In this document: one piece after another, positions 1-64,000 of the stretch
How positions within the stretch are numbered: position 1 is the first letter of the stretch
Layout: the number at the start of each line of letters is the position of its first letter
Origin: a virus
Taxonomy: Duplodnaviria; Heunggongvirae; Uroviricota; Caudoviricetes
Direction: 5' to 3' (one strand)
DNA: 64,000 nt
Virus record (IMG/VR): IMGVR_UViG_3300031555_007715
Notes under the pieces: generated by a model
Database searches by the model: none
What the model was told of the DNA's origin: nothing
The model's input: the letters and a program-made list of their open reading frames with translations, nothing else
Program-made: the position numbers and the translations under genes

Positions 1-600
1 AATAGGGTCTCCATGAGTTAACATATATTCACAGCATTCAGTTAAAAATTCTGAGAACTCTAATAATTTTGATTGAGGCAATGTAAATCGATAACCGTTA
101 TTAAACCATCCAAATAGCATAAATGTAAAATCAATTTTTATAGGGGCGTCTTCTTCATCATACTCAAGTAAACCATTATCTGTTTGAACGAAATAAATTT
201 TTGATTCTTTTTTCTGAATTTGCCATGATGTAGCCATTCCAAAAGGCAATATTTCTTTATTTAAGTATTCAAAAGTATGAAGTTCTCCGTTAACAGTATC
301 AGTTTCAACGTATATCCCATCATGTAATTTTTTACAAATATATGCTATATCGTCAAGAACAGAACATTCATCACAATGTTCTTCATATACTATTTCTGTG
401 TGCCAAGTACCTTTTTCTTTTCGTTGAGAGAGAATTGCCCAGTGATAGTATACTTTATAAACATCTTTCCATGTTTTGGGGGGATTGTTATTAAAGGAGT
501 GGCAGGATGATGTTCTTGGATAAAAACGAAAAACAAGTCTGGTTTCACGTCCATATTCATCTTCATTTAATATAAAATCAATATGTCTTTTCTTCCACAT
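1..600 (-). CDS. Hypothetical protein, truncated at window edge (MWKKRHIDFILNEDEYGRETRLVFRFYPR...)
   Basis: Manually read open frame from ATG at 600 to position 1 with no stop; GGAGGGG RBS upstream. Confidence 0.7.
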   Translation of the reverse strand, partial: MWKKRHIDFILNEDEYGRETRLVFRFYPRTSSCHSFNNNPPKTWKDVYKVYYHWAILSQRKEKGTWHTEIVYEEHCDECSVLDDIAYICKKLHDGIYVETDTVNGELHTFEYLNKEILPFGMATSWQIQKKESKIYFVQTDNGLLEYDEEDAPIKIDFTFMLFGWFNNGYRFTLPQSKLLEFSEFLTECCEYMLTHGDPI

Positions 601-611
601 ATATACCCCTC

Positions 612-1100
612 CTAACTTAATTTTTTATAACAATATTTTACAAAAGTTTCCCATTGTTCTTTATTCATACATATATCATAGGCTCTATGTGTTTTTCCTA
701 AGAGAATGTTTTTTAATGATGTTTTGTTTATTAGCCATATGCTTAAAATTTCATCATTACATATTTTTTCTTTTTCTACTTTAATATATCCCGAGTTTGT
801 TTGTTTTTGTTCTCCTGAATTGACTTTAATTGAAGATAATGCTTTCAAAAATCTTTCTTTTTCTTTTTTACCCAGCAAAATATCTGATAAACAATACTCT
901 TTATGACGTATTTTATAAAGTATTTCTGTAAATTTTTGCTTTGTATGGTTCAATAATGAACGCATGCCTGATTGTTTATTATAAAAATCAGATGATGAAA
1001 AAGAAATAAACACCATATCATCCATAGTTTTTACTATCATTGTAGTATCACAACCACAATCACAAGAGATAGTAAAGCTATTGTCTCCGATGCATATCAT
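612..1100 (-). CDS. Hypothetical protein
   Basis: 162-aa ORF with RBS, co-oriented with neighbours. Confidence 0.65.
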   Translation of the reverse strand: MICIGDNSFTISCDCGCDTTMIVKTMDDMVFISFSSSDFYNKQSGMRSLLNHTKQKFTEILYKIRHKEYCLSDILLGKKEKERFLKALSSIKVNSGEQKQTNSGYIKVEKEKICNDEILSIWLINKTSLKNILLGKTHRAYDICMNKEQWETFVKYCYKKLS

Positions 1101-1301
1101 ATAATCGCCCTCTTTTCTTTTTTACTATTTCCATTCTTCGCTTAAACTTAATCTCATCATACGGAGAGTACAAGGAGAATGGGTATATTGAGTCAGTAAT
1201 TGTTTTCGAATAGCTCGAATAATATCTTCCTCGTTATTTAATTCATCAACATTTTCTACAATTTTTGACATGTTTACCTTGTAGAAGGGACTATCATTTT
1301 C

Positions 1302-1658
1302 TTATAATCCGAGTTCTTCTATAATTGGCAGAATTTTTGATTCCAGTTCTGGATAAAATTTATAAAGAGTTTCTCTTGCATTCAAAGGCTTATCTGGTTT
1401 TGTATATCTTGCACATTCCCAATCAATAACCATTTGAATATAATCTTGTTTTGTATGTGCTTTTTGATTATGGTGTCTTGAATACTTTCTATGAATTTTT
1501 TGAACAGATTTTTTATTTAAGAACAACTTCAAAAAAACTTTGTCTAAATCATGGGTGTAGCCTCTTAATGTATTTTTTCCTAAAAGTTTTTTTTCTACTT
1601 TTAAAAATGCTTTTCTATGTTCTAATGTGTATTTAATTGAATTTAATCTGTTTTTCAA
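1302..1658 (-). CDS. Small HD-like metal-binding protein (DUF5662-like, common in phages/MGEs)
   Basis: H...HDLDK...HH...DWECAR motif pattern. Confidence 0.6.
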   Translation of the reverse strand: MKNRLNSIKYTLEHRKAFLKVEKKLLGKNTLRGYTHDLDKVFLKLFLNKKSVQKIHRKYSRHHNQKAHTKQDYIQMVIDWECARYTKPDKPLNARETLYKFYPELESKILPIIEELGL

Positions 1659-1909
1659 TTTTTGTCTCCTTTCATACTTACAAGATTTTCAATAAATATA
1701 TCGATACAACAAAAAATATATAAAAGAAAATACATTTCCCATATAAACAAAGCAGCAAAAACAACGTCCGATGGGGTTGCAAAACGAATACCATCCCCAT
1801 GTGTTGCAGCTTCTTCAAATTCACCTGTTTTATAAAATACAATTAGTGCAATAATTGCACCAATAATATGCGTAACCAAAACTATTATAGCCTTCATTTT
1901 CCAATCCAT
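1655..1909 (-). CDS. Small membrane protein
   Basis: 84 aa, two hydrophobic segments, 4-nt overlap with next gene. Confidence 0.65.
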   Translation of the reverse strand: MDWKMKAIIVLVTHIIGAIIALIVFYKTGEFEEAATHGDGIRFATPSDVVFAALFIWEMYFLLYIFCCIDIFIENLVSMKGDKN

Positions 1910-1939
1910 ATTATTTCCCCCTTTATTTGAAAGATAATG

Positions 1940-2110
1940 TTAGTTATCTATTGTATGTCCACGCTTTTCTAATTCTTTTTTAATTTTGTATCGTTCCATA
2001 CATAAAGAATCACTTTCACCTACTGACAATAAAAAACATGTAAGTTTTGTGTCAATTTCTTTTAATTTTCGTAAAAGAGTAGCATCATTAACAGCAGAAA
2101 GTTTATTCAT
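1940..2110 (-). CDS. Small hypothetical protein (56 aa, MNKLSAVNDATLLRKLKEID...)
   Basis: Manually read; GGAGGT RBS; below ORF-track cutoff. Confidence 0.55.
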   Translation of the reverse strand: MNKLSAVNDATLLRKLKEIDTKLTCFLLSVGESDSLCMERYKIKKELEKRGHTIDN

Positions 2111-2319
2111 AATATTACCTCCTATTTAAGAATAAAAGCCTTAATTTAATAGAAGTAAGTAACATATTTTAATTGTTACATGCCACAAAATCATCTTTAT
2201 ATTACATTATTATTATAATCGAAAATAGTGATTTCGTCAAGAATGATATATATATTGCAATTGACGAAAATCTTAATTTTTGGTATTATTATAATACAAT
2301 ATAAAAGGAGTTGATGTGA

Positions 2320-2760
2320 ATGAGAAAAATTTATTCTGATGAGAACTTCAAAAACAAATTTTTTGATTTAGTGAAGAGAAAAGATAATTATGATAATCAG
2401 CTATATGCTTTTTTTACATGGTTATTTGATAATCATTTTTTTGATAATATTGAAGATATATATATTCAAAATTGTCTGGATAATGATAATATATGTTTAC
2501 CTATTATGAAAAACAATGGTGTTGCTATAAAAGTTGATGCATGGGAAAAAATAGGAAGAATTGGGATAGACCCATTATCTTGTTTTAATAAATTATCAAG
2601 TTGTTCTATAATTGTTAATCTGCCTATTAAAAGCAAGAGGGAAGTTAAATCCATGTATAATCTATTAGATGTTCTTTTAGATAAGAGAAGTAATCGAAGA
2701 AAAGAATGGATTAAGGAAGCCCCTACTTTATGGTGTGGCGGATATAGAGTTTTTGAATAG
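2320..2760 (+). CDS. Hypothetical protein
   Basis: 146-aa ORF, AAGGAG RBS, TTGACG..TATTAT promoter-like sequence upstream. Confidence 0.7.
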   Translation: MRKIYSDENFKNKFFDLVKRKDNYDNQLYAFFTWLFDNHFFDNIEDIYIQNCLDNDNICLPIMKNNGVAIKVDAWEKIGRIGIDPLSCFNKLSSCSIIVNLPIKSKREVKSMYNLLDVLLDKRSNRRKEWIKEAPTLWCGGYRVFE

Positions 2761-2777
2761 ATGAAAGGGTTTTTAAT

Positions 2778-3200
2778 ATGAAGAATAAAAGACGCAAGGC
2801 TTATCAATGTAAATTAAATAAAGAAATAAAGATGGTTAACAAAGGTATAGAAAGCGATAGTCTTTGGAAAGGACGTTTTAAGTTTTTTCAACGGGAATCT
2901 CATTATGAAAATTTTGAGGATAATTCGGGTGGCATTTTATATGCAACAATAAGAGGATATGATAAAAAAACTGGGTATTATAAAGATTTTCGTATTGAGT
3001 ATGCTCCATATTTCTCGTTATTTACAGGAAAGCTTTGGTGGATTATCAATGATTTTATTGTAAATGATTGTTGTGTGTGGGAACAGGAACAAGACCCCAA
3101 AAAAGATACAACAAATTACATAAATATTGGTAACGATGTGGAAAAAATGTCAAGAAAAGAAAGCAATTTCTTTTTGACATATAAAAATTGGTCAAATTAG
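2778..3200 (+). CDS. Hypothetical protein
   Basis: 140-aa ORF in operon. Confidence 0.7.
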   Translation: MKNKRRKAYQCKLNKEIKMVNKGIESDSLWKGRFKFFQRESHYENFEDNSGGILYATIRGYDKKTGYYKDFRIEYAPYFSLFTGKLWWIINDFIVNDCCVWEQEQDPKKDTTNYINIGNDVEKMSRKESNFFLTYKNWSN

Positions 3201-3215
3201 AAAGGAAATAATAGT

Positions 3216-3764
3216 ATGGGATGGTTACATGTTATAGCAGAGGGAAAAGGATTTTATTTAAATCCCATTGAAAAAATAAGTGATGATTTTAATTTTCCTT
3301 CTAAAGATAATTTAGTAAAAATTGTTGTGGATAGAGATTTAAGTATAATTGGTGATTTAACTTTAATAGAAAGTATTACTTATTTGTTTATGGATAAATA
3401 TGATTTTAGTTATTTAAAAAATACTTATAAAGAAATATCTGCCAATAATGTAAAAAAATTTATAAATGATTATTTGGGCGAGGATTATTGTTATAGATAT
3501 ATTCTTGTTAAGGCTGTTGCGCCTCTTTTTTGTTTTGAATATGGATATCCAAGAGACAGTTTTACCAGTATAAACGATTATAATGGTGATAATATGATTT
3601 TTTGTTCTATTATATATCCGCCTAAAGAATACAATGAAAAACTTGCTTTATTAACAGAAGATATATTGGAAAAACAACTTCAAGAATTTATGTATAAATT
3701 AACTGGTGATGAGTCATATAAGAATCAAAAATTGGAGTTATGTGAATGTTATGCAAAGGATTAA
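3216..3764 (+). CDS. Hypothetical protein
   Basis: 182-aa ORF, AAAGGA RBS, followed by terminator. Confidence 0.7.
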   Translation: MGWLHVIAEGKGFYLNPIEKISDDFNFPSKDNLVKIVVDRDLSIIGDLTLIESITYLFMDKYDFSYLKNTYKEISANNVKKFINDYLGEDYCYRYILVKAVAPLFCFEYGYPRDSFTSINDYNGDNMIFCSIIYPPKEYNEKLALLTEDILEKQLQEFMYKLTGDESYKNQKLELCECYAKD

Positions 3765-3772
3765 AATGAATT

Positions 3773-3799
3773 AAGTCGAGCTGTCTGCTCGACTTTTTT
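3773..3799 (+). terminator. Rho-independent terminator
   Basis: AAGTCGAG/CTCGACTT stem followed by T run. Confidence 0.8.
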
Positions 3800-3800
3800 A

Positions 3801-3829
3801 TTGACCTGTATCATAATATGTGGTATAAT
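3801..3829 (+). promoter_or_regulatory. sigmaA promoter with extended -10
   Basis: TTGACC-17-TATAAT, TGTGG before -10; the same ATGTGGTATAAT-type extended -10 recurs in many intergenic regions. Confidence 0.75.
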
Positions 3830-3860
3830 ATAGTTACAAAAAAACAAAGGAGGTACTATT

Positions 3861-4457
3861 ATGACAACAAAGAAGAAAAAAATGTACATTGTAACAAATG
3901 CAACTATTTCAGGGAATTATACTCCGAGTTTATTTGCTAAAAAGGAAGATGCTCGTGACTGGTTTTATGAACTAGCGGTTAATGACCTTATTGACGCTTA
4001 TGATAGTGATATGATTGAAATTTTATGCAATCACGTTAAAAGTGTAGCACAAAATGTTCTTGAAAAGATTGTAACTTATCTATCTGATTTTGATAATGAT
4101 GGGGATGTTATGGCGGGAAAAGATTTAGGTGTAGACAAAAATGCATCTTATATCGCTAAAGGAAGAGAGATTATCGAAGAATTTAATTCTTTGATGAGAA
4201 TAAATGATATTCCATGGGAACTTGATTTCAAGTTCGATGATGCTTATGATTTAGTTGATGAGATTGATTGTTTGAGTGATGTTTTAGAGAATGAAGATAT
4301 TTGTCTTGAAACAATTATGGAAAAAAATAGGGAAAAGTTTTTAGAATATTTTTCTGATAGAATTTCTGGCTTAGAAGTAAGTGAAAATAATATTAGAATT
4401 GAATATTCTGATGATAATTTTAATGATATTGAGTTTTTTGAAACAAATGTAAACTAA
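3861..4457 (+). CDS. Acidic hypothetical protein
   Basis: 198-aa ORF, AAGGAGG RBS. Confidence 0.75.
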   Translation: MTTKKKKMYIVTNATISGNYTPSLFAKKEDARDWFYELAVNDLIDAYDSDMIEILCNHVKSVAQNVLEKIVTYLSDFDNDGDVMAGKDLGVDKNASYIAKGREIIEEFNSLMRINDIPWELDFKFDDAYDLVDEIDCLSDVLENEDICLETIMEKNREKFLEYFSDRISGLEVSENNIRIEYSDDNFNDIEFFETNVN

Positions 4458-4479
4458 ATAAAATAAAGCCAAGGCACAA

Positions 4480-5184
4480 TTAAGCGTCTTGGCTCTTTTT
4501 TATTCTTTTTTTTAACAATATTAAGCTTTTTTCAAGTAACTTTTTATTATTAGTTTTTTCTTTTATTTCTTCAATTTCACAATACCCCCACCAAGAGTCA
4601 TCGTAATTAGAAGCTGTTTCTTTCCATTCTTTTCCTAGCTCGGTTGTAAGTATTGAATAGCATATATAAGTATTATTACCTATTTTGATATCTCCCACAT
4701 ATTTCAAAGAATCCATTTCAGGTGATTCGAAACACATACACATGGAATCGAGAATAGGAAATGCATTTCTATTATTTGTTGGACAAATAGGCAAAGAATA
4801 GTTATCATAATTTATAAATAACATATCATCGCAATCGGCATGTTTACCTAATAATACAAAATACATATTATTATCTTCATCGGGAAATACATCATAAATA
4901 AATTTCATAACAAACCCGTAGTCCCAGCCGCCATAATGTTGATAGTCTTCACAGTGATTATCACAATAATCATAATCACAATTAGCGTCATGAATGCAAT
5001 TATGGCACTTTCTTTCATCAAATGTTGATGTTTTATCTTTAAGTAATTCCCATAGTTCATTTCTATTGTTTGCTATTCCTAAAAATGTATCAGAGTCGTT
5101 ACATTGTTCGCAATATAATTGCTCATAATTTAATTTTTCTTTTGATGCCAAAAGAGTACCCATATGTCCTTCGTAAATATACAT
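4480..5184 (-). CDS. Cys-rich hypothetical protein (possible Zn ribbon)
   Basis: CEQC and CHNCxxxxxCxxxxCxxxC clusters. Confidence 0.65.
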   Translation of the reverse strand: MYIYEGHMGTLLASKEKLNYEQLYCEQCNDSDTFLGIANNRNELWELLKDKTSTFDERKCHNCIHDANCDYDYCDNHCEDYQHYGGWDYGFVMKFIYDVFPDEDNNMYFVLLGKHADCDDMLFINYDNYSLPICPTNNRNAFPILDSMCMCFESPEMDSLKYVGDIKIGNNTYICYSILTTELGKEWKETASNYDDSWWGYCEIEEIKEKTNNKKLLEKSLILLKKRIKKSQDA

Positions 5185-5254
5185 ATTATTCTCCTTTCTA
5201 TGAGTGAATCAACAACTGATTACATTGTTTTTATAATCAGTTGTTGATAATAAA

Positions 5255-6034
5255 TTACTTTTTTAACTTTTCAATTTCTTCTTTTAATAATGCAATTTCT
5301 CTATCCTTCTCTTCTAAAAGAAGTGCCTGCTTATCGAGAATTGTTTCAGTCGCCTCTGTTAAGCTTAAAATCTTACTTTTGATTATTGTTATTGCGCCAG
5401 AAAGTTCAGGATAATTTTGTTTTCCGTAAGTGCATATTCCTGTTTTTCCGATAAAATAATCACGAGTTTCTTTTATATACTTAGGAATATTTTTCATGTT
5501 GTATAAATCTTCAACATTATGACTTCTATCTGCTAATTTTACAAGAAGGGCAAACTTATTCTTTTTGATGTTGTTGAAATATGAATTTAGCTCATATTCA
5601 TCTGCCCCAGTATGTTTACTAAGCAATTTTATCGTTTCTCCGACTATTGGTGGGAATCCATAATCTTGTTCATATTCAATTCCGCCTTTTGGAAAATATT
5701 CTTCTGCATCTTCTAATGTGTCATGTAAAAGGGCACATGTATACAAAATATCTAAGTCTTCATCGCTCATTTGAATATCAAGAGACATTAACGTTGAGCA
5801 TACTTTTAATACATGAAGAACATACGGCAAGTGAACCATTTGGCCATTTACTTCTACTTCCCCTTTTCGATATTGTCCATTATGCATTTTTCTTGCTAGG
5901 GGAAGTGCTTTTAATGTGTACTTAAATTTTCTGCCAGTTGCATAGCCCTTGACAAACAAATATGTTTTGCTATACAAATACTCCTCTTCTACATTGTAAC
6001 ATTCGACAATAGGACGTAATATTTTTTCACTCAT
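5255..6034 (-). CDS. HD-domain protein, RelA/SpoT-type (p)ppGpp hydrolase-like (Mesh1/SAH-like)
   Basis: H.GQ.RK, PY..H, ALLHDTLED, VKLADR.HN motifs; no synthetase domain. Confidence 0.8.
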   Translation of the reverse strand: MSEKILRPIVECYNVEEEYLYSKTYLFVKGYATGRKFKYTLKALPLARKMHNGQYRKGEVEVNGQMVHLPYVLHVLKVCSTLMSLDIQMSDEDLDILYTCALLHDTLEDAEEYFPKGGIEYEQDYGFPPIVGETIKLLSKHTGADEYELNSYFNNIKKNKFALLVKLADRSHNVEDLYNMKNIPKYIKETRDYFIGKTGICTYGKQNYPELSGAITIIKSKILSLTEATETILDKQALLLEEKDREIALLKEEIEKLKK

Positions 6035-6200
6035 AAGACAACACTCCTTTCAAATAGTAAAAATATAGTTAATTATATTGCGAAATATCATTTTTGTCAA
6101 TATAAAAAACAAAATTGTTTGAAAATTTAAGAGGAAATAATAATAGCACATTGTAGATGTGCTATTGTATATATAATAAGACTATGTCTTTATTTCTCGG

Positions 6201-6470
6201 TGCTTGGGTAAGGTTATTAGCCTTGATTTGAATTACGCTATCTCATCATTGGCTACTTTGCGGTCTTAAGGCAAGGAACCTAATTTTGACTTACAAAGTT
6301 CACTATACACTCGATAAGCTCTTTCATTATTTCTTTTTTCTCTATTTTATCTTTTGCCCTTCACAATCGATTTTTCGAGAGAAATAATGAAATTACATAA
6401 TGACCCGTAAAAGGTTTCGTATATTCGCATTTTGAAAGCAATTACCCTTTCAAAATGCACTTCCCAAGCA
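6201..6470. ncRNA. Candidate structured RNA of about 270 nt, family not recognised
   Basis: Ends complementary (TGCTTGGG/CCCAAGCA); internal stems of 12 bp (6427-6438/6447-6458) and 13 bp (6322-6334/6380-6392); no ORF. Confidence 0.45.
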
Positions 6471-6495
6471 TAATAATTTATTATTTATATTATTT

Positions 6496-7071
6496 TCAAA
6501 TATAAATCCAATCTAATTTTTCATCATAGCTTCTTCCGCCTTCAAAATCCACTATGCCAAAATAAATTACACATGGAAACTTATCGGGAATGTTATTAAA
6601 AATTCCACCCCTATCATAATATTCTTTTGTAGTTTCCAAGATTTCGCCAGTTCCTTCATCCCAGTTTCTTTCAAATCCAAAGTAGGCTTCATATTCTTCT
6701 TGACAATTAAAGAGGTGTTCTACTTTTTCAATAAATTTAATCATTTCATCTTTTGATTTAATGATGTTTAATGGATATATAGGAGAATAAGCATCACAAT
6801 TTCCTATCCAATGACAAGGAATAAAATTATTTTCAGAACAGCCTTCTAATTTTGTGCGAAGCAGACAATTCTCGTTGCTACTATGTATGCAACGATGACA
6901 ATCCTTAGAAAACTGATTATTGTTTTGGTTATTTCTACATTCTTCTGTTTGTATTACTTTTCCTTTTTCATCTATGTCATAAGCTTTTTGTAAACAATAA
7001 TTATCATTTACTTTAACAATATTTCTAAATGTATTAAGATAAAAGCTTCTGTTATTATCATTCATATCCAT
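6496..7071 (-). CDS. Cys-rich hypothetical protein
   Basis: 191-aa ORF, GGAGGTG RBS. Confidence 0.7.
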   Translation of the reverse strand: MDMNDNNRSFYLNTFRNIVKVNDNYCLQKAYDIDEKGKVIQTEECRNNQNNNQFSKDCHRCIHSSNENCLLRTKLEGCSENNFIPCHWIGNCDAYSPIYPLNIIKSKDEMIKFIEKVEHLFNCQEEYEAYFGFERNWDEGTGEILETTKEYYDRGGIFNNIPDKFPCVIYFGIVDFEGGRSYDEKLDWIYI

Positions 7072-7109
7072 ATATTCACCTCCAAAATAACATTAAAAAT
7101 TTATATTAA

Positions 7110-7508
7110 CTATTTTATGGCTTTAATGCAATAATATTGTCCCGTTGCTTTAAGTTGTAGTCTTTTATTTTCCATATGATTTTCTTTATTTATGTCTTCT
7201 AAAGCATATGGAAACTTAGAACTATCTACTTTAATTAAATAGAAATTTCTGATAAATCTACTTTTAATTTTCTTATTGAAAGCAACGTCATCTCTTCTAT
7301 ATGCATTAGACAAAATTTTTACCGCTTTTTTTCCTTCTTCTAAAGTAAAAACAGGAATAAATGTTCGTTTAAATCTGTCTTCTTTAACTTTTTCAGTATC
7401 AAAAGATAATAAAGCAGGCAGAAAAAAGTCTCCATATGCATAAATACCATGGCAATCAATTGTATTTTTTTGTTTATTTTTTTTCATATACCCGATTGCG
7501 TATCGCAT
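7110..7508 (-). CDS. Hypothetical basic protein
   Basis: ORF 7110-7544; start moved to ATG 7508 behind GGAG RBS. Confidence 0.65.
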   Translation of the reverse strand: MRYAIGYMKKNKQKNTIDCHGIYAYGDFFLPALLSFDTEKVKEDRFKRTFIPVFTLEEGKKAVKILSNAYRRDDVAFNKKIKSRFIRNFYLIKVDSSKFPYALEDINKENHMENKRLQLKATGQYYCIKAIK

Positions 7509-7620
7509 ATTACCAACTCCTTTCTTATAATAATATAATAACATATACCACTATTTCTGTCAATATTAATTTATATTTTAATTTTTCTTGTTCTGTTAAA
7601 TGTCTTCTTTTGAAAAATAA

Positions 7621-7654
7621 AAAACACTATTAAGTTTTTTCTTAATAGTGTTTT
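7621..7654. terminator. Terminator closing the tRNA operon
   Basis: 14-bp inverted repeat AAAACACTATTAAG/CTTAATAGTGTTTT. Confidence 0.75.
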
Positions 7655-7656
7655 GA

Positions 7657-7728
7657 AGCACGTAACGAGAATCGAACTCGCACCCCCTGCTTGGAAGGCA
7701 GATATCCTAGCCATTAGACCATACATGC
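7657..7728 (-). tRNA. tRNA-Gly (TCC)
   Basis: Cloverleaf, loop CT-TCC-AA, U73. Confidence 0.92.
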
Positions 7729-7732
7729 AAAA

Positions 7733-7804
7733 AGGCAATGATGGGATTCGAACCCATGATGCAGGTGTTGCAGACCTGCGCCTTAGCCACTTGGCGACAT
7801 TGCC
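7733..7804 (-). tRNA. tRNA-Cys (GCA)
   Basis: Cloverleaf, loop CT-GCA-AC, U73. Confidence 0.93.
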
Positions 7805-7826
7805 ATATTATTTTATTTCATGACTT

Positions 7827-7855
7827 ATTATATCATTTGAATATTAAATAGTCAA
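7827..7855 (-). promoter_or_regulatory. Internal sigmaA promoter for the last two tRNAs
   Basis: TTGACT-17-TATAAT with TG extension. Confidence 0.7.
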
Positions 7856-7879
7856 GAGATATTAGTTACTATATATAAG

Positions 7880-7953
7880 TCGGAACGGGGGGAATCGAAC
7901 CCCCGACCACCCGCTTATCAGACGGGCATTCTAAACCGCTGAACTACATTCCG
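7880..7953 (-). tRNA. tRNA-Ile (GAT)
   Basis: Cloverleaf, loop CT-GAT-AA, A73. Confidence 0.93.
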
Positions 7954-7956
7954 TTA

Positions 7957-8104
7957 AGCAAATGCTGTGGATTTGAACCACCTCTTTGATATTAGTCCTT
8001 TAACATGTCTAGAATATTAAATTATAATACCAAATTACATTCGTTCCTATCGACCTTAATAGAGGTTCTAGAATTTCTATTAAGATACATTGAATGAGCA
8101 TTGC
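7957..8104 (-). ncRNA. tRNA-like ncRNA (148 nt) with T-arm, acceptor-like stem and two enlarged arms
   Basis: GTGG-TTCAAAT-CCAC T-arm; GCAATGCT/AGCATTTGC closing stem with one bulge; internal stems with G-U pairs; 2-3 nt from flanking tRNAs. Confidence 0.55.
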
Positions 8105-8106
8105 AG

Positions 8107-8179
8107 TAGGGAAAAGGGGATTTGAACCCCTGACCACCCGCTTATCAGACGGGCATTCTAACCACTGAACTACTTCCCT
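8107..8179 (-). tRNA. tRNA-Ile (GAT)
   Basis: Cloverleaf, loop CT-GAT-AA. Confidence 0.93.
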
Positions 8180-8183
8180 AAAA

Positions 8184-8257
8184 TACCTGCAAAGGGACTT
8201 GAACCCTTAACCTTATGCTTATGAAACATATGCTCTCACCATTTGAGCTATACAGGC
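8184..8257 (-). tRNA. tRNA with CAT anticodon (elongator Met or Ile2; not initiator)
   Basis: Cloverleaf, loop TT-CAT-AA; lacks the three G-C pairs of initiator anticodon stems. Confidence 0.85.
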
Positions 8258-8263
8258 TTAATT

Positions 8264-8413
8264 AAAAATAAAGGAGAAAAACGGGATTGATGTTGTCTGT
8301 ATGACAGTTTATAAGACTGTTGCCTTACCATTTGGCTATTTCGCATTCTGCTGCAAAAATGGGAGTCGAACCCATATATCGATGTAATCAATACCTACAC
8401 AACCTTTATTTTT
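8264..8413 (-). tRNA. Circularly permuted tRNA-like gene, anticodon TAT (3' half 8351-8380 precedes 5' half 8304-8345)
   Basis: T-arm ATGGG-TTCGACT-CCCAT, then TTTTGCA-G, 5-nt spacer CAGAA, then TGCGAAA-TA-GCC..GGC D-arm and ACAGT-CTTATAA-ACTGT; acceptor halves pair 7/7; 11-bp flanking inverted repeat. Confidence 0.62.
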
Positions 8414-8417
8414 TAAG

Positions 8418-8490
8418 TGGCTGATGCAAGGGTCGAACTTGCTACGCAAGGATTTTCAGTCCTTCGCTCTACCTGTTGAGCTAATCAGCC
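8418..8490 (-). tRNA. tRNA-Phe (GAA)
   Basis: Cloverleaf, loop CT-GAA-AA. Confidence 0.93.
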
Positions 8491-8494
8491 ATAA

Positions 8495-8566
8495 AGCACG
8501 TAACGGGAATCGAACCCGCATCTCTTGCTTGGCAAGCAAGTATCCTAGCCTTTGGACTATACATGC
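8495..8566 (-). tRNA. tRNA-Gly (GCC)
   Basis: Cloverleaf, loop TT-GCC-AA, U73. Confidence 0.92.
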
Positions 8567-8578
8567 ATATTGTTTGAG

Positions 8579-8651
8579 TGGCTAGTGCAAGGGTCGAACT
8601 TGCTACGCAAGGATTTTCAGTCCTTCGCTCTACCTGTTGAGCTAACTAGCC
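8579..8651 (-). tRNA. tRNA-Phe (GAA)
   Basis: Near-identical copy of 8418-8490 with compensatory change in the acceptor stem. Confidence 0.93.
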
Positions 8652-8655
8652 ATAA

Positions 8656-8727
8656 AGTACGTAACGGGAATCGAACCCGCATCCTCTGCTTGGAAGGCAG
8701 ATGTCTTAGCCATTAGACTATACATAC
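8656..8727 (-). tRNA. tRNA-Gly (TCC)
   Basis: Cloverleaf, loop CT-TCC-AA. Confidence 0.92.
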
Positions 8728-8735
8728 ATATTTAA

Positions 8736-8808
8736 TCACCCATAGGAGACTCGAACTCCCGTTTCCGCCTTGAAGGGGCGACGTCCTAGACCACTAGACC
8801 AATGGGCG
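8736..8808 (-). tRNA. tRNA-Glu (TTC), C33 variant
   Basis: Cloverleaf, loop CC-TTC-AA. Confidence 0.88.
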
Positions 8809-8837
8809 TTTTTATTTAATGAAAAATATTTTTTCAA

Positions 8838-8910
8838 TCACCCATGGGAGATTCGAACTCCTGTTTCCACCTTGAGAGGGTGGCGTCCTAAGCCACTAGA
8901 CCAATGGGCG
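8838..8910 (-). tRNA. tRNA-Glu (CTC)
   Basis: Cloverleaf, loop CT-CTC-AA. Confidence 0.92.
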
Positions 8911-8941
8911 TTTTTATTTAGTAGAAAATATTTAGTTTTAA

Positions 8942-9014
8942 TCACCCATAGGAGACTCGAACTCCCGTTTCCGCCTTGAAGGGGCGACGTCCTAGACCAC
9001 TAGACCAATGGGCG
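8942..9014 (-). tRNA. tRNA-Glu (TTC), C33 variant
   Basis: Identical to 8736-8808. Confidence 0.88.
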
Positions 9015-9026
9015 TTTTTTATTAAA

Positions 9027-9098
9027 AGTCGATAACCCGATTCGAACGGGTACATCGTGGAGTTGCAGTCCACAGCCTTACCATTTGGCTATATCGAC
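9027..9098 (-). tRNA. tRNA-Cys (GCA)
   Basis: Cloverleaf, loop CT-GCA-AC, U73. Confidence 0.92.
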
Positions 9099-9219
9099 AT
9101 ATGATTAAGCACCATTAACTTAATCCGAAATACATTAACTTTCTTATTAAACAAGGTGGCGAAAGTTGTATTTTTTAAAGAAAGAATGACCTTGTTATTC
9201 ATTATCTTTTGGTTTTCAA

Positions 9220-9304
9220 CTGGGACGATGGGATTCGAACCCATGCCTGTTTTCAGGTGTTGCTGGAGTCAAGGTCCAGTGCCTTACCGCTTGGCTACAT
9301 CCCA
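9220..9304 (-). tRNA. tRNA-Gln (TTG), C33, with long variable arm (85 nt)
   Basis: U1-A72, G73, loop CC-TTG-AC, 18-nt variable region CAACACCTGAAAACAGGC. Confidence 0.85.
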
Positions 9305-9330
9305 ATATTTTTATAAACTTTGTTTATAAG

Positions 9331-9401
9331 CTGGAGTAGAAAGATTCGAACTTTCAATCACGGAGTCAGAGTCCGCTGCCTTGCCGTTTGGCTATACTCC
9401 A
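9331..9401 (-). tRNA. tRNA-Gln (CTG)
   Basis: Cloverleaf, loop CT-CTG-AC, U1-A72, G73. Confidence 0.92.
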
Positions 9402-9412
9402 ATATTAAATAT

Positions 9413-9469
9413 AAAAAAACCGTAGTATTTACGATTTCCATTCCTCGTAAAAACCACGGCCTTATAATA
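9413..9469 (-). terminator. Terminator-like hairpin directly upstream of the tRNA array
   Basis: CCGT..TTTACGA/TCGTAAA..ACGG stem followed by a T run on the minus strand. Confidence 0.55.
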
Positions 9470-9495
9470 TTCTACATTTACTTTAAATTATATAT

Positions 9496-9630
9496 CTAAT
9501 CTAATAGTACATGGATATGTGAAGCTGTGTTTTTTGCATGAGGAACAGAGGTTCCGCCGATAAACATTTCTTGTTCGCAAAACCCTTGAATACAAATCTG
9601 TTCAATTGAAAACATGATTGTGCTTCTCAT
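9496..9630 (-). CDS. 44-aa small protein or leader peptide (MRSTIMFSIEQICIQGFCEQEMFIGGTSVPH...)
   Basis: AAGGAG RBS and dedicated promoter upstream; manually translated. Confidence 0.5.
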   Translation of the reverse strand: MRSTIMFSIEQICIQGFCEQEMFIGGTSVPHAKNTASHIHVLLD

Positions 9631-9687
9631 ATCGATGCACTCCTTTCTTTTTAGTATAGTTTTTTGTTTGTTTCTTATCTTGTCTCT

Positions 9688-9716
9688 ATAATAACATATA
9701 AAAAGATTTTTGTCAA
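9688..9716 (-). promoter_or_regulatory. sigmaA promoter for small ORF and tRNA operon
   Basis: TTGACA-17-TATTAT with TG extension. Confidence 0.75.
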
Positions 9717-9820
9717 CTACTTTTTTAAAAAAAATATTTTTTTTATTTCCTATTGTTTTTTTGAAGCATTTCTGTTATAATGATGTAGTAAAACTTTGAT
9801 TAAAAGAAGGGAAATAAAAT

Positions 9821-10303
9821 ATGAAAGAATTTAAATTTGATAACGTGTCTATTATATATAAAGATAAAGATGTTGGTATTGGTAAAAGGAAATTAACTCA
9901 AATTATATTAGTAACACTTTTATTTTCTTGTTTATACCTTTTAATTATGTATTTGACTTTTAAATTTCATTTTACAATAATGTTTTTATTATTAGGGGCA
10001 ACTTGGTTTCACAAAGAAATATTAAGGAAAATACTTGAACAATATGAAAATGTAACACCATATAGCAAATTAGTATATGACATTTTACATATGGAAAATT
10101 TACAGAATGTTAATGACAAAGGTATAATAAAGCTTATTGTAAATAATAATGAACAATCTGTTGATTTTAATGAATTTTTCAAAGATTTTAATGATATGCA
10201 GATAATAAAAGATGTTCCATTGGGCAAAGATTGTTTTGTTATTATTAGTTGTGTTGAAGAAAAATTAAAAATTTATATCAGCAATATAAAAAAATCTAAT
10301 TAA
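9821..10303 (+). CDS. Membrane protein
   Basis: 160 aa with N-terminal hydrophobic hairpin. Confidence 0.7.
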   Translation: MKEFKFDNVSIIYKDKDVGIGKRKLTQIILVTLLFSCLYLLIMYLTFKFHFTIMFLLLGATWFHKEILRKILEQYENVTPYSKLVYDILHMENLQNVNDKGIIKLIVNNNEQSVDFNEFFKDFNDMQIIKDVPLGKDCFVIISCVEEKLKIYISNIKKSN

Positions 10304-10322
10304 AATACGAAAGGAATATAAC

Positions 10323-11321
10323 ATGAATATTTGGTTTAATCATTGGTTTAGTACCGCTTATTATTTTATTGAAACAGCAAAATCTTTAGGTAACAAAGTT
10401 TTTGCAACAAACGAGCGTGATTCTTGTATATATAAGATGAACGCTGATATTTTTGAAATCGAACCTGTTTTAGATAAAGAACAGTATGTTCAATGGGCGC
10501 TCGATTTTTGCAGGAAAAATGATATTGATGTATTTTTTTGCAAGCGAAATATGAAAGTTATATCTGAAAATATTAATCTGTTTAAAGAAATAGGTGTTCA
10601 TGTTTTTGTTGAAAAGTATGAGAATATTCTACAATTCGAAAGTAAAATTAATACATATAATTTTTTCTTAGGAAAAGATATTTGTGATGTTCCTGAAATG
10701 TTTGTTGTTAATGATGCAGATAATTTTATTAAATATTATTTATACTTGAAAGAAAAATATGGAGGGGTTTGTTCCAAACTTGATGTTGATGAGGGCGGGC
10801 AGAGTTTCAAACGAATTGTAACAAAAGAAAAATCTTTTGATTTAGTTAAAAATTATCAAGGTTTTAGTATACATGAAGACGACATATTAAATTTAGTAAA
10901 GCAAAAGGAAACCTTTGATGATATGTTATTGATGCCATATTTAGCGGGAACTGAATATAGTATTGATTGTCTTAATACTAATAGAGGTTTAGTTGCTGTT
11001 CCTCGCTTTAAATTTGGAGGAAGAATAACAAGAATTGAAAATAATAAGGAATTAATTGAAATTGCTAATAAGTTTCAAAAAGAGGCGGAATTAACTTCTG
11101 GATATAATATTCAGTTAAGAGCTGATGAAAATGGAAACCTATTTTTATTAGAAGTTAACACGAGATTATCTGGTGGAACATGGAAAGATAGACTGGTAGG
11201 TGTTGATTTTATAAAATTAGCACTAGAAGTAATCAATAAAGAAGATATTGATATAGATAAATATTTATCGTTTGCAAATATAGATATTTGTAAGTTAGAA
11301 AATGGATTAGTTATATTATAA
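10323..11321 (+). CDS. ATP-grasp domain protein
   Basis: EYSIDCL, YNIQLR and LLEVNTRLSGG motifs. Confidence 0.8.
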   Translation: MNIWFNHWFSTAYYFIETAKSLGNKVFATNERDSCIYKMNADIFEIEPVLDKEQYVQWALDFCRKNDIDVFFCKRNMKVISENINLFKEIGVHVFVEKYENILQFESKINTYNFFLGKDICDVPEMFVVNDADNFIKYYLYLKEKYGGVCSKLDVDEGGQSFKRIVTKEKSFDLVKNYQGFSIHEDDILNLVKQKETFDDMLLMPYLAGTEYSIDCLNTNRGLVAVPRFKFGGRITRIENNKELIEIANKFQKEAELTSGYNIQLRADENGNLFLLEVNTRLSGGTWKDRLVGVDFIKLALEVINKEDIDIDKYLSFANIDICKLENGLVIL

Positions 11322-11367
11322 TAAACGAAGACGCAGTCTCTATTGAGGCAGCGTCTTCTTTGTTTCC

Positions 11368-11805
11368 TTACTTATAAAATCCATTACATCTGATTGCTAC
11401 ATTACCATCTGCAAATGTCATCATATAAATGATAGCACCCTTAAACTGGGCATTTTCAAGGTTATATAATAACTCTCCTATTCTTTCCCAATGTTCGTCG
11501 ATAAACTTTGTGTCTGCGATTAAATGGGATAGTGTTCGCAAATCATAATTAGGAGTTATTCTATCATCAGAAAAACTATTAGGAATAAAGTCCTTAATGT
11601 ACGAAATCCAATCATATACCTCATTTTCTTCACCTTTGTAAAGGATATCGTTCATGACGCTTTCATTATCACGGACAATTTCTCTTACAAGTTCAATCCA
11701 TTGTTCTCTGATAATCATTCCAATGAGTTGCTGAAATGACAGTAGCCTTTCAGGTGGAGTAGAACTCGTTGCCTCCATTATAACACCGTTCTTAAAAACT
11801 AACAT
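11368..11805 (-). CDS. Hypothetical protein
   Basis: 145-aa ORF, last of a three-gene operon. Confidence 0.65.
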   Translation of the reverse strand: MLVFKNGVIMEATSSTPPERLLSFQQLIGMIIREQWIELVREIVRDNESVMNDILYKGEENEVYDWISYIKDFIPNSFSDDRITPNYDLRTLSHLIADTKFIDEHWERIGELLYNLENAQFKGAIIYMMTFADGNVAIRCNGFYK

Positions 11806-11807
11806 TT

Positions 11808-12236
11808 TTACTCATCTCCCTTCAATGCTTCAAACTGGGCAATCATAGAACGAACTAAGCTATCATCCATAAAAACCTTCTTTTTATTAAGAATATTTTC
11901 AAGAAGAGAACCATCAAAAAATGATTTAGCCCAGTTTTCTGTTGCCACAAAAAAAGCGCCAGTAGGATATAAGCACACATCGTCTTTCTCCTGAATCGGT
12001 AGCATATTTTCTTGTGGAGCGGTTTCTGTAACTCCGACAACATGGATACCTTTTTCAAACATTTCTTTGCATGCGTCACAAGGTTCATAATTAAGAACAA
12101 CATGCATAGGTGCCTCTGCATCTCCTTTTAATCTACCCAAGAGAGCAACTTCGTTTTTTTGCTGACCGCACCAAAAACAAACAGGGATGGTAGGATTTAA
12201 TCCGTGCTTTGGACTTAATTTGATACTGTTTCCCAT
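11808..12236 (-). CDS. Hypothetical protein, putative Zn-binding
   Basis: CFWC ... CDAC pairs; GGAGG RBS. Confidence 0.7.
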   Translation of the reverse strand: MGNSIKLSPKHGLNPTIPVCFWCGQQKNEVALLGRLKGDAEAPMHVVLNYEPCDACKEMFEKGIHVVGVTETAPQENMLPIQEKDDVCLYPTGAFFVATENWAKSFFDGSLLENILNKKKVFMDDSLVRSMIAQFEALKGDE

Positions 12237-12247
12237 AGTATACCTCC

Positions 12248-12910
12248 TTAATCAAAATCGACAGGGTTATCAATACGTTCAGTTCTTTTTTTGTCAATTG
12301 CTTCAAGGGCAATAGTATTCAATTCTTTTTGAACAAATGCCTCTATCTCACATTTTGCCTCGGTGATAGTTTTATCCATCTGTTCATTGAACTGTTTGTA
12401 TACGAATTCCTGATTACTAAAGATTCTTCCATATAAAACTTCTAATTCTTTGATAAGGTCTTCTCTATCAGTTTTACCGATAGTTTTCTTATCATTAAAT
12501 AGTTGCTTCATACGTTTTTGGAACTCTTTAAAGTTCTTTTTTCCTTCTTCCTGACACGATGCAAATTCTTTTTCAAATTCCTGCTTCTTGCTTGTGTAAG
12601 GACATCCTTCGATTATGCCAGGGACATCAATACGGGACCTAATAGTAACAGGTACTCCTGAACCGAAGTTCAAAGATGTAATAGCTTCTGCAAATTGGCT
12701 TTGAGACATCTCTACTTCGATGATAGTTCTTCCACAAGGAAAAACTTCATCTCGATGAAACTCTCGAACTAATTCCGCCTCACTGATTCTCAGCAATATG
12801 GTATCTCTATGCTTAATAGATGAACCAAACAGCGGGATAGCACTTCCTGACTGGGCCCGTGAAAACCTTAATGTGCCATACGACGGGTGACTTTCTCTGT
12901 TTTCCAACAT
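12248..12910 (-). CDS. Phage/MGE-type hypothetical protein
   Basis: 220 aa, AAGGAGG RBS, coiled-coil C-terminus. Confidence 0.7.
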   Translation of the reverse strand: MLENRESHPSYGTLRFSRAQSGSAIPLFGSSIKHRDTILLRISEAELVREFHRDEVFPCGRTIIEVEMSQSQFAEAITSLNFGSGVPVTIRSRIDVPGIIEGCPYTSKKQEFEKEFASCQEEGKKNFKEFQKRMKQLFNDKKTIGKTDREDLIKELEVLYGRIFSNQEFVYKQFNEQMDKTITEAKCEIEAFVQKELNTIALEAIDKKRTERIDNPVDFD

Positions 12911-12918
12911 ACTAACTA

Positions 12919-12969
12919 CCTCCTTCGTGAGTAATTAAAATATATAACTTAACATTATAATTATATCAT
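12919..12969 (-). promoter_or_regulatory. Conserved promoter/operator plus extended SD, copy 1
   Basis: 28-bp block 12942-12969 identical to 28238-28265; TCACGAAGGAGG SD shared. Confidence 0.7.
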
Positions 12970-13059
12970 AAGGGATAAAATATAAATAATAATTATTTTT
13001 GTTGATTTTTTATTTGTTTTATGATACAATTCTATAAAAAACAGAAAGAGAGTGATTTT

Positions 13060-13323
13060 ATGAAAGATTTAATGGATATTTATAGAAAAATGATTAGTGA
13101 GGGAATTATTACGAATGACATGTTGGAAGTTCTATCAGAAATTGATGGTATGGGTTCTGCTACTTCTATAACATGGATAATAAACACATGTAAGGATATT
13201 CTTAAAAAAATAGATAGGGGAGAAGATGTTTACTATAATGATGAAAAATTAGATAGAATATCATTGTCTAATATCTTGCGGGAATATTTATCTGATTATG
13301 TTGTGAGTAAAATATATAATTAG
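13060..13323 (+). CDS. Small hypothetical protein
   Basis: ORF 13021-13323; likely start 13060. Confidence 0.6.
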   Translation: MKDLMDIYRKMISEGIITNDMLEVLSEIDGMGSATSITWIINTCKDILKKIDRGEDVYYNDEKLDRISLSNILREYLSDYVVSKIYN

Positions 13324-13378
13324 CATAAATTATATACATAACAAAAGCACTTGTGTAGTTACACAAGTGCTTTTTATT

Positions 13379-14242
13379 TTAGCTTTTTAATGCTTTTTGA
13401 CAGAGACTAATTGCCGCTTCTTTTGTGTTTGCTGCACACATAAATAATGAAGAATGACAGAAGACTGCGTCTTTAATACCGCACTCTTTTTCCAATTCAT
13501 CATTTCGGAGACCAGCCCAATTATAAGGAAAATCCTTTTTGGCAACTGGCGACTTGTATTCCGCAGGAACAACCTGCGCGTTCCAACCGCCTCTTGATGA
13601 TGGATATACTACATATATTGCGGATGTTTCAATTAATGTTTCTTTCCACGGAAGGCTTTTCTCTAATACAATGATTTCTTTGTCATCAGATTCATCAAAT
13701 GTCTTTTTTACATATTTTGATGCTTCAACGTTGGCTTCTTCTTTTTTTATTACTCTCTTTAAAATTGCAATAGCAACTTCTACTGCGGAGTTAAATCTTT
13801 TATCATTTTCGCTTTCATATACTTCTAAATCAGAAATATTTTCTTTTTCTAACCATGTAAAGTTAAAAGAAGCAACAATGTCTGAATACGAATTTGAATA
13901 ACCAAAGTTATCAGATTCATCAAGGGGCTGAATAAATTTTTCATCAATGTTATAAATCACCGCTGGACTACTAACAATAAGATGTGAAAATTCTCTCCAG
14001 AGAAGCCCAAATGAAGCATATTTTTTGCCATTATCTCTGTATTCTGCATCAAACTGATGATGGTCAAATTTTCCCCCACCAATATCAAAGATAAGACAAT
14101 CACTGTTGATGTTACAAATATCGTTTTTTCTAATGATATTGATATCTGGGTTAATTAGTTTTAATAAAGCCGCGGAGAAAACATCGTCGGCATGAAATGT
14201 ACCTGCATGAGTACATGCTAATTTATAATTAAACTTTGTCAT
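13379..14242 (-). CDS. MYG1 (UPF0160) family exonuclease
   Basis: THAGTFHADDV, DIGGGKFDHHQ, ASFGLLW and FCHSSLF motifs. Confidence 0.9.
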   Translation of the reverse strand: MTKFNYKLACTHAGTFHADDVFSAALLKLINPDINIIRKNDICNINSDCLIFDIGGGKFDHHQFDAEYRDNGKKYASFGLLWREFSHLIVSSPAVIYNIDEKFIQPLDESDNFGYSNSYSDIVASFNFTWLEKENISDLEVYESENDKRFNSAVEVAIAILKRVIKKEEANVEASKYVKKTFDESDDKEIIVLEKSLPWKETLIETSAIYVVYPSSRGGWNAQVVPAEYKSPVAKKDFPYNWAGLRNDELEKECGIKDAVFCHSSLFMCAANTKEAAISLCQKALKS

Positions 14243-14308
14243 AGTATTTATTCTCCTCTCTTATGTGATACTTATATTATACCACATAATAAGGTATTTG
14301 TCTATGTC

Positions 14309-15061
14309 TTATTTTGATAAATCTTCAAAAACTTTTTTCATATCATCATGAATAACAATATCCGCCCATTCTTCATTAGGAACAATACCTTTATTTATAA
14401 TAAATAAGTTATCACCATAAAAGTATTGAATAAGACTGGCAGCGGGATACACTTGCAAAGAACATCCTGCAATAATTAAAGTTTTTGCTTTTTGCAACTC
14501 GGTAATTGCCTTATCCATATTAAGAATTTGTTCTTCATATAAAACAATTTCGGGTTTGATGATGGTGCCACAATCAGGGCAAACAGGAAAGTCATTTTCT
14601 CCGTAAAAGATATTATCTAAATCATTATATTCTTTTAGACAGTTTTTGTTTGCACATCTGTTTTTCATAGATGTTCCATGTAATTCTATCACATTTTTAC
14701 TTCCTGCTTTTTGGTGTAAGTTATCAATATTCTGAGTAATGATACTATTTAATAGTCCTTGATTTTCCCACTCGGCAAGAGTTTTATGAATGATATTAGG
14801 TTCATAAGGAAGGCTATTCATTTTTTTTCTGTAAAATTCATAGAACACTTTTGGTTTTTTATAAAAAAAGCTGTGGCTTAGGATGGTTTCAGGTGGCCAT
14901 CTAAACTCATTTTTTTCGTTATATAGGCCATCTTCACTTCGGAAATCTTTCATTCCACTTGCTGTTGATACACCTGCACCGCCAAAAAATACGATATTTC
15001 CTTCACTTATGACTTCTTTCATTTTTTTTATTTGTTCATCATAAGTTAAATTATCTTTCAT
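14309..15061 (-). CDS. Sir2/CobB-like NAD-dependent deacylase
   Basis: GAGVSTASG..DFR, ITQNIDNLH, HG, Cys Zn ribbon, KPEIVLYEE, GCSL.VYPAA. Confidence 0.93.
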   Translation of the reverse strand: MKDNLTYDEQIKKMKEVISEGNIVFFGGAGVSTASGMKDFRSEDGLYNEKNEFRWPPETILSHSFFYKKPKVFYEFYRKKMNSLPYEPNIIHKTLAEWENQGLLNSIITQNIDNLHQKAGSKNVIELHGTSMKNRCANKNCLKEYNDLDNIFYGENDFPVCPDCGTIIKPEIVLYEEQILNMDKAITELQKAKTLIIAGCSLQVYPAASLIQYFYGDNLFIINKGIVPNEEWADIVIHDDMKKVFEDLSK

Positions 15062-15119
15062 AGAGTATCTCCTTTCTATTAACAAAAAGTGTAGGTGAAT
15101 TATTTCACCTACACCAAGG

Positions 15120-16802
15120 TTAATCATTAGCAATTATTTTGCTTTTTTTTATCTTTTTTTTCATTTTATACATTCTTTTATCTGCGAGTTTATATATATC
15201 GTTTGGAGTACTTTCATAATTTTCCTCACCATATGCAACTCCGTAAGAAACGCTAACTTTTATATCATCATTATCGACAGAATTTAATCGTCCAATAAAG
15301 TTATTCATTTCTTCAAGTTTTTGTTTTGCAATATCTTTAGGTTCTTGAAGAATTACTAAAAACTCATCTCCACCAAATCTAACAATTTTGTTATTACTAA
15401 ATGTTGTTTTTAATATATTTGCAAAACGTTTTATTAACTCATCACCTTTATCATGGCCTAACTTATCATTTGTATCTTTAAGATTATTTAAGTCCATACT
15501 AATCATTGTATAGTCACCTTTTAATTTAGCAATGTATTTTTCATACCAATTTCGATTATTTAATCCAGTAAGGGCATCGGTGTAAGCCATTTCTTTTAGT
15601 ACTTCACTTTTTGAATTTTCCATAAATATATTTTTTATATATTTATAATAGTTTGCAATAATTGCAATCAATAATATTGAAACACCTACTAGTGTTGCGT
15701 TTTTAAAATAAAACTCAATAAATTTATAACCACTAAATGAAAAGTTGAGGTTAAATATTTCACAACATATTGAAATTGCCATTATTGAAAAACAAATAAA
15801 GAAAAACTTGTTAGCAATAAGTTTCTTTTTTAACACTCTTATTATTGAAATTATTAGTATTGCAGCCAAAACAACAATGCTTACATGGAAGTATAATAAT
15901 GTTTGTTTAAAATGAATAATATTAAAAAATTGCAATAAAGTTGTGGCTATTAAAAATGTAACGAAAAAACCATATAAAGCGGACAATATTTTTGTTTTAA
16001 ACACTTTTTCATGTGTTTTAGTGCTTTTTACATTTAATATGTAACCAATAATTGATATTGGACAAGAGTATAAAGCGATATACTCAATATATTTCATGTA
16101 AATATCAGCATCATCTATAATCAAAAGTATTCCATCATGTGTAATAAGCCATAATCCAATACCTAAAATATATAAAACAATATAAAACATTTGAGTATCA
16201 TAATATTTTTTATTAGATGAAAATGCTATTATTAAGAATACACATAATGATAATGAAATTAAAAAGCAACCTGCAATAATAGATAGTAAATTGTCTTTTA
16301 CAAAGTAAGATACAAGCGTATTTTCATTAGCTATCTTTATATCATTTATTTTAGACATGGCATGGCTTTCCCCGATTATTTCTCTTATATATATTTCTTT
16401 ATTTGCAATGTCTTCTCCGAGAGGAATTCTTCTTATTCCATCTACAATTAAAATATCATTTTTTATATTATCTAAACCATATTCATACTTAAGAACTCCA
16501 TCAATAAACACCTCTACACTACAATATTTTAAGTCTATTTCAAGGGTATTATCATAATAATTAATATTGGGTATTGTATTTTTTAATTCAACAACGTCTC
16601 CCTTTTTTAATTTATCAAATTTTGTTGATGTGTTAAAATTGGAAGAAACTAATTCTCCATTAAGATAAAAATCCCAGTTATCGTTTAAGTAAGTAACATT
16701 GTGAGGGCGTGTTCTATGTAAATCTGAAAATAAATACAATATGAAAAATATAAATAAAAATGGAACAATATAGTTTATTATATTTTTTATTTTAACATTC
16801 AA
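15120..16802 (-). CDS. Membrane-bound diguanylate cyclase (GGDEF)
   Basis: Extracellular N-terminal domain, multiple TM helices, DALTGLNNR and intact RFGGDEF. Confidence 0.9.
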   Translation of the reverse strand: MNVKIKNIINYIVPFLFIFFILYLFSDLHRTRPHNVTYLNDNWDFYLNGELVSSNFNTSTKFDKLKKGDVVELKNTIPNINYYDNTLEIDLKYCSVEVFIDGVLKYEYGLDNIKNDILIVDGIRRIPLGEDIANKEIYIREIIGESHAMSKINDIKIANENTLVSYFVKDNLLSIIAGCFLISLSLCVFLIIAFSSNKKYYDTQMFYIVLYILGIGLWLITHDGILLIIDDADIYMKYIEYIALYSCPISIIGYILNVKSTKTHEKVFKTKILSALYGFFVTFLIATTLLQFFNIIHFKQTLLYFHVSIVVLAAILIISIIRVLKKKLIANKFFFICFSIMAISICCEIFNLNFSFSGYKFIEFYFKNATLVGVSILLIAIIANYYKYIKNIFMENSKSEVLKEMAYTDALTGLNNRNWYEKYIAKLKGDYTMISMDLNNLKDTNDKLGHDKGDELIKRFANILKTTFSNNKIVRFGGDEFLVILQEPKDIAKQKLEEMNNFIGRLNSVDNDDIKVSVSYGVAYGEENYESTPNDIYKLADKRMYKMKKKIKKSKIIAND

Positions 16803-16961
16803 TATTTTATTCTCCTTTCCTATTGCAAATTTTTACTTTGCAATCGAAATAAAACACAAATTATACATTTTCAGTATATAACAAAATGCAAAATTATTCA
16901 ATAGCAAAATAGAAAATTTCTTATAAAAATGTTAACTTAGTTATATGCTTAAATTGATAAA

Positions 16962-18299
16962 TTACAGTTTGTAGTTTTTAAAATCGTCATATACTATAGT
17001 CATTAAATCATCATCTGATAAATCTTTTTCATTAACAATTCTAGTTGCTTGTTGCATTACCGCAAATTCCAGAAGATTTCTCATTGTTCTTGCATTTGCA
17101 AAACTAGAAGATTTCATGTTTATTATTTCTTCAATTTTTGTTTTTAATTTTTCCTCTGTTTCTTCGCTTATTTTATAATCCTGATTTTTTGACATATTAT
17201 TGAATATAGTAATAAGTTCATCAATATCATAATCGTGAAACTCAATATATTTATTAAATCTTGACTTCAAACCAGGATTAGAAGACAAAAAACCTTCCAT
17301 AAGTTCAGGATATCCCGCAACAATAACTACCAAATCATCTCTATTATCTTCCATGGCTTTTAATAAGGTATCAATAGCTTCTTGACCGAAATCTCCCTCT
17401 CCTTTGTTTTCGGACAGGGTATATGCCTCATCAATAAATAAAATTCCACCAATAGCATCATTTATAACCTTTTCTGTCTTTATTGCAGTCTGCCCAACAT
17501 ATCCAGCAACAAGACCCGCACGGTCTATTTCAATAAGTTGTCCTTTAGATAAAACGCCTAACTTATAGTATATGTTAGACAATAATCTTGCAACGGTTGT
17601 TTTTCCTGTGCCAGGATTGCCCGTAAATACCATGTGCTTAGATATTGATGCTTCTTTTAGACCACGTTCTTTCCTTTTTTGAGATATTTTAACCAAATTA
17701 ATTAAACCATTTATCTCATCTTTTACTGTTTGTAAGCCAGTAAGTTGATTTAATTCTTCAATTAACTCTTCAAGAGTTCTTTCATCAGGCTTTTTTACAT
17801 CAGCTTCGCTTTTTACTGATTCATTTAATTTATATGATTCTATTTTTGCGAGGTATGATATAATTTTTGATTCAATATTATCTTTTTGTTTATTGTTTGA
17901 AAGTTCTTTTAATTCATTTCCAAGAACCTCAAAAAATGACGATAATTCTTTTGTTTTTTGTCCTTTCCATTTAAAATCAGATTCTTTAAAACAGTTATCC
18001 GCCGTAATAAACAACGATATAATTTTAGATTCTGATTCAAGAACAGCGCTGTCGGACATTTTAAAGTCTATACTATTTTTTTGTATAGACGTACTAAATA
18101 ACTTATTAATAAACGACAATTGCTTATCATTTATAGGTTGGCATAAGTAGAATGAGTACATACACGCCTCTATAATCAATTCTCTATCTAAATTTTCTTC
18201 TCCAGTTTTATTTTCTATAAATTTACAAATTTCTAAACAAGTTAAAAATTTTTCGTCGATTAATTTCATACAAACCTCCTTATCTGAAAAATTATTCAA
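16962..18299 (-). CDS. SpoVK/CbbX-like AAA+ ATPase
   Basis: GNPGTGKTTVAR, LVAGYVGQTA, LFIDEAY, NPGLKSRF. Confidence 0.9.
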   Translation of the reverse strand: MNNFSDKEVCMKLIDEKFLTCLEICKFIENKTGEENLDRELIIEACMYSFYLCQPINDKQLSFINKLFSTSIQKNSIDFKMSDSAVLESESKIISLFITADNCFKESDFKWKGQKTKELSSFFEVLGNELKELSNNKQKDNIESKIISYLAKIESYKLNESVKSEADVKKPDERTLEELIEELNQLTGLQTVKDEINGLINLVKISQKRKERGLKEASISKHMVFTGNPGTGKTTVARLLSNIYYKLGVLSKGQLIEIDRAGLVAGYVGQTAIKTEKVINDAIGGILFIDEAYTLSENKGEGDFGQEAIDTLLKAMEDNRDDLVVIVAGYPELMEGFLSSNPGLKSRFNKYIEFHDYDIDELITIFNNMSKNQDYKISEETEEKLKTKIEEIINMKSSSFANARTMRNLLEFAVMQQATRIVNEKDLSDDDLMTIVYDDFKNYKL

Positions 18300-18421
18300 T
18301 TTAATTATATCACAAATTGTGTTTTTTTACAATAGCAAATTTAAAAAAAAATGCTAATGACAGAATTAATGCTTTGTGTTATAATATATATAGTATATCG
18401 GATACGAAAGGGGAAGATGTG

Positions 18422-19183
18422 ATGCATAATGTGTATAATAAATCTAATAGTTTTTATTTGACTGATTTAGATACAAATAAAACTTATTTTATTGGAGATA
18501 AAAATGATTTAATAAAATTTCTGGCACATACGCACAGATATGATAATGAAGAAAAAAGATACATTTTTTCATTTTTTGATAACTTAAACTTTGGCAATGA
18601 TTATTCTTATATATACAGTGAAATTCCATCATCAGAAGATGGTGTTATTTATAAAGAAACTAAAAAATATCCGAAAAAATTTATGTTCGTGGATGGATAT
18701 CATAGAATTATTGATGTTCGTACTTTATATGATGATATTATTAATTATCTTGAAAATGGTTCTTATATATTTTCCTATCAATATGCTAATCCTTATTGGG
18801 TTGGCTATATTGATTCTGAAAATTTAAAGAAAATTAATAAAAGAAAAAGAAAACAACACAGAAAGCTACATAAAACATATTCATTTAAGGGAACAGTGCC
18901 TCGCACAAAACAAGCAAGAACTATTGATGATATGTTTAAAAATGATGAAGAGTATAAAGATTATCATTTTAAAGCAATTGAAGATAAAATTGATAAATAT
19001 CCTGTGTGGTGGGATGATACATATAGAGTTGTTCAAGGAAATTGGAAAAAACAACATAAAGTAAGACATCAATACGAAATACATTCAAGAAAACAAGATA
19101 ATTGGAGATATTATAGTGAAGAAGATTATACTATTGATGAAATTGACGAAATAATGTTTAATGAATTTCATCGTCATAAGTAG
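18422..19183 (+). CDS. Hypothetical protein
   Basis: ORF 18317-19183; likely start 18422. Confidence 0.65.
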   Translation: MHNVYNKSNSFYLTDLDTNKTYFIGDKNDLIKFLAHTHRYDNEEKRYIFSFFDNLNFGNDYSYIYSEIPSSEDGVIYKETKKYPKKFMFVDGYHRIIDVRTLYDDIINYLENGSYIFSYQYANPYWVGYIDSENLKKINKRKRKQHRKLHKTYSFKGTVPRTKQARTIDDMFKNDEEYKDYHFKAIEDKIDKYPVWWDDTYRVVQGNWKKQHKVRHQYEIHSRKQDNWRYYSEEDYTIDEIDEIMFNEFHRHK

Positions 19184-19238
19184 TAAATAATATATTCTTA
19201 TAAAAAGAGAGACCGTCCATACTGGGCGGTCTCGTTTA

Positions 19239-21335
19239 TTATTTGATTCTTTTTGTGATTTTTCTGAGAGCTAAAATTTCATTTTTTTCAACAGCGGAGA
19301 GTATCTTTCTCGCTATGAATTGACAATATTTATACTCATCAGATGATTGTGGCACGGGTCTATTGTTTGAAAACATAACCTGATTAAGCATTTTATTGTT
19401 TATTTCTGCTGTAATATATGACTCATTTGGAGAATCAATATTTCTAACAAAGAACACAATGCAATCTCCTTTTGATACTCTGGAATAATATCCAGCAACA
19501 CAGTTGTGTTGGTTCTGTCCTTCTTGAGTAAAGTCTTGTTGTGTTTTAGGGAAAATATATGTATACTTTTCCATAGCCTTTTTAGGCAAGTCTACTGATT
19601 CTGACGAAAATACCTTTTTTAAATAATTGTCGCAATCAATAGCAATCTTTTCAACAACTTCACTTTTGATTTTAGCTATTTTTTCAGACCTGATTTTAGC
19701 TATTTGGTCATGAATTTGTATCAAATTTTCAGGATACGGTTCAAGTTGAAAGTCAAGTTCTTCTGCAAACAACAGAGTATCTTTTAATAAACCAAAATAC
19801 TCTTTAAACCGTTTGTTGTGAAAAATCGCGCCCGCATCATTGATGTATTGATTGAAAATGTATCTTATTGTTTTGTTTAATGTATACTCTGGGTATTTTA
19901 TAATTTCTTGAATACCAAGGGAATACCAATCAACACATACTCCATAATAGTCTGTTTTTTCAGACAAAGATGCATTTATTAGGGTTTTTTCAATAGAGTC
20001 ATTGAACTCATCGAAGTGTTCCTTGCTTAATGGTTTTAGCTCATAGATATCACGCCAAAACAGGTATTCTTGAAGACCAGCATTTTTGCTTTTAAGATAG
20101 TCTCCAATAAAAGACGGGAAACGAAGTGCCATAGTTCCTTTTGTCGTATCATTATTGATTAGCTGTTGAAGATTATCGACATTTTCAATGATTGTTTCTT
20201 TTCTTCCACTGTTTCTCAACTTATTAAATACATCTTCAATGAGGCTACAATGTCCCATTTTTACTAAAAGTTCAATCACAGGGTATTCGTAAATCAAAGA
20301 AAAATATAACAACAGAATAGCCGTTACATTCATGGAAGATTTCATTTCTCGAATCAATCTTTTAAGACCGCTTCTCTCAAAGAAAACATTGTTTTTAACA
20401 AAAAAGTCATAGACATTTTTCGCATTATTAAAAACATACCTATCATGAGGATAAGATATATTCTTAGAATTAATGTTGAACATTTCGAACGGAGAAACGG
20501 ACTTATTGCTTTTCTTTAGATACTTGATGCAAGAAACTGGCTTTCCTATTTCATATATTCCGCTAAACAACTGTTTTATGGTAATTTTGCTACAATCCTT
20601 TTCATGTTCCATATCAATGCTTAACTTATGAAACGATATAGACATGTCTGTTGCTTCAACAAAGAAAACAGTGCCGCCAGAATAAAACTCGTTTGTTGGC
20701 ATATAGTAGCTTCCACTAAAAAGATGCATTAATTCTGGTGCAAAATGTTTGTTAAGCCAATCGTAATAATCGTTTGTTGCATATACGTATATTCCTTTCT
20801 CTCTTCTGTCATAAGAGAAATTGTTCGAGTCATTGATACTAATTGCGCCATGCGAGTCTAATGAAGTGTTAACATCAATTGAGGTAATTTTTTCAAAATT
20901 CATGTCGTCTATTAAGTCAATAATATGACTATTAGGCAAATCGGTCTTATTGTCTATTTTAAAACTTATATCTGCACATTCATACGGCTTAAATAAAACG
21001 ATATTGTTTTCTAAGGCGTATGTTTCCATTTCCTCACTTGTGTTGCACTTAAATAATTCAACAAGGCTTGAATTTTTAACACGATGGCTTACACGTATTT
21101 CTTCAACAAGTGTAGCATGTTTGTTGTTGTGATATGCCAATGTAAAATCGACATTTTTAATACCCGCTATTCTGTATAAATCATTTGACTTTAAAAAGTA
21201 ATACACAGTGGTTTGAGATTCATCATCCCTACCATTTGTGTCAATTATTACGATTATGTCGTCCATACAGGCGGGAAGGTTGAAATAAGATTCTATAGAT
21301 TTCACATTTGTATTTAACCTATAAACTGTATACAT
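19239..21335 (-). CDS. PcfJ-domain protein (698 aa)
   Basis: C-terminal EGQNQHNCVAGY..IVFFVR..P..SYITAE motif typical of PcfJ-like domains. Confidence 0.75.
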   Translation of the reverse strand: MYTVYRLNTNVKSIESYFNLPACMDDIIVIIDTNGRDDESQTTVYYFLKSNDLYRIAGIKNVDFTLAYHNNKHATLVEEIRVSHRVKNSSLVELFKCNTSEEMETYALENNIVLFKPYECADISFKIDNKTDLPNSHIIDLIDDMNFEKITSIDVNTSLDSHGAISINDSNNFSYDRREKGIYVYATNDYYDWLNKHFAPELMHLFSGSYYMPTNEFYSGGTVFFVEATDMSISFHKLSIDMEHEKDCSKITIKQLFSGIYEIGKPVSCIKYLKKSNKSVSPFEMFNINSKNISYPHDRYVFNNAKNVYDFFVKNNVFFERSGLKRLIREMKSSMNVTAILLLYFSLIYEYPVIELLVKMGHCSLIEDVFNKLRNSGRKETIIENVDNLQQLINNDTTKGTMALRFPSFIGDYLKSKNAGLQEYLFWRDIYELKPLSKEHFDEFNDSIEKTLINASLSEKTDYYGVCVDWYSLGIQEIIKYPEYTLNKTIRYIFNQYINDAGAIFHNKRFKEYFGLLKDTLLFAEELDFQLEPYPENLIQIHDQIAKIRSEKIAKIKSEVVEKIAIDCDNYLKKVFSSESVDLPKKAMEKYTYIFPKTQQDFTQEGQNQHNCVAGYYSRVSKGDCIVFFVRNIDSPNESYITAEINNKMLNQVMFSNNRPVPQSSDEYKYCQFIARKILSAVEKNEILALRKITKRIK

Positions 21336-21424
21336 TTTTATCCTCCTTCGTTAAGTAAAAAAGGCACAAAACTACAAATATGAGGTTTTGTGCCTAGTCT
21401 AATATTATGATGAACTAAGTGGCA

Positions 21425-22150
21425 TCAACCACCAAGTCCAAACGGGTCATTTACCGAAACAGGAGCAAATCCCTCAGGCGGGTTCATTCCGTCAAAGCCA
21501 TTCTGAGGCGGTGCCTGCTGATAGCCCTGATTCTGCTGAGGCTGCTGGTAATTCGGCGGTGCCTGCTGATAACCCTGATTCTGCTGAGGTTGCTGATAAT
21601 TCGGCGGTGCCTGCTGATAACCCTGATTCTGCTGAGGCTGCTGATAATTCGGCGGTACCTGCTGATAACCCTGATTCTGCTGAGGCTGCTGATAATTCGG
21701 GCGAGGCTGGTTCTGATAACCCTGGCCGTTCTGCTGATAGCCCTGATTCTGATAGCCACCATTTGCGTCACCCGCATTGTTATTATTCTGATTCGGAATC
21801 GGCTTACCGAAGATAAAAATTTCCTCTCCCTTATAAACCGTGTCCTGATGTGTTACGTTGTTCTTATCTGTGTACGGCTTTCCTGTGTACGGTAAAGCGA
21901 TAACGGTAACAACATCACCCTTCTTTACATACTGCGAATACGTCGCCTGCGGACCTGTTAACTCAATTCTGTAAAAATCCGTGGCATTTTCGCCATTCTC
22001 TGCCTTGGGTAGATTCCAAGCTCTGTCAACGGCAAGATTAAGTGTGGAAGCTAAAAAGTCCCCATTCTTGCCTGTAACAGTTCTTGTCTCTACATCCTTT
22101 GTTGCACGGCCGCAGATTACCGCTCTTGCAAACGTCATTGCCATTTGCAT
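21425..22150 (-). CDS. ssb: Single-stranded DNA-binding protein with Q/N/Y/P-rich repeat tail
   Basis: OB-fold motifs (GRATKD.E, LAVDR, TDFY, KGD.V.V); acidic C-terminal tip (DPFGLGG). Confidence 0.8.
   Translation of the reverse strand: MQMAMTFARAVICGRATKDVETRTVTGKNGDFLASTLNLAVDRAWNLPKAENGENATDFYRIELTGPQATYSQYVKKGDVVTVIALPYTGKPYTDKNNVTHQDTVYKGEEIFIFGKPIPNQNNNNAGDANGGYQNQGYQQNGQGYQNQPRPNYQQPQQNQGYQQVPPNYQQPQQNQGYQQAPPNYQQPQQNQGYQQAPPNYQQPQQNQGYQQAPPQNGFDGMNPPEGFAPVSVNDPFGLGG
21507..21698. repeat. 4 x 48-bp tandem repeat encoding NYQQPQQNQGYQQ(A/V)PP
   Basis: Units start at 21507, 21555, 21603 and 21651. Confidence 0.95.
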
Positions 22151-22314
22151 CACTCTCCTTTTCTGTTTTGTAGTTTCATTGTGTCACATCCTTCGTAAGA
22201 TTTTTTATGAAGTAAAAACTTACAACATTATTATATCATTACGAAGGAAAAAAAAGAAATTTAGCTTAAACGCTATGATATTATTATAACACATAATATG
22301 TTATATTGCAATAG

Positions 22315-23484
22315 CTAACTATAATAATCATAAGTATTTTGCAATATTTTTTCATTTACAATATTATTTTTATCTTTGTTTATATCTTTTTTTGACAAAA
22401 TAAAATAATCAAATAAAATAAGCAAAAATCCCGCTATAATACTGAAAATTGAAAATACGTTAAAAATTACTAAAAGTGTTGTAAAAATGATACATTTTAT
22501 TACACCATAACTAGCGAAAGTAATTATTTCAAATATAAGTCCAATAAGGACAAATACTATTAAACAAAAATAAACAGTATCCCAATTAAAAGCAGACGGT
22601 ATTTTAAAGATATAATCCAATGGTGTGATATCTTTAATTTTAAATATCATCATTAAAATAATGATTGCATTACTTAAGTGAAAAGATTTTAATATGCTTT
22701 TATCTTTTGTTATTTTGAACATTAAAAATGCGCCAAATATAACAATTAGAGTATTAATAATAATCATGCTTATAATTGATTTTATATCGGAAAAATCAAG
22801 TGAAACTATTGTGTTAATTGTTTCTTTATAATTAGATACAAAATATTTTTCAAAAACATGTCTTTTTACTGTATATGTTTCTGTTTTATTTTCTAGTGTC
22901 ACATAATTATTGTCATAGTTTTTTATATTGTATTTTTCAAAAGATTTAATCAGTTCCTTGCCATCAGATAACGGAATAATTGTAAAATATTCTTTTGATT
23001 CGTCCAGTAAATTAAGATTTAAAATAGCACTTCCAATACCCGCTGTAATCGTATTTAATTCGGGGCTTTTTACCCTAATTGTATTATTGTATGATATGAG
23101 ATTTAATCCACATTTTTCTTCTAATGTTTCGTCCCATGTTATTTTTACTTTAATTTTATCACCATCTTTTACAGGAGATTCATCATAATTAATTTGTATG
23201 GAATTTATTAATGAAGAATAATCTGATACAAACATTGTTGATAATAATGACAATATGTTTTCTGATGAAGAGAGTTTTTCTTTCTTTTCATTTGTCATTC
23301 CGCCCAAATCTTCTGCAAACTCAATGTAATTTAACGAAATATTAGGTTTATATCCTTCATCACATTTTGAATAATACACAACTAAGTAATCATTTAAATT
23401 TATTGTATTTTTGCATACCAAAGTTGTAATTATGACAATGAAAATGGTAATAATTAATGTAATTTGATATCTATATTTTCTCAT
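22315..23484 (-). CDS. Polytopic membrane protein
   Basis: N-terminal TM/signal segment, soluble domain, about 5 C-terminal TM helices. Confidence 0.7.
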   Translation of the reverse strand: MRKYRYQITLIITIFIVIITTLVCKNTINLNDYLVVYYSKCDEGYKPNISLNYIEFAEDLGGMTNEKKEKLSSSENILSLLSTMFVSDYSSLINSIQINYDESPVKDGDKIKVKITWDETLEEKCGLNLISYNNTIRVKSPELNTITAGIGSAILNLNLLDESKEYFTIIPLSDGKELIKSFEKYNIKNYDNNYVTLENKTETYTVKRHVFEKYFVSNYKETINTIVSLDFSDIKSIISMIIINTLIVIFGAFLMFKITKDKSILKSFHLSNAIIILMMIFKIKDITPLDYIFKIPSAFNWDTVYFCLIVFVLIGLIFEIITFASYGVIKCIIFTTLLVIFNVFSIFSIIAGFLLILFDYFILSKKDINKDKNNIVNEKILQNTYDYYS

Positions 23485-23598
23485 AGTACACCTCCTTTTT
23501 TTATTATTATACCACATATTATGATATTGCACAATATATTTTTATGGACAATTTTAATATTTTGTGTTATATTTATTATATGTAAAAGGAGGAGATAT

Positions 23599-24015
23599 AT
23601 GAATATTGATTTAAAAAACAAATTAGAAGAAATACATAGTATTATTGATGATTTTTCTCCGTTTTTATATACACATGGTTACTGTTATATATATGCAAAA
23701 GTTATATCATCTATTATTCCAAATTCAAGGATATTACTTAGTAAACAATTTGAACATTGCATTATTGAAAAAGATGGATATTATTTTGATGCATATGGTA
23801 AAGTAAAAAATAAAGAAGAATATAAATTTTTTAAAAATGATTTTTCTGATGATTTATATTGTTTAAAATTATATGGATTTAGAAAAGGCATTGTAAAAAA
23901 TCTAGAAAAAGTTATTTCTATTTTAGAGAGTTATGTAAATACATATGGTTATGATAATTTCATTGAAAAAAATATATTTGAACTTAAAGAGAAAAAGAAG
24001 AGGCTGTTAAATTAA
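23599..24015 (+). CDS. Hypothetical protein
   Basis: AAGGAGG RBS before ATG 23599; HGYCY..A motif. Confidence 0.65.
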   Translation: MNIDLKNKLEEIHSIIDDFSPFLYTHGYCYIYAKVISSIIPNSRILLSKQFEHCIIEKDGYYFDAYGKVKNKEEYKFFKNDFSDDLYCLKLYGFRKGIVKNLEKVISILESYVNTYGYDNFIEKNIFELKEKKKRLLN

Positions 24016-24036
24016 CAGCCTCTTTATTATATTCAA

Positions 24037-24573
24037 TTACTCAGTTTCAATAAGTCCATACCCGCCGTCGTTTCTAGTGTATATCATACAATGGGTATTT
24101 GTTAATTTGTTTAAGAAGATATATGATTCATGACCGAGTTCTTCCATTTTGTTAATTGCTTCTTCTGGTGTAACAGGTTCTAATTTAACTGTTTTTACCT
24201 TTGTTATGATTTCTTGGTTCATAAATTCTTTTTCTTCAACCTCAAAATCATATTCCATTGCATTAAGAACTTTTGCTTGGTCTTTTTGTTTTTTAACTTT
24301 TTTTGTATGTAATTTTTCGAATTTTTCTTTCATTCTATCAGCAACGTCACTGATTATAGTGTAGTAATCGTCACCTGTTTGTGTAATTTTTACTAATGTA
24401 TCTTCATACATAATCATTGTACATACATTTATTTCTTTTTTGACAACTTTGACAGATATCTTGATTACATCTGATTCGTTTAGAAACTTGTTTAGAACAT
24501 TCAACCTTTCTATTGTTGCCTGCTTCATTCCTTCTGTAATCTTCATGCTTTTTGAATTAATTTTAATATCCAT
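24037..24573 (-). CDS. hpf: Ribosome hibernation promoting factor (long HPF/RaiA family)
   Basis: MDIKI..K.MKITE N-terminus; C-terminal PVTPEEAI.KMEELGH..YIF...YTRNDGGYGLIE. Confidence 0.88.
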   Translation of the reverse strand: MDIKINSKSMKITEGMKQATIERLNVLNKFLNESDVIKISVKVVKKEINVCTMIMYEDTLVKITQTGDDYYTIISDVADRMKEKFEKLHTKKVKKQKDQAKVLNAMEYDFEVEEKEFMNQEIITKVKTVKLEPVTPEEAINKMEELGHESYIFLNKLTNTHCMIYTRNDGGYGLIETE

Positions 24574-24761
24574 ATAGATACCTCCATTGTTTTGTTTTTG
24601 TACTTTTATTATATCATATTTCGAAACAACAGTAAATATAATTTTAAAAAATAAATCTAAAAAATTTTTGAAAATTATATAGACAAAGCACTTAAAATGT
24701 GGTATAATATATTTATGTTCCATTGGTAACTATTATGATTTTTAAACGAAGGAGTGATATT

Positions 24762-25307
24762 ATGGTTGTAAAAAATTATGTTTGTTCTACACCTAAGAAA
24801 ATTGTTTTCGGAGACCCTATGTATTTTGAAGATTATGCAGATAATAAAGAGGAATTAAAAAGATTAACAATTGATTTAAATGTTAGTCGATTAAAAGAAG
24901 ATTTTTCATGTTTGGTCTCTATTGTAAAGAATAACTTTGATGATATTGATGGAGATTTTTATGAATTGGTAATAAGTCTTGTTTCAAATGGTCCGATGGG
25001 ATTGTATGTTAGTGGGATGAAATATACGAATCAGAAATCTGTTGATGATGCATTTGGGGTAGATACAGCTTCTTATTATTTAGCCGTTGATGACAGGGAT
25101 GATGAATTTAGTACAGGTGCTGATGGTTATTGGGCAACAAAGACAACATATACTAGTAATAAGAATAAGGATGCTATTGTTATTGCAATTTCTATGCCCG
25201 AATATTTAAGCGAAAAGGAAATTGATGATTACATTCATTATTATTTTTCGGATTTAGAAGAATGTACCATTAATCCAAAAACATATAATGTAAAAAAATT
25301 AAAATAA
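24762..25307 (+). CDS. Hypothetical protein
   Basis: ACGAAGGAG RBS before ATG 24762. Confidence 0.65.
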   Translation: MVVKNYVCSTPKKIVFGDPMYFEDYADNKEELKRLTIDLNVSRLKEDFSCLVSIVKNNFDDIDGDFYELVISLVSNGPMGLYVSGMKYTNQKSVDDAFGVDTASYYLAVDDRDDEFSTGADGYWATKTTYTSNKNKDAIVIAISMPEYLSEKEIDDYIHYYFSDLEECTINPKTYNVKKLK

Positions 25308-25356
25308 TATGAAAGGAAAGGGAACTTAGAGCAATCTAGGTTCCCAAAAAAATGTT

Positions 25357-25893
25357 ATGAAATATAATATAAATACAATAAAGAAAAAGTTTGATGATAA
25401 AGAAAAAATAAATTTTGTATTTTTTTGGAAACCAACACAAACAGATGGGGTTTTTTCACAATGGTATATGTGCGACTTCTCTGAAAATGGTGTTGTTTAT
25501 AATTGTGCGGAACAATATATGATGGCTCAAAAGGCTTTATTAATGAAGGATTATGATATTTATAAATTAATAATGAAATCTAGTAATCCGAAAGAAATGA
25601 AGAGTCTTGGAAGAAAAGTAAAAAATTTCAATGAGAAGTTATGGGATGACAATAAATATAATATTGTATTAAAAGCGAGTATATTAAAATTTGGTCAAAA
25701 TTGTTTTTTATTGAAAAGTTTGATTGATACATCTGACAAAGTATTAGTTGAAGCGTCTCCTTTTGATACAATATGGGGAATAGGGTTAGCTAAAGAAGAT
25801 AATCGTGATGTATTGAATCCTTATAACTGGTTAGGAGAAAATTTATTAGGATTTGCGTTGATGGAAGCAAGAGATATTTTATCTAAAAAATAA
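25357..25893 (+). CDS. NADAR (YbiA-like) ADP-ribosyl/N-glycosidase
   Basis: FSQWY, AEQYMMAQKA, LGRKV, LVEASPFD.IWGIG, GENLLG.ALM. Confidence 0.92.
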   Translation: MKYNINTIKKKFDDKEKINFVFFWKPTQTDGVFSQWYMCDFSENGVVYNCAEQYMMAQKALLMKDYDIYKLIMKSSNPKEMKSLGRKVKNFNEKLWDDNKYNIVLKASILKFGQNCFLLKSLIDTSDKVLVEASPFDTIWGIGLAKEDNRDVLNPYNWLGENLLGFALMEARDILSKK

Positions 25894-25939
25894 TAATATA
25901 AATAAAGCCACAAGAGGAATTCCCCTTGTGGCTTTTGAC

Positions 25940-28195
25940 TTATCTAACTTTGTTTATGGTAGAAAGGCGTAACTTTTTCTTCTTAGCCCAAGTTTCAACA
26001 AAATCGATAAGGCCAGGTTCAGAATCGACATTACAATTAGAAAATCCATGTATTTGCTCGATTGAACCGTCATTGGTTATCTCCACAGTAAAGAACGGGT
26101 CTTTAGGAGCCTTTCTTTCTCTGATGAAGAGGATGTTGGTTTTTCCCTCAGCAACACGTTCTGCATATGATTTTACACAGTGGTGCAAAACTGTTCCCTC
26201 TTTTGCAATGTCATAGAAACAAGTAGGGTGTATAACAATGTACGGTAGTTCCTCCTGAGTTACAGTTCCGTCTTTTTTCTTCTTTTCCTTTTGGTCGAAA
26301 CACCACTTTTCCCATATATCAAACCTTGTTTTAATACCATCATTGATTCGCTGGTTGTCCTTAAAGGAAACCGTTAACTGAATATTGTCATGCATGGTTT
26401 TGAGGTCTTCAACATTTTTGAAACGAGGTTTATAATGATTTCTGTCTTCAACAGGCAATCGAGTTGCCTGAAAGAGATAGTCTCTATATAGGCCAAAGGC
26501 AGAAAATCTGTCGTTGCGATAGGCACTGTTGTTTTTAATAGAGCCCATTACCATTTCAAGGTAAAGAGGAAAATTATGACGAATGTCAAATGTGTCAAAT
26601 TCTTTTCTCGTGCTTTTAATTATCGAAGTCAATTTTTCAATAATATCAGGTATAAATGTATCATACCAAGACCTCTTGAAATTGATATTTAAGCAGGAGA
26701 ACAATTCTTCAACAAATGATAGATAATCGTCAAAAGTTTTGTTGTCTAATGAAGAAATGTCGGCACGACTGTCTCCACAAATAACGTCTTTTGTTATAGG
26801 AATGATTCCAGGTGTGAACATATAACGGTCATTAGAAACATATTCTCTAGGGGCACACTCGGCAATTAAATCCTTAAATTCTCCAAATTGGTATTTATTT
26901 AATCCCATCATCTGAAAAATCTTTGTCTTCTTATCAGACACGCTTGCAGGATAGAATGAAAAAAACTTGAATAATGCATCATCCATGTCGCATTCATCTC
27001 GCAACATATCAATGAATTTATCTAAGAAGTCAATGGACGCAATTTTTACGAGAGACTCCATAAAAGGAATTTTCAAGAAAATCCAAATAGCAACGCTTCT
27101 GTTATCTTCGCATAATGCTGGCACTATCTGGCCAAAGTATTCTAACAGAGTTCCCTTCGTTTCTGCTTCTGGAAACTTTTCTAAAGAAAAATCCCAATGC
27201 TTTACTTTTTGTAATAAAGCTTGATAGACATATTCTCCTGAATTGTTTTTCTTGCAGGAGTAAACATCTTTTTTGCCACAGACATAAATTCTTCCACCCT
27301 CGAACAAGTAACATGAGTCATAAACGTAGTTAAATGTTCTAATTACACAGATAGGTTCCGAGCCGTCTTCTGTTGGAACTTTCTGTATTACAGCGAATTT
27401 GTACATTCCGTCAGATACGCTGTGGGTATCGATACTGTCATGGTCAATTGTAACATCAGGAAGCTTGATAGATACAAGTTTATCGACCATATCCTGCTTC
27501 TTTCCTGATTTCTTTTGGCAGGAAACTGATGACTTACCATCAATATAGTTTATCATATTTTCATATGAATTGATGGCGATATAGTCATTTCCTGTGGAAT
27601 TGAACACAGGCGGCATAATGTTTGCGATTTCTTCCATAAACCCATATTTTGTACCGTTATTTGCATTTACATAATGGAACTGTACAAAATTGCTTGTCAA
27701 AAACGGTTTTTTAGATAATGTTTCATATTTACCGTCTTCTGTTAAGCAACCAGCATGACTTTCGAAGTTTTTGTAATAGTTTCTACGTTCTTGCATAAGT
27801 AGCCCATGGGGTTTAGAAAAGAAGTTGAAATTAGAGTCAATGATGAATCTTGATAATTCTCTCAATACATACTTTGTCTGTTCATTCATTCTCTTAATTT
27901 CCTCCAACCACAACAGGTGAAAAACAACAAACTTGCTTTCAGGTACATATTCAATTGAATAATAGTACCTTCTTACCTTTGCGACATCGTATTGGACGAT
28001 GACATGTGGTACATTGTCTCTGGTGACATCTTCAAGCTTTGTCGAAAGCTTTGATGTGGTGCCATTGAGAAACAAATCGATAGTTTCTTGGTCTTTAGGA
28101 TATTTACCTTTTTCAAAGTCCAAAAGAAGCCTAGACTTTTTGATAATATAGTCAAACTTTTGGACAAAAGGAACTTCCTTTTTCTCCACTCTCAT
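25940..28195 (-). CDS. PcfJ-domain protein (751 aa)
   Basis: C-terminal EGTVLHHCVKSY...ILFIR...P..PFFTVE...IEQIHG..N. Confidence 0.8.
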   Translation of the reverse strand: MRVEKKEVPFVQKFDYIIKKSRLLLDFEKGKYPKDQETIDLFLNGTTSKLSTKLEDVTRDNVPHVIVQYDVAKVRRYYYSIEYVPESKFVVFHLLWLEEIKRMNEQTKYVLRELSRFIIDSNFNFFSKPHGLLMQERRNYYKNFESHAGCLTEDGKYETLSKKPFLTSNFVQFHYVNANNGTKYGFMEEIANIMPPVFNSTGNDYIAINSYENMINYIDGKSSVSCQKKSGKKQDMVDKLVSIKLPDVTIDHDSIDTHSVSDGMYKFAVIQKVPTEDGSEPICVIRTFNYVYDSCYLFEGGRIYVCGKKDVYSCKKNNSGEYVYQALLQKVKHWDFSLEKFPEAETKGTLLEYFGQIVPALCEDNRSVAIWIFLKIPFMESLVKIASIDFLDKFIDMLRDECDMDDALFKFFSFYPASVSDKKTKIFQMMGLNKYQFGEFKDLIAECAPREYVSNDRYMFTPGIIPITKDVICGDSRADISSLDNKTFDDYLSFVEELFSCLNINFKRSWYDTFIPDIIEKLTSIIKSTRKEFDTFDIRHNFPLYLEMVMGSIKNNSAYRNDRFSAFGLYRDYLFQATRLPVEDRNHYKPRFKNVEDLKTMHDNIQLTVSFKDNQRINDGIKTRFDIWEKWCFDQKEKKKKDGTVTQEELPYIVIHPTCFYDIAKEGTVLHHCVKSYAERVAEGKTNILFIRERKAPKDPFFTVEITNDGSIEQIHGFSNCNVDSEPGLIDFVETWAKKKKLRLSTINKVR

Positions 28196-28203
28196 TTACT
28201 CAA

Positions 28204-28288
28204 CCTCCTTCGTGAATTGTTATAATTGTTGTAAAAGATATAACTTAACATTATAATTATATCATTTATAACAGATATTTTCAAAAAC
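28204..28288 (-). promoter_or_regulatory. Conserved promoter/operator plus extended SD, copy 2
   Basis: TTGAAA-17-TATAAT; 28-bp block identical to 12942-12969. Confidence 0.7.
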
Positions 28289-28326
28289 AAAAAAAGGAAG
28301 TTGAAAGTACAACTTCCTTTTTTATA

Positions 28327-31300
28327 TTATTCATATGATTGAGATAATCTGTAAATTGTTTTGTTTCCTTGGTATGTTATAGATGGTATATCCCAGTCAT
28401 GAAATCCTACAGCACCCGTTGATATGTTAAAATAAATAGTTTCTGGTTTAGGCTCTGACATTCCATCTATATTTCCAACGCATAGTTCTATGCATCTATT
28501 TCCCATATAAGACCATACAATTATATCTCCAGATATTAGATGGTTACTGTTATCCACTCTCTTAAATGTTGTCTGTAAATTCCAGTCTAATATAGTACTA
28601 GGTAAATCAGAATAACCGAACCATGCAAACATTGCTCTTATAAATGTTAAGCTGTCTCCAATAGCTTGTCCCTCAGCATATGTGTCTATTTTTTGTAAAT
28701 TAGTTAAAAATAAATCAACATTTTGTTTTCTTGATGACAAAGCGGAGGCTACTAACAGGTTATTACCATTAGATTGATGTGTTGTAATTATATTTGTAGC
28801 TTTATTGGCTATGTTTTGTAATGTTTCGGAAGGAATTATGTCGGTTGGAATTTCTGGAACGTTTCCATTAGTAGCATCATTTATTATTGTGTTGTAATAT
28901 TTCTTGAATCTGGTGTCTAATTGAATGTTGTATTGTTCATTGTGTTTGAACCATTGTGCAACATCTGTTTCTTCATATGGTACAGTTAGAGACTCTTCTA
29001 ATAATGTTTTTGTTTTGTAATTTGTTGCCAAATTTTCAAATAGCAATCTTGAAGTATTATCGTCGTCGTCTAAATGCATTGCAACAATGCTTAAAAATGT
29101 TAAAGTTGGTGTATCTGTAATTCCTTTATTTTTATATGTTTTTAAAACATTTGTTGCATCTTCTTCAAATTTTTTTATTTGTTCTGCTTTTCCATTTGAC
29201 AATAATTCTTTTGTTATAGAGTTCATTTTTGTTGTATTATTAGACCAATGTTCAAAGTATTCATTGTGATTAGTAATACCAAGACTACTTAATTTAAGAT
29301 TAAATGGAACATTATAAAGTTCTTTTAATTCTCTTAAAAAATAGTATGCAGTATCTCCTTGCCATCTTCCAATACCTATTTGAATACCGTCTCTTGGGTC
29401 TGAAATTTTATAAACATCTTTATATGCAGTAGAATAATTACTTAATATTACTTCTGACATATATGTTGCCAATGGATTTATTTTTTTTGCGGATGTTATT
29501 TCTCCTAATTCATTTCTTTTATAATCAAATTCTAGTCCATTTTCTGCCATTGATAGTTGAATCCATTCACAATTTTTTAAAGTTTTTAATGAAGTATTTT
29601 TAACAGAAATAACTCTATCATAAACAGTAATTGGGTAATAATGCTTTCCATATTCATCTGTTAATTCAACATTTGCATACATGGGTTCTTTCGCGCCATG
29701 AGTAGTTCTATCACCAACATAATCAGAAATAGATTGTTTACTTTCTGTTGTTAACATTTTTGTTGTTTTTGATTTTTCTGCGCCAACTATTGTTTTTAAT
29801 GCGTCTGCGTCAAGAGTGTTATTTGTATACATTGAAAAATAATAACCATTTCTTACCGCTAGTATTCCTAAATTTGTAATAGGTCTATTTCCTATGCCTG
29901 GGGCGTTAGTTCCATCATTTAATTCAGTTGTTCTTTCTGCTGGTTGTTTACACATAGGACAACAATTATCAGATGTCTTTACGTTAGTTGTATCACAATT
30001 ACAAGGAAATGAATATGTTAGATTTTGTTGATAATATGGTTGTTGGTCTATACCAAATTCAATTTGTTCAATAAAAGGCCTTCCATTTGCGTCCTCACCT
30101 TCTGTGCCAACTTTATTAGTTATTCCATTCATTGTATATTCTTGTTTACCGATAACGTATTTCCATGCATCAACGTATCCACCATGTTCTGCGATAATTC
30201 TATCATCTGTAGTAACTTTAACATCATCATGGTCTGTATAGTAATATGTAATATATCCATAATAGTAAGGCGATGTTTCAAAAACAGCTTTTAATATTCT
30301 ATCAACGTCAAAGGCACTTGCTTCGGTTTTTAAATAATTATACCAATATCCTTTTAGAACGACTTTATATTCACTTCTGTTTAAGTCAAATTCATCAACT
30401 GTTCTTTCTTGATAACTCTGATAAGAACTTGATACAAGCGTAGCATAATCAGGAATCTGACTAGTTACATCTGACGGTGTTGATGTTGGTTTATAATATA
30501 TTGCATCATAATAACTAAAATTAAATTGTTCCGTGTGTGTATATGCCTCTTTTATTCTAGTATATGGGAAAACTTCTCCATATAATGTGCCATTCGTTAC
30601 ACTTGAAATTTTATGTCCGCCTTCCTCCGTACATTCACATCCACTGCATTTCCAATAATAACATGAATTATCATGTGAGTGAGGGGTTTTATTACATCTA
30701 GGAATAGTTATACTTAAGCTACAACTTAAATATCTACTTCTACAACTTGAAGAGTGTTCATGATAACATGAATCAGTATGCGAATGTGATTCACCAGCAG
30801 TCTGACCACACATTACAGATGAAGAGGATAATCCACATGTATAATAAGTAGTGGTTGAATAGCAAGAGCCAGATGGGGCAGTATGACTGTGATAACAACT
30901 GGTGACATGTGTATGTTCTTCTGTTGTACAGTGAAGGTCTGCTTTAGAATATCCCTCTTGATATCCATGTAATGCGTCACAATGATGGCAAATTTCTCCG
31001 TTGCAGTCATAGTATAAATCCCAATAATATATATAATTAGGAACCTTTACATGATATAGTTTTTCTGTATATTCAAGAACCTCTCTTTCTCTCCATTCTG
31101 ATTTTACTTTATATTTTCCATCAAAAGTAAAAAAGGAAGTTTCTGCTCCGAATATTTGAGCAAGTGTATCTTTGGCCGCTGTTATAATGGTGTCAAATGT
31201 TCCTGCAAGAACGCCCCAAAAACCACCACCTTGAGCATCAATATTTGTTTGAAGGTCATTGGTGAAAATTCTAGTTGCGATATCTATTTTATATTTTACG

Positions 31301-32961
31301 ATTGTTTTGCCCGCTTTTAGGGCAGAGACTTCTGAACCCATATCTATTATAGGAGCTTCTAACATAGATACGTTATATCCACTTACTAAGTAAGCCATAT
31401 CAGATATAGCAGCATATCCAACTTGTGAGTCTATATCATCTCTTGATTTTTGTTCATCAAAATAACTTTCATGGCCTGTTGCATAACATCCATTAATATG
31501 CTTATGTTCTGGAGATGTATCAGTGCATTTTAATAAACCTTTATTAAAATAAGGGTTTGTTTGACTATCATCATCTCCCCATACTTCTATATCACCTGTA
31601 TAACCGCCAATAAATACTGGTATGCTCGTTAGATTTTCTTGAGTAGGCATTCCAATATATGGTTTGTGTATTGGACTATGCATGAGTTCTGCTTCTGGTT
31701 CAGTATATAGATGGTCAAAACCAGACAGTTTTGCTTTATTATTATTAATTATTGTTAACCACTCATTTTCTACACCTGTTACTTGAGCATCTATTTCTGC
31801 ATGTACCGTGTCTTTCATGTCACCATAAGCTCTTAGCACTTCATCGCCAAATGCTTTTGCAAGTATTTCGTATTGGTCTTCCATTGAAAAACTTTCATAT
31901 ACAGTAGGGTTTAATGATTCACAAAGGGCTGTAAATGCTTCGCAAATCTTAGCCCATGCCATTGCTAATAATGCGCCAGGCAATACAACTAATACGATAA
32001 TTGGAAGTGCTAAAATTAATAAAGCGCCAATAACAATATATTTTACTATACCGCTTTTTAATAATTGTATCCATGCGCCTATATCTGCTCCACCTGAGGC
32101 AGCGATTCTTGCGGCCGCAATACCTGCCTTTACTGCTGTTTTTGTTGCATCTACCGCAGCGTCAGTCATACCATTAACAACCTGTCCTGATGCATTGTTG
32201 TTATTCATTCTACCAGCGTTTTTTGCAGCATTTCCTATTGCGTCTACTGCTCCGCCAGCCAAGTTTCCTGCTCCGCCTGCTTTATCAGCCGCCTTACCAA
32301 TTCCTTTTTTAAGGGCATTCATTTCTGCTTTAGGAGCAGCCATAGCAGCTTTACCTAAGTGTTGTCCTGCTTCTTTTATATTACCCTCTTTTAAAGCGCC
32401 AGCGGTTGCTTTTGCTTCTGAACCAATTTCTTTTCCAACTTTTTTAATCTCATTGCCTGTTTCTTTAATCTTTTTACCAGCATTTTTTGCCTTATCTTTT
32501 ATATTTTTACCAGCATTTTTTGCTTGGTCAAAAGGATTATTCTTTTTGGGAGGTGTTGATTCTGTGTTATTTTTAGGCGATTTTACGTCAGAAGATTTAT
32601 GTGTTTCTTGTGCGTTTTTTTCGTCAGGTGTTTTTGACGGTTCTTTGTCTTTAGTATTTTTTTCTTTGTTTGAATCATTCTCTTTTGATTTTTGAGAAGG
32701 TTCTTTATCTTTTGAGTTGTCCTTGGAATCACTTTTCGAATCGTCTTTTGAATTACTATCAGGTTCTTCTTTTTGATTGTTTTTTGAATTATCTTCCGAA
32801 TTGTTTTCAGAGTCATTTTTAGAAGAATCAGATTGCATATCATTTAATTTTTTCTCTAATTTGTCTAAGCCTTTATTATATAGATTATCTATTTTACCTT
32901 TGGCTTTGTGGACGTCTTGTTCTAATTCATCCACAGTTTCTTCTCCGTAATGGCTTTCCAT
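28327..32961 (-). CDS. 1544-aa membrane-anchored conjugation-associated protein, cell-wall-hydrolase-like (VirB1-like)
   Basis: K/D/S-rich N-terminus, TM segment, His/Cys repeats (HTH..SCYH), IGIGRWQG lysozyme-like motif, degenerate NlpC/P60-like C-terminus. Confidence 0.55.
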   Translation of the reverse strand: MESHYGEETVDELEQDVHKAKGKIDNLYNKGLDKLEKKLNDMQSDSSKNDSENNSEDNSKNNQKEEPDSNSKDDSKSDSKDNSKDKEPSQKSKENDSNKEKNTKDKEPSKTPDEKNAQETHKSSDVKSPKNNTESTPPKKNNPFDQAKNAGKNIKDKAKNAGKKIKETGNEIKKVGKEIGSEAKATAGALKEGNIKEAGQHLGKAAMAAPKAEMNALKKGIGKAADKAGGAGNLAGGAVDAIGNAAKNAGRMNNNNASGQVVNGMTDAAVDATKTAVKAGIAAARIAASGGADIGAWIQLLKSGIVKYIVIGALLILALPIIVLVVLPGALLAMAWAKICEAFTALCESLNPTVYESFSMEDQYEILAKAFGDEVLRAYGDMKDTVHAEIDAQVTGVENEWLTIINNNKAKLSGFDHLYTEPEAELMHSPIHKPYIGMPTQENLTSIPVFIGGYTGDIEVWGDDDSQTNPYFNKGLLKCTDTSPEHKHINGCYATGHESYFDEQKSRDDIDSQVGYAAISDMAYLVSGYNVSMLEAPIIDMGSEVSALKAGKTIVKYKIDIATRIFTNDLQTNIDAQGGGFWGVLAGTFDTIITAAKDTLAQIFGAETSFFTFDGKYKVKSEWREREVLEYTEKLYHVKVPNYIYYWDLYYDCNGEICHHCDALHGYQEGYSKADLHCTTEEHTHVTSCYHSHTAPSGSCYSTTTYYTCGLSSSSVMCGQTAGESHSHTDSCYHEHSSSCRSRYLSCSLSITIPRCNKTPHSHDNSCYYWKCSGCECTEEGGHKISSVTNGTLYGEVFPYTRIKEAYTHTEQFNFSYYDAIYYKPTSTPSDVTSQIPDYATLVSSSYQSYQERTVDEFDLNRSEYKVVLKGYWYNYLKTEASAFDVDRILKAVFETSPYYYGYITYYYTDHDDVKVTTDDRIIAEHGGYVDAWKYVIGKQEYTMNGITNKVGTEGEDANGRPFIEQIEFGIDQQPYYQQNLTYSFPCNCDTTNVKTSDNCCPMCKQPAERTTELNDGTNAPGIGNRPITNLGILAVRNGYYFSMYTNNTLDADALKTIVGAEKSKTTKMLTTESKQSISDYVGDRTTHGAKEPMYANVELTDEYGKHYYPITVYDRVISVKNTSLKTLKNCEWIQLSMAENGLEFDYKRNELGEITSAKKINPLATYMSEVILSNYSTAYKDVYKISDPRDGIQIGIGRWQGDTAYYFLRELKELYNVPFNLKLSSLGITNHNEYFEHWSNNTTKMNSITKELLSNGKAEQIKKFEEDATNVLKTYKNKGITDTPTLTFLSIVAMHLDDDDNTSRLLFENLATNYKTKTLLEESLTVPYEETDVAQWFKHNEQYNIQLDTRFKKYYNTIINDATNGNVPEIPTDIIPSETLQNIANKATNIITTHQSNGNNLLVASALSSRKQNVDLFLTNLQKIDTYAEGQAIGDSLTFIRAMFAWFGYSDLPSTILDWNLQTTFKRVDNSNHLISGDIIVWSYMGNRCIELCVGNIDGMSEPKPETIYFNISTGAVGFHDWDIPSITYQGNKTIYRLSQSYE

Positions 32962-33146
32962 ATTATCTTCTCCTTTCTATAATTATATTTATTATAAAGA
33001 AAACTATATTTCTAATTTTTAGTTATGAATATAGATATTATTATTATCTCATTTTTTTAGTATGAAGTCAATTACAGGGCGATAATCAACAGTCAAAAAT
33101 ATAAGCAGGAGTTAATTCTTGCTCCTGCTTACATAAGTAAAAAATG

Positions 33147-36100
33147 TTATTTATTTTTCTTAAAAATCATTCTAATAGCTAATTTTACTTTTGATTCGTT
33201 TGTTATTTTTCTAGGTATAATTTTTGTACTTTCAGAAGCTAATTCATATCTATAGAATTTATTTCTTACAGATGACTCATTTACTACTTCTTCGTTCTTT
33301 ATACCTTTTCTATCTCCTTGAGATACTCTTGATGGAGATATAGCATATGTCTTTCCATCGGCGTTATAAGTAATTATAAAGTTTCCTTCTCCATTATTTT
33401 GAACTCTTATGCTTTTTGCATTGTGAGGAATGCCATATTTTTTAGCAAATGTTCTTAATTGAGGAGATTCTTTTACTGTTCTAAATGAACCGCCGTTTGA
33501 TAATCCCATATTGTACAAATCTCTTCCAATAGCATTTCCAGGCATAGGTTCACAAGTATAAATAGAACCACCAAATTGAACTTTTGCGGAAGAATCACAA
33601 TGAGTAATATTTGTTCCTTCTTTATGCATCAAATATGTTTCTCCTTTATAATAATAAATAAAACTTCCAGTAGGCTGTCCATTTTCATATGTCAAAGGTT
33701 TTATTGTTGCACTTCTCATATTAAACTTTTCTGGAACATCACCATATAGTGTTGAGTCTGGTCTTGCGTAGGAATATCCTTTTGCGTCACGAATGTTTAA
33801 CAAGTTAACCTGTGTTTCTCCATTGTGTGTATTCTCATATTTTGTATAACAAGAGAATCTGTTATTTTTTCCATCAAGTTCTCTAACATCTATTTCCATA
33901 GATTTTCCATCTTTTCCTATAACAGATAATTTACCATGATTATCCAAAGGAACACCCTCACTATTAAATTTTGTTTTTGAGTTATCAACTCTTAATTCCT
34001 GTCCATTATGTTTAACATAAATTGGAGCTTGTGGCTTACCATCGATGTCATTGGAAAATGGTTCTATGGTTTTCTTATAACTATCTCCTGCATATACAGC
34101 AGTAGGTATTTCATTACCTCTTACTGGTCTGTATGACACACTTATATTTGCGTCATCATGTGCGGGTACTACATATTCACCATTTCTTTTTACAACAACG
34201 CTTCCGAATTCAGTTCCATCTTTATAATCATAAGTAGGCACATTACCATGTCTTGTTGATACAGATACCAATGCGCCAGAGGTGTCTTTCATATATCCAC
34301 CATCTCTTGCAGGTTTTCCTTCTATATCATATCTTTGTGCCGATTGAGGTCTAAAGAAACTTCCTTTTTCTGATTTTACTAAATAATCAACAGGTTTGTT
34401 GTCTTCCTCATTATTAGTAAATGATATATGACTATGTTGCATAGTATTACTAGCAACGGATGTAGTATAACTTGACAAATCTGTACTCTTTGTTGTTCTA
34501 ACATATGATTCACCTGATTTGTTTTGTTCTACATTGCTTGATGAAACCATTACCTGCTGTCCCGATGTATTTACAGCAACAGCGCCATTAGACATTTGTG
34601 GATTACCCTCTTTGTCTCTTGTTACAAGATTAGAAGAAACCTCAAAAGATGTGCCCTTTGTATCTGTTGCGATGTATTTTTCTTGCTGTAACTTTCCGTC
34701 TTTTTCAACAAATGTTGCGGTATTGCCACTAGCATCTGTTCCGATATATGTATTGTCTCCAATTTTAGATACACTTGAGTAAGTATTGCCTTTAGCGTCT
34801 CTTATATCAGAATATCCACTATCAGTTTTTGTTGCGGACGATATATCTGAATAGCTTGTTTTTATTCCTTTTGAAGAATCTACTTCTCTCACCGCCTGCG
34901 TTGTATCTATATGTTGAATATTTCCAGATGTATCTCTTACTGAATCATGTACAGCACTAGAAGAAATATTAAACTTGTTACCTGATGTATCTGTAGCAAC
35001 ATAGTTTTCTTTTTGTAAATTACCATATTCATTCATTCTAAAATTAGCGGTATCACCGTTTTCATCTCTTCCAACGTAACTTCCATTAGATTGTTTTCTA
35101 ATGTCTGTATATGTTTTTCCGTCAGAATCAGTTGCACTATATGTACCATTATTATTAGATACGCTAGTGAGATTAGAATATTCTTTTTGTATTCCCTGAG
35201 ACGCATCTATTTGTCTGGACTCAGATATTTTTTGAAGGTTGCCTTTATCGTCATACTTAAAGGTAGCTTCTCTTCCTTCTGCTTTTCCTGTAAAAGTGCC
35301 ATCACCGTTTGATTTGAAATCAGAATAATTTACACCAGTGCTATCTTTTGCAGTTATAGGCATTTTTTCTCTGGTTACATTATCACTGGATATGGTAGAT
35401 GTAGCATCCAGTCTTGTAAAGCTACCATCTTTATTTTCTCTAAATGCAACATTTTCACCTGTTTCTTGATTTTTTCCAATTGCAATACCATTACTATTTG
35501 TAACACCTAATGTGTAGTTGTTACTAGTAGAATCTGTTATTGTTCTAGTTTCTTGAACAGGTGCAGTTATAGGCTGTTCAGCAACCATTGTTGCCGTATT
35601 TTTAGCTTCATCTATCTTAAATTTAGCAGTTGAACCATCTGCGGCTGTTCCGTTTACATATCCGTCTTTATCTGCTTTTCCTGATAAATCATAAGTTTTA
35701 TCACCATAGGATAGTTTATTATCATCTTTGTTATAGCTCTTATCACTTAAACTAATTTCAGATGTTTCAAGTTTTGATAATGAACCATCATCATGTTTAA
35801 CAAGGTCAACTTCTTTGCCACTTCCATCGGATGCAATACCCTTAAATGTTCCGTTTGCTTCTGGCTTATTTAAGTCTACATTATATGATACATTATCTGC
35901 ATCTATAATGCTTGTTTGAGACTGTATGTTACTTGGTGCAATTTGTTCTCCACTAGCAAGTTTTGTAACTGAACCATCATCATTTCTTTCAAATAATGCT
36001 GTGTTGCCTTTGCTATCAACGCCAGAAACAACAGGTGCATCATCACTGAAATTATTATCTAGTCTATATGAATTACCTTCGGAATCTTTTACACTTGTAA

Positions 36101-39100
36101 ATTCTCCGCTTGTTTTAATACTGTCATTTGCAATTTGAGAATATGAACCATCATCATTTTTCTTAAATCTTGTTTCTTCGCCAGTATCTTTGTTGGTACC
36201 AATCATATAACCATTATCGTCAGTTTTTCCAGTTAAGTTATATGTATCGTCACCAATTGTTAAAGATGTTCCTATTGTTTCTTGTACTTGGCTTAACGTT
36301 CCATCATTATTAACAACAAAGTTTTGCTGATTATCAGGGTTTGTTGTTGATGTACCATGAATAATGCCATTTTCGTCTGGTTCACTTAATTTATAAGTTT
36401 CTCCACCAGCGGAAATTGTATTTTCCATAGAAACTGGTTCAGAAATCATGGTGTATGTACCATCACCATTGTCCTTAAATGTAGCAGTCTCTCTGTCTTT
36501 ATTTTCTCCAGTTACAATGCCATTTTCATCTGGTTCACCTAATAAGCTGTATTTTCCTTTTTCGGTGTTATCAGTATTTAATGTTATTGTATTATTTTCA
36601 ATACTAACATCATCATCACTAATAGTTTGAATTGCGGAATATGTGCCGTCACCGTTATCAATAAAGTCTTTTTTGTTTTCTGGGTCTGTTGTTGATACGC
36701 CGTGAATGATGCCATTTTCGTCTTTTTCACCTAATGCAAAAGTTTCATCACCAACTTGAGCGGTTTTTTCTATATTAGCAGGAGGTTCATTTGAAACCAT
36801 TGAATATGAGCCATCGCCATTATTCTTAAATTTAGCTTCTTCTCCTGTTTCTGTATTAACACCAGTTATTAAGCCGTTTTCATCTGGTTCACCAGAAAGC
36901 TTAAAGTCACCATCCGATGTATTTACCGTTGTAGCGTCTTTTACATCGTCTGGAGCAATAGTTTTTTCTACTGCTGATACAGTGCCATCTCCGTTGTTAA
37001 CAAAATCTTTTGTATCATCAGGGTTTGTTGTTGATACTCCATGCATGATATTGTTTTCATCAGGCGCACTCAATTCATAATTATTATCACCATCAACGGC
37101 AGTTTTTGGTAATGTTTGAACATTTTCCTCTTCTATTTTTTCGTCTTGAGGAATTTTTACTACTTCTCCGTTACCTTTATCTATATATTGTGCGGAATTA
37201 CCTTCATCATTTTCTGCTGTAATAACTCCCGCCTCGTCGGTACTTTGTACTTTATATTCGTTATCTCCGTCTTGTATTGATGAGATATTTTCTTTTTCTT
37301 TTAAGTTATCATCAGCAATTTGCTCTTCTGGAGATGATGCGGCAACCATAACATCACTGTTATTTTCATCAAGATTAATATTTCCATTTTCATCAACAGT
37401 ATCTGAAATAATGCTAGCTGGGACGAGCATACCTTCCTCTGTTCCATCATCAATTTTTACATAATCTCCATCCTCTGTCTCATTTCCATTTTCGTCATAT
37501 CTTCTTATTGAATCGCCATTTTCTTCATCTCTGATGATATCATCTTCTTTTATAGATAATTCTCCACCATTTTCTTCTGCTAATTGATTTATTTTTTCTT
37601 TTTCAGCATCGGATAAATTGGAAGAATCTAATTCATCTTTATTTAAGGTAGCATGTGCTCCATCATTTACAGCAACATTTCCTGTTTCTTCCATATTTTC
37701 AGGTCCATTAAGGTCCATATTATTCGCAGAATTATCACCGAATATTGGAACGCCTTCCTGTTTTACGCCGTCAATTTGCATTGCTCCTGTTACACCATAT
37801 GACTCGCCATCTGTTCCTGTTACTGGAATAAATCCTTCATCTGCGTCTGCATCTTTTGTTATTTTTCCAGTAAAAATTGTGCCATTTTCGTTTTCAGCAC
37901 TAAAAGTCATAGTATCAGATTTAGGGTCATATTTAATGTCCGAGTAGTTATAACCTTGTGCTGCCATTTTTTCAACGTTTTCAGCACCGACTCTTGATGC
38001 CATTAGGTCTTTTGCTATATCTTGATATTCTTGTGAATTTTTTGGAGGCATCTTACCTGATGCGGCGTAACTTAATAATTCATCATTTGATAAACCAGAA
38101 TATTTGCCACCAAAGCTAGGTTTTCCGCTTGGTAAACTTCTTAATACCTCAGGAATCTTTGTCACATCTTTAGACAACTTATTTTCTGCCTTGGATAATT
38201 TATTACTGAGTGATTGTAATTTTTTATTACCAGTTTTTTTGGCAAGTGCCCCAATACCTGCGGTTAATGCAGATTTTTCACCCAATCTTCCATCTTTAAA
38301 GCCAGCCATGTGCATAAGGTTTTTATCATTAGGATTTACCTGTCCATTATGACGCATACCCATAGCTCCCGCAAAAGGAATTGCCATATTTCTTCCTGTT
38401 GCTTTATTCATTAATTGCATAGCTCCAGGTAAGCCATTTTGCATTGCATTCATAACGTCCATTCCGAAACCACCAGTTTTTGCGGTTTTTAGTCCTAATG
38501 CATTCATATGTTCATCTATTTTTTGTGCCGTTTTAAACCACGCTATCCATAACAATAAATATGGCGGGCTGGTACTAGCTGCAAATGATTTTATAAATAC
38601 GGTAAGGAAAAATGTTGAAAAAATTAGAACTATACATCCATTTATCAACCAAGAAATCCAATTTTTAAAAACATCTTCAAGTCCTCTAGTTGCACCACAA
38701 GCAATACATACTGGTGCTATAATTGATAATAAACCTAGCATTAAATATCTTTCTGCTAACTCTAGAGCTGTTGCAAAAAAGTTCTTTAATAACATAAAGA
38801 ATAATGTTATAGCCAATGCGCCAGTAATGATTCCTGCCGATGGGGATAATGCTAAAAGTTCATCTCCTATAGTATCATTAGATGGACCTTTTGTTATCAT
38901 ATTTGAAACTACATCTTTCCATACTGCGTCCCCCTCCGCTCGTTGTGTTCCATTAACTATTGCATTGTATGGTATAGTTGTTATGTCAAAAACTAAAGCA
39001 ATAATTGATTGCGAAAATGCTGCTAGTAATGCATAGAAAATTGATTTTATAATAACTCTAGATGGTGCATCTGCGGATGCAAGAGGTCCAAATAGAGCCT

Positions 39101-39356
39101 TAAATAATTGATATATCATGTTTAGGAATATAAGTATAAAAGAAAATATCAAACATATCTTATACATGGCCCCAAATACACCAATATTTCCATTAAAAAC
39201 ACCTGTTTCTTTTCCATTAAAAACAGCGAAAAAATAATCTAATGTTTCTCTTCCATTAAGTCCGAATAAGTTGATTAGAGAATTAGCAAGGGCGCCCATG
39301 ATGATTGCTACACCTTGCATCAATAATTCGACTATGGCTTCAAATATCCAACCCAT
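33147..39356 (-). CDS. 2069-aa extended VirB6/TrbL-like protein with long repetitive C-terminal region
   Basis: N-terminal ~300 aa polytopic with ERY.MLG.L..IAP.C.A.G.T signature; many 45-55-aa repeats (PDENG..G...F.DNGDG). Confidence 0.65.
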   Translation of the reverse strand: MGWIFEAIVELLMQGVAIIMGALANSLINLFGLNGRETLDYFFAVFNGKETGVFNGNIGVFGAMYKICLIFSFILIFLNMIYQLFKALFGPLASADAPSRVIIKSIFYALLAAFSQSIIALVFDITTIPYNAIVNGTQRAEGDAVWKDVVSNMITKGPSNDTIGDELLALSPSAGIITGALAITLFFMLLKNFFATALELAERYLMLGLLSIIAPVCIACGATRGLEDVFKNWISWLINGCIVLIFSTFFLTVFIKSFAASTSPPYLLLWIAWFKTAQKIDEHMNALGLKTAKTGGFGMDVMNAMQNGLPGAMQLMNKATGRNMAIPFAGAMGMRHNGQVNPNDKNLMHMAGFKDGRLGEKSALTAGIGALAKKTGNKKLQSLSNKLSKAENKLSKDVTKIPEVLRSLPSGKPSFGGKYSGLSNDELLSYAASGKMPPKNSQEYQDIAKDLMASRVGAENVEKMAAQGYNYSDIKYDPKSDTMTFSAENENGTIFTGKITKDADADEGFIPVTGTDGESYGVTGAMQIDGVKQEGVPIFGDNSANNMDLNGPENMEETGNVAVNDGAHATLNKDELDSSNLSDAEKEKINQLAEENGGELSIKEDDIIRDEENGDSIRRYDENGNETEDGDYVKIDDGTEEGMLVPASIISDTVDENGNINLDENNSDVMVAASSPEEQIADDNLKEKENISSIQDGDNEYKVQSTDEAGVITAENDEGNSAQYIDKGNGEVVKIPQDEKIEEENVQTLPKTAVDGDNNYELSAPDENNIMHGVSTTNPDDTKDFVNNGDGTVSAVEKTIAPDDVKDATTVNTSDGDFKLSGEPDENGLITGVNTETGEEAKFKNNGDGSYSMVSNEPPANIEKTAQVGDETFALGEKDENGIIHGVSTTDPENKKDFIDNGDGTYSAIQTISDDDVSIENNTITLNTDNTEKGKYSLLGEPDENGIVTGENKDRETATFKDNGDGTYTMISEPVSMENTISAGGETYKLSEPDENGIIHGTSTTNPDNQQNFVVNNDGTLSQVQETIGTSLTIGDDTYNLTGKTDDNGYMIGTNKDTGEETRFKKNDDGSYSQIANDSIKTSGEFTSVKDSEGNSYRLDNNFSDDAPVVSGVDSKGNTALFERNDDGSVTKLASGEQIAPSNIQSQTSIIDADNVSYNVDLNKPEANGTFKGIASDGSGKEVDLVKHDDGSLSKLETSEISLSDKSYNKDDNKLSYGDKTYDLSGKADKDGYVNGTAADGSTAKFKIDEAKNTATMVAEQPITAPVQETRTITDSTSNNYTLGVTNSNGIAIGKNQETGENVAFRENKDGSFTRLDATSTISSDNVTREKMPITAKDSTGVNYSDFKSNGDGTFTGKAEGREATFKYDDKGNLQKISESRQIDASQGIQKEYSNLTSVSNNNGTYSATDSDGKTYTDIRKQSNGSYVGRDENGDTANFRMNEYGNLQKENYVATDTSGNKFNISSSAVHDSVRDTSGNIQHIDTTQAVREVDSSKGIKTSYSDISSATKTDSGYSDIRDAKGNTYSSVSKIGDNTYIGTDASGNTATFVEKDGKLQQEKYIATDTKGTSFEVSSNLVTRDKEGNPQMSNGAVAVNTSGQQVMVSSSNVEQNKSGESYVRTTKSTDLSSYTTSVASNTMQHSHISFTNNEEDNKPVDYLVKSEKGSFFRPQSAQRYDIEGKPARDGGYMKDTSGALVSVSTRHGNVPTYDYKDGTEFGSVVVKRNGEYVVPAHDDANISVSYRPVRGNEIPTAVYAGDSYKKTIEPFSNDIDGKPQAPIYVKHNGQELRVDNSKTKFNSEGVPLDNHGKLSVIGKDGKSMEIDVRELDGKNNRFSCYTKYENTHNGETQVNLLNIRDAKGYSYARPDSTLYGDVPEKFNMRSATIKPLTYENGQPTGSFIYYYKGETYLMHKEGTNITHCDSSAKVQFGGSIYTCEPMPGNAIGRDLYNMGLSNGGSFRTVKESPQLRTFAKKYGIPHNAKSIRVQNNGEGNFIITYNADGKTYAISPSRVSQGDRKGIKNEEVVNESSVRNKFYRYELASESTKIIPRKITNESKVKLAIRMIFKKNK

Positions 39357-39767
39357 AAAAAAAGTTCCTCCTTTTGTTTATTTTTAATTACATAATGGTT
39401 GATTATATGAACTAGGGTTTTATTTTTAATATGTAATTAACTTATTATCAATAATAGTGATTGGTTATATTTCTACTTTTTTTATAAAGAATCAAGATAT
39501 TGAGTTTTATTTTTGAATGTATTCTATATAATGAAAAATAATGAATATGAATTTAATAATTTTAATTCATTTCTTTATATTTTAGTCAATCACCAATAAC
39601 TTTATTATATTATAATAATGATTTAAATACAATATTTTTAAATTAAAAATAAAATATTTTTATTTCAACAACTATATAGCAATATTTTTTTTGATTATTA
39701 ATAGATAATTATTGAAATTTATATAAATAATATTTAGCACAATATTAGGTTTTTTTCAAATTTTTGC

Positions 39768-39797
39768 AAAAAAATAAGCGGTTATTTCAACCGCTTA
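39768..39797 (-). terminator. Rho-independent terminator of the upstream ncRNA
   Basis: TAAGCGGTT/AACCGCTTA stem plus T7 on the minus strand. Confidence 0.8.
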
Positions 39798-39799
39798 AA

Positions 39800-40334
39800 A
39801 CACAGATTCCACGCACCCTCACAAGATATCGCACTCAGAAATTTTTCTGAGTAAGAAATCTAGCGGGGTTAGCTGACGCTATGCGGGGACTACCAGCCAG
39901 GTTATTGCTCATCACCTAAAAGATGATTTGTAATAAGTCTAGCCACACCATTTTGTCAAATGGTATGTTTGGCGATTTCTTCTGGCCTAAGGATTCCTCC
40001 TTCCCGATAAAATCGGCATCATGATGTACAGTATCATGACGGAGCATCGAATTCTGTGCAGGATTGCTATCTCGGGTTTCTAGTCCTCAGCTTTCTGCAT
40101 ATCTGTGTCAAATATATACATAAAGTCGAGGGAAACAAAGAAACAATCCCAAGACAATATTTAGTTATTAACATTAGACGTGTAAACACATCCAATGTCC
40201 CGCTTCACTTAAAAATCCTTACAAGGATTAATGAGTAGGCTACGGGAAAGCCTTTTTTACGTTTAAGTTTTTCTCTCATCACATAAAAGACTTTCGTCTT
40301 TTTTAAACTACACATGTAATAAGATAAACTTTGT
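39800..40334 (-). ncRNA. Large structured ncRNA of about 530 nt, family not recognised
   Basis: GC-rich island without a credible ORF; many hairpins with minus-strand G-U pairs; GAAA tetraloop; ACACAGAT/ATCTGTGT long-range helix; own promoter and terminator. Confidence 0.7.
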
Positions 40335-40340
40335 ATTTAT

Positions 40341-40369
40341 ATTATATTATTTTTTAAAATATAAATCAA
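40341..40369 (-). promoter_or_regulatory. sigmaA promoter for the ncRNA
   Basis: TTGATT-17-TATAAT (region is very AT-rich). Confidence 0.55.
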
Positions 40370-40474
40370 ATTAATAATTATATCAATTATTATTTGTATT
40401 GTATTTTTGTTATTCTTTTTGTATAATTTAGTTATATAAATTTAAAAAATTTTTAAGAAAAAGAGAGTGTTTAT

Positions 40475-41743
40475 ATGAAAAATAAAATTATTAAATTTAT
40501 CGATTTATTTGCGGGGCTAGGGGGAATTCGAATAGGATTTCAACAAGCAGCAAATAATTGTGGATATAAAACTGAATGTGTTTTTTCATCAGAAATAAAA
40601 GAGTATGCAATAAAAATGTATAAAAAATATTTTAATGAAGAAACAGTTTATGGAGATATTACTAAAATAAAGTCAGAAGATATTCCTGATTTTGATTTTT
40701 TGCTTGCGGGCTTTCCTTGCCAGCCTTTTAGTTCGGCGGGCAAGGGGTTGGGATTCTCTGATACAAGAGGAACAATGTTTTTTCAGATTGAACGAATTCT
40801 TAAAGATAAAAAACCGTTTGGATTTCTATTAGAAAATGTAGACGGATTAGTTAATCATGATAACGGGAATACCTTTTCAATAATTATTTCACATTTAAGA
40901 GATTTAGGGTACAATGTATCATGGAAAATTCTTAATTCTAAAGATTTTGGGCTAGCTCAAAGCAGAAAGAGAATTTACATAGTAGGGACAAAAGATAGAG
41001 AAATATTATTAAATGATTTTAAGACCAGTTCTGCTAAATTAAGAGATGTATTAGAGAAAAACTTACCAACTGTGAATAATGAATTCACAAGGTGCTTATT
41101 TGAAAATTATACTGTTAATGAAATAATTGGTAAATCTATTAAAGATAAAAGAGGGGGAAAAAACAATATTCATTCATGGGATATTGGATTAAAGGGAATA
41201 GTTACTGACGATGAGAAAGAACTTCTTAACATATTATTAAAAGAACGAAGAAAGAAAAAATGGGCGAAGGAAATAGGTATCACATGGATGGATGGAATGC
41301 CATTGACTATTGAACAAATAAAAACATTTTATAATAAAATAAATTTAGAAGAAATTTTGAGTTCCTTAATAAGTAAAGGATATTTAAGACTAGAATATCC
41401 TAAAGAATTAGTAAATGGTAAAAGAGTTTATGATGAGAATAAGCCTAAGGGTTATAATATTGTAAGCGGAAAACTATCTTTTGAATTTTCTGAAATATTA
41501 AATCCTAACGAAGTAGCGCCAACACTAGTTGCAACAGATATTTCAAAACTTGGAGTCGTTGATTGCGGGGGATTAAGAAGACTTACAATCAGAGAAATTT
41601 GTAGATTATTTGGATTTCCTGATGATTATGATTTATCAGACATAAAAGAACACGAAGCAGTAGATTTATTAGGAAATACTGTTTGTATTCCTGTTATTAA
41701 AGCAATTTCAGAGAAAATAATAAAAAATATGCCATGTATTTAA
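40475..41743 (+). CDS. DNA (cytosine-5)-methyltransferase, orphan, NlaIV/BanI-like
   Basis: DLFAGLGG, GFPCQPFS, LLENV, QSRKRIYIVG; variable region KDKRGGKNNIHSWDI recalled as M.NlaIV-like. Confidence 0.93.
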   Translation: MKNKIIKFIDLFAGLGGIRIGFQQAANNCGYKTECVFSSEIKEYAIKMYKKYFNEETVYGDITKIKSEDIPDFDFLLAGFPCQPFSSAGKGLGFSDTRGTMFFQIERILKDKKPFGFLLENVDGLVNHDNGNTFSIIISHLRDLGYNVSWKILNSKDFGLAQSRKRIYIVGTKDREILLNDFKTSSAKLRDVLEKNLPTVNNEFTRCLFENYTVNEIIGKSIKDKRGGKNNIHSWDIGLKGIVTDDEKELLNILLKERRKKKWAKEIGITWMDGMPLTIEQIKTFYNKINLEEILSSLISKGYLRLEYPKELVNGKRVYDENKPKGYNIVSGKLSFEFSEILNPNEVAPTLVATDISKLGVVDCGGLRRLTIREICRLFGFPDDYDLSDIKEHEAVDLLGNTVCIPVIKAISEKIIKNMPCI

Positions 41744-42090
41744 TACGTGGCATATTTTTTTTCTACAAATTCACTTATTATATTACTTATCTCTTGAGGA
41801 ATTGCATATTTTTCAGCTAAGTTGTTAATAGTATGTGTTCGTTTTACACATATTGTACAATCATCGAATAGTTCCAAATAGAACATATCGTTATTATATG
41901 TAATCCATGTTTCTATTGTTGCATAGTTTATGTCATAACTAATTTGATAGTTTTTTATAATTCCGCCTTCATATAAATATGAGTGAAGATAGCTTAAGAA
42001 ATTATCTAATATTTTAAAGTCTATCTTTGTAATTTTGTATTCTTTCATCAAGTGAATAATAATTGTTTTTAAATCAATATGTATTCGCAT
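41740..42090 (-). CDS. Hypothetical protein
   Basis: GGAGG RBS before ATG 42090. Confidence 0.6.
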   Translation of the reverse strand: MRIHIDLKTIIIHLMKEYKITKIDFKILDNFLSYLHSYLYEGGIIKNYQISYDINYATIETWITYNNDMFYLELFDDCTICVKRTHTINNLAEKYAIPQEISNIISEFVEKKYATY

Positions 42091-42168
42091 AAAATCCTCC
42101 TTTTTATAGTATAAACAAAACAACTATCAATCAAGGATAAAATTCCTTGACTGATAGTAAGTGTTTTA

Positions 42169-42702
42169 TTATACAACGTCAATTTGGCACATTCTCATTG
42201 TAGTTAATGCCGCCTCATGAGTTTCGGGAGTAACACCTGCACAGCAAGTAGAATCAACGGTAATTTTAGTATTAGGGAATAATGCCCTTAAAATTAATGC
42301 GTTAGATACAACACAAATATCGGTGCATAATCCACATACTTCAATCTCATCAATTTCTTTTAAAGAACCAAGGGTACCTCTTAATGCGTCGTCGTGTTCA
42401 ATATAACCAAAGGTCTTTTTCATCTTTCTAATAACCTTTTTACACTGGCCTAATGCCTTTTCGATTTCTGCATTTAATTCCCATCCATGTCTCTTATAAA
42501 TACAATGTTCAACAGGAAGCTTTTTACCCTCTAAGGTTTCGAGATAATCTTCATAATGAGTGTCATAGGTCGCAACAACACAATCATTTTTATGTTCTAA
42601 AATTTTATTAGCAACATTCTTGACGATTGCCTGTGCCTCTTTTGTTCCCAACGCCCCATCAATGAAGTCGTTTTGCATATCAATAACAAATAATACTTTC
42701 AT
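42169..42702 (-). CDS. pncA: Nicotinamidase/isochorismatase family cysteine hydrolase
   Basis: VIDMQNDF, DTH, HC, K.TFG, GLCTDICV.SNA. Confidence 0.85.
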   Translation of the reverse strand: MKVLFVIDMQNDFIDGALGTKEAQAIVKNVANKILEHKNDCVVATYDTHYEDYLETLEGKKLPVEHCIYKRHGWELNAEIEKALGQCKKVIRKMKKTFGYIEHDDALRGTLGSLKEIDEIEVCGLCTDICVVSNALILRALFPNTKITVDSTCCAGVTPETHEAALTTMRMCQIDVV

Positions 42703-43592
42703 TAGCAATTCTCCTTTCCAAAAATATATTCTTTTGACAATGTGTAATATTTTGCTGGTCTATGGCCTCTTTTTTCTTCTTTTGTTCCAATTTCTTCAAG
42801 CATAGGTAACATTTTTCTTCTGAAATTAGGAGCAATAAAAGTTTGGTCTAAAATAGTACTATAAACTAATTGAAGTTCACCAATAGTAAATTCTTCATCA
42901 ATTAAGTTAAAAGCGATGGTTGTATATTCTATTTTGTTTCTAAGTCTGTTAATAGCGTATACGATAATTTTACTGTGGTCAAAGGCAACATCTGTTTCTG
43001 TAATTTCAAACTTTTCTTCAATAGATGTTCCAATCATTTTTTTGATTGATTTAACCGTAGACCTTAGTGTAATATCGCTATCGTCATTTCTTAAAATAAG
43101 CTCATATACAGTTTCTACACTCATTTGTCCGTTTGTGTTGAATGTATTTGATGATACTTCAACCAACTTTACAGAAAACAATTTTGCGTCTTTTGCATCG
43201 TCGCCTGCGACAATATTTAAATTATTCTTAGCAACTAACGCCATGTATGATGTGCTTAATACTCTTGTTCTTGGGTCTCTGTTGACATCTCCCCATGTGT
43301 AAAGTTGTTCCATATAGATGTTTTCTAATCCTGTTTCTTCTTTTAATTCTCTCTTTGCTGATTCATATAAATCTTCGTTTATATCAATAAATCCGCCAGG
43401 AATAGCCCACATATCTTTATAAGGAAATCCCTTTCTTTTAATTAAGAGCAACTCAAGATGCTTTTCGGGAAGTTCTCTATATGAGTTTTCTTTTTCACCG
43501 ATAGTGAATATAAGCATATCTACGGTAGCTGATGGTTTTTCATATTTACTGCTATCATAGTTCTGTAAAAATTCTTTTTCAGTATTACTCAT
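42702..43592 (-). CDS. NUDIX + wHTH protein (NrtR-like ADP-ribose-responsive regulator)
   Basis: WAIPGGF...E....AKRELKEETG, RDPRTRV.S, AFDH, NFRRKM, HRPAKYY. Confidence 0.85.
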   Translation of the reverse strand: MSNTEKEFLQNYDSSKYEKPSATVDMLIFTIGEKENSYRELPEKHLELLLIKRKGFPYKDMWAIPGGFIDINEDLYESAKRELKEETGLENIYMEQLYTWGDVNRDPRTRVLSTSYMALVAKNNLNIVAGDDAKDAKLFSVKLVEVSSNTFNTNGQMSVETVYELILRNDDSDITLRSTVKSIKKMIGTSIEEKFEITETDVAFDHSKIIVYAINRLRNKIEYTTIAFNLIDEEFTIGELQLVYSTILDQTFIAPNFRRKMLPMLEEIGTKEEKRGHRPAKYYTLSKEYIFGKENC

Positions 43593-43705
43593 AATATCAT
43601 TTCCTTTCTATAAAATATGTCTTAATATCTTGTTCATATTATCATTATAGTACTAAGAATTAAATTTGTCAACAGATTTGTAAAAAAAGCCTAAAGATTT
43701 TTTCT

Positions 43706-44368
43706 TTAGGCTATAATAATAGGCTTAAAACCTAACTGGTCAGATGCTATACAACGAAATTCTATACCTTCATACATTCCTTCTACCGCATCATTTATTG
43801 CTTCTCCGTGTAAATGTCCATAATATACTTTTTTAATTCCATATTCCTTAAATATGTTTAAGAATGTATCGAATTGATAGTCTTTATAAACAGGAGGATA
43901 ATGCATAAATACAATTTTGTTATCTGATGTAGCACAACATATTGATTGAATTAATCTATTCGCCTCTCTATCTATAATTACTTTATCTTCATCAGATGTT
44001 GCTTTTATATCCCAACCTCTTGTTCCACAAATTGAAATCCCATCTATATTAATAGAATCATACTGTAAAAAAGATATTGAACTATAAATATCAAATAATT
44101 TTTTTAGCTTGCTTTTTGAGTTCCACCATAAGTCGTGATTTCCTTTTAATAATACTTTGTGTCCCTTTAAGCTTTGTAAAAATTCAATATCGCAAATAAG
44201 TTCATCAATTTTTAATGCCCATGATAAATCGCCAGGCATAATAATATAATCATCATCGGTAAGACACCAATTCTCTCTTATCTTTTCAACGTGATTTTCC
44301 CAGCCGAACATATTCATGTCTTTATTAAGAGATGAGGGCAAGTGAAAATCAGACATAGCATATATCAT
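43706..44368 (-). CDS. Calcineurin-like metallophosphoesterase
   Basis: SDFH, PGDLSW, GNHD.WW, HYPP, YGHLH. Confidence 0.9.
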   Translation of the reverse strand: MIYAMSDFHLPSSLNKDMNMFGWENHVEKIRENWCLTDDDYIIMPGDLSWALKIDELICDIEFLQSLKGHKVLLKGNHDLWWNSKSKLKKLFDIYSSISFLQYDSINIDGISICGTRGWDIKATSDEDKVIIDREANRLIQSICCATSDNKIVFMHYPPVYKDYQFDTFLNIFKEYGIKKVYYGHLHGEAINDAVEGMYEGIEFRCIASDQLGFKPIIIA

Positions 44369-44384
44369 AGTTACATCTCCTTCT

Positions 44385-45017
44385 TTATATTTCACTATTC
44401 TTTAGTGCATTTTTTTCTATTTTTGAAAAGCTCCAATGTTTATCTGTTTGAACATGATTTTCTCTTACATACTTTGCTACGGAAAGAGGAAATTCTTCAT
44501 ACTTAAAAGAATCCATAAGACGAACAACTATTCCCTCTCCACCTCTTTTAACAACATCCTCAGCTATCTTTTTTACTGTTTTTGAGTCATAAATTCCCTT
44601 ATATAAAACAGGGACAGTATTTATTTTCAAGTTTTTGCAAAAAGCCTCAGTATCTTTCCATGATAAACAGCAATTATTGTTCCAAACAGAGAATGCCAAA
44701 AAGAAAGATGGTAATTCACTATAACCAATAGAGTGTTTTGCATACAAATATTCTCCGCAAATTCTATATTCATCGGGTATAGAATACATGAAATTTTGCA
44801 TATATCCAATAAGCCATGAGTGATATGGTTTGTTAGATGAGTCTATACTTCTTGCATGAAATCCGTTGTTATATATAGAGGTATTTTCTCCGTCCATTTT
44901 TTCAGTTATGACCACATTTTTGCCAATAAAATGATTGTCGTTTTCTAATACTTTATCGTCTGATGTATACCCTCTGGAAAACGGCAAGTGAAAAGTTCTT
45001 GGATATTTATAACGCAT
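44385..45017 (-). CDS. ATP-dependent RNA ligase family protein
   Basis: KYPRT.HLP, EKMDGEN (motif I), GEYL, EGIVVR, KYVR. Confidence 0.85.
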   Translation of the reverse strand: MRYKYPRTFHLPFSRGYTSDDKVLENDNHFIGKNVVITEKMDGENTSIYNNGFHARSIDSSNKPYHSWLIGYMQNFMYSIPDEYRICGEYLYAKHSIGYSELPSFFLAFSVWNNNCCLSWKDTEAFCKNLKINTVPVLYKGIYDSKTVKKIAEDVVKRGGEGIVVRLMDSFKYEEFPLSVAKYVRENHVQTDKHWSFSKIEKNALKNSEI

Positions 45018-45134
45018 TTTAATACCTCCTTACTATTGTTTATGTTATATATTATACCACATTTAATGATATTGTGCAATACAAAAGAGAACTATTTTTA
45101 CAATAGTTCTCTTACTATTTTATTTGATTAGTAT

Positions 45135-45839
45135 TTACATTAAAGGAAAAGTATTAGGAAGGTTATGTTCTAATATACCTTTATATAGTGCATCTTCATT
45201 GTTAAAATATGCCCAAAATTTTGTTCCATAATCATAGTGCCACCATTCAGACGGAAGATTAGTAAACCCTGCATTAATCATAGCATTGTATAGAATTCTT
45301 CTATTGTGTTTTACTTCTTCACAATCAGTGTATTCTTCAAAATGATTGGTCCATGCTCTTTCAGTGAAATCATCAAATAATGTTCCCATATTTAATGCAT
45401 ATCCGTTATCGGTTATAAGTGTTAAATCAATAGCTCCACCAGTATTATGCACAGATGGATTTGATTCATCGAAACTAGGCTTACTTACAAAAAATCCCGT
45501 CTTTTTATCAAGTTCTGCTTCTGTCAGGTTCGGTTCTTTAATTTTTATTTGATTTCGATAAAAATTCCACAGTCTTCGCTGAACACATATCGGTCTGTAT
45601 GCGTCGTATATTTTAAATTTTAATCCATAAGGGAGCAATGATTGTGCAATTTTTAATTTTTCAATAACTCCTTCTCGTGCATAACAGTCTTTTAATGAAC
45701 CAGGTACACCTTGTTTGTAATATTGAGAATCACATATAAATCCGTGTTCTGATAATGATAATAACGGTTCATTATTATCTTTTATTATGTAGTTTTGTAT
45801 GGATGGGAATTCTATTGTTGGAATTTTTTTATTTATCAT
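45135..45839 (-). CDS. D-alanyl-D-alanine dipeptidase (M15D, VanX/DdpX-like)
   Basis: IYDAYRP, S.HNTGGAIDLTL, EWWHYD. Confidence 0.88.
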   Translation of the reverse strand: MINKKIPTIEFPSIQNYIIKDNNEPLLSLSEHGFICDSQYYKQGVPGSLKDCYAREGVIEKLKIAQSLLPYGLKFKIYDAYRPICVQRRLWNFYRNQIKIKEPNLTEAELDKKTGFFVSKPSFDESNPSVHNTGGAIDLTLITDNGYALNMGTLFDDFTERAWTNHFEEYTDCEEVKHNRRILYNAMINAGFTNLPSEWWHYDYGTKFWAYFNNEDALYKGILEHNLPNTFPLM

Positions 45840-45866
45840 AAGATGTTCCTCCTTAATGTTTTATTA

Positions 45867-46268
45867 TTAACTATTAGCGATTTTTTCCATTGCCTTTAAT
45901 GCATTTTCGATTGTTGAATTTAATTCGTTAAGGTCAATATAATATTCGTTTTTTGAGTTCTTTTTAATTATATATCTTGTCCATGCTGTAAAAGAATATG
46001 ACCGTATAACTTTATTTCTATTTTTAGAATAAACGAGAATTAATGCTTCATCATAATCTATCTTTATTGCACAACCTTTGTTTTGACATTTTATTAAGTC
46101 ATTTGCCATGTCTATTAACACAAGCATTTCCACTAATGTGCCGTATTCAGAATAAAATGAATATCTTTTAGGACGGTCAAAAAAACTTTTTTCACGATAT
46201 TTTCTTATGTGTTGTCTTCTTATTTTTCTAATTTTTTTATTTGTATATGGGGATAAAATAATATCCAT
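45867..46268 (-). CDS. Hypothetical basic protein
   Basis: 133-aa ORF with RBS. Confidence 0.6.
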   Translation of the reverse strand: MDIILSPYTNKKIRKIRRQHIRKYREKSFFDRPKRYSFYSEYGTLVEMLVLIDMANDLIKCQNKGCAIKIDYDEALILVYSKNRNKVIRSYSFTAWTRYIIKKNSKNEYYIDLNELNSTIENALKAMEKIANS

Positions 46269-46561
46269 TAAAACACTCCCTTCATTGGTGATTAAATATT
46301 TTTTCTAGTATTATTATACATATTTTTTTTATTTTTGTCTACGTTTTAATCAAATAGTTTAATATTGTATTATTCACTTATGTTACTTAAAGTCCTCAAA
46401 TGATTGCACTATTTTGTTACTTATAAACATCAGAGTTTTTTGTTATTCTGTCAATTTACAGTTTTTTTATATTTTGTTATACTGTAATTACAAACACAAT
46501 AGTTATTTGGGTTGAAATAAAATTTGTTGTTTTAAGAATTTTTATAAAGGAGGGTTTTGTT

Positions 46562-46798
46562 ATGGAAAAATTTGAAGTAGGAAAAACTTATGAATCAAAC
46601 AAAAAATATACTGTAGTTGAAAGAACTGATGAGACCGTTACATTTGCGTATATGGTTGATACGGAATATTATACGACGATGATGAAAAAAACCTATGCAA
46701 TAAAAAATGAATGGGATAGTGAGTATGTCGTTCTTGATTATTGGAATTATTTTGATAATACATTTTATAAAGTATGGCCAGAAGATATAGTATATTGA
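46562..46798 (+). CDS. Small hypothetical protein
   Basis: AAGGAGG RBS. Confidence 0.65.
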   Translation: MEKFEVGKTYESNKKYTVVERTDETVTFAYMVDTEYYTTMMKKTYAIKNEWDSEYVVLDYWNYFDNTFYKVWPEDIVY

Positions 46799-46807
46799 TA
46801 AAAAGGA

Positions 46808-46999
46808 GTGATAATTATGATGATACCTATGAATAAAAAATTATATAAAGTTATGAGTAATACAAATGACAAAGAAAAAATAAGATTATTTTATGAATTA
46901 GGTAAGTATTTTCTTGAAAATGTTGATGATAGTTCTGATGGACTTGAAACATTATTTGATGATATTGCTAATGTAGTTAATGATATAGAAAATTTGTAA
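46808..46999 (+). CDS. Small hypothetical protein
   Basis: AAGGAG RBS, followed by a hairpin. Confidence 0.55.
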   Translation: MIIMMIPMNKKLYKVMSNTNDKEKIRLFYELGKYFLENVDDSSDGLETLFDDIANVVNDIENL

Positions 47000-47045
47000 A
47001 AAAGAAAGCACTCTAGATGACATTAGAGTGCTTTCTTTGTATGTA

Positions 47046-48725
47046 TTATATTTTTTCTGCTAAAAACCTTCTTGCAGTTTTCATGTGGAAGAATGGTCTT
47101 TCTTTTAATGTAAATATTTTTATTGGTTGTTCATGTGGTAATAATCTTTCTTTTACCTTTTTTGAAACCTCTTCTAACATATTGTCATCATCAAGAATTA
47201 GATATAAGTAAGGTAAAAAATATCCCTCATGATTTTCATCTTCTTTAGTTAAGAAAAATGCGTCATGTATCCCTTCAATGTCAATAATTTTGTTTTCCAT
47301 TTGATAAACAAATAAGTTTTCACCAGTATAGTGTTTTATATATCCTCTGTTTAGTACATGAACGAAGCCATCTTCTGATATATATCCAATATCGCCAGTG
47401 TGAAGCCATGTTTTTCCATCACTATGAACAAACATTATTTTTTCAGTATCTTCTGGATTTTTATATCCAACCATTAATCCTTCTCCACTCTTGCAAATTT
47501 CTCCTAGTTCATTATATCCTAATTCATTATCGGTTCCCTGCTCAAATACGCCTATGGTATCAAGAGGCATAGGTATACCAGCACAACAATCAGTTGAGGA
47601 TACATGTGGAATAGGAAGAAGGATATTAGAGCCACATTCACTCATTCCATATCCTATAGTATATGTTGCATTACTATTATGTTTTTTAAAGAATTCATTC
47701 ATTTGTTTTATTAGTTTATTGTTTGAAAATTCTGCTCCTGCACCACAAGCAACAAGGAATGATAAATCAAAGTCATCAGGAATTCTATTGCTATTTAATA
47801 AAACATTTGATGTTAATGGAATAAGTGGAAAAATATTTGACTTATTCTCCATTAGTGCAAGGTCATAATCTTCTACCATTACCAAAGGATTTAGTACCAA
47901 TATAGTGTTTGATACAAGAGGGGCAAACATCATTGATATAATAGTTGCAACTAAAGATGGTGGAAATATACCGCTTTCCCATTTTAAACGATATCCCTTA
48001 TTTGGAGGATAAAATGACATTTGTACTAGTACGCCTATAATACTATGAGCACTATGAATTACCTGTTTAGATGTTCCTGTTGTTCCAGTAGTGTACGACC
48101 TACTTAATGGTTTATTAAAATCTGAGACAACATAGTCTAATGTTTCTTTTTTACCAGCTCTCAAAAAATTTTGCCATGATGTGCATTTTTCACTATCAAA
48201 TAATTTATCAGGATATCTTGCATTTAGTGCTTTTTTAGCCGTATCTCCTATTTTCAGTGCTGAATATGTAGGTGATATATATATAATATTTTTAATTCCG
48301 TTTTTTCTGAATGCAATTTCTTCTTCTTTGCTTAAATAGTCATGAACAAAAACGGTATCAGAGCAAGAATCGCTGATAGTTTCTAGTATTTCGCAAGGAG
48401 ACCCCTCTCTACTAATAACGGACGCGCCTATAAGTTCAGCTCCCAATAATAAGTATATAAATTCAGGAACACTTAATAAAAATACAGGGATTTGGTCTCC
48501 TTCCTTGAAATTCATAGCTTTAAGAGACTTTGCTACATTGATTGAATTTTCATAAAGTTCTTTAAATGTAATTTTATTATCATAAAATCTGATTGCCTCT
48601 AATGTATCATCAGGGTTTCTCATTTTAATAAAATCAAATAAAGAACAGTTTGGAACCTCTATCTTATCTACTATTCCCCCATAGTATTTAAGCCAAGGTT
48701 TTTCACTACTTGGTTTATTATTCAT
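47046..48725 (-). CDS. Adenylate-forming (AMP-binding) acyl-CoA ligase-like enzyme
   Basis: YTTGTTGTSK, GYGMSE, GEIC..G..LM.GY, WLHTGDIG. Confidence 0.88.
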   Translation of the reverse strand: MNNKPSSEKPWLKYYGGIVDKIEVPNCSLFDFIKMRNPDDTLEAIRFYDNKITFKELYENSINVAKSLKAMNFKEGDQIPVFLLSVPEFIYLLLGAELIGASVISREGSPCEILETISDSCSDTVFVHDYLSKEEEIAFRKNGIKNIIYISPTYSALKIGDTAKKALNARYPDKLFDSEKCTSWQNFLRAGKKETLDYVVSDFNKPLSRSYTTGTTGTSKQVIHSAHSIIGVLVQMSFYPPNKGYRLKWESGIFPPSLVATIISMMFAPLVSNTILVLNPLVMVEDYDLALMENKSNIFPLIPLTSNVLLNSNRIPDDFDLSFLVACGAGAEFSNNKLIKQMNEFFKKHNSNATYTIGYGMSECGSNILLPIPHVSSTDCCAGIPMPLDTIGVFEQGTDNELGYNELGEICKSGEGLMVGYKNPEDTEKIMFVHSDGKTWLHTGDIGYISEDGFVHVLNRGYIKHYTGENLFVYQMENKIIDIEGIHDAFFLTKEDENHEGYFLPYLYLILDDDNMLEEVSKKVKERLLPHEQPIKIFTLKERPFFHMKTARRFLAEKI

Positions 48726-49012
48726 TTTTTTTACTGTCTTTATAATTAAAGACTTTCCCCTTTTATTTTTACATTTTTTATTACCCTAGACAATATTGTA
48801 AAATATTATCTTTTTTCATTCTAACATATTGGAAATTTAATTCAAAAAAATAAAATTAGATATTGCATTTTCTCATATTATGTGGCATAATATTATATAA
48901 GTAAAAGAACTTTATATATGGTATAAAGTTTTCGTTAAATATAATAAATATATAATTCGTGCATATTTAAATAAAAATATTATTTCTTTAAAAATAAAAG
49001 GAGGGGCTTTAT

Positions 49013-50863
49013 ATGGTAGATAATTATTCCTATTCCCCAGTTGGAGATGCCATAACTTTGATATTGGCAACAATTATTGTAATAATACAATGTACAACTT
49101 ATTCGAAAAAAGATACAAAGTTAAAAGTATTAACATGGATTATTCATCAGTCGATAATCGCAGCATTCTTAAATTTAATGTCTAATGGTTTTAAAAAGAT
49201 GGGAATGCCACTGTTATTAAGCGAATCTATTAAATGGATGTATTATGTTTTTTTGACTATGCTTCTTATTACTTTTCTAAGATATCTAGCAGAGGCTTTC
49301 GAATTACCTACTAAAGATGGCTGGAAAGTATTTATATTTTCGGTAATTCCTGCAAGTATATTAACAATAATGAATCTAATACATTTAATAAAATATAGTT
49401 ATACAAGCATGGATTTATTCAGAATAGTATACGTATTTTTTGTTGTATTTTTAGGTTTGTTATTGTTTTGGTATCGTAAATACATTTATAAAAACATATT
49501 GAGAACATTTACAATTGTTCTTATTTATGATTGTATTATTGCTATGGTATCTTTCTTTGCTAAAAATACATCATTTTTAACATTTTCTTATTTAGTTCCA
49601 GGTTTTACAATTTTCTATTTATTACACAATAATTCATTTAGTTTGGATTTAGGAATGTTTGATACAAATGCTTTTTTCTCTTATTTAGAAGAACTATATC
49701 AAAAAAATAAAAAATTTATGATGATATCATTGTCATTTGATGCAACATCAAAAAAAGATAATAACATAATGAAAAAAGTTAAAACTGAATTTTACGATTT
49801 TTATGGTAAATATTTGAGTAAATCTTATACTTTTAAGGTAGGAAATAATAAAAATATTGTAATAATAGAATATGATAAGTACAACAAAATAGAGTTTGAT
49901 AAGATTTATTTATCATTTATGGAAATGTATGAACATTATGAAATAGATTATAAATTAATAACCGTATCATCAAACGAACTTTTAAATAAAACAAACTCGT
50001 ATTTAAAATTTATTGAGTTTTTAGAAAACAATATGGATTTTAATACATATTATATTAGCACGGAAAGAGAAATTGGTGATTTCATTAATCATGAATATAT
50101 TGCGAGTGAATTGGCAGATATATTTAGATGTAATAACTTAAATGATGATAGAGTTCTTGTTTATTGTCAACCCGTATATAATACTATGACAAAAAGATAT
50201 GATACGGCGGAAGTTCTTATGAGATTAAATCTTAAGAAAATAGGAATGGTTTTTCCTGATAATTTTATTCACATTGCGGAGAATGAAGGATACATACATA
50301 TTCTTACTAAGATAATTTTAAATAAAGCATGTAGACAAATTAAAGAATTTGAAAGAAACAATTATATATTTAACAGAATATCTGTAAATGTATCGTTGTT
50401 AGAAATGAAAAATGAAGCTTTTTGTTCAGAAATATCAGATATTATAAAAGCCAATGATATAGAATTCTCAAAAGTTGCTATTGAATTAACAGAAAGCAAT
50501 GATGATATTGATTCTGAAATTGTCAAAGAAAGAATTATGGAATTAAGAAAATTGGGTATTAAATTTTATCTTGATGATTTTGGAACAGGATATTCTAACT
50601 TTGAAAGAATTTTGAAATTACCAATAGACATTGTTAAATTTGATAGAAGCTTAGTTATTTTATCTTCTCAAAATAGAGAATATAAGTATATGGTTAAGAA
50701 TTTTACACATATATTTAAGACACTGGGATATAAAGCACTATTTGAGGGGGTAGAAACTTCATCTGATGAAGATTTATGCATTGAAATAGGTGCTGATTAC
50801 TTGCAAGGATATAAATATTCTAAACCTATTCCATTTGATGAATTCTCTAAATTTTTAGATTAA
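49013..50863 (+). CDS. Membrane-bound EAL-domain c-di-GMP phosphodiesterase
   Basis: About 6 TM helices; QP, EVLMR, IELTE, DDFGTGYSN, KFDR, EGVE, QGY. Confidence 0.9.
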   Translation: MVDNYSYSPVGDAITLILATIIVIIQCTTYSKKDTKLKVLTWIIHQSIIAAFLNLMSNGFKKMGMPLLLSESIKWMYYVFLTMLLITFLRYLAEAFELPTKDGWKVFIFSVIPASILTIMNLIHLIKYSYTSMDLFRIVYVFFVVFLGLLLFWYRKYIYKNILRTFTIVLIYDCIIAMVSFFAKNTSFLTFSYLVPGFTIFYLLHNNSFSLDLGMFDTNAFFSYLEELYQKNKKFMMISLSFDATSKKDNNIMKKVKTEFYDFYGKYLSKSYTFKVGNNKNIVIIEYDKYNKIEFDKIYLSFMEMYEHYEIDYKLITVSSNELLNKTNSYLKFIEFLENNMDFNTYYISTEREIGDFINHEYIASELADIFRCNNLNDDRVLVYCQPVYNTMTKRYDTAEVLMRLNLKKIGMVFPDNFIHIAENEGYIHILTKIILNKACRQIKEFERNNYIFNRISVNVSLLEMKNEAFCSEISDIIKANDIEFSKVAIELTESNDDIDSEIVKERIMELRKLGIKFYLDDFGTGYSNFERILKLPIDIVKFDRSLVILSSQNREYKYMVKNFTHIFKTLGYKALFEGVETSSDEDLCIEIGADYLQGYKYSKPIPFDEFSKFLD

Positions 50864-50867
50864 TACT

Positions 50868-50899
50868 AAAAAGGACCGCTAGAAATAGTGGTCCTTTTA
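50868..50899 (+). terminator. Terminator of the EAL gene
   Basis: AAGGACCGCT/AGTGGTCCTT stem plus T run. Confidence 0.75.
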
Positions 50900-50924
50900 T
50901 AATAGAATTTTTTTATCTAAAATA

Positions 50925-50970
50925 GAAAATGCATCCGATATCCTGTTTTTAAACAAAACATCGAATGCAT
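50925..50970 (-). terminator. Terminator-like hairpin 3' of the ROOL-like RNA
   Basis: ATGCATTCGAT/ATCGGATGCAT stem with minus-strand G-U pair, then TTTTC. Confidence 0.65.
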
Positions 50971-50980
50971 ATCAAACAAA

Positions 50981-51563
50981 TATAGATTCAGACCTTCGTC
51001 TTATTCCTCGCTAATTCTCATTTCTTCGGCCACTGTGCAAACAAGTCTGAGCCAATAATTCGTCAACTATTAACTTCTTGCCTGAACCTTTCGGTTATAA
51101 TCACAAAGAGGATTGGTTACCTCTAAATTTCACAAACCATTCAGATAATTTTATTATAGAAAAAGTAAATCATTTCTCTTCGTTAATTTATTTTCTTCTA
51201 TCTAAGAATGTTATCTTAAGCATGTCTTTGCTACTTTTACTTGGCTCTTACCTTATAGTATGTTTCCATACATCACGACATATCCCATTGTTTGGTGTTC
51301 CCAGCGTTTTCACTATTTTACCAGAATAGGGCTACTGGGTTCTTCTCTTCACGAGCGTCTATTGTTGGGACGGTAAGTTCAATGCCTTAATGAGCTCAAC
51401 AAAGATACACAAAGCCTTTTTGTTGAGGGGTTCCCCTCTTCTCATCATTACTCACATAATGATGACAGCTCTCTCCTTCAAGTATCCTTAAAAGCATTTA
51501 CTGTTATTCAGCCTTTCTCGGAAGGAGTGGTTAGCTCCCTTATGCACCGAGGTGAATCTGTAT
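50981..51563 (-). ncRNA. ROOL-like large ornate RNA (about 580 nt)
   Basis: Ends pair (AGATTCA/TGAATCT); length matches ROOL; blocks such as GCCAAGTAAAAGTAGCAAAGAC, CTGAATGGT, GGCTCAGACTT..GCACAGT recalled as ROOL-like. Confidence 0.75.
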
Positions 51564-51572
51564 TGTAGATAT

Positions 51573-51601
51573 ATAATATCATTTAATATTGTTTTTGTCA
51601 A
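51573..51601 (-). promoter_or_regulatory. Strong sigmaA promoter for the ROOL-like RNA
   Basis: TTGACA-17-TATTAT with TG extension. Confidence 0.8.
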
Positions 51602-51664
51602 TACCTTTTTTAAAAAAATAAAAATCCACTCAAAAGACAATGTCAATCTGAATGGATTTTTATT

Positions 51665-52390
51665 TTAGTTAACTGTTAACATATCTGTAAATAATGTTAC
51701 CCAATCTTCATCACCAGTATTTCTGTACTGCATAGCCTGAACCTCAACTTCTATAGTTAAATCAGACTTTTCATACTCATCACCAGCAGCTTTTATTAAT
51801 TTCAAAAGATATGTATAATCTACAGATGTAATATCAGCACTAGGATTTGCCCCTTCAACGCTGTTAGTTGTACTGTCTGCGTCTATTTCTGCGTTAGCCC
51901 CTACACCATTAAGTGCAACCTGAGGGGTAATATATCTCACATATTTTACGCTAGATAAATCTGATACGCCTATGTTATTTGCTGATACAAATGTTCTTCC
52001 ATCAAGGGAATAGAACTTTTCACCAAGTTCTCTGTTAGTACTTGTCTTTAATGAATACACATATGCGGGCAATGTACCGTCAGCAACGTTGATAGTAATA
52101 ACGTTTCTGGTCATAATTGATTTATTTCCTTTATTTTCAACACTGAATGTAAAGTCATGAGGAGTTCCACCTCTTGATGTTGAAGATTTTGTTTCGTCGT
52201 TATCTCCAGGATTAATATTATTTGCATTTGTTAATGCAAGTGGTCCCATTGCAATAGTAACCTCACCAGCCTGTCCTTGTGTTGAATCTTCTGCTTTATC
52301 AATGAAGAATGCATATGAACCTCCAATGACTGCTCCAATTGCTAAAACGGAAGCAACTCCTATTACTAAAAGTTTTTTTATTTTGTTCAT
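51665..52390 (-). CDS. Secreted TasA/camelysin-like protein with SipW-type signal peptide
   Basis: MNKIKK + hydrophobic stretch + GGSYAFFID; paralog of the next gene. Confidence 0.75.
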   Translation of the reverse strand: MNKIKKLLVIGVASVLAIGAVIGGSYAFFIDKAEDSTQGQAGEVTIAMGPLALTNANNINPGDNDETKSSTSRGGTPHDFTFSVENKGNKSIMTRNVITINVADGTLPAYVYSLKTSTNRELGEKFYSLDGRTFVSANNIGVSDLSSVKYVRYITPQVALNGVGANAEIDADSTTNSVEGANPSADITSVDYTYLLKLIKAAGDEYEKSDLTIEVEVQAMQYRNTGDEDWVTLFTDMLTVN

Positions 52391-52520
52391 GATAATTTTC
52401 CTTTCTGAAATTTAGTTTTAAACAATTTTATTATACTATAAAGATTTTGTTATTGCAATTATTTTTCTAAAATAATAAAAAAATAAAAGCAACTACCTTG
52501 TTACAGTAGTTGCTCTTTAA

Positions 52521-53240
52521 TTATGGCTGAGTTACAGTATGTGTAAACAATGTATCCCATTCTGCGTCAGTAGTATTTCTATATTGCATAGCCTGTACTT
52601 CGATGTCAATGGTTAATTTAGATAACTCATATGCTCCGTCAGGAGTATTCTTATCAAGCTTTAAGATATAGTCATAATCAACTGCACTAATTGCTTCATT
52701 TGTCTTTACAGCGTCAGTATTAACTGCTACTGCATCATTATCTTCTGCATTTTCACCAACACCATTTAAAGCAACCTGAGTAGTAATATATCTTACATAT
52801 TTTACATCAGCAGGCTTAGAAGCGGTGAAGGTTACACCATCAGTAGAGTAGTATTTCTTTACTAACTCGGTAGCGTCATCAGACTTTAAGCTGTAATAAG
52901 ATGGGTCAAGGGCATTACCAGACTCGTCATTTACAGTAAGAGTGATGATATTTCTGGTCATTACAGATTTATTACCAATATTGTCAACGGTAAAGGTTAA
53001 ATCATGATTAGTACCTAATCTTGCACTTGCATCAAGGGTTTCATCTTCGTCACCAGGATTGATGTTACCGAAGTTGGAAAGCTCAGGCTTTTCAGAAACC
53101 TCAATATCAACTTTACCAGCGGTACCGTTTGTTGCCTCATTTGCAGTATCAGTAAAGAATGCAAATGTTCCAACTGTTAATGCTGCCACAGCCGCAAGGG
53201 ATGCGCAACCAATAGCGATTAATTTTTTATTCTTTTTCAT
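52521..53240 (-). CDS. Secreted TasA/camelysin-like protein with SipW-type signal peptide
   Basis: VGTFAFFTD signature; shares NINPGD, N.GNKS.MTRN, EVQAMQYRNT with paralog. Confidence 0.75.
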   Translation of the reverse strand: MKKNKKLIAIGCASLAAVAALTVGTFAFFTDTANEATNGTAGKVDIEVSEKPELSNFGNINPGDEDETLDASARLGTNHDLTFTVDNIGNKSVMTRNIITLTVNDESGNALDPSYYSLKSDDATELVKKYYSTDGVTFTASKPADVKYVRYITTQVALNGVGENAEDNDAVAVNTDAVKTNEAISAVDYDYILKLDKNTPDGAYELSKLTIDIEVQAMQYRNTTDAEWDTLFTHTVTQP

Positions 53241-53593
53241 TTTACTTTAATTAATAGATAAAAAATTACCTATTAATCCTCCTTTCAGTTTATTATTTTT
53301 AAGATTATAGAAGTTGCGATTTATTATCTATAAGGTTATTTTAATATTAAAAATACGGAATGTCAATTGTTTTGCCATATTTTTTGTTGTTTTTACAAAA
53401 AAAATGTCAAAATGAGATTATTTAAGTGAATATGCCATTTGTTGGCATAGCTAATATGTTTTACTTATTTTTTATAGTAGGTGGCTTATGGTATTTTTGT
53501 TGTTTTTATGAATATTATTATATATAATTAAATATAGACAAAATATATTTTTTTTGATATAATATATGCAAACATAAAATCAAAGGAGAAAAT

Positions 53594-54304
53594 ATGCAAA
53601 ACATGTTTATGATTCCAGATAACAACTGGGATTTTATTAATAAAGAGAAAAATAAAGAATTATTAAAAATATATGATGCAATAAAAAATGATGGATTTTT
53701 TCCTCATGAAGATAATGTTTTACGTTTTTTAAAGATGGATTTCAATAATATAAAATATGTAATTATGGGAATGGAACCTTATCCGTCTTCATATACTGTT
53801 AATAATATATTGTTTCCTGAGGCAACGGGCAGAAGCTTTGAAGTTTCTAGTATGATTAATAAAACGTGGCAAGACAAGTTTAAGCAAAGTTCTTTAAGAA
53901 ACATATTAAAGACTATTTATTATAATGAAGAGGGAGTAATAATACCATTAGATTCAATAAGAAAGAAAATTGCTAATAAGGAGTTTATTATAGCTGCACC
54001 TAGTGAATGGTTTAATTCACTAGAAAAACAAGGAGTTTTATTTTTGAATGCAACTTTGACAGTAAAGCCAGGCGTTGTTGCGTCTCAAACGATATACTGG
54101 AAAAGTTTTATGCAGGATTTAATAATTCATATAAATGAAAAATCTGATGCTAAATGGTTTTTATGGGGTAATGATGCAAAAAATGCGGTACTTCCGTATG
54201 TTGATGAAAAGAAATGCATTATTACATGTCATCCCAGATTAGCTCAGTTTGTTGATGAAAATTGTTTTCAATATGCAAAGGATATTGATTGGAAAGGAGT
54301 ATAA
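53594..54304 (+). CDS. Uracil-DNA glycosylase family 1-like protein (variant motifs)
   Basis: GMEPYP (vs GQDPY), SLRNI, QGVLFLNATLTV, F.LWG, HPR. Confidence 0.8.
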   Translation: MQNMFMIPDNNWDFINKEKNKELLKIYDAIKNDGFFPHEDNVLRFLKMDFNNIKYVIMGMEPYPSSYTVNNILFPEATGRSFEVSSMINKTWQDKFKQSSLRNILKTIYYNEEGVIIPLDSIRKKIANKEFIIAAPSEWFNSLEKQGVLFLNATLTVKPGVVASQTIYWKSFMQDLIIHINEKSDAKWFLWGNDAKNAVLPYVDEKKCIITCHPRLAQFVDENCFQYAKDIDWKGV

Positions 54305-54306
54305 AA

Positions 54307-55008
54307 ATGAATTATTTTATTACAGGTGATATTCATGGCAAATTAGATAAGTTGATAGAATTTAAAGAAAAGTTCAAGAACACCATGGATTTTAATAACG
54401 TTACAGTTATTATATTAGGAGACTGTGCTTTTAATTTCTATTTAAATAAAACGGATAGGAAAAGAAAAACAGAGGCAAATGCATTAGGATTTACTATTTT
54501 AAATATAAAGGGTAATCATGAATTGCATGCAGACAAAATTGATTCATATAAAATGAAACAATGGAACGGAGCGCCTGTTTATTATGAAGAAGAATTTCCA
54601 AACTTACTTTTTGCAAAAGATGGTGAAATTTATGAGTTAAATGATAAAAAAGTATTTGTTATGGGGGGAGCTTATTCTGTAGATAAATATTATAGAATAT
54701 TAAGAGGATGGACCTGGTTTGATTCAGAACAGCCCGATGAGGATACAAAAAAATTTGCTATAGAAAATTTAGAAAAGAATAATTGGAACGTTGATGTTGT
54801 CTTAACTCATACTGCCCCTTTAAAAGCTGAGCCAGTACATTTATTTCTTAGTCAGATAGACCAAAGTACTGTTGATAAAACAACGGAGATTTTTCTTGAT
54901 GATATTTCTAACAAGTTAAAATTTGATAGATGGTATTTTGGACATTATCATGGCGAGTGGGATTTTGACAAATATCATTTAATGTTTAATTCTTGGGTTG
55001 AACTATAA
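54307..55008 (+). CDS. Metallophosphoesterase
   Basis: GDIHG, LGD, GNHE, GGA.S.D, TH, WYFGHYH. Confidence 0.9.
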   Translation: MNYFITGDIHGKLDKLIEFKEKFKNTMDFNNVTVIILGDCAFNFYLNKTDRKRKTEANALGFTILNIKGNHELHADKIDSYKMKQWNGAPVYYEEEFPNLLFAKDGEIYELNDKKVFVMGGAYSVDKYYRILRGWTWFDSEQPDEDTKKFAIENLEKNNWNVDVVLTHTAPLKAEPVHLFLSQIDQSTVDKTTEIFLDDISNKLKFDRWYFGHYHGEWDFDKYHLMFNSWVEL

Positions 55009-55038
55009 AATAATAGCCCTGCCGAGTGTTCGACGGGG

Positions 55039-55212
55039 CTATATTTCAAATTCGGTCATTTCTGTTACGCTACCATATAGTTTGTAGGTATCAATTATAC
55101 TATTGGTATTGTTAATTGTTTTGTTATTCTTATTATCAATCCCTTTTTTCTTTTTGTTTTCTTCTGATGCTTTTGCTAATTCTGGATATTGTTCAGAAAA
55201 AGTTTTCTTCAT
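55039..55212 (-). CDS. Small hypothetical protein (57 aa, MKKTFSEQYPELAKA...)
   Basis: AAGGAGG RBS; manually translated. Confidence 0.55.
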   Translation of the reverse strand: MKKTFSEQYPELAKASEENKKKKGIDNKNNKTINNTNSIIDTYKLYGSVTEMTEFEI

Positions 55213-55323
55213 ACTACACCTCCTTTATAATGACTATTAAATAAGTTACTATATTTATATTATAAAAGAGCTTATCTTAAAAATCAAATAGGTTTTGTGT
55301 ATAAAATAATAAATATTCAATGT

Positions 55324-55995
55324 TTATTTTATATTTCTTTTTTCCCAAAATGTTTTTGCGAGATTCATGTATTCAATAGCCGTGTCATTATCACATACAA
55401 CAGTATTAGAAAATTTTAAGAAATTTTCTAATATAAAGGTTTCGTTATCAATTAGATAAACTTTTTTAACATATTTTTTGATATCTTTATCAAACAAAGA
55501 TAAGTACCATTCTAATGCTTTTTTATTACCTTTTGCATTATCGAATATATTACTATTCTCATCATTAAAATATTTAAGTATTTCGTTTGTATGAATGTCT
55601 GGTCTGTCTAATACTTGATGTCCTTTTTGATTATTCATTCCACCAGTGATAGGCATGAATGCAAAATTTTCGAAGGAGTGATGTTTTTTTGCACAGTATT
55701 CTAATAATTCTAGTCCATGTGTAGTATTTATATAATTTTTAAGAATACCGATTTTTTTATCATTAAAATTGAAAATACAATCTCCTGCCATTTTGAATTT
55801 AGGAAATTCTTTTTTTTGCTCAACATCATCTCTTAATTTTATATACCAACGCTTGCATGTTGGGCTTGTTTCATCATTTTCTATTTTTGAAAAATCAAAA
55901 TAATTTCCAAAAAATGCGGGATAAACTTTATTGTAGAATTCCATCCAAACATCCATACATGAATCAATGTCGTGTTCCAAGTCCTTAAACTTCAT
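55324..55995 (-). CDS. Hypothetical protein
   Basis: 223-aa ORF, GAGGTG RBS. Confidence 0.65.
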   Translation of the reverse strand: MKFKDLEHDIDSCMDVWMEFYNKVYPAFFGNYFDFSKIENDETSPTCKRWYIKLRDDVEQKKEFPKFKMAGDCIFNFNDKKIGILKNYINTTHGLELLEYCAKKHHSFENFAFMPITGGMNNQKGHQVLDRPDIHTNEILKYFNDENSNIFDNAKGNKKALEWYLSLFDKDIKKYVKKVYLIDNETFILENFLKFSNTVVCDNDTAIEYMNLAKTFWEKRNIK

Positions 55996-56079
55996 AATGT
56001 TGATACACCTCTCTCTAAAGACAATATATTTTTCTGTTTATGATATAAAGCCCGCTTGATTTTTCAAACGGGCTTTTTG

Positions 56080-56685
56080 TTATTTAGAATATTCTTTTAT
56101 ACATTTCCATATATTTTTTTTATCCAACTTAAGAATAAGTCTTTTTACCTGAATCTCAATAAGGTTATATTTCTTTGATAATTCTTTCACAGTCATAGTT
56201 TTTGAATCATCAGCAAATCCTTTAGGTATAATCTGCACTCTACAAGGCTTTTTCTGAATTCCCTTTTGTGCTTTAATGTCTTGCTTAAACTCTTCTGATT
56301 CTTCATAGAGTTTTGCAATTTTATAGAACCAGTTTTTACTATATCCAATTCGAGTATACGCCTGTTGAGGAGTTATTAAATAATTTTCATAATCCCAATA
56401 AGCTTTTTTGAACTCATCAGTGATACCTTTTTCTCTTTTTCTACCTCTGGATTTTTCATTAAAACACTCTTTAGTAGAGATAGCACCTCTAATATTTTTA
56501 TCTTCTTTTAGGCGCTTCTTTAATTCTGTCTGATATTCTTTTGACTCTTCATATTTCTTTGCCTTAGAATAAATGCTCTTATGATAATATTCACTATGGC
56601 CTAAATATTTACCCATTTCTCTGAGAGAGCTAATCTTTCTTGTTCTGAATAACCAATATGCTTCTATAAATTTTTCATCAAACAT
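56080..56685 (-). CDS. Protein with tandem resolvase-like HTH repeats, putative DNA-binding
   Basis: Repeated F..AYW.....I......G.S..WFY....YEE units. Confidence 0.5.
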   Translation of the reverse strand: MFDEKFIEAYWLFRTRKISSLREMGKYLGHSEYYHKSIYSKAKKYEESKEYQTELKKRLKEDKNIRGAISTKECFNEKSRGRKREKGITDEFKKAYWDYENYLITPQQAYTRIGYSKNWFYKIAKLYEESEEFKQDIKAQKGIQKKPCRVQIIPKGFADDSKTMTVKELSKKYNLIEIQVKRLILKLDKKNIWKCIKEYSK

Positions 56686-56773
56686 AGTAATTCACCATCC
56701 TTTTATTAAATCATACCACATTTTATAATATTTGTCTAGTATTTTTTATAAATTTTTATAATATTCAAAATAT

Positions 56774-57331
56774 TTATTTTCGTTTTTCTTCTAAATAAAA
56801 ATAAATCATGTTTCTGTATTCGATTAATTTTTCTTTGTCTTTTACACAATATAAATTAGCCATTCGAGAACCCGTATAATTTTTTACAAGCCCCAGTTTT
56901 ACAAGTGCGTCCATTTCTTCAATATGATATATTTCATAGTCTCTTAAAGAATAATCACCAAATCTATCGTTGGTTGCTGTGTCTTCTATTTCACTAATAG
57001 CCCCAAGTATATTTCTTGCTGGATATTCTTTTCCGTCAATTTTGATAAAATTCACAATAACGGGTTTTTCTAAAAAATCGATATTCAATTTATTACTTTT
57101 ATAGATATATTCTCTGTACTCGTCAAAAGTTAAGTCTTCTACGTAAAAAAATTCTGTATCACATCCAAAGTCAATTTTTAATCGATTATAGTCTCCATAA
57201 ACACGAGTAGAGTAGTTTTTATAATTATGCTCATCTAGGAATTTTTTGATTTCAATGTCTATTTCATCGATGCTTGATAGTTCATTTATTGTTTTTTCTT
57301 CATTTTCGTTATTCTTAAATATTAGTTTCAT
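56774..57331 (-). CDS. Hypothetical protein
   Basis: 185-aa ORF, GAGGTG RBS. Confidence 0.65.
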   Translation of the reverse strand: MKLIFKNNENEEKTINELSSIDEIDIEIKKFLDEHNYKNYSTRVYGDYNRLKIDFGCDTEFFYVEDLTFDEYREYIYKSNKLNIDFLEKPVIVNFIKIDGKEYPARNILGAISEIEDTATNDRFGDYSLRDYEIYHIEEMDALVKLGLVKNYTGSRMANLYCVKDKEKLIEYRNMIYFYLEEKRK

Positions 57332-57470
57332 AATATCACCTCTTTAATCCTTTTTTGTTTAATAATACCACAAAATAGGGTATTTGTCAATATATAAAAT
57401 ATTTAATAAAAGCTATAGATTATTCAAGAAAAATAAGGTAAAATTATAGAAGGGGAGAAAGGACGTTATT

Positions 57471-58433
57471 ATGAAAGAAAATTTTAGTTTTATTAATAAT
57501 TCTATTTTGGGTGCAATTATAGGAGACTGTTTAGGGGTTCCCGTTGAATTTTTTTCAAGAAATGAATTAAAGAAAAAACCTGTGATAAATATGAGGGGAA
57601 ATGGAACTCATAATCGACCAAAAGGCACTTGGTCTGATGATACTGCATTTATATTAGCAACACTAGATGGGCTAACCATTCCTTTTGACCTAAAGATAAT
57701 TGCTGAAAATTTCGTTAATTGTTATTATCACGATGAATATTGGCAAAAAAGTTTGTTTGACATTGGTCAGGGTACTAGAATAGGAATTGAAAATATATAT
57801 GAACATTTAGCGTCCAATAATTTTGATGAAGAAGAAGAGTATGGTGATATTAGAGATGGAAATGGTTCATTAATGAGGATGTTACCTATTGTTTTGTACA
57901 TTTATATTCTTAAAGACTCTGATTTTTTAGATTTTGAATCAAGAAAGAATTTTGTTTATAAAATATCGGCACTGACTCATAAAAATAAAAAATCAAAATT
58001 AGCATGCCATATGTACGTTGAATATTGTCTATTTTTATTAAATGGGTATAATAAGCATGATGCTTATTATATGTTATGTGATTTATTTAATGAGTATGCA
58101 GGTGATGAAGAATTTAAAATATTGTTAAATAAAAGATTACATAAAGTTAAAATGAAAAAGATTAGTTCGTCTGGGTATGTGATTGATTCTTTGATTGCAT
58201 CTTTATGGTGTTTTTTAACTGAAACTAGTTATATAACAACAGTATTAAAAGCAGTTAATTTAGGTGGTGATACGGATACAATTGCATGTATTTCAGGAGG
58301 AATTGCTGGTTTGTATTATGAAATTGAAAAACAGATTAGCGGTCTTATTTCCGATATATATAATATAGAAAAAGCAAAATGTATTATTGATAAATTCAAA
58401 GAAAAAATATTATCTAAAAACATAATTAATTGA
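57471..58433 (+). CDS. ADP-ribosylglycohydrolase (DraG/ARH family)
   Basis: GDCLGVP.E, WSDDT, GNGSLMR, AVNLGGDTDT. Confidence 0.92.
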   Translation: MKENFSFINNSILGAIIGDCLGVPVEFFSRNELKKKPVINMRGNGTHNRPKGTWSDDTAFILATLDGLTIPFDLKIIAENFVNCYYHDEYWQKSLFDIGQGTRIGIENIYEHLASNNFDEEEEYGDIRDGNGSLMRMLPIVLYIYILKDSDFLDFESRKNFVYKISALTHKNKKSKLACHMYVEYCLFLLNGYNKHDAYYMLCDLFNEYAGDEEFKILLNKRLHKVKMKKISSSGYVIDSLIASLWCFLTETSYITTVLKAVNLGGDTDTIACISGGIAGLYYEIEKQISGLISDIYNIEKAKCIIDKFKEKILSKNIIN

Positions 58434-58486
58434 CACAAATAATAATATGTGTTATAATTTTTTTATACTACAAAAGGAGGTATTAT

Positions 58487-58963
58487 ATGTTTACAATTGA
58501 TGAATTGAAGTATTTAAAAAGAATGCTGAGTTATGAATTTTGTGATGTTGAACAAGAAGATAATCAGCAAGGAACATCAATTCTTACTAAAATCGATAAC
58601 GTATTGAGTCAAGTTAATGATTTAAGTCTTGCGTTATGGGAATTTTGTTGGGATTATGGCCGCCAAGGAAAAGTAGAGGGTATTTTTAAGGCAACTAAAA
58701 GCGATGTTGAAAATTTAGTTGGAAAACATTTATCTTTTGGAGAAATACTCGGTAAGCATAGTGATGTTTATGGGGATGTTGAAGAGGGAAATATTACTCT
58801 TATAACAGATAATCCATTAGATGTTGCTAATGCAAAAGAAAGCGGATATAATCCATTAGATTATGTGTCATACACATGTTCTGAATGTGAGTGTACATAT
58901 CTAAAAGAAGACTTCAATGTTGAAAAAGGCGTTTGTAATTATTGTGATAAGGAGGAAGATTAG
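58487..58963 (+). CDS. Hypothetical protein with C-terminal Zn ribbon
   Basis: AAGGAGG RBS; CSEC...CNYC. Confidence 0.7.
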   Translation: MFTIDELKYLKRMLSYEFCDVEQEDNQQGTSILTKIDNVLSQVNDLSLALWEFCWDYGRQGKVEGIFKATKSDVENLVGKHLSFGEILGKHSDVYGDVEEGNITLITDNPLDVANAKESGYNPLDYVSYTCSECECTYLKEDFNVEKGVCNYCDKEED

Positions 58964-58964
58964 T

Positions 58965-59534
58965 ATGGGAACAAGAAATTTAACAATTGTAAGTAAAAAC
59001 GGTGAATACAAGGTAGCACAATATGGTCAATGGGATGGGTATCCGAGTGGGCTTGGTGTTGAAATCCTAAGGTTTATTAAAGGTATAAATCTTGATATTT
59101 TTAAGCAAAAGATTGAAGAAGTTTCTTTTTATACATCAGAGGAACTTGATGAGATAAACAAACTCATTGAAAAAAATGAAAAAGAGCTTCCTGGATATGA
59201 TTTTAGAGTTCAGTATGAACATTTATCTAGAGATTGTTCTCAAAGGGTTCTTCAACTTATTTTATTTGAAAATTTAAGAAAAGTACAAAACTCTATTGAT
59301 TTTGCCGCGGATAGTCTATTTTGTGAATGGGCTTACGTAATTGATTTGGATACCGATACACTTGAAGTTTATAAAGGATTCAATACGACGCATCTTGAAG
59401 AGGGAGATAGATTTTTCTTCTTAGATAAGAAAATTGACAAGTATCATCCTGTAAAATTGATTAAGTCATATGATATTAGCAATTTGCCTAATGAAGATAC
59501 TTTTATAAAGGAATGTGAAGGCGACGAAGAATAA
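58965..59534 (+). CDS. Phage/MGE-type hypothetical protein
   Basis: AAGGAGG RBS; MGTR..VAQYGQWDGYP and EWAYVIDLD motifs. Confidence 0.7.
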   Translation: MGTRNLTIVSKNGEYKVAQYGQWDGYPSGLGVEILRFIKGINLDIFKQKIEEVSFYTSEELDEINKLIEKNEKELPGYDFRVQYEHLSRDCSQRVLQLILFENLRKVQNSIDFAADSLFCEWAYVIDLDTDTLEVYKGFNTTHLEEGDRFFFLDKKIDKYHPVKLIKSYDISNLPNEDTFIKECEGDEE

Positions 59535-59615
59535 ATATTGTTAAGATTATTTAACTCCCACTGTATTATCGGTGGGAGTAATAAAATATTAAAATTAAAA
59601 GGAGATTTATAATTT

Positions 59616-60539
59616 ATGAGTTTAAAAAATACTTTAGTTAAGACGCTTATGAGAACGTTTATGAAAAAGAAAAGTGAAGACGAGATGTTAAAGCTTATCG
59701 AAACCTCTGGCGTTGTTGTTGAATATGATGAGAATGGGTTAAGAAAGACTAATTTTGAAATTCCTGATGAGCTGACGTTTTTACAGCGTTTTTATAAAGG
59801 TATAAGAATTGAAGAAATGTACTATTCAAGCAAACTTAAAAGACCGAACGAACAAAAAGTAGTTTTAATGTTTCATGGCGGGGGATATCTTGGAAAGATT
59901 AATGATATCTATACCGAGTGGATGTGTAGATTATGTAAGGCGTCAAAAGATTATCTTGTAATTTCTGTTGAATATACTACATCCCAAAAGGGTACGTTCC
60001 CAGCAGCATATAATGATGCATTGGCTTCATGGGAGTTTTTAATGAATGAAGGGTTCTTACCTGAAAATGTTGTAATTATGGGAGATTCTGCTGGCGGTGG
60101 ATTAGCTCTTGCATTAACAATGTATTTAAGAGATAATAATGTTAATGTTAAAGCATACATGGGATTAAGTCCTTGGGTAAATCTTAATTGTACATCTGAA
60201 TGTTTTACAAATCCACAAAAAAAGAAGATGGACCCGCTATTTGGTAGTAGTAATGTTCTTGATACTATGGCTAAAATGTATGTTGGTGATAATGATATCA
60301 ATGATTGGAGAATTTCTCCTTTATTCGGTTCGTTTGAAAATTTGCCTAAGATGTATATTACATACGGCGATTGTGAAATATTAAGAGATGACATTCAGGC
60401 ATTATATGATAAGGCATCAAAAGAGAATGATGTTACACTTAAAGTATATAAGGGATGTCAGCATGATATTCAAACAGGCGGAACAAAAGAAGCAAAAAAA
60501 TCATGGAATGATATAGAAGAGTTTTTCTCTAAGTTATAA
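59616..60539 (+). CDS. Alpha/beta hydrolase (HSL-family esterase)
   Basis: HGGGY, GDSAGG, SPWV, E.LRDD, H. Confidence 0.9.
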   Translation: MSLKNTLVKTLMRTFMKKKSEDEMLKLIETSGVVVEYDENGLRKTNFEIPDELTFLQRFYKGIRIEEMYYSSKLKRPNEQKVVLMFHGGGYLGKINDIYTEWMCRLCKASKDYLVISVEYTTSQKGTFPAAYNDALASWEFLMNEGFLPENVVIMGDSAGGGLALALTMYLRDNNVNVKAYMGLSPWVNLNCTSECFTNPQKKKMDPLFGSSNVLDTMAKMYVGDNDINDWRISPLFGSFENLPKMYITYGDCEILRDDIQALYDKASKENDVTLKVYKGCQHDIQTGGTKEAKKSWNDIEEFFSKL

Positions 60540-60581
60540 ATAAAAGAAGAGGGCAAATTGTTTGCCCTCTTTGTTTTGTTA

Positions 60582-61319
60582 TTAAAGAACTTCTAATGCG
60601 TTTTTAAATACAAATTTGTTTCTATTACACTCCCTATCGGTTCCCTTATTTACAACTATTTGTTCTTTTACGGTTGCAACACCGTAAATGTAATTAGGGT
60701 TTATATCATCAATATTAATACCTTTATCTAACAACATTTGCTTCATTTCAATAAGCTTTTTATTCTTCAATTCTTTATGAGAAAAATGACTTCTGGCAAC
60801 CATTTGAATAGCATTCTTTTCACAGTCTAAACATCTCCAAATAAATACTTCCATAGGGTCATCATCATAATTAAATACACGGCAATCAAAAATAGCTTTG
60901 AAATACTTTTTACGATAAAATTCGGGGGTGTCACTTTTTTCACCAATTTCAAAAAGGTATTCATTAAAAGCAACACTTGCGGTAGCAGCCATTTCTGAAA
61001 CAATTTTCTGAATACGACCAGAAAACATAATTTCACTTTCATCAGACATTTTCTTAAAATAAACAGTAATCTCATCTGATTGAGTATATCCCATTACTGT
61101 TCCTTGCACTTCATTACAGACCCTAAGCATTGTCTTTTTCATTACTTCTCTTAATACGTCATCAAAAGGTGTTTTAAATCCTTTTGTGAATTTACTGAAT
61201 CTTTTGCCATCAAGACGAATAAAGCAGTCTTTATTTACATCTATATAAGCTTCGGAACTCCGTTCACACATTTTTATCTTTTTTGCAAGTTCTCTCTCTG
61301 AGTAATTTTTAAATCTCAT
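60582..61319 (-). CDS. Thg1-like (tRNA-His guanylyltransferase family) 3'-5' polymerase
   Basis: RLDGKRFSKFT, YTQSDEI, FSGRIQK, FDCR, WR..DC..NA. Confidence 0.9.
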   Translation of the reverse strand: MRFKNYSERELAKKIKMCERSSEAYIDVNKDCFIRLDGKRFSKFTKGFKTPFDDVLREVMKKTMLRVCNEVQGTVMGYTQSDEITVYFKKMSDESEIMFSGRIQKIVSEMAATASVAFNEYLFEIGEKSDTPEFYRKKYFKAIFDCRVFNYDDDPMEVFIWRCLDCEKNAIQMVARSHFSHKELKNKKLIEMKQMLLDKGINIDDINPNYIYGVATVKEQIVVNKGTDRECNRNKFVFKNALEVL

Positions 61320-61450
61320 ATTATCATCTCCTTTGTTTATGTTAATGATATTATACCACATTTTATGTTATTTTTCAAGAGTTAATATTGACTATTTTAG
61401 AATATTGTGATACAATAATAACATAATAAACACAAGAAGGAGATGAATAT

Positions 61451-61675
61451 ATGGGAAACAAAGAAAAGATTAAAGCACTAATTGAATTATCTGGTACGGT
61501 GGATGATGTTGATGATGTTATTGAAAAATATACGCCATTTAGAACTACATCAGAAAAAATTGCATATTTATATGGAATGTTTGATGTAGAATTTCTTTGT
61601 GGGCTTTCTGATAATGCGGAGGAAGATTATGCTGTTTTAAGGGATGCTATTATAAATGCGAAGTGGAGGTCTTAA
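61451..61675 (+). CDS. Small hypothetical protein
   Basis: AAGGAG RBS. Confidence 0.6.
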   Translation: MGNKEKIKALIELSGTVDDVDDVIEKYTPFRTTSEKIAYLYGMFDVEFLCGLSDNAEEDYAVLRDAIINAKWRS

Positions 61676-61678
61676 AAT

Positions 61679-62212
61679 ATGAAAACAATTATTAGAAAAG
61701 AACAGGCTATTAAATGTTGCAAATGTGATAAATATTTGTTCACAGAATGTGAAATTAATGGTAGATATCATAGATATGAAGGTACTTATAATTACATTTA
61801 TGACGAATTGATTGATGATTTCTTTTGTGATGAATGTTTTGAAAAAAATTTTGGTGATGGAAAAACCTCTTGTTCTGAAAGCACAATAAATAAAGAAAAT
61901 ACTATGGATAATTATATATATTGGATAGATAAGAGCAATATTGCACATAAAGTAAAACACCATGATGATATTTCTGACTATGATTATCAATATAATGTTT
62001 GTGCAATCATCGATAAAAGTGTCTTGACAGGGTCATGGGGCGCGGGTGATAAACAATTTATTGTTAGCGGTAGCGGCAGAGGAGCGGAGGCTATTCAAGA
62101 ATTGGTTTTTGCAAACTCTCTTGTAGAATGTATTGATTGTGTCAAAGAAAAATATAAAGAGCGAATAGAAAATGAAACCCTTATAAATATCCAATATTAT
62201 GAGGTCGTGTAA
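61679..62212 (+). CDS. Hypothetical protein with N-terminal Zn ribbon
   Basis: CCKC...CDEC; GGAGG RBS. Confidence 0.65.
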   Translation: MKTIIRKEQAIKCCKCDKYLFTECEINGRYHRYEGTYNYIYDELIDDFFCDECFEKNFGDGKTSCSESTINKENTMDNYIYWIDKSNIAHKVKHHDDISDYDYQYNVCAIIDKSVLTGSWGAGDKQFIVSGSGRGAEAIQELVFANSLVECIDCVKEKYKERIENETLINIQYYEVV

Positions 62213-62243
62213 TTAGTACTGTTTTATTGAAAAAAGTTACTTG

Positions 62244-62305
62244 TGATATAATTATATTGTCAAGTAACTTTTTTTTAACACTATATTATTTATTTACGAA
62301 GGAGG
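62244..62305 (+). promoter_or_regulatory. Conserved promoter/operator plus extended SD, copy 3 (degenerate)
   Basis: TGATATAATTATATTGTCAAGTAA matches copies 1/2 at 21 of 24 positions; ACGAAGGAGG SD. Confidence 0.55.
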
Positions 62306-62313
62306 CGTTTTTT

Positions 62314-62949
62314 ATGAAAGAAGAGACGAAGAAGGTAGTAAAGGGTTGTTTTACATGGTTCTTCCTGTTGCTGACGGTGTTTGCATTTTTGCAGTATTCG
62401 AATGTTCTTGTTTTACCGAAGTTTTTGGTTAAGACAGAAATCGTAATCAATTATGCAATTAGTAGTTATGGCTTATTGCTTTCAGTATTAGGGGGCTGTG
62501 CTATCATTCTTGATTTTACTCACGAACAAAACAGATATGGATATTGCAGACCATGGTACGCTGGTAGTGCGGAATCCTTAAAGAAGGCTTCGTTTAAGAA
62601 GCCCAGTGATTTTATGAAAAGAATGGGTACTGCCAACCGATGTTTTACGGTTTTGGTTTTATTCTTTGGATTCCTGAATGGCAAAATTGATGCTATGTAT
62701 ATCTCATATTTAGTATCGTTTTGTTTCAGTTGGGTTATTAGGCTAATGTACATGATTATTTGTATTGTCTTTAAGGTTAATGCCATGGATAGTCTTTTAT
62801 CAGGAATTACCGATAGTAGGTACATGGATATTAAAAGGGAATATCTTGCAATTAAAGATTCCTTAATTATGGACGGTGCATTATCCACCAAGGAAGGAAA
62901 GAAGGAATTAAGAAAGATGGCGAGAGAATATTATAATCTCATTTGCTAA
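62314..62949 (+). CDS. Membrane protein
   Basis: About 4 TM segments; start 62314 after GAAGGAGG. Confidence 0.7.
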   Translation: MKEETKKVVKGCFTWFFLLLTVFAFLQYSNVLVLPKFLVKTEIVINYAISSYGLLLSVLGGCAIILDFTHEQNRYGYCRPWYAGSAESLKKASFKKPSDFMKRMGTANRCFTVLVLFFGFLNGKIDAMYISYLVSFCFSWVIRLMYMIICIVFKVNAMDSLLSGITDSRYMDIKREYLAIKDSLIMDGALSTKEGKKELRKMAREYYNLIC

Positions 62950-63005
62950 AAAAAATATCAAAGGAAAAGCCCTGTTGTTTTGAAACACAGGGCTTGTTTT
63001 TATTA

Positions 63006-63986
63006 TTATTTATTTGAAATATAAGATATTCCTTTCTCTGTTAATATTCTTCCTTTTGGGGTTTTTGCAATAAAGCCTATTTGTAACAGATATGGTTCGC
63101 AAACATCTTCTATTGTTCCAGCGTCTTCATTTATAAAACCCGCCAAAGTATCTAAGCCAACAGGTCCATTTTTAAATGTTTCATGTATAGCTTTCAATAA
63201 TTTGATATCTGTATAATCTAAACCTTTTTCATTTACACCCAATTCTTTTAATGCATGTTTTGTTATATTTATATCAATTCCTTTTAAATCATCAGCAATA
63301 ACAAAATCTCTTATTCTTTTTAACATTCTAATTGCAATTCTCGGTGTTCCTCTTGAACAGTTGCCTATTTCGAGTGCAGATTCATCATCTATTTTTACAT
63401 TCAATAATTTTGCGTCTCTTTTTATAATTTTTGCCAATTCTTCGGGAGTATATAATTCAAGTCTGAATATTTCACCAAATCTATCTCTTAATGGAGAAGA
63501 TAATAAACCAGCTCGTGTTGTTGCACCAATAAGAGTGAATTTAGGTAAGTTTAATCTTACACTTTTAGTTGAATTATTATTTCCTATTAAAATATCTATA
63601 CAATAATCTTCCATAGCGGGATACAATAATTCTTCAATAGCCTTATTCATACGGTGTATCTCGTCTATAAATAAAACATCGCCATCTTCCAATGATGTTA
63701 GAATACTTACTAAATCCCCTCCTTTTTCAAGAGCGGGGCCCGTTGTTATTTTTAATTTGCTATTCATTTCATTCGCAATAATTCCAGCAATTGTTGTTTT
63801 TCCTAGACCTGGTGGTCCATAAAAAAGCAAATGGTCTAATGAGGTATTTCTTTTTTTTGCTGATTTAATGAAAATTTCAATATTGTTCTTTATTTGTTCT
63901 TGCCCGATATAATCTTTAAATGTTTGTGGTCTGATATTAGGGTCTATATCCCTTTTTTCTTTATCCAAAATTTCATTTTTTTTCAT
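63006..63986 (-). CDS. ruvB: Holliday junction branch migration helicase RuvB
   Basis: [53 protein letters not shown]. Confidence 0.96.
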
Positions 63987-64000
63987 TTAAGTAATCTCCT

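What the first reader, a model, noticed from the sequence alone, without database searches (positions are those of the whole stretch)
7957..8104. 148-nt tRNA-like RNA with two palindromic UCUAGA loops, wedged between two tRNA-Ile genes
It has a canonical T-loop (UUCAAAU) and an acceptor-like stem with one bulge. The D- and anticodon-arm positions are replaced by two long helices (AUCUUAAUAGA/UCUAUUAAGGU; UUGGUAUUA/UAAUAUCAA enclosing UUUAAUAU/AUGUUAAA), each using G-U pairs that favour the minus strand. Both apical loops contain the self-complementary hexamer UCUAGA (8008-8013, 8067-8072), which could form intra- or intermolecular kissing loops. The 2-3 nt spacing to neighbours suggests it is cut out by normal tRNA processing. 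It may be a tRNA mimic or decoy, or a multimerising RNA.
Basis: partly seen in the sequence, partly recalled or inferred. Interest (0 to 1): 0.7.

Follow-up and report, generated by a model that had tools for sequence, protein, structure and literature searches.

The report
Self-locking tRNA-shaped phage RNA gene
The 148-base element is a real, conserved non-coding RNA gene built on a tRNA frame, with two long extra arms whose tips can pair with each other; I found it in two unrelated-looking large gut phage-like genomes, and its function is still unknown.

Summary
On the minus strand (8104 to 7957) lies a 148-nt tRNA-shaped RNA, 2-3 nt from a tRNA-Ile gene on each side, inside a 15-tRNA array. 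ARAGORN and Rfam do not call it.

A covariance model built from this one sequence found a full-length homologue. It lies in a complete 290-kb IMG/VR jumbo phage, between tRNA-Gly and tRNA-Leu, with no shared neighbouring proteins. The two RNAs are 57% identical. They keep 97.9% of pair cells, with 18 of 49 pairs changed on both sides.

The most conserved parts are:
- the T arm (17/17);
- a D-loop-like core (A14 A15 ... GGAAC);
- CUAG in both apical loops.

tRNA numbering holds up to nucleotide 15. After that a ~42-nt hairpin sits in the D loop, and the anticodon arm is replaced by a ~50-nt arm.

The palindromes themselves are not conserved. What is conserved is six Watson-Crick pairs between loop 1 and loop 2 (UCUAGA/UCUAGA here, GCUAGA/UCUAGC in the homologue). 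That is one compensatory change in favour of a loop-loop kiss.

Best reading: a stable tRNA-derived RNA cut out by tRNA-processing enzymes and locked, or multimerised, by that kiss. I found no expression data and no third clade. The scan has noted similar tRNA-shaped phage RNAs on other DNA.

The parts
7957..8104 (-). Whole 148-nt tRNA-shaped RNA gene. RNA position p corresponds to window coordinate 8105 - p.
   Evidence: Fold. CM self-hit of 184.9 bits and a homologue hit. No ARAGORN or Rfam call.
8097..8104 (-). Acceptor stem, 5' strand (G1-C7) plus U8.
   Evidence: Pairs with 7958-7966. Six of 8 pairs are changed on both sides in the homologue.
8090..8096 (-). C9, D-stem 5' strand (A10-C13), A14 and A15. 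Canonical tRNA numbering holds up to here.
   Evidence: Read from the sequence. The block UCAAU is identical in the homologue. The model also aligns a canonical tRNA-Cys D arm here.
8048..8089 (-). Hairpin of about 42 nt inserted in the D loop: 3 bp, a bulge, then 11 bp, with the 12-nt loop 1 at 8064-8075.
   Evidence: helix 3: 4 pairs changed on both sides. Strain variants change A19-U52 to G-C and U20.G51 to U-A.
8067..8072 (-). Loop 1 kissing hexamer UCUAGA. The homologue has GCUAGA.
8038..8047 (-). D-loop remnant GGAAC (candidate G18 G19 elbow residues) plus the D-stem 3' strand GAAUG.
   Evidence: AUAGGAACGA is identical in both homologues. The role in the elbow is inferred.
7985..8034 (-). 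Arm 2 at the anticodon-arm position: 10 bp, a 3x4 internal loop, 8 bp, and the 7-nt loop 2 at 8007-8013.
   Evidence: helices 4 and 5: 6 pairs changed on both sides.
8008..8013 (-). Loop 2 kissing hexamer UCUAGA. The homologue has UCUAGC.
7966..7982 (-). T arm GGUGG-UUCAAAU-CCACA. It can be read as a 5-bp stem with a G.A mismatch, or as a 4-bp stem with A65 pairing to U8.
   Evidence: 17 of 17 positions are identical in the homologue.
7957..7965 (-). Acceptor stem 3' strand with bulged U at 7962, and discriminator U at 7957. No CCA is encoded.
8106..8179 (-). Upstream tRNA-Ile(GAU), 2-nt spacer.
7879..7953 (-). Downstream tRNA-Ile(GAU), 3-nt spacer.
9688..9716 (-). Promoter-like site upstream of the array (TTGACA-17-TATTAT with a TG extension).
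   Evidence: This is a consensus match only.
7621..7654 (-). Terminator-like hairpin followed by a T run, at the end of the array.

Best explanation
This is a conserved non-coding RNA that evolved from a tRNA gene.

Maturation (inferred): it is transcribed within the polycistronic tRNA-array precursor. Because it keeps an acceptor stem, U8, a D stem, an A14-A15/GG D-loop core and a perfect T arm, it should be released like its neighbours: RNase P at the 5' end, RNase Z or exonucleases at the 3' end, then CCA addition. The product would be a stable species of about 150 nt.

Shape (partly shown): the decoding half is replaced by two arms of similar length, a hairpin inserted in the D loop and a lengthened anticodon-position arm. 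Their apical loops form a 6-bp kissing helix, loop 1 with loop 2. That helix either clamps the two arms into a closed, rigid shape within one molecule or joins molecules head to tail.

Function (guess): it cannot decode. The acceptor sequence and the discriminator base are not conserved, so specific charging is unlikely. The most likely role is a tRNA-mimicking binder, a decoy or scaffold for a protein that recognises the tRNA elbow and acceptor end, in genomes that invest heavily in tRNA supply and repair.

Shown: the fold, its conservation, covariation in all long helices, and loop-loop complementarity in both homologues. Inferred: processing, the elbow, the kiss in vivo, and the function.
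For: 1. Structure. The independent MFE folds of the two homologues give the same architecture.

2. Covariation. On the model alignment 97.9% of cells pair and 18 of 49 pairs are changed on both sides. Partner-slid controls give 35-50% paired and 0-3 such pairs, and 0 of 500 shuffles reach the observed values. Acceptor covariation also appears in a sequence-only MAFFT alignment.

3. Conservation pattern. Unpaired columns are more conserved (68%) than paired columns (52%). The identical blocks are UCAAU, CUAGAA, AUAGGAACGA, UCUAG and the 17-nt T arm.

4. Different contexts. The homologue lies in another tRNA slot (Gly/Leu rather than Ile/Ile), with 3- and 7-nt spacers. BLASTP of the first 20 kb of the window against the 14.7-kb homologue locus L107 found no shared protein.

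5. Loop pairing. Loop 1 and loop 2 form 6 Watson-Crick pairs in both RNAs. The flanking pair changes from U-A to G-C. Loop shuffles reach 6 pairs in 0.2% and 1.0% of trials. Self-pairing of each loop drops to 4 nt in the homologue.

6. Strain variants. Contigs from two other metagenome runs carry linked changes that keep helix 1: A19-U52 to G-C, and U20.G51 to U-A.

7. Genomic context. The window encodes an RNA ligase, phosphoesterases, a Thg1-like enzyme and MYG1. In the jumbo phage the flanking genes are a YqeY-like protein and a phosphoesterase.
Against: - Only two clades were found, so the kissing interaction rests on a single compensatory event plus a conserved self-complementary CUAG core.
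- There is no evidence of transcription or of discrete ends.
- X8 carries one change (A48 to U) that breaks a pair in helix 1.
- A related array (L210, ATP-grasp neighbour 58% identical) has 15 tightly packed tRNAs and no copy, so the RNA is dispensable for some relatives.
- If the tRNA elbow forms, simple helix lengths do not obviously let the D-loop hairpin reach the tip of arm 2 within one molecule unless arm 2 bends at its internal loop. That favours an intermolecular kiss.
- No partner protein is identified.
Confidence: 0.6

Rival explanations
1. Multimerising RNA. The RNA would then form closed dimers, rings or chains that display several tRNA-like ends.
For: - The covariation cannot tell an intramolecular kiss from an intermolecular one.
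- In ROOL, a kissing loop first read as a tertiary contact from covariation proved to be quaternary (PMC12286853).
- The same window encodes a ROOL RNA.
- If the D-loop/T-loop elbow forms, the two tips are hard to bring together within one molecule. This point is inference.
Against: - The two arms are of near-equal length in both homologues (about 19 and 18 bp). That suits side-by-side arms clamped within one molecule if the four-way junction is not tRNA-like.
- There are no biophysical data.
Confidence: 0.22
2. An oversized tRNA gene with removable intervening sequences, of the kind reported as 'enigmatic introns' in Lak megaphage tRNAs. The inserts would be excised and the halves sealed, perhaps by the element's own RNA ligase, to give a working tRNA.
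For: - Devoto et al. 2019 (PMC6784885) report conserved introns in oversized tRNAs of gut megaphages.
- tRNA numbering is canonical up to nucleotide 15.
- The window encodes an RNA ligase and phosphoesterases.
Against: - ARAGORN with introns allowed finds no tRNA in either homologue, even after the D-loop hairpin is removed in silico.
- No 5-bp stem with a U33-containing 7-nt anticodon loop can be drawn at the base of arm 2.
- Both inserts evolve under pairing constraint, with conserved and mutually complementary loops. A spliced-out spacer would not need that.
Confidence: 0.06
3. A dead tRNA gene hit by two small mobile hairpin insertions, that is, selfish DNA with no RNA function. Earlier scan notes describe such elements in other genomes.
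For: - Earlier notes on other genomes describe tiny hairpin modules that land in tRNA loops (e1-1928567, e1-1916198).
- The two loops share the 8-mer AUUCUAGA.
Against: - ATTCTAGA has no other copy in 64 kb.
- The model finds only one copy in the window and one in the 290-kb phage.
- The two stems are unrelated to each other.
- The whole element keeps its lengths and carries 18 compensated pairs at 57% identity.
Confidence: 0.05
4. DNA-level signals: the palindromes act as protein-binding or restriction-type sites in double-stranded DNA, not as RNA loops.
For: - TCTAGA is a DNA palindrome and is depleted in the window.
- A promoter-like match lies on the plus strand at 8000-8028.
Against: - The hexamer palindromes are not conserved in the homologue. 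GCUAGA and UCUAGC are complementary to each other but are not palindromes.
- About ten G-U pairs are strand-specific.
- The element has an acceptor stem and T arm and sits in register within a tRNA array.
Confidence: 0.03

Closest known systems
Phage T4 stable RNAs, species 1 and species 2 (rnaC, rnaD).
   Same: Stable RNAs of about 120-140 nt and unknown function. They are encoded inside a phage tRNA gene cluster and matured with the tRNAs by host tRNA-processing enzymes.
   Different: There is no sequence model to test membership. I know of no report of a D-loop hairpin insertion or of mutually complementary apical loops in them. The host group also differs: T4 infects a Gram-negative host, while this element comes from a low-GC gut element.
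YrlA-type bacterial and phage Y RNAs (Rfam RF02553; Chen et al. 2014, PMC4201824)
   Same: Non-decoding RNAs that mimic the tRNA acceptor/T/D module. Their D and T stems are nearly invariant. M. smegmatis YrlA is cut by RNase P and receives CCA. A YrlA-like permuted tRNA mimic lies 160 nt away in the same array (e1-5447089).
   Different: In Y RNAs the 5' and 3' ends form a Ro60-binding stem, and the tRNA module is internal or permuted. Here the ends form the acceptor stem itself. RF02553 gives no hit on the element even at E up to 10. None of the window ORFs scanned against Pfam matched the Ro60 (TROVE) family.
   Same: A phage RNA of similar size, with two loops in one molecule that are complementary to each other and covary.
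   Different: pRNA has no tRNA-like module, is not in a tRNA array, and pairs 4 nt rather than 6. There is no Rfam hit. Its packaging role belongs to small phi29-like phages.
Oversized 'intron-containing' tRNAs of Lak megaphages (Devoto et al. 2019, PMC6784885)
   Same: tRNA-array genes in large gut phages that are longer than a tRNA and carry highly conserved inserted sequence.
   Different: Those are called as tRNAs with a single anticodon-loop intron by tRNAscan in eukaryotic mode. This element has two inserts, has no recoverable anticodon arm, and is not called even with introns allowed.
ROOL and GOLLD ornate RNAs (PMC12286853)
   Same: Phage RNAs encoded near tRNA islands whose architecture depends on kissing loops. 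One ROOL copy is in this window.
   Different: They are four to six times larger, have no tRNA frame, and are proven to form multimeric cages. Nothing of that kind is shown here.

Membership tests
Canonical tRNA (Rfam RF00005) | Detected by tRNA gene finders or the covariance model. | tested here: not met
   ARAGORN finds 15 tRNAs but not this element, and still none with introns allowed. RF00005 gives no hit even at E up to 10.
Canonical tRNA (Rfam RF00005) | 7-bp acceptor stem, U8, and a T arm with a UUCRANY loop. | tested here: met
   The acceptor stem has one bulged U in the window and none in the homologue.
Canonical tRNA (Rfam RF00005) | D arm with A14, R15 and G18 G19 in an 8-11-nt loop. 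| tested here: inconclusive
   The D stem, A14 A15 and a GGAAC remnant are present and invariant. However, a 42-nt hairpin interrupts the loop. Whether the elbow forms was not tested.
Canonical tRNA (Rfam RF00005) | 5-bp anticodon stem with a 7-nt loop, U33 and an anticodon; total length 70-95 nt. | tested here: not met
   Arm 2 has 18 bp plus an internal loop. Its loop is UCUAGAC here and UCUAGC (6 nt) in the homologue. The lengths are 148 and 149 nt.
YrlA / Y RNA (RF02553) | Match to the family model. | tested here: not met
   No RF02553 hit overlaps 7957-8104 at E up to 10.
YrlA / Y RNA (RF02553) | Ro60/Rsr gene nearby. | tested here: not met
   No TROVE-domain protein appears among the window ORFs scanned. 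The rest of the genome was not available.
phi29-type pRNA | Match to the Rfam pRNA model. | tested here: not met
   No Rfam hit.
phi29-type pRNA | Two loops of one molecule that are complementary to each other and covary. | tested here: met
   Six Watson-Crick pairs in both homologues, with one compensated flank. This shows a resemblance in how the RNA may work. It does not show membership.
T4 species 1/2 stable RNAs | Sequence or structure homology. | not testable with these tools
   No model or reference sequence was to hand. blastn of both homologues against 50,697 phage records found nothing.
Mobile mini-hairpin insertions in tRNA loops | Multiple dispersed near-identical copies. | tested here: not met
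   ATTCTAGA occurs only in the two loops within 64 kb. The model gives single hits in the window and in the 290-kb phage.

The most novel reading that the evidence does not exclude
The RNA is a self-assembling unit. Heterotypic loop 1 to loop 2 kisses join molecules head to tail into closed rings or dimers that display several CCA-tailed tRNA top halves. That would be a small, tRNA-based cousin of the pRNA ring and the ROOL/GOLLD cages, used by large gut phages to capture or organise tRNA-binding enzymes or ribosomes.
Probability: 0.15. Interest if true: 0.85.

Novelty: new variant of a known kind. Interest (0 to 1): 0.55.

Why it matters
Phage tRNA arrays are now read as tools against host tRNA-targeting defences and for codon supply. 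The non-tRNA genes hidden in them are hardly catalogued, because tRNA finders skip them.

This element shows a tRNA gene rebuilt into a different machine. The half recognised by processing enzymes is frozen: the T arm and D-loop core are invariant. The decoding half is replaced by two arms that appear to lock onto each other.

If the kiss is real, this is a compact and tractable model for how long-range loop-loop contacts shape natural RNAs, small enough for probing and cryo-EM. It is also a candidate phage decoy or scaffold for tRNA-binding proteins.

It also gives a second, testable reading of the oversized 'intron-containing' tRNAs reported in gut megaphages.

Tried and rejected
- **Sequence searches with no homologue.** blastn of the element against phage records, blastn of the homologue against phage records, and blastn against plasmids.
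- **First IMG/VR patterns.** An exact T-arm/acceptor 25-mer and an Ile-gap-Ile pattern found nothing.
- **Loop plus T-loop pattern.** It gave one chance hit in coding DNA (L006).
- **Mis-set gap.** One IMG/VR scan used the wrong gap range (35-65 instead of about 29-31), so it could not find the family. The corrected pattern and a stricter one recovered only the G001 phage. The other 41 loci did not match the model.
- **Weak hits L143 and L156** (E about 0.4, GC 55%) have an acceptor/T-arm clamp. Their interior does not fold better than shuffles (z = 0.3 and 1.6), so I did not count them as members.
- **GTDB pattern scan.** It returned 47 loci and none is a homologue. The two best are archaeal tRNA-like genes.
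- **Protein anchors.**
  - The 144-aa neighbour is an orphan.
  - ATP-grasp relatives gave identical copies (L001, L003), a truncated array (L007) and an array without the element (L210).
  - HD-hydrolase relatives gave 86 loci without a further homologue.
  - Phosphoesterase relatives of the G001 neighbour gave identical copies or unrelated contexts.
- **Other jumbo phage records** (G002, G004, G005, G006) had no hit.
- **Expression.** The one RNA run laid (X20, contigs only) has no cover over 7940-8258. This says nothing either way.
- **Alignment check.** A sequence-only MAFFT alignment with RNAalifold recovers only the acceptor stem, the T arm and part of arm 1, because the helices have diverged. 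The full comparison therefore rests on the model-guided alignment plus the two independent MFE folds.
- **Intron reading.** Tested with ARAGORN -i and not supported.
- **Whole-genome tools.** No genome is held for this window.

Full report
**What is there**

The window carries a minus-strand array of 15 tRNA genes (9401 to 7657), found by ARAGORN and Rfam. Most are 4-11 nt apart. A promoter-like site lies at 9716-9688 and a terminator-like hairpin at 7654-7621.

Between two tRNA-Ile(GAU) genes lies a 148-nt stretch (8104 to 7957, minus strand) that neither program calls. No Rfam family matches it even at E up to 10. No ORF of 80 aa or more overlaps it.

- an acceptor stem with one bulged U;
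- a T arm, GGUGG-UUCAAAU-CCACA;
- an 11-bp hairpin with a 12-nt loop;
- a 9-10 bp plus 8 bp arm with a 7-nt loop.

The MFE is -32.7 kcal/mol (z = -2.7), and none of 200 shuffles folds as well. Both loops contain UCUAGA. TCTAGA is depleted in the window (7 copies against about 16 expected). The octamer ATTCTAGA occurs only twice in 64 kb, both times in these loops.

**Closer anatomy**

Canonical tRNA numbering holds exactly up to nucleotide 15: acceptor 1-7, U8, C9, D stem 10-13, A14, A15. A ~42-nt hairpin then begins. After it come GGAAC and the 3' strand of the D stem.

The 'D arm' is therefore not replaced. It is a D arm with a hairpin inserted in the variable part of its loop, and it keeps a GG that could play the part of G18 G19 (inference). 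Arm 2 sits where the anticodon arm belongs, but it has about 18 bp and an internal loop. The covariance model built from the element also aligns a normal tRNA-Cys through the acceptor, D-stem and T-arm columns, which fits a tRNA origin.

**Where it comes from**

No genome is held for the window. Identical copies occur on JGI metagenome contigs, and the neighbouring ATP-grasp protein occurs on contigs up to 135.7 kb.

Near-identical DNA is in animal faeces and gut metagenomes, including a bovine gut run that I laid.

Other content of the window:
- a ROOL RNA;
- PcfJ-like proteins;
- an RNA ligase and phosphoesterases;
- a Thg1-like enzyme and a MYG1 protein;
- a RelA/SpoT-type HD hydrolase;
- an HPF-like protein.

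It is a large, low-GC (about 30%), uncultivated phage-like element.

**Homologue**

Sequence searches found nothing.

I then used the HD hydrolase as an anchor to collect related large-phage records. Next I searched whole IMG/VR records with a covariance model built from the single sequence. This gave one full-length hit: 36.8 bits, E about 6e-7, in a complete 290-kb jumbo phage (IMGVR_UViG_3300032167_003270, 234864-235012).

- The hit lies in that phage's tRNA region, between tRNA-Gly(UCC) and tRNA-Leu(UAG), with 3- and 7-nt spacers.
- Its neighbours are a YqeY-like protein and a calcineurin-like phosphoesterase.
- BLASTP of the ORFs of the first 20 kb of the window against those of the 14.7-kb homologue locus found no shared protein.
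- Its own MFE fold has the same architecture: an 8-bp acceptor stem, a D-stem-like helix, a 13-bp hairpin with a 12-nt loop, a 9+9-bp arm with a 6-nt loop, and a 4-bp T stem with UUCAAAU.

**Covariation**

The two RNAs are 57% identical. Paired columns are less conserved (52%) than unpaired ones (68%).

On the model-guided alignment:
- 97.9% of pair cells are standard pairs;
- 18 of 49 pairs differ on both sides;
- sliding the partners by 1-3 columns gives 35-50% pairing and 0-3 such pairs;
- no shuffle of 500 reaches the observed values.

With only two sequences and a model-fitted alignment these numbers lean towards the structure. However, the independent folds agree, and the acceptor covariation also appears in a sequence-only alignment.

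The identical blocks are UCAAU (D stem/A14 A15), AUAGGAACGA (end of the inserted helix, the GG remnant and the D stem), the whole 17-nt T arm, CUAGAA in loop 1 and UCUAG in loop 2. The acceptor sequence and the discriminator base (U against G) are not conserved. That argues against a fixed aminoacylation identity.

**Strain-level variation**

Contigs from two other metagenome runs carry four linked changes at the base of the inserted hairpin. They convert A19-U52 to G-C and U20.G51 to U-A, and the 11-bp helix is kept in the folds. One of the two also has a change that breaks one pair.

**The loops**

The six-letter palindromes are not the conserved feature. In the homologue, loop 1 carries GCUAGA and loop 2 carries UCUAGC. 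Each self-pairs over only 4 nt, but the two are exact complements over 6 nt, as the two UCUAGA loops are here.

The flanking pair has changed from U-A to G-C. Shuffled loops reach 6 consecutive pairs in only 0.2% and 1.0% of trials.

This is one compensatory event in favour of a loop 1 to loop 2 kiss. It is suggestive, not proof.

It cannot tell an intramolecular clamp from head-to-tail association. The ROOL case, where a 'tertiary' kissing loop turned out to be quaternary, is a warning (PMC12286853). The two arms are of near-equal length in both homologues, which suits a clamp. If the tRNA elbow forms, geometry favours an intermolecular contact.

**Alternatives**

- *Intron-containing tRNA.* This is the reading given to oversized tRNAs of Lak megaphages (PMC6784885). 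It is not supported here. ARAGORN with introns allowed finds nothing, even after the D-loop hairpin is removed in silico, and no anticodon stem-loop can be drawn.
- *Mobile mini-hairpin insertions.* These are described in earlier notes of this scan for other genomes. They do not fit: there are no other copies and the inserts evolve under pairing constraint.
- *A DNA-level role for the palindromes.* This does not survive their loss in the homologue.

**Limits**

I found no third clade despite pattern scans of IMG/VR and GTDB genomes, model searches of about 2 Mb of fetched loci, and several protein-anchored look-ups. A related array (L210) lacks the element.

There are no usable expression data. 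Function is unknown. I commit to a processed, stable tRNA mimic whose arms are locked by a kiss and which binds a tRNA-recognising partner, at about 0.6 for the structural and maturation part and much less for the decoy or scaffold role.

The scan has reported comparable tRNA-shaped phage RNAs with self-complementary or mutually pairing loop tips on other DNA (e1-175084, e1-5318359, e1-3496500). This is therefore a new variant of an emerging kind rather than something without precedent.

Noticed in passing
window 50970-51575 (-): Full-length ROOL RNA (RF03087, 322.5 bits), about 43 kb from the tRNA array.
   Followed up: no
window 8264-8413 (-): A second non-tRNA gene in the same array. Rfam gives a borderline tRNA hit at 8272-8345 (30.5 bits), followed by a T-arm-like hairpin.
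   Followed up: no
window 5255-6034 (-); loci L017, L026-L029, L034, L035, L092, L095: The RelA/SpoT-type HD hydrolase (some sources name it 'GTP pyrophosphokinase') has hundreds of relatives at 58-97% identity. In many large-phage contigs it lies beside tRNA arrays and a tmRNA gene. This may indicate a tRNA-protection role.
   Followed up: partly
L028 / L092 1994-2108 (+): A 115-nt tRNA-shaped RNA in a 394-kb jumbo phage: 7-bp acceptor stem, a hairpin with a 12-nt loop at the D-arm position, a short GAGA-capped arm and a T arm. z = -4.4. It abuts a suppressor tRNA(UUA). It gives a weak model hit (E 0.02) and has no CUAG loops.
   Followed up: partly
L041 7480-7586 (+): A 107-nt tRNA-shaped RNA with a 6-bp/4-nt D hairpin and a greatly lengthened anticodon-position arm. 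z = -3.6. It lies 7 nt upstream of tRNA-Trp. Model E = 0.005.
   Followed up: partly
L107 3872-3946 (-): The tRNA-Leu(UAG) just downstream of the homologue has the anticodon stem CUAGA/UCUAG, the same letters as the two loops of the RNA next to it. This may be coincidence.
   Followed up: no
L143 2577-2741 (-), L156 5818-5982 (-): 165-nt elements closed by an acceptor/T-arm clamp and containing GGAACG, in two ~158-kb GC-rich IMG/VR records near tRNA-Met. The interior does not fold better than shuffles. Their identity is unresolved.
   Followed up: partly
window 43706-45017, 54289-55008, 60582-61361, 13379-14242, 24037-24723: An RNA ligase (PF09414) with an adjacent phosphoesterase, a second phosphoesterase, a Thg1-like enzyme, a MYG1 exonuclease-like protein and an HPF/S30AE-like ribosome hibernation factor. 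Together these form an RNA repair and translation toolkit.
   Followed up: partly
window 7827-7855 (-): A strong promoter-like site (TTGACT-17-TATAAT with a TG extension) lies in the 74-nt gap before the last two tRNAs. It suggests an internal start within the array. This gap also holds 5 of the 11 strain differences seen in run X7.
   Followed up: no
L210 174-1566 (-): A related array (ATP-grasp neighbour 58% identical) holds 15 tightly packed tRNAs, including a single tRNA-Ile, and no copy of the element.
   Followed up: yes

Follow-up and report, generated by a model that had tools for sequence, protein, structure and literature searches.

Evidence for a family of large structured RNAs, absent from Rfam, encoded upstream of a giant VirB6/TrbL-like gene on uncultivated elements

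Does the GC-elevated interval in front of a giant membrane protein gene encode a large structured RNA, and is such an RNA a gene of its own or a part of the gene that follows it? The interval lies in a 64,000-nt stretch of DNA from IMG/VR virus record IMGVR_UViG_3300031555_007715, the whole of which was analysed and is referred to here as the window. A reading of the letters without database searches (the sequence-only reading) had proposed a non-coding, GC-elevated island that carries a large ornate RNA. The contrast in composition was confirmed, with a GC content of 0.34-0.44 over 39700-40300 against 0.10-0.16 in the flanking spacers on both sides. On the RNA strand of the island the longest ORF is at most 43 aa, and the longest ORFs of the five family members described below are located at non-homologous positions, so that no ORF is conserved. 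The whole predicted RNA thus extends over 39768..40334 on the minus strand (about 565 nt including the terminator), as indicated by the fold, the GC island, the lack of a conserved ORF and the lack of an Rfam match. It is flanked on one side by a divergently transcribed C5 DNA methylase gene (PF00145; 40475-41743, plus strand), and its downstream neighbour at 33147..39356 on the minus strand encodes a VirB6/TrbL-like giant membrane protein of 2069 aa.

We traced relatives of the locus through homologues of this 2069-aa protein, retrieving contigs for 12 proteins from ENA, Logan and JGI. The protein is rare: among 5.8 billion proteins, its relatives form no more than 19 clusters. Several of its homologues contain PF04610 (TrbL/VirB6), and the gene for a short distant homologue belongs to a type IV secretion (T4SS) cluster with PrgI on a Vescimonas megaplasmid. 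In support of the sequence-only reading, which had placed the RNA beside conjugation-like genes, homologues of the RNA occupy the syntenic position in four other elements. Four of the loci (L003-L006) are identical copies of the window, and four distinct RNA homologues were recovered besides. The first, at L001:4960-5620, was detected by nhmmer (E 1.8e-14) with about 73% identity in alignable columns, and is a long form like the window copy. The others were found by shared blocks, namely a short form at L002:540-990, a copy at L008:9380-9870 (L009 is identical) and a copy at L089:381-960, which is 79% identical to that of L008. Each of the five distinct members has the orientation of the VirB6-like gene, lies immediately upstream of that gene and ends in a terminator.

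The RNA is not a constant companion of this gene. Five related loci (L007, L010, L080, L081 and L090) have no RNA and no room for one, and since L080 retains the order NrtR-isochorismatase-VirB6-like gene without it, the RNA is an accessory feature. To judge from these five loci, the RNA is dispensable for the neighbouring VirB6-like gene, and the constant adjacency of the two may reflect history rather than function, the members all being linked by descent. Two further loci, L082 and L088, hold different large structured, terminator-ended regions of 950 nt and 1350 nt in the same slot. Wider searches added no member. A similarity search of sequenced phages and plasmids with the window copy, L002 and L008 as queries gave no match. 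The 2069-aa protein, or an alignment of its N-terminal domain, found no relatives in viral and genome contig collections, which evidently lack these elements, and scans of viral, metagenome and genome contigs with RNA motif patterns returned only chance matches, mostly within coding regions.

The sequence-only reading had also assigned the RNA its own promoter and terminator, and promoter-like and terminator-like sequences were indeed found at its two ends. The promoter-like site, TTGATT-17-TATAAT, lies at 40341..40369 on the minus strand (10/12 match) and places the predicted start near 40334. Identical hexamers with identical spacing precede the L001 RNA (L001:4935-4963), and the alignment of the two loci shows that sequence similarity begins at this site. 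No clear promoter was found upstream of the L002, L008 and L089 copies. At the other end, an intrinsic terminator (39768..39797, minus strand) is formed by a 10-bp stem (hairpin 39797-39775) and a U-tract; three terminator-like sites were observed in the region, against 0.2 expected from shuffles. A terminator is present in all five members, where it follows the 3' strand of the long-range closing helix (CL) at a distance of 12 nt or less (2-12 nt).

We then examined the fold of the window copy. The minus strand gave a minimum free energy (MFE) of -195.9 kcal/mol with a z-score of -9.93, and none of 100 dinucleotide shuffles folded as well. The plus strand folded more weakly (-154.4 kcal/mol, z -5.4), and this gap of 41 kcal/mol shows that the structure is strand-specific, as expected for an RNA with G-U pairs. 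The z-scores of the relatives were -7.4 for L001 and -10.2 for L008. The molecule begins with a 5' extension of about five hairpins (40109..40334, minus strand), which according to the alignment and both folds is common to the window and L001 only, with a length of about 230-285 nt in the two. Its stems differ in sequence and still pair, as in AAUCCUU/AAGGAUU of the window and UCUUCUU/AAGAAGA of L001. Within it, an unpaired A-rich block of 19 nt (40259-40277, minus strand) is identical in L001 and occurs once in the window; a target for this block was sought elsewhere in the window, and none was found. The short forms (L002, L008 and L089) lack the 5' extension, the A-rich block and a hairpin at 40017..40040 (minus strand), which has the self-complementary UGUACA in its loop and is confined to the window and L001. 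The loop of this hairpin, AUACUGUACA, is invariant between the two, with stems that differ (GUCAUGAU/AUCAUGAU in the window, CCGUU/AACGG in L001).

The remainder of the molecule is enclosed by CL, in which the 5' strand ACACAGAU (40101..40108, minus strand) pairs with the 3' strand AUCUGUGU (39800..39807, minus strand). Inside it, the conserved block CUGCACAG (40054..40061, minus strand) is present in the window, L002, L008 and L089, and reads CCACACAG in L001. On sequence grounds this block may pair with UGCAG at 40095-40099. The pairing UGCAG/CUGCA of the window corresponds to UGUGG/CCACA in the L001 fold, which amounts to two compensatory changes, and its topology is inconsistent with the short forms. 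A small hairpin with a GGAA tetraloop follows at 39989..40002 on the minus strand (AAGGA-GGAA-UCCUU), with equivalents at the matching relative position in L001 (GGAG-GAAU-CUCC, sharing the GGAGGAAUC core of the window) and in L002 (CAGA-GAAA-UCUG). The first three-way junction (39892..39973, minus strand) is composed of the helix PJ (GCCA/UGGU), the 8-bp helix H1 with the loop UUGACAAA, and the variable helix H2, after which comes an invariant UAG. The second three-way junction (39809..39888, minus strand) consists of the helix PI (CCCCGCA/UGCGUGG), the hairpin PII (UAGC-GUCA-GCUA) and the long hairpin PIII. PII is the most conserved motif of the family, and occurs once in the window.

A core of about 310-340 nt is common to the five members, with collinear helices whose sequences differ. 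CL is found in all five as a helix of 8-10 bp with a span of 309-340 nt, its 3' strand right after PI and its 5' strand just before a semi-conserved (A)GAUG block. The 5' strand reads ACACAGAU, AAACAGAU, AAGACGAGCA, UUGUAUGG or CCGUAUGG, each with its complement, and compensatory changes include C-G to A-U (window to L001) and U-A to C-G (L008 to L089). Taken alone, the helix is non-significant in the window, L001 and L002, where 205, 76 and 79 of 500 shuffles, respectively, did as well, and significant in L008 (2/500) and L089 (15/500). Its support thus comes from the constant span and position together with the two compensatory changes.

Both junctions are likewise shared. PJ has a G-U closing pair and three to five further pairs, and encloses H1 and the variable H2; a conserved GUCG/AUCG block forms the 5' side of the first junction. 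H1 exists in the variants CAUACCAU, CAUACUGU, CAUUGUUC, AGAAAC and AGAAAA, each with its complement; it is 100% paired, with five of its eight pairs changed on both sides. Its loop contains GAC(A) in all members, and the UAG after the first junction does not vary. PI, in which six of the seven pairs changed on both sides, is represented by CCCCGCA/UGCGUGG, CCUAACA/UGUUAGG, GUGAUAGA/UCUAUCAC and CGCA/UGCG. It encloses the long PIII and the near-invariant UAGY-GUCA-RCUA hairpin PII, the loop of which is always GUCA. PIII is capped by UUUC-GAAA-GAAA in the four relatives, and its tip in the window is formed by an 8-bp stem. The invariant loops GAC of H1 and GUC of PII are mutually complementary in 5/5 members.

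All of the helices listed in the sequence-only reading are present in the sequence, and several of them survived comparison with the relatives. The pairings CAUACCAU/AUGGUGUG (H1), ACUCAGAAA/UUUCUGAGU (PIII tip) and the long-range ACACAGAU/AUCUGUGU (CL) are kept with compensatory change, and the UCAUGAU/AUCAUGA hairpin and GAC-GAAA-GUC recur in L001 with different stem sequences. Two of its long-range proposals, the pairing AGAAAUC/GAUUUCU and the pseudoknot GGACUA/UAGUCC, are not kept in the L001 alignment and are unsupported.

The covariation that the sequence-only reading had called for as a check was then found in the 3' half of the core and in the L008/L089 pair. The 5' half of the core did not align confidently between long and short forms; the figures for the five-sequence alignment cover the 3' half. 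For this half, a covariance model, R1, was built from the window, L001 and L002 with a hand-drawn structure of 161 positions and 34 pairs. R1 detected the second junction of L008 and L089, neither of which is in the model, at E ~1e-5, and nothing else credible in the window and 19 other loci. In particular, it found no further copies in the window, L082, L088, the RNA-less loci, the Vescimonas plasmid stretch or a faecal 'Bacteriophage sp.' contig. In the alignment of all five sequences, which was itself fitted to R1, 96.2% of the cells are paired, compared with 29-45% when the partners are slid by 1-3 columns. Moreover, 16 of the 34 pairs changed on both sides, compared with 0-4 after sliding, and the observed values were reached by none of 500 column shuffles. 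With five distinct sequences, drawn from three or four lineages, the family is too small for a significance test of the R-scape type.

A check free of model-fitting bias was provided by projecting the unconstrained MFE structure of L008 on L089. In this projection, 13 pairs were double-compensatory (3.8 expected) and 29 were broken (44 expected; P<0.001, permutation). Furthermore, enforcing the homology-based fold cost only 0.6-2.1 kcal/mol over the MFE in L001, L002 and L089, and 19 and 12 kcal/mol in the window and L008, respectively.

We next consider whether the RNA could be the leader of the VirB6-like gene. In this main rival reading, the RNA would act in cis as a leader or attenuator for the transfer-type operon: on sensing a signal (a ligand, a protein or an antisense RNA), it would determine whether transcription continues past the terminator and on to the VirB6-like gene. 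Gated read-through of this kind is used by pLS20, with its zipper-type attenuator, and by pCF10, with its prgQ leader. We regard such a function as unlikely here, and keep it as the main rival because of the strict co-orientation, directly upstream and terminator-ended in every member, and because the short forms have no clear promoters. The other structured regions in the same slot of L082 and L088 would also fit a leader, as would the fact that long structured leaders with attenuators precede Gram-positive plasmid conjugation operons (PMC13401043). The cATT attenuator of pLS20 is indeed alike in being a long structured RNA, co-oriented with and upstream of transfer genes, with an intrinsic terminator. 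In cATT, however, just 0-26 bp separate the terminator from the Shine-Dalgarno sequence, and complementarity between the terminator and a stem upstream of it allows an antiterminator to arise (PMC13401043); neither property was found here.

The terminator lies instead 140-410 nt from the start codon, with individual distances of about 410 nt in the window, 200 nt in L001, 190 nt in L002, 175 nt in L008 and 210 nt in L089. The terminator hairpin is separate from the core, and the best duplexes that either of its arms can form with upstream sequence reach only -6 to -10 kcal/mol and fall at scattered places that do not correspond among the five members, so that no antiterminator complementarity is conserved. 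Complementarity between the RNA and the downstream 5' UTR was no better than with shuffled UTRs. In addition, a promoter-like site intervenes between terminator and gene. In the four relatives, TTGAC(A/T)-17-TAAnAT stands 31-49 nt past the terminator, with 100-130 nt left to the VirB6-like start, and in the window the scored site, TTAAAA-16-TATAAT (39429-39402), is nearer to the gene, with a weaker look-alike at the position used by the relatives. Related genes, finally, function without any such leader at five loci. Taken together, the RNA's own promoter-like site (window and L001), its own terminator (all five) and the promoter-like site of the gene make it probable that the RNA is a unit separate from the VirB6-like gene. 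A programmed frameshift at the VirB6-like start of L002, L008 and L089 was also considered and rejected: the frame is open, and ATC stands where the window and L001 have ATG.

A second alternative is that the conserved structure acts as single-stranded DNA, as an oriT, a single-strand initiation site or an ssDNA promoter for transfer or replication, rather than as RNA. The adjoining transfer-type genes, the strand-specific structure and the Rep3 replication gene located 4 kb away in L001 could all be reconciled with a DNA signal. However, no relaxase gene is adjacent, and the structured segment has a promoter-like site at one end (unclear for L002, L008 and L089) and a hairpin and U-tract terminator at the other. 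GNRA-type tetraloops are conserved in it (GAAA in PIII, and the GGAA/GAAA hairpins), and its many G-U pairs and two multi-helix junctions are what one expects of a folded RNA rather than of a nick site or an ssi hairpin. We thus consider a DNA signal highly improbable.

The sequence-only reading had seen no hallmark motifs of several known large RNAs in it, and the RNA could in principle be a very diverged member of one of the known large classes (ROOL, GOLLD, OLE, HEARO, raiA, group I/II introns, RNase P or tmRNA). Its size is similar, it is carried on the same kind of element as ROOL, only 11 kb from one, and its conserved 3' region and variable 5' region resemble those of GOLLD (Kretsch et al.). 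We therefore compared the locus with Rfam 15 (4227 models), which includes ROOL, GOLLD, OLE, HEARO, raiA, group I and II introns, RNase P, tmRNA, 6S and riboswitches. At the gathering score, the whole window gave only a ROOL at 50970-51575 (322.5 bits), confirming that the element bears this RNA as claimed, and 16 tRNAs, with nothing at the RNA locus. With E<=10 over 39500-40500, the only hit, of 17.6 bits, was to a 25-nt CRISPR repeat model and counts as noise, and the L001, L002 and L008 loci gave nothing at E<=1. The cmscan results for the window copy and three relatives thus agree with the proposal of an undescribed RNA, and literature searches found no description of such an RNA. Since the true ROOL obtains 322 bits in this very search (574 model positions in the ROOL consensus), and since R1 in turn misses the ROOL and the rest of the window, membership in a known class is hardly to be expected. 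That the structure is non-functional or arose by chance, being what is left of a decaying gene or a spacer with an unusual composition, would suit the few copies and the five related elements without the RNA, and is scarcely credible given helices kept through double substitutions among members that share little primary sequence, invariant loop motifs, no protein-coding signal and extreme fold z-scores in three members (window, L001 and L008).

The reading of the locus as an undescribed large structured non-coding RNA is thus supported, and we consider it very probable that the five sequences represent a genuine conserved RNA family absent from Rfam. The usual signs of an independent non-coding RNA gene (promoter, terminator, no conserved ORF and covariation) were all found, the promoter being unclear in L002, L008 and L089, and the RNA is probably an independent trans-acting unit. 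As a whole, the explanation that we favour on balance, with slightly less assurance, is a new family of 430-600 nt that acts as a separate trans-acting RNA on a rare lineage of large, RNA-rich uncultivated elements. In this proposal, the RNA would be made from its own sigma-70-type promoter (window and L001) and end at the intrinsic terminator (all five). CL would clamp two three-way-junction modules, PJ/H1/H2 and PI/PII/PIII, with the variable 5' extension preceding the core. The RNA would be stable and would act in trans through its shape, as a protein scaffold or an RNA-only assembly serving the transfer-type membrane module, and not as a switch on the downstream gene. Such a scaffold or assembly role is conceivable, and we put it forward with some reserve. 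The near-invariant unpaired motifs (the GACA loop, the GUCA loop, UAG, CUGCACAG and, in the long forms, UGUACA) may provide tertiary, intermolecular or protein contacts.

The giant polytopic VirB6-like protein would be the obvious candidate partner, by a link that is not obligatory, as relatives of the protein exist without the RNA. More speculatively, this could be a new large ornate RNA class, confined to a rare lineage of giant, RNA-rich extrachromosomal elements, that works with the VirB6-like protein or the transfer apparatus, as a membrane-tethered ribonucleoprotein (RNP) or an RNA-only multimer joined through its conserved loops, and the VirB6 slot could be dedicated to at least three apparently unrelated RNAs (this family and the regions of L082 and L088); we hold this broader idea to be doubtful. 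The two other regions in the slot suggest all the same that large RNAs and this gene module are linked more widely than has yet been explored.

The family itself has no detectable relative, and the phenomenon, a large structured RNA on a mobile element, is already known. To our knowledge, very few large bacterial or mobile-element RNAs have complex folds and no known function, namely OLE, GOLLD, ROOL, HEARO and raiA, the study of each of which has repaid the effort. ROOL (RF03087) and GOLLD (RF01998) are the nearest in kind, being stand-alone genes of about 0.5-0.8 kb with promoter and terminator, carried by tRNA-rich mobile elements, and having many junctions and conserved unpaired nucleotides. 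Both form RNA-only cages larger than the ribosome through kissing loops and A-minor contacts (Kretsch et al.), and the self-complementary UGUACA loop of our long forms recalls their self-interacting kissing loops. The complementary GAC and GUC loops of H1 and PII in all five members are a second hint that the present RNA may assemble in a similar way. In contrast to both, the present RNA shows no similarity to them by covariance models, has two three-way junctions within one closing helix, and lies away from the tRNA array, fixed upstream of the VirB6/TrbL-like gene. It is also far rarer, with five distinct sequences. Its constant place ahead of the gene for a giant transfer-type membrane protein offers a concrete functional handle, which ROOL and GOLLD lack.

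OLE offers a second comparison. It is chromosomal, in extremophilic and anaerobic Bacillota. OLE (RF01071), a structured RNA of about 600 nt beside a polytopic membrane protein gene, forms a membrane-associated RNP (PMC10898510) and sets a precedent for an RNA that functions together with the membrane protein encoded beside it. The present RNA differs in having no homology to OLE and no Oap-like genes, and in related elements the membrane protein gene persists although the RNA is absent.

ROOL, tRNA arrays, tRNA-like RNAs and RNA-repair genes are further cargo of the elements with this RNA family. In the window, ROOL and a 16-tRNA array are accompanied by genes of the PcfJ family, by signalling genes of the GGDEF and EAL types, and by Sir2 and MYG1. 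The element also encodes an RNA ligase paired with a phosphoesterase, and NrtR and isochorismatase genes lie next to the RNA.

A promoter-like site, TTGAC(A/T)-17-TAAnAT, is conserved in all four metagenome contigs that carry a relative of the RNA at the syntenic position (L001:5631-5659, L002:1026-1054, L008:9864-9892, and L089:949-977), where it lies 31-49 nt 3' of the RNA terminator and probably drives transcription of the VirB6-like gene. In L002, L008, and L089, the VirB6-like reading frame is open upstream and extends 5' of the called ATG (L002:1138-1170, L008:9971-10003, and L089:1078-1110), and the translation of this upstream frame (AWLFEKVVEIIMEG) shows homology to the N-terminal end of the window protein (GWIFEAIVELLMQG). 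The ATG position of the window and L001 is occupied in these three contigs by an ATC codon, at a normal spacing from the GGAGG site. A conserved non-canonical ATC start of the three genes is possible.

The window gene itself (33147-39356, minus strand) encodes a giant VirB6/TrbL-like protein with the relatives P0002-P0019. The family is very rare, with 19 clusters at 90% identity among 5.8 billion proteins, and searches of IMG/VR and of the GTDB representative genomes found no members. Good conservation within the family is limited to the first ~300 aa. A distant homologue of 236 aa is encoded on the Vescimonas fastidiosa plasmid pMM35_02, within a T4SS cluster that includes pilin-like, C39 peptidase, and PrgI genes.

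On the other side of the RNA, the window contains a C5 cytosine DNA methylase gene (40475-41743, plus strand), an insertion that separates the RNA from the isochorismatase gene. At the equivalent place, L001 lacks the methylase gene and has a 77-aa ORF alone, and L008 has a 246-aa ORF. On the plus strand at window 40237-40253, the complement of the E2 hairpin and the conserved A-rich block of the RNA's 5' extension resembles a terminator, with a hairpin and a T-run after it; it could halt antisense transcription running towards the methylase gene. The terminator scan of L001 did not score the plus-strand counterpart of this hairpin.

Other structured regions precede the VirB6-like gene in two related loci. 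In L082, a GC-elevated region of ~950 nt (L082:236-1190) occupies the same slot as the RNA, immediately 5' of a 1765-aa VirB6-like gene. It contains no called genes, ends with a terminator, and has a fold z of -9.1. It gave no Rfam match at E<=1 and was not picked up by R1, the covariance model of the RNA's 3' half, and the motifs of the RNA family are faintly echoed in it (AUAGAUAGU..., UUCGAAAGA, and GGUCGCCA). In L088, a region of ~1350 nt with 40-52% GC (L088:3513-4890) lies 5' of a 1181-aa VirB6-like gene and is closed by a strong terminator. It matched no Rfam family and showed no similarity to the L082 region or to the window RNA. Its longest ORF is 97 aa, its 3900-4890 part is structured (fold z = -5.6), and it may be another large RNA occupying the same slot.
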